Assembly (NCBI GenBank): GCA_000934665.2
Contig: JYFJ02001491.1
Location: 58,655-78,654, forward strand
Reading direction: 5' to 3'
DNA: 20,000 bases
DNA from: Catajapyx aquilonaris
Lineage: Eukaryota
Within the stretch, counting starts at the first letter, position 1. Each line of letters starts with the position of its first letter. Below, one piece after another: positions 1-20,000 of this stretch. A model generated the notes under the pieces. The model was not told where the DNA came from. It did not search any database and was given only the letters and a program-made list of their open reading frames with translations. The position numbers and the translations under genes are program-made.

Positions 1-334
1 TGTTAATGGGACAAACAACCAGCACAGTCTTGACGTTGAGATCCTCGTGTGTGAGAACAGTGTGGACCAAGGCTATCACCTGCAGCGTCTTGCCCAAGCC
101 CATGCAGTGTGCTAATATGCATCCTGAGCCAGGATGTTGTTCCTTTACCCGCTCCACTGATTCAAACAGAGCATCCCACATGAACTTGATGCCCTTCACT
201 TGGTGGGGCTTCAGCTTCTTCACCAAACTTGGCTCGACACTCACAATCGGCTCCTTTGTTTCTGTATCAAAGTCTAGTACAAATTCTTCCAAGGGCTTGC
301 TTTCATCGGTGGCTGTTTGGAAGATTTTGTTGTA
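1..334 (-). CDS. ATRX: ATRX/XNP coding exon, start of SNF2 helicase ATPase domain (runs off window edge)
   Basis: After acceptor ctcattAG (336-335) it translates YNKIFQ...[75 protein letters not shown]. This contains the ATRX-specific motif I ([15 protein letters not shown]) and motif Ia (VVCP). Phase 0. Confidence 0.97.
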
Positions 335-603
335 CTAATGAGAGAAAAAAGGAGCAGTTATTATACATATATGCCGTGAGTATAACTGTTATACAGGTGT
401 CATATATCCATACATCATCTATCTTCATCCGTGTATATGTTTTAAAATAATTTCAACAAAATAACATACCAAATGTTGACAATGGCTATCTCAACTTTTC
501 AACCGCTCTTAGTAAAGTCTCCACAATTATAAAACGTATTCCAGCTCAAAAATATTTTCTGGGACTTAACGATTTGTAGCATAAAACTGCAAAATAATCT
601 CAC

Positions 604-729
604 CTCTTTCTGCCGATCCTCAATCCTTTTTCGTCGATCCTCCTCCTCTTTGGCTGCTGAACGAGTTTGTGACTTAAGAGCTGTGTCTTTTATAATTTTT
701 TTGATGTTCTTCCTCCCTTTTCCTGGAGA
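604..729 (-). CDS. ATRX: ATRX coding exon (basic/coiled segment preceding the ATPase)
   Basis: SPGKGRKNIKKIIKDTALKSQTRSAAKEEEDRRKRIEDRQKE resembles the ATRX KGRK.I.KI..D...EEERRKRI block. Donor GAG|GTGAGA at 603, acceptor tctcAG at 730, phase 0/0. Confidence 0.9.
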
Positions 730-788
730 CTGAGATTTGAAAACTGTAAGCATCAGCTTTGCAGCCGTGTAAACCACAGTTATTATAC

Positions 789-876
789 CTTTGAGGAGTC
801 CACAATTTGGACATCACTTGAGTTGGGACTGGAGTCACCACTGCTGGCCACCCTTATTCTCCGCCGACGTTTATTT
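789..876 (-). CDS. ATRX: ATRX coding exon (NKRRRRIRVASSGDSSPNSSDVQIVDSSK)
   Basis: Acceptor ttgcAG at 877, donor AAG|GTATAA at 788. Flanked by 59-nt introns; phase 2/0 fits its neighbours. Confidence 0.8.
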
Positions 877-935
877 CTGCAATGAAATTCAGGCATTAAA
901 GCAAGGCTTAACTGCGGATGTGTAACATGCCATAC

Positions 936-1070
936 TTGGAACTTTTCCCAATGTCTTCTGAACTGCTCGATGCTTTCTTTTTATCGGAATCGGAGCTGCT
1001 TGAGCTTGGACTGGTAATTGCCTTCACACTCGAGTCTGATGAAGCAATGCGAATGCGTTTCTTGCGTGGC
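936..1070 (-). CDS. ATRX: ATRX coding exon (PRKKRIRIASSDSS...SSSEDIGKSS)
   Basis: Acceptor ttgcAG at 1071, donor AA|GTATGG at 935, phase 2/2. Ser/Lys-rich linker composition. Confidence 0.8.
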
Positions 1071-1212
1071 CTGCAAGGCAAATGCATGATTGAGATAATC
1101 AAGTGCTGCTGTCCCTGACAGTTTGGTATCTGAGTACGCATGATTTAACCTCTGGTGCCGCACAGCAGCCTCTTTTCTATGAAATTCCATAATAATAAAC
1201 AGCTCAACTCAC

Positions 1213-1376
1213 GATACTGAAGGCTTAGCATCATCACTATCGCTGGAACCCAATTTGACAGGCTGTCTGCGACTCATGGCTTTCTGTACCCTACTTTCTT
1301 CTTCACTGCTGTCGGTCTCACTCAGTTTTTCCTTGAGGAGCTTGTGCGTCTTAACGCGTGTCTGCATTCTGGGTTC
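1213..1376 (-). CDS. ATRX: ATRX coding exon (EPRMQTRVKTHKLLKEKLSETDSSEEE...)
   Basis: Acceptor cttgcAG at 1377, donor TC|GTGAGT at 1212, phase 0/2. HKLLKEKL resembles the ATRX HRLLRHKL-type linker block (recalled). Confidence 0.75.
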
Positions 1377-1433
1377 CTGCAAGATTTACAATACAGCATT
1401 ACCATGCCACTGCATTCAGTTGCAAAATATTAC

Positions 1434-1561
1434 TTCATCGAATTCTTCGTCAGATTTCTTCTTCTCCTCTTCTTCCTCCACCTTACGCTTCTTTGCCTTT
1501 GGTTCCTCTGAGGTCTTCCTTGACCTCCTTTTACCAGTCACTTTGACGCTGCCCTCAGAAT
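1434..1561 (-). CDS. ATRX: ATRX coding exon (DSEGSVKVTGKRRSRKTSEEPKAKKRKVEEEEKKKSDEEFDE)
   Basis: Acceptor tttacAG at 1562, donor GAA|GTAATA at 1433 (57-nt intron), phase 1/0. Contains NLS-like KAKKRK. Confidence 0.8.
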
Positions 1562-1800
1562 CTGTAAACATGACAGAAGTCATTTAGGCCAGTTCGAATA
1601 TAAAATGTGTGCAGGTGATGAGATTATCCTTGAAATTATCCTTGCAGAATTTCAAACAGTGACGGTAAGTTTACAATCATGCCACAGTGTACGATTGTGC
1701 AAGCTAGGCAGGTCAGCCTAACGGTTTAAAATCGGCCAAACTGCAATGGCAGATTAAATTATGGTATTGAGAAAAAGTGTAAATAATTATGTGACTAATG

Positions 1801-1908
1801 GAGTACGTTGCTAAAATCAGCCACTGCCGCAGTGAAACCAAAGAGTAACAATAAAATAAAAATAAGGAATATTCTTATTTTACTGTTACTCTTTTTAGCA
1901 ACGTACTC
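1801..1908. mobile_element. Small fold-back element / MITE remnant
   Basis: Perfect 16-bp terminal inverted repeat GAGTACGTTGCTAAAA / TTTTAGCAACGTACTC plus an inner inverted repeat (aaagagtaaca / tgttactcttt). ATG flanks both sides. Confidence 0.55.
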
Positions 1909-2627
1909 ATGGTATGACAACTTTGTTGGCAAGAACTTTGAATTTGACACTAAATAGCAAAGCAGTCAGCAAAGCTACTCATGCAGCTCGATAAATTCAC
2001 GTCAGCGTGACACACAAAGCCATGATAATTACCCACATGTCATTATTATTGAATGCACCTAGTGCAGTATTTGCACTAGTAAAATCAGCCTGCCTTATTA
2101 TATCAAATGACATTCTAAGGATTGTGGTGAAGAACTTGTTTAAAAATTTGTGAAATTAAGCTCACAAAATACCAAATTTACAGTAAAAGTGTATCCTTGC
2201 TTCCTGCCACAGCCACGCCCTTGTAGGCTTCAACAAGAAGTTTAAAACATGGTGAAGAGCCAGCTGTGCAGGTGAACAGGTCAGTGTTGTGTAACAATTA
2301 TTTCATTCATGAAACACACATGCACTGAAATTACACAACGTCCAGCTGTTGCCAGTAACTGCCATAAATGAAACGTTCATAATGCAATAATATGCTATAA
2401 AGCTTTTAATATATTTGCTTTATTTTTACAGGTATTTATAAGCAAGCAAGATGTGGTCATAAAAAGTAGCTCACCAACGACTGGCACTAAAGGTATGCAT
2501 AAGAGACAAAGCAATAGTTTGGTCTTGGCAAAGATATGCAATGTAATTTGTCACACTCAATGGAAACCTTTTCAGCAACAAAATTTTTTCACTGATTCGG
2601 TTGCAGACACAATGGAAAATGGCTTAC

Positions 2628-2729
2628 CAGAATTCGATGAAGCCAGCAAATTTTCTTTGGCTACTTGATTGGGATCCTCCGATGCGCCTTTAATTTTCAG
2701 TTGTTCATTATTCTTCACTTCAGCTTCAT
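2628..2729 (-). CDS. ATRX: ATRX coding exon (DEAEVKNNEQLKIKGASEDPNQVAKENLLASSNS)
   Basis: Acceptor cattgtAG at 2730, strong donor CTG|GTAAGC at 2627. 102 nt, phase 1/1, bridging the 5100 and 1561 junctions. Confidence 0.8.
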
Positions 2730-3513
2730 CTACAATGACATAAATTGTTACTCATACTGTATCAGTTTAGGCAAGTCACATTCATGGAATACCACCAAAT
2801 ACTTATTGGTTGATTTTTTTAAAAATTATCACAGTTCTCCCTAACATCTTTTTCAAAAATCTGGTACCTCACTTGGCACCCGAATTGCACCAACTGCTAT
2901 TGCACATATTAAATGTCATATGATACATGATAATCAAATACCTTATTCGAGCTCTCTAACTGGTACCAATACATCTTGATGTCAATGCACGAGTAAAAAA
3001 AATATAAACTGCATAAGCTTAAAATAAACAAATATTTACAAAATTCAGTGGAAAGGACAAGTTTGCATTATTCTTACGATATGTTGGTGGACAAAATAAT
3101 GGCCTTGTCCTCCTACGAAAAACGAGAAATCGGTGGGCAGGACAAACAGCAAGAAATACCCTCATCCTCCCAGTGTGAGTCCACCTCTTGTGCAAGGACA
3201 AATCCATTGTTACTTCCAACAATGCCATTCAAAATATTTCTAAACAAAAATATGTCTTGCCACCCTGGAATTATTGAATGTAATCCAGGGCAGTAACAAG
3301 AAACAACTTCCTTTGCCTAGTGGTTTTGAAGTCAGAAGGAATCTCATTGTTGCTTAATGACCTCTGAGTAACCCTTTTTGGACTGTCGTGTGTCTCATAA
3401 TTGCTACCTGCCCATGACCTTGAAGATAAAGGGTGAGGAAAGGGGCCTATTTTTGGTTGGGAAACTCGAAATCTGACTCATGTGATTCGTAGGTGCCTGG
3501 TAGGTGCCTTTTA

Positions 3514-4650
3514 GGGCCGATTTCTCGAACAGTGGTTCAAGTCAGTTTGAACTGGGTTTGCGTCTACACGCTGGATGGAGTTTAAACTCCCCTTCCGAGT
3601 GTGTGTATTTCTCGAGCGTAAACATACCCTCGGTTACTATGTGAACGACAAGACTCGGTTAGAATTACGCCGTTGCCACATGTCGCGTCGTCCCCATTTT
3701 CCCGACCCGGTCAGAGCTTCAGCGCGAGTCTTTACCGGCTTGTAAACAAACTCTAGTCAGCAAGTCTCGAAGGCGGAGTGAGGGACATCGCATTTGAAAG
3801 TGACATTTTTTGACTAGTTGCCGACGTTACGCCGTAAAATGATTTTTTATGGCACTTTTTGGAGGCCAAAAAATTCACGCTGTGGACCCTGGATAGTGCA
3901 AATCTTTGTCTTTCTAATGATATTTTTGAAACTCGGAAATCGCCATTTGCGTAATCATAATTACGTTAATTGCACACCTCTGTTATCTCGGCCGTTTATA
4001 TTCCGAATTACTTCGCGAATGTACCGACGGAAAGCCAGAAATGTGCGCGATAAAATTACATAGTGCTACACTAAGAATTTTAAACGTATTTAAAAGTATC
4101 GCCGTCTATTCCCGCCAGAAATCGGGCTGAGTACTTGTCTATTAAACTTACTAAAACAATACTTTTGAAAATTTTAGTGTAATAGAGCACAATGTAATTT
4201 TATCACGCACATTTCTGGCTTGCCGTCGAAACATTCGCGAAGTAATTCGGACGAGAAACGGCCGAGATAACTGAGGTGTGCAATTAACGTAATTATGATT
4301 ACACATAGTTGCGATTTCTAAGTTTCAAGCATATCATTAGAAAGACAAAGATTTGCACTATCTGTGGTTCACAGGGGGAATTTTTTGGCCTCCGAAAAGT
4401 GCCATAAAAAATCATTTTGCGGTGCAACGTCGGCAACTAGTCAAAAAATGACACCTTTCATTGTTGTTCCCGGCATTCCAAACCCAGTTTATTTCAGATA
4501 ACGGCCGGCAATCGGGCCGTCAGATGTGAACCGAGTTTAAACCGTATCCATGGTTTGTTTTTGCCTCGAGAAATGGAAATTTCTCTGAACTGGGTTCAAA
4601 CCGGACTTGAACCTTGTTTACATTTGAACCATTGTTCGAGAAATCGGCCC
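3514..4650. mobile_element. Non-autonomous PIF/Harbinger-like DNA transposon in an ATRX intron
   Basis: 27-bp TIR GGGCCGATTTCTCGAACA(G/A)TGGTTCAA with 1 mismatch. TTA target-site duplication at 3511-3513 and 4651-4653. No transposase ORF. Confidence 0.85.
3795..4460. repeat. Long imperfect inverted repeat (arms ~3795-4098 and ~4148-4460) inside the Harbinger-like element
   Basis: Matching blocks include ttttttgactagttgccgacgtt / aacgtcggcaactagtcaaaaaa, gatagtgcaaatctttgtctttctaatgatat / atatcattagaaagacaaagatttgcactatc and taatcataattacgttaattgcacacctc / gaggtgtgcaattaacgtaattatgatta. Confidence 0.95.
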
Positions 4651-4861
4651 TTAGTTCATCAGTCCAGTTTTAAAATGTCGGGGAAGAGGAAGGGGTTGAC
4701 ACAGGTTCAGCATATTGCCCGAGTCTGGGCTGAAGGCCCAATGGAGCAGGCGAAATTATGATTTTGCACCCTATTGAGATAAGGTGCTTATTTTTGCTCC
4801 CCCCATTATCCTCTCTTTCTTGAGGGCAAAAAAAAATAAATAGTAACGTCCTTGATCTGGT

Positions 4862-4935
4862 TATAGCTGAAACCTGTCCATTACGGAAAAATTTTGGGGT
4901 CCCATGCGATTCCGCTATACACAGGTTTCACTGTA
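4862..4935. mobile_element. Tc1/mariner(pogo)-type MITE remnant
   Basis: Ends in caggtttcactgTA (reverse complement TAcagtgaaacctg), with a partial inverted copy tgaaacctgt near 4868. Confidence 0.4.
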
Positions 4936-5099
4936 TTATAATTATGCATAGCCTTACATGACTCAAAAACTTATGTGCAACAGTATTTGTGCAATTCTGG
5001 TGCCAATTAAAGTAGCTACATTTCTGAAATGAACAGTTCACTCACATGCAGTACTTTGCAGCAAAATTGTAAATAGGATTTAAAAGCTCTTGTACAAAC

Positions 5100-6895
5100 C
5101 TGATTCCTCCAAGTCTGAGCTGCTGTTAAAATAGATCTTACTCTTCCTTTTCTTATTGGTCGCATTACCATCCTTCTTAGACTTGGATTTCTTTTCTTTC
5201 TTCTTCTGTTTTATTGATTTCAGATTTTCCAGCCTGCTGATTTCTGTATCTGTATCAGCACCAGAGGTGTTGCCAACTTTTGTTCTCTGTTGCTTAGCAG
5301 GAGTTGCATCAAATAGTTTTACATAGCCATCCACTTCCAGCTGCTCTACTTTAGATGGTGATATCGGTGAGAGTTTCACTTTACATGGACGGATAGCAGG
5401 TTCAGAATCAGTGCTGTCAGCATTCTCATTATCAGCAGCATTGTCACTTGCACTGGATGAAGTTTGGTAGTTTTTAATCTTAGCAGCACCCTTGGACTTC
5501 GAGCAGTCAGAAGCATTCTTCTTTTGCTTGCTGTTGTCATCCCTACTGCGACGAGACATACGTTTTTTACGCCTATGCAATGGTGAGTAGTCAGTGTCAC
5601 CTTCATCACTGCTCTCCAGCAACGCCTTTCTAGCCTCTTCGTTCTCATTCTTAAATGCTTTGGTTTCCAAATCAGATTTTGTGTTTACTTCCTCATCGGT
5701 CTCCGGCTTTCCGTCACCTTCTTTGGCCTTTGATGGGCTCTCAATATCACTGGTCTTTGAAGGGCTCTCAATATCACTGGCCTTTGAAGGGCTCTCAACA
5801 TCATTGGCTTCTTCCATGCCAGAATCATTATATGGAATTGCAGGGGAGGCCAATGCCGTTGATGCATGACTGTCCACTTCCATCTTCTCATCATCTAGCA
5901 TTTTCTGCTCACTGCCTGACTGTTCTGATTCTGGTTCACTGTTATTAGCGCAGGGACTTGGACATTCATCATCGCTGGTTGGAGACTCAAATTTGTCTGT
6001 GACTGGAGGGGATAGTGGGCTTGGAGCATGGTCATTTTCAAGAGCCTCAACCTTAATCTTGGATGTATCCGTACTACTGCAAGTTTCCCTGTCAACAGTT
6101 GAATTCCTTACATCTTTAGGTGAGGATCTACCTTCTCTAATGCTGGTGCATGGATCTCTGTCGGTTGGGTCTTTGACATCAGGCACAGGTGTGTCCATTG
6201 CATCACTGGTGCTCGGAACCGGATCCATGCTATCTGGCACGCATCTGAGGTTTCTTTTCACTAATGGAGTGGACGTCATGACCGGGTTGCCCACACTGGG
6301 ATTGTTCTCATTATACTCATCCTCATTCTCCGCACCAACCTCACTATCATCAACGTCTATTGATGCAAGTTGTTTAGTCTTTTTCTTCCTCTCCGTTTTC
6401 TTCCTGTTTTCATCCTCATTCTCTGAATCAACCTCACCATCATCAACTTTTATTGATGCACGTTGTTTAGTCTTTTTCTTCACAACAGCTTTCTTGGTTT
6501 TGGTTCCATGAGAACCTAACCACAGCAAATTCTGGTCATGTTTCCGCAGCATGTCCATCTTATTCTTGATAACCTTCCTTAATTCAGACACTGGGTCATT
6601 TCCACTCAATGCCAACAATGCCTCCTTTTTCATGTCACTTCCAATCTCCCTAATGCTTTCAGCTATCGACTGGGGTGTCCCCTTTTCCGCTTGGCTCTTG
6701 TACAGTTCAAGTGCAGCCCAGCACACAGCTCTCAGACTCCACACAGACTGAGTATCACAAGCAAAGCATATCCACTCTAATTCGCTCTCAATATCACAAA
6801 GAACCTTCCGGCCTAAGTTGGTGCGCACACACTTCTTGCAAAAGACATTGCTGCAGGCACTACAGCAAATCATATTTCCACCCTGGGCACACCAC
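5100..6895 (-). CDS. ATRX: ATRX large exon: PHD-like half of the ADD domain plus long disordered linker
   Basis: WCAQGGNMICCSACSNVFCKKCVRTNLGRKVLCDIESELEWICFAC is the ADD PHD finger (human CRWCAEGGNLICCDFCHNAFCKKCILRNLGRKE, recalled). Acceptor ttgtAG at 6896, donor CAG|GTTTGT at 5099, phase 2/1. Confidence 0.95.
5725..5805 (-). repeat. 3 x 27-bp coding tandem repeat (unit ~ D-[IV]-E-S-P-S-K-[AT]-S)
   Basis: Units ggcctttgatgggctctcaatatcact, ggtctttgaagggctctcaatatcact and ggcctttgaagggctctcaacatcatt. Confidence 0.9.
6317..6481 (-). repeat. Coding tandem duplication with 93-bp period (KKKTKQ.ASI.VDD.EV..ENEDE x2)
   Basis: 6317-6388 and 6410-6481 align with few mismatches. Confidence 0.9.
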
Positions 6896-7398
6896 CTACA
6901 ATACAAATAATGAAAATTACTGTTCTACTCTGCAGACCTGCATCAAAAGTTTAATCTATCAGATGGACACACTCTTGGTGGGAGCTTATTATTAGCCAAT
7001 AAACCTGTGCCATAAACTTCAAGATATGTCTGGCTGAGAAACATTCCTTTCCACATTTGAAGGCACTTCATTAAGAGAGCAAGTTTTCTTATTATTCAGC
7101 CTTTTTGAAACATGAAATTGTAACAAAATATAAGTGCATAAGTGCTAGAAATACCCTCATATGGTAGATAATAATTCACATATATCTTTCTAGTGTAATG
7201 GTATTCCAATTTGCACAAAATATTAGTGGTGAGAAGAGAACAGTATCTCCTGCAAAACTAGGGAACCTACATGCTGGACGAGGGGACACAGACCTTCACT
7301 CTGAAAACACTTACACAATTGAAACATTATGTACACGAGTGAATTCAACTAGTACATCATTTGCCAATGAGGCAATTAAAAATATCATAAAGCTTCAC

Positions 7399-7579
7399 CT
7401 GCAATACTTTTCCCAGTCATCATCATCCTTAGGAAACATGCCATTCCCATAGAACTTGGAGCACCTGCAGCACACCAGCACCTGGAGGGTCGGATGGATT
7501 CGAACGGCCTTCATGTTGGGATTCATGTAACACCGGCAGGCAGTGCACACCAGACGCATATTTTCTATATCAGTCACAT
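7399..7579 (-). CDS. ATRX: ATRX coding exon: GATA-like half of the ADD domain
   Basis: LVCTACRCYMNPNMKAVRIHPTLQVLVCCRCSKFYGNGMFPKDDDDWEKYCR carries the CTAC...HP.LQVL.C..C signature. Donor AG|GTGAAG at 7398. Acceptor gaAG at 7580 (an alternative in-phase tatAG lies 15 nt downstream). Confidence 0.93.
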
Positions 7580-7693
7580 CTTCAGTTAGCCAAAAGAAGG
7601 GGGAAGGAAGCATTAGATATACACATCCCATAGAACACAGTGTCAGAATATGCAACAAAATCAGTTATGAAGTGTATGGATAAAGCTAATTAC

Positions 7694-8436
7694 CAGGAAA
7701 CATATCCAAGTGGTGAGCTAATTCTTCATCACATGAGGGCACAAATGTTAGGAGAACATGTTCCTCAGGATTTGGTGAGGAGTCAGAGAATGATCCAGAC
7801 TCCGAATACTCATGCTCGCCGTTATCCAAGGTTTTGGAGCACGAGGGTTTATTTTCCTTGCCATTGCTTCCAATGTATGACAACTTGACTGACACTGAAT
7901 GACTTAAGTTTGGATTCACTTCAGTATTGCTTTTCTCAGGCATGGCAGGGCCGGTTGATTCAGTAATCGTCTCCTTCTTCAAATTTGAATCCACACTGAC
8001 ATCAGGTATAGAATCTTTTGATGAATTTACACCTACTGGTGAATTTTGCTGTGGTGATTGCTCAATTTCTTCTTCTAATTCAGGCACATCATCTGACTGT
8101 GATAATGGTTTTTCTCCAACCGAGTGCCAAGTTTCTCGCGATTTATCACTTACAGGTGATGAATCACAAGACAATTGGCAATGCATGTCTGGAACTGTTC
8201 CATCTCCAGCATTGGATTTGTCCAGGGTAGATTTATCTGCGCAGTCCACCTTTTCTTCCTTCACAATTGATTGCTCCTTGTGAAAGCTGCCAGCACCTGA
8301 ATTGACAGGTGACATTATGGTTTCTTCTAAGCTATTATCGTCAGACACGTCTCCTTCCCTCTTTCTCATATTGCACCCAGAATCCCATGGGCAGTTTGGA
8401 AGACTAGTCTTACTGCTTGGAGCTTCAGAATGACAT
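7694..8436 (-). CDS. ATRX: ATRX N-terminal acidic/Ser-rich coding exon
   Basis: Open for 743 nt (includes ORF 7686-8369). Acceptor atttccAG at 8437; donor CTG|GTAATT at 7693 is in phase with the ADD exon. The start codon may be in this exon (ATG at 8369) or upstream. Confidence 0.85.
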
Positions 8437-8656
8437 CTGGAAATAAATGTTTAAGACACCTTTTAGAGCCAGCTGCGTCACTGCAGGTGCATAACTGCAT
8501 GTGGGTAATGGCAGGTTCAACCATGCTAATAATTGTTTGAGAAGAATGACAGCTACATTTCATGCACCTAAAGAATTTTGCACCACAGGGAAACGAATTG
8601 CGCTTACACTCACATCTGTGGATATTTCATTCACACTTAAGAGTCACATTCAATAC

Positions 8657-8748
8657 CTAACTGCAAGATGCGGCTTTGGTTCTCTATGGGCAATTCCGCA
8701 GAAAAGCGGACATGAGATGTGATTTTTCAATCTCAGAGCAAGTGGTAT
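8657..8748 (-). CDS. ATRX: Candidate upstream ATRX exon (IPLALRLKNHISCPLFCGIAHREPKPHLAVR)
   Basis: Acceptor gcttAG, donor AG|GTATTG. Phase 0/2 fits the 8436 acceptor. No homology support. Confidence 0.3.
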
Positions 8749-9130
8749 CTAAGCACATAAAATCCAAGAATGGACGCCATAGATTCATTTGCCATATTAC
8801 TTTCTGACACTTTCAAACCCAGTGGCCCAGAATCCGTTGCTTTCCAAAGTGCGGCCTCTCGGGTTTCCGTGCGTGTAACATGCATTGCCATCGTATTGCT
8901 CACTGTAGTGGACTTATGAAAGAAGTGAGACTGTTTTATATCATGTCAAAAACAAGGAAATGACCTATGATCGACCCGTATAATTTTCCCATTTACGTGA
9001 CTGTATCACTTTCTACAGCCATATCAAAATGTGCCATTTTTAAGTGTTGGTGAGTTATGAACTTTTGCGAATAATTGGCTGTGCACATCTGCTTTTTCAA
9101 ATGGAGCCATCAAATCTCAGATCCTTCGTA

Positions 9131-9570
9131 AAGTGGGCTTTACACAGTTGTTCCTACTCCGACTTCGACTGTATTCGAACATTGAACCTACTGTGTAAAT
9201 GGCATTCCGTGTCGGAGCCAGGGAGGCCAGCTCAGGTCACCTGGGCAGATAGGAGACGAGAGAATGGGCGGGGCAAAACGTCGGATTGACTGTGCGAATG
9301 ACTGTCCGACTCATCCCGCCTCTCTGATTGGTTAGTGAGGTCTTCTAATCGACCTCGTTGCCCCCACACCACCTTCACCTCCACCTTTTTATTAGTAAAC
9401 AAACTATGCCCCCACACTCCACCCTCCTCCACAAAAATGTGTCCCTCCACCTTCGAACATGGAACATTGGACACCGGACATCGAACAGCAGACCTCTGTC
9501 TGAACAGGGTGTCCAATGCCTCCGAGTCAGAGGTGGAGTCGGAGTCGGATCGAATGTGTAGAGCCTACTT
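9131..9570. mobile_element. Non-autonomous DNA transposon (MITE) flanked by TA
   Basis: TIR AAGTGGGCTTTACACA / TGTGTAGAGCCTACTT (2 mismatches), extending into ctccgact / agtcggag. TA at 9129-9130 and 9571-9572. GC-richer interior. Confidence 0.7.
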
Positions 9571-9849
9571 TAGACTTGAATATTCCACTTGTATACAAAA
9601 TTGCAGCCCCATAGGACGTTTTGACCTTGGTATGTCAGCATAACGCACTATTCCAACCACCCGCACATTTGCCCCAATCAAAGCAGGCTGACGATGGGAT
9701 TAGTCATACACTGATTACAGTCTACATTTTTAATATGCACTGTGCAACAGAATTTGCCTGTACACTCACCCATTTTCATTGCAACATTATTTTAGAACGG
9801 TACCGGTACCAGAAGCATTCAATTTTTTTTGGCAAGGATCAAAATTACG

Positions 9850-10024
9850 GACATCTACCTCGATGATTGCGGCATGCCAGCCACCCCCGGGTTATACCGA
9901 CATGCTGGTCGACCTCGTTTTATACCGGCATGCCGCTTTATGTGAGGTAATACGGCATCCATGTTTGCCGATTATCAGGCGACACCGGTGCAGTCATTAG
10001 CCCGGATAATCTGGAGTACAGTGT
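9850..10024. mobile_element. Degenerate Tc1/pogo-type MITE remnant
   Basis: Right end ccggataatctggagtacagtgTA resembles the common CAGT...CGATTATCCGG TIR class, with internal copies of cgattatc/ttataccg. Left end is decayed. Confidence 0.35.
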
Positions 10025-10195
10025 ATTCAAGGGCTACAGAGGCATATGAATTTCATTTGCTGAGGCTTTTCCACGTCAGAAAAAAGCATATTAGTAATGG
10101 AAAATGGCAGAGGGATGGTGCATTATCATGCATGTTGGTGCTTTATGATAACAATTTCTGCAATACTGTCGCTAATAATGACAATGGCACTAAAC

Positions 10196-10314
10196 CTTTG
10201 GTATCATTGTGTTCCTCACACTCTCCTCTTCCATATGCACTTTAGCTTCAAAAGCAATGCTCTCAGAATTCACAGAGTTTTGCCCCTGTGCATGAGACCC
10301 CAGAAAAGTGTGTT
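10196..10314 (-). CDS. ATRX: Candidate upstream ATRX exon (...NSESIAFEAKVHMEEESVRNTMIPK)
   Basis: Acceptor attgcAG, donor AAG|GTTTAG. Its phase-0 end fits candidate exon 8657-8748. Composition is coding-like but the call is speculative. Confidence 0.2.
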
Positions 10315-11049
10315 CTGCAATGGTTGGTGTGTTATAAAAGTTCTGGTAATTTTACAGACGTGGGTGGCCAATGAATGCAGTCTCCACTGGATCTTTCTTA
10401 TGGATATTCATGTGCTGCACACAATGGTGGTAACAGTTTTTTGATTAGACCAGATATACAGCCAAGGTGTCGTCACAAGTCCTAAAAACAGTGTGTGATT
10501 GTTGGTGCGTTATGCGCAGAATTGCCCATATCTAATGTGTACTTGATTGATGATTTGAGAAAATTCACAAAGTTCCTTTTGATGTGAATGATTTTATCTA
10601 GCACATTTGTATGCCTGTCACTGATTGACTTTCCCATAAGAGTTCCCTACAAAAAAGTTAGTACAAAATAAGAAAATTGAGGAAATCCATTGAAACCGTC
10701 TCGATTAAAGATCCGAGTAATTTTACTTCAAGCCCCGTGGTTAAGGTTATGCAATATTACTTGTAGAATTGTTCCAATTTATATTAATGTAGATCAAAAT
10801 AATGAATTATATATCATATGAGAAACCAAACACTTCAAACCAACATTTAAATAACCATTGCTGAATATTTCAAATCTCACATATTCCATTAAGTTACCAA
10901 ATACCTGTTGGCACCTGAACTACACTGACATTACAATGTGGAATTTTAAATCAAAGACATTCAATGTGCAACATTTGATGTTGGATTTCAACGTCAATTT
11001 GTAGTCAACATGTTGATAATATATCAAGAAAATATAAATTACATATAGG

Positions 11050-11280
11050 AGCAGTACAACGGAATAGTCGTTAATGCCGCATCCTTCCATCTATGAGGTT
11101 CTGAGTTCGATCCCTGGATCAGGCTAAGGATTTTCTCATTCAGAAAGAGTGTCAATAGGTTCTCTCAAAGTTTGAGTTGGTTTTCTCAGGATTCTACCAC
11201 AATCAAAATTCATCAACTTGCACTGTCTTGAAAAATAGTCTGTGAAATTAAAAAGACTATCATCCAAGTGGCTACACTCC
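11050..11280 (+). mobile_element. Old degenerate tRNA-derived SINE
   Basis: B-box-like GAGTTCGATCCC at ~11104, preceded by a decayed A-box (ggaatagtcg) and followed by ggttttctc-type body sequence. Boundaries approximate. Confidence 0.4.
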
Positions 11281-11294
11281 TTTTACAATATTAA

Positions 11295-11796
11295 CCCTCA
11301 GACGGTGACGTGCGAAATGTTCGCTCTCCGGTGACGTGGGCACTTTTTGTGACCAAGCCATATTTTTTGTTATATCTGGCAAAATATAGCACTTTCAGGC
11401 ATCACCTTTGAGACAATCATAGAGTGATTCCTTCTACGCCAAATAGCGTTTAGTTTACATTTTTTGAGAAAATAGTGCGACCAGAAAAAAAATCTGAAAG
11501 AAAATCAGTCGGGGCCAACTCCCGGGGGTAGGGGGATTCCACCCCTTGGCGGCCTGGGATGCCACCGGGAGCCGCCAGACCGAATCTTGGTCAGGCCCCA
11601 ACTACGCATTGCCGCCTAATTTATTTTTTCCTGGTCGTGCTATTTTCTCAAAAAATTTAAACTTAACGTCATTCATCACAGAAATAGTCAAACGAAAATG
11701 TTCTCAAAGATGAATCTCGAATGTCCTAAATTTGCCAAGTTATAGCAAAAAAAGGGGTCGTTGGTCACAAAAAGTGCCTACGTCACCGTCGAAAGG
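11295..11796. mobile_element. piggyBac-like non-autonomous element (MITE)
   Basis: TTAA on both sides (11291-11294, 11797-11800). TIR CCCTCAGACGGTGACGT vs reverse-complemented CCTTTCGACGGTGACGT. ~165-bp subterminal inverted repeats (gcactttttgtgaccaa / ttggtcacaaaaagtgc; ttgagaaaatag / ctattttctcaa) surround a GC-rich core. Confidence 0.85.
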
Positions 11797-11928
11797 TTAA
11801 ATGCACGTTCAATATATTAAAATATCACAGCATTAGCCTAGCCAGCATGGCACAACTCTGAACATAATATGACCAATTAAAAACCAATTAAGAGGTGTTG
11901 CTCTCGTATGATAAGCTGTTAGCTATTA

Positions 11929-12089
11929 CAGTTGAATCGTGATATAACATGCTTCAAGAGACCCCGGAAATCAGTATGTTATAACCAATGTCTGTTATAG
12001 CCAAATACACAGGCCATATATGGAAGTATGGCGGGAGCAGCCTTTCGAGTCTGTTGTAACCGAAAGTCTGTTATATCAGGATTCAACTG
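11929..12089. mobile_element. Tc1/mariner(pogo)-type MITE, 161 bp
   Basis: 20-bp TIR CAGTTGAATCGTGATATAAC / GTTATATCAGGATTCAACTG (1 mismatch). TA TSD at 11927-11928 and 12090-12091. Internal tgttata repeats. Confidence 0.85.
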
Positions 12090-12411
12090 TATCTGGGTGA
12101 TTCACACAGAACCACACCCTTTCAATTTCCTCGCAGGAATAAGCGCACCCTGAACAATTGGTTCAAAAGTTGAGGTGAACTTCGGAGCAACGCTGTCAGT
12201 GGTGCTAAAAAGGCCATCACCCCCTGTATACATTGTAACGTTCAATGTGCTTGGATCTCAAATAATTAAGGCACGAAGCAAGCAGTCAGCTTGCTCAATT
12301 AGCAATTAGCAATAGTCTGGCCACACAAGCAGCTGCTAATTAATTCCAACCAAAAATCGAACACCAAGACGTTCCATTCCAATTATTTTTTTCCCCCTTT
12401 CGAACACTGAC

Positions 12412-12600
12412 CAGTCTACGGTGCGACTGCGACCGGCGATCCCACCGTCTAGAGGCCAACCCAGGCAGCCGCCTTCCCCGGGCGCCCCAAGAGCCGACTC
12501 GGAAGAAGCGCAACGGATTACCGGAGAGAACAATGCAGCCCGCCGTGGAATCGTAATCAACTAACGGGCAGCCATTTTAACTCCAGCAGTTACTGGGAAA
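12412..12600 (-). promoter_or_regulatory. Probable ATRX first (5'UTR) exon and core promoter
   Basis: CpG-rich island. YY1/Pho-type AAAATGGC motif (12578-12571) and donor CTG|GTCAGT at 12411 point toward ATRX. E2F-like gcgcg motifs lie upstream (~12825-12860). TSS position is inferred. Confidence 0.55.
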
Positions 12601-12926
12601 GGAGGGAAGCTGGAAATTGACTTTATTTAAAAAAAAATTAGGAACAGCCACCGTTTACTTAGATCAAGTGCTGTAAGCCTTTACTATTTTAAGTAGAGCA
12701 ATTAGCGAATTAAAAGTTACGTTAAATTTTGCTTTAAATAGGGATTTGACAGGTGGCAAAATTCCCCGCTAGATGTTGGTCTAGCAGAGGAGCTTTTGAC
12801 TTTCGCCGGGAGATGGCGGAGCTGGCGCGATTTCTGAATATTTATTATTTTGCGCGCGATTTTGATTCCTCGTTTATTCGTCTTAATGTGACATTTTCAT
12901 AGGAGATTTGTACCAACCATGTACCT

Positions 12927-13208
12927 TTAGTGGGGGCTTAACGTCGGCCTATTTCTGCCGCTAGGCTCAACACCGACGCCAGGGGGATGATCTATCTCCT
13001 GGAAATTTGGCCACTCTGGGGATCTTTAACGTGCACTCGCGCAATGTCACAAGCCCACGGGACCGACGGGTTTACTTCCCCTCCGAAGGAAGGCGCACTC
13101 TCACTGTTCTACCACCCGGAGAAAAGTCACCGACCTCGGCCGGGTTCGAACCCACAACTTTGGGACCAGAGGCGAGCGCGCTAACCACTATAGTCCACCG
13201 GCGCCGGC
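12927..13208 (-). mobile_element. Full-length tRNA-derived SINE with Deu/Nin-like central domain
   Basis: Minus strand shows A-box TGGACTATAGTGG, B-box GGTTCGAACCC and central CCTTCGGAGGGGAAGTAAACCCGTCGGTCCC...GCACGTTAAAGATCCC. Perfect 15-bp TSD ACCAACCATGTACCT at 12912-12926 and 13209-13223. Confidence 0.9.
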
Positions 13209-13448
13209 ACCAACCATGTACCTATGAGGCGCATAAATAGAGGATAATGTGACTAGCTGAGAGTCATTATCCTGTTACGTACTTCAATATAATTATATAT
13301 AGGTACTGCCGTTGCCGTTTCGTAAGGAAACACTTCAACGATTAAAAACCCCCCAATTATTGTACAGTATGAACAGACATTCGCAACCTCTATCCCGCTT
13401 CTACTCGCATGCACTCGAACACATATGTCTAAATTATATACATACTTT

Positions 13449-13850
13449 CGGTGGAGTGGATATGGTGTCCGACTGCTGATCGGGAGGTCCTGGGTTCGAG
13501 TCCCGGAGGCCGGCGGTCCTGACCTTGGTTTTCTGTGGTTTTCCAAGGTCGCTCCAGGAAAAATTTCCGGGATCGAACCTTAAAATAGGCCACAGCCGCT
13601 TCCTTCCCCTTCCCTTCCCCGGAGGAGGTGCGGTGTCAGTGGAGAGTTTCTGACCCGCATCTTGGGGGTCATCTTGGCGAACGGGCCCTCTGAGGGACTG
13701 CACACGACCCTCAAGTTGAAGATATTGCACATGCACCAGTGTCCCCCCCTCTTCATCCCTACCCTGTCCCCTGCACAATGGTGGTAGCCCACTCCCCTAA
13801 GAGAGCCCATGGCTCTAGCACGGGGTACAATAAATAAATAAATAAATAAA
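13449..13850 (+). mobile_element. tRNA-derived SINE with Lm1-like central domain and (TAAA)n tail
   Basis: A-box remnant GGTGGAGTGG, B-box GGTTCGAGTCC, body ggttttctgtggttttcc...ccgggat...ggccacagccgcttccttccc and a (TAAA)5 tail. Imperfect TSD atatacatactttc / atgtacacactttc. Confidence 0.85.
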
Positions 13851-14655
13851 ATATGTACACACTTTCCGACCACGTTTTTCTAACTGCTCATAATTCCCTC
13901 CCTATTATGCAAACGTCCATGGAACTCGGCAGTGTTTGTATTAGATGATCAAACACCTGGTTTCATTCTTCCCGGCACTGTCTTAATTGAAGTTCTCGAC
14001 CCACCCCCGGGTTGTGATTGTGAAATGTGAGTGGGTTGCCTGAAGAAGGGAGTAGTCTGGCCCGTACAGTATAGTCCCAACACCTGACCCGGAGAGAAGC
14101 CAGAGAAAGATATTTTATAGGAATTCTTTCAATGATTCATGTAACGGTATAGGCTACTGACCATATAAGTCCCAGAGGTACAGTCCTTCACTATCAATCA
14201 CTTCAGCTGCACGATGGCGACACAACACTGCTCAGCAAGATGGATAAACCTAAGTCAGATAACTTTTTAGAAAACACTATACTCTCATCATCACTTTATC
14301 TGCAGCGTTGCTTAGTAGCCTAATGTAAATGATCATTTCATCTCCACAGGCCAAGTCGAACTGCTTTCAAGGGAATGGGGGTGGTCCGTGACTATAGGAT
14401 ATATAGGAACTGACAAAATTATTGTAATATTGTAAGAAATTCACATCAGGCATTCAGACTACACACAGAGAAATGGCCTTTCCAAGGTGGTCGCTATGCT
14501 GTGGCCTGACATGCAATACGTCTCAGTGATAATAATAATTTACGAGGTGTGGCAGAGGATGCAGATGCTCATATTTTGGGATTTTCAGTGTCTATACGAC
14601 TTCCTCAATTTTACTACATTGCAAAAGCAGGCTCCTACTTAACATCTGGCCCAGA

Positions 14656-15636
14656 CCTATATAGGACTTATTTCAGGCGAAATGTGTTTTAGCATTTGCA
14701 GCTTGTGGCAAAACTACTGATATAGACATCAGTATAATATTATAGGTCTCAATTCTTATGCAGTTGTACCTTCATGCTATGAACCCGACTAATATGGCTA
14801 CAACAATATACAGCTATGATAACTTATACCCATTGGGAAATACCATGTTAACATCTAAAATATTACCGTATAAGTTTACACCAAGTTATTTCACGGGCAT
14901 ATTAGCTGTGCTGTCAAAGTAAAGAACAGCGTTACACTGCATCAAGCTCATTTAAGGTGCGATTAAGTGATTTTGTTCTGGCAGCTGCATTCACAAGAAT
15001 AATATTGTGATAATGAGTAAAACCTATAAGTAAGCGGCCAACTTGTAAGGCATCAGAATCGTTTTTCCATTGACACCACTAAGTAAGCGAAAAGCATTTG
15101 ACTGTTTATTTGAACGTTTCTTTTTATACGTCCGGTGCTTCCAGGGAAACGATCACTTCCACGAAGGACTCATTTCTCACGACTTGATGACTAAAGGCTA
15201 CCAGTGATGTGGGGAAACTGCTTTAAAAATAAGTGTTAAAAATTCAGCCGGGTATTTGAGTATTTTTCCGTAGTTTCCAGCAAAATGGCTATGGCTTCTA
15301 CCTGCTTAAAGAATATAAGCTTTGCAACTGGCAAGTGGAGAAACTCACAAAAAAGACATTTAGGGAAGTAAGCTGATACAGTAGTTTGCCTGCTTTTCAT
15401 TGCCCTCTTCGCCAAAGATGGACCTGGCCAGTGTAGCACAGCACCAGTGTATTCTATTTTGGGAGTCAGTGGGCATCTGCACCAACAGGCGCCAAAACAA
15501 AATAAGCCTTTACCGGAACGTAAACATTTGCTGAAGGCTTCTGCCTATATATTACCAGCAGTTGAAGAGGAAAACGTCAGAGTTGCGGTGCACCACTTGT
15601 TCTGCTGGGCTGCAGGGCTTCCTGCTTAATTCAGTT
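14656..15636 (+). promoter_or_regulatory. Candidate muscle-type upstream motifs for troponin I
   Basis: CArG box CCTATATAGG at 14656-14665, MEF2-like TTAAAAATAA at 15223-15232, several E-boxes and Inr-like TCAGTT at 15631-15636. These short motifs could be chance matches in AT-rich DNA. Confidence 0.3.
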
Positions 15637-15700
15637 TACATTGCGGAAGACACTGGTATTACATTTGGACAATTTCATCTAGAGTAAAGCTCCATCAGCA

Positions 15701-15723
15701 ATGTCGGACGAAGAAGAAGTCAG
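15701..15723 (+). CDS. wupA: Troponin I first coding exon (MSDEEEV-S)
   Basis: gcaATG TCG GAC GAA GAA GAA GTC AG|GTATGT. Acidic start comparable to arthropod TnI MADDE; strong donor. Confidence 0.8.
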
Positions 15724-15946
15724 GTATGTCACTGGACATTGTCGCACTATGCTTTAATGTGCTTAATTATTTAAAGAGCAACCTGCCACAAGCGGTTCTC
15801 GTATAAAGAATGATCAAATGAAATGTTTTGACTTGGTTTCGAATGTACTCAGTCATATAGTGTAATACAGTAAGTTTATTTCACTTAAGGTGAAAATGAC
15901 AATTTGCAATATTTGAATGATAATAAAATTTGTATTTGCTTTGTAG

Positions 15947-15977
15947 CACCGAAGAAGAGGAAAACGAGGAAATAACG
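15947..15977 (+). CDS. wupA: Troponin I micro-exon (STEEEENEEIT)
   Basis: tttgtAG| ... ACG|GTATGA. 31 nt, phase 2/0, purine-rich. Confidence 0.75.
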
Positions 15978-17667
15978 GTATGAATATGATTTTTTTTTCG
16001 TCATTGTATGCAAGTCATTATTTAGTCCGAATCCATTTCAGTTCCGATTATCCACATGTAATTTACTATTGTTAATAATAATTTTGGTGGTTCTCTTTAA
16101 ATCCTGATATAAAGTGTGAAAAAATTACACCATAACAGTAGCCTATACATTAATTTTTCCAAACTCTGCGATTTGTTCAGATATTTTTTATGGCAACTTG
16201 GATCTTTAGAGGTGTGTTTGTAATTTGCAAAAAGTTACGCTAATTTTGAAATCCACTGGTAATCCTTTTATCCAAGTCATATATACTGTACATATAAGGT
16301 ATAAGGTTACAGCGACTTTCCACAGATATTTGCACCGTCACTCTTTCCTGCAATTTCCTGTCATTCGCAAATGGACCAGTCAGAGTAGTAGGTATTTCTC
16401 CAATGAACCCTGCCATTCTGAGTTTAGGTCGACCATGCGACGACCATTCTTTAATTACTGAGGTCTGGCTGATGTTGAGTGACTTAAGACTTATACGTAA
16501 TGGGCAGCCACTGTGGTGGAATATATACTGTAATTCCGCTAGAGTGGCCACCGGGAAAATGTTCCAAATCGGAATTCCAGGAGGGATTACACTCTGGATT
16601 ACATGGCTGATAATAGGTGTAGGAAGCCTTTTATTCCTATGGCCGCTTTCAACTGGAAATTGGTTGCCGAATTTAAGCCACATCACGTAGGCGCACTTTG
16701 GCTCATGTAATCTATTTATTCAAATGCAACTCGGCCACTGTTATGTTATATTTGCTTTAAACTTATTTGAAACGACTGAAGTAGTATCTGGCTGTTTTTT
16801 TTGGATTGTCCTTTGTGTTTCCTCCTTTCTTCCAATAGACTCGAAGAGCAGACTTTTCACTCAGGGCATTTCTTCTTATTTTTTTGTCACTCGATACGCC
16901 CACTGGCTTTCCAACTGGTTCCGGCGCCATAGCGAACTGCCGGAAAAAATCATTCTAGCTTGCCTGAAATCCTATAATGCCAGCGTATCTCCTGAACAGG
17001 ATTTGTTACTGTCACTGTCATACCAAAAGGTCACACCAACTGGTCACATTCCTGCTGGAGGGTGCCCAACTTGCGTCAGATATTAATTGCCGACGACGTC
17101 TCAGGCAGTGCTTTTTGGTCCGAAAAGAGTTAAAGAGATAATAAAATGGACAGCGATAGTTTGAATCGACATATAATTTTCGTTTCTGCTTGTTGAGAAA
17201 GCATGTACAAGAGAACGTTAAAGTCTATTACCTGTCCAAGCCCTTCAAAAGCAGTGAGCGTAGTTTGGCCTCTTCCCCTTTAATTGGCTTCATAATTAGC
17301 AATTTTTGGCCTGAAGGACCACATTGATGACACTCGACATCCATAAGTAGGCTTTTCAAATATAATTAAACGTTTTTTTTGCCTATTGCTGCATTCCTAG
17401 GAGTGCGCCAATCCTGTGGAGAGGGGGGGGGGGATTNATCGTAATGTGTCCTTTGAAATCGGTGAATTTGTGACGTCACATGTTATGTCATGTTATTGTA
17501 GCCTTTTTCATATTTTCTCTCTCTGCAATGCGGGAAGAAAGTCCTTATTATCTTTGCTGGAAAATATTAGTACGTCATTTTAGCAAACTTTTAGGCAGAT
17601 ACGAGTTTTTGCATCCTAGATCTATACAGTGACATAATTAGTAATTCAACTTTTGTTTGCATTTCAG

Positions 17668-17685
17668 AGGAGGAGAGTGGAAGAG
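17668..17685 (+). CDS. wupA: Troponin I 18-nt micro-exon (RRRVEE)
   Basis: ttttgtttgcatttcAG|AGGAGGAGAGTGGAAGAG|GTATGT. Phase 0/0. Confidence 0.75.
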
Positions 17686-17884
17686 GTATGTAAAATCTGA
17701 AATATTAACATTAATATTCTGTAAATCGCAAATGCGGGGTTTCAGAAGTATCGGATTTTTAATATAGGTTATATGACTCCGCATTTGTGATGACATTTTT
17801 CTCTAGATGGATTATATACAAGGGGGCGATCTAATAAGTTACTTTCCGAAGAAAAAAAACTCTTACTGAAATATTGCACAATAG

Positions 17885-18013
17885 GAAAGAAGACGGAAGC
17901 ATGAGGAGATCGAAAGAAAGAAGAAGGAGGTGCGAAAGAGGCTGGAGGAAGCCTCTGCAGCAAAGAAAGGGAAGAAAGGTTTCATGACACCAGAAAGGAA
18001 GAAGAAACTTAGG
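17885..18013 (+). CDS. wupA: Troponin I exon ([43 protein letters not shown])
   Basis: Contains the invertebrate TnI signature [14 protein letters not shown]. Acceptor aatAG, donor AGG|GTGAGT. Confidence 0.97.
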
Positions 18014-18076
18014 GTGAGTTCGGACAAATTCCATATATGGAGAGAGTGCATCCTCTAGAGAGTTAATTCTTTGCAG

Positions 18077-18200
18077 CTTCTGCTGAGAAAAGCGGCAGCA
18101 GAGGAGTTGAAGAAGGAGCAGGAACGAAAGGCTGTCGAGAGAAGGAGGATTATAGCAGAGAGATGTGGAAATCCAAAGAATTTAGATGCCGCTACAGAGA
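18077..18200 (+). CDS. wupA: Troponin I exon (LLLRKAAAEELKKEQERKAVERRRIIAERCGNPKNLDAATE)
   Basis: Near-identical to insect TnI LLLRKKAAEELKKEQERKAAERRRIIEERCG (recalled). ttgcAG| and A|GTATGA, phase 0/1. Confidence 0.97.
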
Positions 18201-18580
18201 GTATGACAACTGTTATTTCTCACATAGCTTATTGTATAGAGCTAAATAATAATCAGCTCTGAAATAATTGTAACAAATACTGAGTCCAATCTCTTTTGCC
18301 ATATTATAATCTATTATCAGATTATTTTGCACACTAACCGAAAAAACTCATTTTTCTTCCCCCAGTATTGCCGAATTGTAATGTCAATTTTTTTTGGAGG
18401 TATGACTTTTCGTACTTTTTTAAATATTTTCATCACATACCGGTAACCTTTAATAGGTACACACAGCAAATGTTCCTACATTTAATTATTTGGATATTTA
18501 AGACACTGACAGTGAGTGTTATACATTCCACGTTTCATACTCTGCATGATCTTTACTTATATAACTTAAATTACATCCAG

Positions 18581-18681
18581 GTGATCTCCGCGAGTTTTGC
18601 AAACATATCCATCAGAGAATCACTGCTCTTGAGTCATCCAAATACGACTTGCAAGGACAAGTGAAAGAAAAGGATCAGGAG
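18581..18681 (+). CDS. wupA: Troponin I exon-6 equivalent (SDLREFCKHIHQRITALESSKYDLQGQVKEKDQE)
   Basis: L...C...H.RI..LE..KYDL...V..KD.E pattern. 101 nt, phase 1/0. ccAG| and GAG|GTTTGT. Confidence 0.93.
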
Positions 18682-18806
18682 GTTTGTATTTATTTTCTTT
18701 ATTCGTCATTAAAATGATTTTATTTTACTTAAGTGGTAGACCACAATGGCGCTTAGCAGGACTATTTTCTATGCCGGTACTTATAATGTGAGTTTCTTTA
18801 TGATAG

Positions 18807-18853
18807 ATTGATGAAATGAATAAAATAATACTGCGAGACCATCCTGGAAAATT
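18807..18853 (+). CDS. wupA: Troponin I exon-7 equivalent, divergent (IDEMNKIILRDHPGKF)
   Basis: gatAG| and TT|GTGAGC, phase 0/2. It is required to keep frame and ends in GKF like the canonical INDLNAQVNDLRGKF. Confidence 0.85.
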
Positions 18854-18936
18854 GTGAGCATCATAATAAATATGATACTTATGACGTTGACACATTCGAT
18901 TAGGGCAACATATCAATAGTTTTTTTGACATTTCAG

Positions 18937-19090
18937 TCCAAAGCCGCACCTGAATCCAACTCGATCAAAGTACCAAGTGTACGACGACAAGATAACTAAG
19001 CTGCAGAGGAAGGCGGCTGAATTCAACTTCAGAAGTCAGCTGAAGCAAGTAGGGAAGAAGAGAGAATTCAGCCTGGAGGAAGAGGACAAG
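18937..19090 (+). CDS. wupA: Troponin I exon (PKPHLNPTRSKYQVYDDKITKLQRKAAEFNFRSQLKQVGKKREFSLEEEDK)
   Basis: Contains the KLQ.KAAEFNFR.QLK signature. tttcAG| and AAG|GTGAGC, phase 2/0. Confidence 0.95.
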
Positions 19091-19209
19091 GTGAGCAAAT
19101 CGGCCTAAGCTTCCTTGCGTCACGTTCTGTACGGTAAATGACACATAATATTATTATGCACATGATGGTTTGATAAAAGTACTAATGCATTCTCCGATCA
19201 CATTTTCAG

Positions 19210-19275
19210 AAAAAGCCGGAGAAACCCGAATGGGCAAAAAAACAACCTAGCACCAAATCAAGAAGTGGTAAATAG
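19210..19275 (+). CDS. wupA: Troponin I terminal coding exon (KKPEKPEWAKKQPSTKSRSGK*)
   Basis: ttttcAG|. KP[DE]W motif of the invertebrate TnI C-terminus. TAG at 19273-19275 if unspliced; a possible internal donor lies at 19268. AATAAA at 19584. Confidence 0.85.
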   Translation, partial: KKPEKPEWAKKQPSTKSRSGK

Positions 19276-20000
19276 GTTACTTACAATGCGAACGAAAATA
19301 ATTCACACTCGAGCATATAGTCCACGTTGAGACCAAAAAAATATTTGTTCTTAAAATTCCCAGTATAATGTGGATATCACTTTTAACTTGATGACATACC
19401 TCACCACCTTGTATGTGAGTTTCAAAATAGATTACTGACTTGGTAAAAAAAATATGTTATATGCATACTGTACTAATAGACACACTAAACATAGCCATAC
19501 AATTAACACTGCAGTAATAGTTAAATAGTTTAGGACTTATGTATACAGTTTGAAACTAAATCTTTGTGTGATTTTGAAGACAGAATAAAGCAGTTCGCAA
19601 TAACACGAGTCTTACAATTATTCTTCCCTCAGAAACTCACTTGTCAGATGCAGCTTCAGCACTTCTGGTTATTTGAATCATATAACCATATTTAGAGCAA
19701 AAACCATGTAAGTGACATAGTCAGTTTTTAGACAATTTGAAAAATTAGAGGAAGATTTAGATTATATGTGATGACGCACACATAATAATTTTATAACTTA
19801 TAATGCTACTGTCAAATTCAAGCTTCAACTTGAATTTTCTCAGAACTCTCCTTTTGCATTTATACCTTGCCTTTGCACGGAGGTACCGGTATTCAATTAT
19901 ACTCTACCGTAATAAACTTCTCTATAAATTATGGATGCAGCAAAGATCAGTACTCTTTCATGTTTCAAGCCTCTGCAGGACGAATGAAGGTTAATCTACA

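Follow-up and report, generated by a model that had tools for sequence, protein, structure and literature searches.

Can the inhibitory part of troponin I (TnI) be rewritten in a protein that otherwise keeps the features of its family and, if so, is such a protein the animal's main TnI, an additional copy with an altered task, or a duplicate in decay? This question is raised by a locus in the 20,000-nucleotide stretch of DNA that we analysed (hereafter the window). The helix adjoining the inhibitory region of TnI docks into the N-lobe of TnC at high Ca2+. At low Ca2+ the inhibitory region itself holds TnI on actin, according to two publications (PMC12305882, PMC2674065); in the second of these, no part of TnI is described as more conserved across animals than the inhibitory peptide together with the switch segment next to it, and residues 96-116 of rabbit fast TnI, NQKLFDLRGKFKRPPLRRVRM, are quoted there as the most conserved region. 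It is this segment that departs from the family at the locus described below.

An intact TnI gene and its surroundings

The locus is an intact, intron-bearing and transcribed TnI gene of the pancrustacean (insect/crustacean) type. It occupies positions 15701-19275 of the forward (+) strand, a span of 3.6 kb, and its nine exons, sliced from the window and joined, amount to 693 nt, i.e. 230 codons followed by TAG, which matches the 230-residue protein assembled in the initial annotation. All eight introns are of the GT..AG form with pyrimidine-rich acceptors. Exon 1 (15701..15723) begins with the ATG at 15701, encodes MSDEEEV and two bases of a split codon, and ends at the donor GTATGT; it lies in a bin (15342-16008) that has read depth in the sequencing run X5, discussed below. 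Exon 2 (15947..15977; acceptor TTTGTAG, donor GTATGA) encodes the acidic stretch (S)TEEEENEEIT, whose ten residues are all insertions relative to a panel of 17 canonical TnIs and lack a counterpart there. Exon 3 (17668..17685) is an 18-nt micro-exon encoding RRRVEE, situated where other TnIs carry an optional KRRIEE, RKRLED or KKRLEE insert, and it aligned with the inserts of Macrosteles, Homalodisca, Bombus and the protein P0101. The long intron 2 that precedes it contains, at 17421-17437, a non-coding run of G followed by N, which marks a point of uncertainty in the assembly.

The 43 residues of exon 4 (17885..18013) comprise the N-terminal region and the start of the TnC-binding helix. Exon 5 (18077..18200), reading LLLRKAAAEELKKEQERKAVERRRIIAERCGNPKNLDAATE, contains helix H1, and both of its ends match genomic fragments such as P0156. 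Exon 6 (18581..18681), reading (S)DLREFCKHIHQRITALESSKYDLQGQVKEKDQE, encodes the TnT-binding coiled-coil helix and is the sole copy in the locus. Exon 7 (18807..18853), preceded by AG and followed by the donor GTGAGC, encodes IDEMNKIILRDHPGK and two bases of a split Phe; it takes in the end of helix H2 and the first part of the inhibitory peptide, and is divergent. Exon 8 (18937-19090) follows a TTTCAG acceptor, opening with the third base of the split Phe and then PKPHLNPTRSKYQVYDDKITKLQRKAAEFNFRSQLKQVGKKREFSLEEEDK. We divide it into a first part, 8a (18937..18997; PKPHLNPTRSKYQVYDDKIT), with the rewritten inhibitory peptide and switch segment, and a second part, 8b (18998..19090; KLQRKAAEFNFRSQLKQVGKKREFSLEEEDK), with the conserved C-terminal actin/tropomyosin-binding 'mobile domain' block. 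The peptide singled out in the initial annotation is the exact translation of exon 7 together with 8a. Exon 9 (19210..19275) encodes KKPEKPEWAKKQPSTKSRSGK before the TAG; this tail is basic, while several canonical isoforms have an acidic end (..EVEA).

When the exons were scanned singly, rather than as the spliced protein, against the Troponin profile PF00992 (curated cut-off 26.2 bits), exon 5 scored 35.7 bits (E=1.3e-8; profile positions 7-44 of 134) and exon 6 scored 27.7 bits (profile positions 48-80 of 134), placing both in the family. Intron positions are conserved in the two exons compared: exon 5 opens with LLLRK and stops short of the exon-6 residues, just like P0156, and exon 8 starts one codon before KP and ends with EEEDK(E), like the genomic loci L001, L002, L005 and L011. 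The junctions 18681/18807 and 18853/18937, which border exon 7, are based on the GT-AG rule, the reading frame and these homologous exon boundaries, and so derive from the sequence and not from reads.

Four DNA-type runs from a single sample contain the window. The fifth run, X5, comes from another study and year, its kind is not on record, and it contains 40% of the window's sequence words; we take it to contain RNA because it includes a spliced contig. This contig, at a depth of 19.9, departs from the genome exactly at 15977 and rejoins it at 17883, and the 16 letters in between equal the micro-exon at 17668-17685, whose final two letters cannot be told apart from those of the acceptor; it is the exon 2-3-4 splice, and it also covers exon 4. 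The depth of X5 is zero in the intron 2 bins at 16009-17342, and 3.8, 7.9 and 18.4 in the next three, which span 17343-19343. The run also contains an unspliced piece at 18349-18586 (depth 3.4), and differs from the window by a synonymous C>G change at 17953, at the third base of a codon of exon 4 (GCC -> GCG). The intact spliced frame proposed from the sequence has thus held up as an intact intron-bearing gene, with exons 2-3-4 spliced in an independent run; this is the only splice among the X5 joints listed, and the exon 6/7 and 7/8 junctions are not seen among them. Contigs of the DNA run X1, possibly the source of the assembly, cover 17220-18386 with two differences and 18493-19514 with none. 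The MEF2-type motif YTAWWWWTAR has four matches against 2.98 expected, a count reached by 67 of 200 shuffles.

The neighbour of the TnI gene is an ATRX-like chromatin remodeller gene on the minus strand (2-8450), with an ADD zinc-finger (PF17981) at 7395-7664 and the start of a SNF2 helicase domain (PF00176) at 2-334, the two linked by long acidic and serine-rich exons (open reading frames at 5080-6924 and 7686-8450). X5 contigs lie over 5282-6645 of this gene. High-copy repeats occupy 3336-4669, 9339-10005 and 11340-14007, where the summed contig depth of X1 reaches 4,600-44,700 against a background of ~23; the peak at 13341-14007 has a depth of 2,179 in X5 too. Loose ends of the repeats carry a tRNA-T-arm-like string, GGTTCGAATCC, which suggests a tRNA-derived SINE, though Rfam gave no match and ARAGORN no tRNA in the window that bears them.

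Retained blocks and a rewritten inhibitory and switch segment

To locate the divergence within the protein, we aligned it with the panel of 17 full-length canonical TnIs and counted how many of the panel-invariant columns it keeps. In exons 4 and 5 it keeps 55 of 61 (23/27 and 32/34, respectively) with no inserted residue, so that the N-terminal TnC-binding helix typical of arthropod TnIs is present. In 8b it keeps 19 of 22 with one inserted Gly, which likewise places there the arthropod C-terminal block KLQKKAAEFNFRNQLK..KKKEF. Exon 7 and 8a together retain only 12 of 26 (6/11 and 6/15) and contain five inserted residues. The difference is significant both for exons 4+5 versus 7+8a (Fisher p=2.5e-5) and for 8b versus 7+8a (p=0.006). 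It had been noted earlier that the flanks are conserved and the middle is rewritten, and this contrast lies far beyond chance. The changes at invariant columns are K>R, K>R, Q>H, A>K, K>A and A>V in exons 4 and 5, and K>R, N>S and K>R in 8b; mild replacements (four K>R, one N>S and one A>V) make up most of those in these conserved blocks.

Seen against canonical insect and pancrustacean TnIs of the Drosophila wupA type (P0157, P0264 from Folsomia, P0263 from Apis and P0222 from Macrosteles), the window protein shares the Pfam Troponin domain, a near-identical N-terminal helix, the block KLQ[KR]KAAEFNFR.QLK, the boundaries of exons 5 and 8, and a micro-exon of the optional type after the N-terminus. 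It differs from them in the 12/26 columns and five additional residues of the segment, in the acidic exon 2, the basic tail and the single exon 6, and in a branch ~24x longer in the tree described below.

Within the segment, exon 7 has one additional residue, and Pro takes the place of the invariant Arg in front of GKF. Four more residues lie between GKF and KLQ, so that, counted from KP up to KLQ, the window has 19 residues and relatives have 15. These one and four residues agree with the 'about 5' inserted residues of the initial annotation; one further Gly occurs in KQVGKK. The canonical motif that the annotation gave is indeed found, for example as GKFVKPTLKKVSKYENKFAKLQKKAAEFNFRNQLK in P0157, L014 and L015. 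GKF and the following K-P are retained and the basic L-K-K-V cluster is lost. As a result, the inhibitory peptide pattern [RP]GKF-x-[KR]P-x-L-[KR]-[KR]-[VI], which is of fixed length, is broken by the four added residues, with GKF and KP kept. The switch segment pattern SKY[ED][NS]KF[AT] before KLQKK is likewise broken, with 6 of 15 columns retained and ENKFA replaced by DDKIT; whether SKY itself survives varies with the alignment. In those of MAFFT and BLAST, one four-residue gap follows GKFPK and PTRSKYQVYDDKIT is paired with PTLKKVSKYENKFA; the earlier alignment, with two gaps, retains KPxL and SKY and puts one of the extra residues ahead of SKY and three behind it.

Prolines are added to the rewritten stretch, as had been claimed, and rise from one to four. 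For most of them the description as 'helix-breaking' was overstated: they belong to the inhibitory linker or to its immediate surroundings, and a review describes this linker as intrinsically disordered and flexible (PMC12305882). The claimed loss of basic charge is real in so far as the LKKV cluster is gone, but modest in extent: from two residues before GKF to KLQ[KR]K, the sum of K and R is 8, down from 10. More telling than the prolines are the altered length and the missing basic cluster.

Distribution of the variant and the number of TnI genes

An exhaustive HMMER search with exon 8 against 1.84 billion representatives gave 181 matches at E<=0.001, none better than 5e-9. Among 151 proteins (P0001 and the 150 matches listed of these 181), the segment from KP to KLQ is 15 residues long in all 141 complete cases, the other ten being cut at their start, and it follows the pattern KP[TASP]L[KR][KR][VI]SKY[ED][NS]KF[AT]. 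A word-indexed protein search with exon 5 returned 984 matches among 1237 candidates. The 120 matches listed of these include named TnIs from springtail, termite, cockroach, hemipteran, thrips, wasp, bee, moth and midge, together with marine-catalogue sequences; the window protein itself is not among these 120, the best identity for exon 5 being 89%. All 54 stretches reaching the inhibitory region among P0152-P0271, from TnIs both named and unnamed, are canonical, and their sources include Folsomia, hemipterans, thrips, Hymenoptera, Lepidoptera, Diptera and the marine catalogue.

We scanned metagenome contigs for six peptide patterns, half of which are specific to the variant, and obtained 489 pattern matches and 90 relatives. 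The best 80 of these 90 are all canonical, with at most 67% identity to exon 8 of the window. Thus, the variant has no counterpart among the 141 complete proteins, the 54 TnI stretches and the best 80 of 90 metagenome loci. A comparison of identical codons reached at best 11 of 15, and gave no close relative among the 80 metagenome loci.

Like patterns run over prokaryote genome assemblies retrieved five short contigs with 60-64% identity, which we took as contamination. These (L081-L085, 332-525 nt, each with an insect-type TnI exon) belong to assemblies of Solihabitans fulvus, Pseudophaeobacter profundi, Nocardioides antri, Nocardioides humilatus and Salinarimonas soli, and almost certainly represent arthropod contamination of bacterial assemblies; P0176 is likewise annotated as 'troponin, partial [Salinarimonas soli]'.

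Two further searches with exon 8, neither of which is evidence of absence, gave one passing candidate of nine for longer homologous proteins (P0001, canonical) and no candidate sharing three words for near homologues. A PDB sequence search with exon 8 gave chance matches only (E 0.38 and 2.1). In the literature we found no described TnI that matches the variant; the search found only a W-linked gene of the salmon louse and the 'troponin I-like' salivary proteins of ticks. Taken together, the variant is not a common lineage form.

The next question is whether the locus is an extra copy or the animal's only TnI. A tblastn search of the window with five canonical TnIs found one exon-6-like stretch and no TnI-like exons elsewhere in the window. 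Single TnI genes of the wupA type have several mutually exclusive versions of exon 6 and alternative 3' exons, and named insect TnI genes have many isoforms differing in exon 6 (e.g. X2-X7 of Zootermopsis, X1-X14 of Macrosteles). The window, by contrast, has one exon 6 and one terminal exon across 15701-20000, though a single exon 6 may be the usual state in a taxon whose TnI genes lie outside our sample. Among the database entries, all annotated isoforms of the Zootermopsis nevadensis 'troponin I-like' gene (P0202, P0239-P0243) end in ..NDLRGKL; therefore these models read into the intron after exon 7, and are without the inhibitory-peptide exon and everything beyond. In a tree computed without the columns of exon 6, which is variable among canonical isoforms, the position of the window sequence is not resolved and its end branch measures 0.64, against a median of 0.027 (~24x). 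Its amino-acid make-up also departs from that of the TnI family.

Insects, according to one review, have a single TnI gene (PMC13322953), and a second extends this to invertebrates generally (PMC12305882). Contrary to this statement for insects, TnI seems, from its sequences, to be duplicated in one cockroach insect group. This is because the 334-residue protein named troponin I of Periplaneta americana, P0153, consists of two tandem TnI copies run together, the first stopping after ..YENKFA and the second restarting at KKGFMTP, and because the metagenome loci with an FQKP signature fall into two types, L011 (LRGK and QKPTLKK) and L028/L033 (NNLPGK and QKPALKK). In common with the window, the second copies of this cockroach/termite type (P0153 copy 2, L028, L033) have Pro ahead of GKF; P0153 copy 2 further has EID where exon 7 begins, and EFSLEEEDK. 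Unlike the window, they keep the canonical QKP[TA]LKKVSKYENKFAKLQKK. We considered from the shared Pro, EID and EFSLEE whether the window gene is an orthologue of the cockroach second copy; the tree does not support this, the two Periplaneta copies pairing together (SH-aLRT 83) apart from the window.

A precedent for a lineage-specific extra gene in a crustacean is the W-chromosome-specific 'troponin I-like' gene of the Pacific salmon louse (PMC11228835). It has a similar span of ~3.6 kb, and its listed neighbours differ from the ATRX-like neighbour in the window, the two genes being compared here by description and not by sequence.

The published view of one TnI gene per species would favour the locus being the sole TnI of an unsampled, fast-evolving lineage, its segment fixed and co-adapted with actin, tropomyosin and TnC for the ordinary job; the intact, spliced gene and the lack of a close relative by synonymous sites among the 80 metagenome loci agree with this. 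We nonetheless regard it as unlikely. Such remodelling is not expected in a sole essential gene because the segment is invariant across very distant taxa, from springtails to flies, and probable marine crustaceans as well; the change of 14 of 26 invariant positions, with five insertions on top, would be exceptional. The absence of the alternative exon-6 copies used by single insect TnI genes and the branch of 24 times the median length also speak against it. From these sequence comparisons, the gene is probably a lineage-restricted paralogue and not the animal's main TnI gene.

Constraint on the retained parts and the predicted role of the protein

Synonymous differences (pS) between the window and all 45 mRNA-like loci are saturated, at ~0.55-1.1 across regions and mostly >0.7; therefore there is no close relative among these loci and no usable dN/dS, and we give pN and pS in its place, most pairs being saturated. 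For H1, the pN of the window against 25 canonical loci is 0.075, where equally distant canonical pairs have a median of 0.028 and a maximum of 0.066. For 8b the corresponding values are 0.071, 0.035 and 0.097, and for exon 7 with 8a they are 0.395, 0.085 and 0.186. The acceleration is thus slight across the gene and very strong in the regulatory segment. The flanks evolve ~2-2.7x faster than in canonical pairs, which is consistent with some general relaxation.

These values bear on the possibility of a decaying or functionless duplicate, still transcribed and as yet without a stop or frameshift, in which relaxation happens to be most visible in the middle of the gene. Every region is faster than in canonical pairs, the amino-acid make-up is off-family, there are indels in the functional core and unspliced RNA is present, as such a gene would have it. 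On the other hand, the 693-nt model is intact in its nine exons and eight GT-AG introns, the indels are all in frame, and the divergence is strongly non-uniform (55/61 versus 12/26, p=2.5e-5). Moreover, pN in H1 and 8b is only 0.07 at saturated pS, with mostly conservative changes; this points to selection that still acts on the assembly parts, and speaks against uniform decay. A decaying duplicate is accordingly a distinctly unlikely account of the locus. The initial annotation had proposed that selection maintains the parts needed for assembly, and the low pN of H1 (0.075) and of the C-terminal KAAEFNFR block (0.071), set against 0.395 in the segment, supports this part of its interpretation.

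Drosophila TnI is reported to have nuclear or cell-polarity functions in addition to its place in muscle. Recruitment of a TnI copy to a comparable non-muscle role (nuclear or in cell polarity), with the actin-inhibitory peptide dispensable, would suit the release of constraint exactly in the inhibitory and switch part, the new acidic N-terminus with the basic tail, and the non-muscle functions of wupA products reported in one paper (PMC8011728), but it is improbable, since the conserved parts are the TnC-, TnT- and actin-tropomyosin-binding ones and are most simply explained by life inside the troponin complex.

The reading that we prefer, with a probability of about one half, is that the gene is a divergent expressed paralogue whose product still assembles into troponin and has an altered strength of inhibition, Ca2+ sensitivity or preference among TnC isoforms. 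Helix H1, predicted to bind the C-lobe of TnC, the coiled-coil helix predicted to bind TnT, and the C-terminal KAAEFNFR..KKxEF block are the parts kept, and they would build this TnI into troponin and lay it on the thin filament. The ~36 residues that link them are rewritten and extended by five; they run from the end of H2 through the basic inhibitory peptide, which relatives have as GKF-x-KPTLKKV, into the switch segment (SKYENKFA). With assembly retained, the geometry of the inhibitory linker and the helix that docks into TnC would be altered. The consequence may be a changed Ca2+ sensitivity, strength of inhibition or TnC-isoform preference, suited to a particular muscle or stage.

The vertebrate TNNI1/2/3 genes and the teleost cardiac TnI paralogues offer a likeness to the paralogue reading, as duplicates specialised by muscle type; in teleosts, according to two reports, the contact between the TnI switch region and TnC varies (PMC4860682, PMC9825255). 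The vertebrate paralogues keep the inhibitory peptide (PMC2674065), whereas that of the window protein is itself altered. A bolder form of the preferred reading, which we offer as tentative and somewhat doubtful, is that the protein acts beside a canonical TnI as a second expressed, 'non-canonical inhibitor' TnI, in which the inhibitory peptide and the TnC-switch helix are redesigned and the assembly surfaces kept, with one TnC paralogue as its partner and a muscle-specific response to Ca2+ or stretch. If this is true, it would be unprecedented among described TnIs, with selection having remodelled the very peptide that is most conserved in the family.

Even if the gene were the sole TnI of its bearer, the 'invariant' peptide would prove replaceable, which would be of interest for structural models of the thin filament. 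An expressed TnI with its docking surfaces kept, its inhibitory linker longer and rich in proline, and its switch helix different would provide a natural experiment on which features of the segment are needed for inhibition and Ca2+ switching. If the gene is a paralogue, as we favour, it would mean that arthropod troponin has here diversified through gene duplication instead of alternative splicing.
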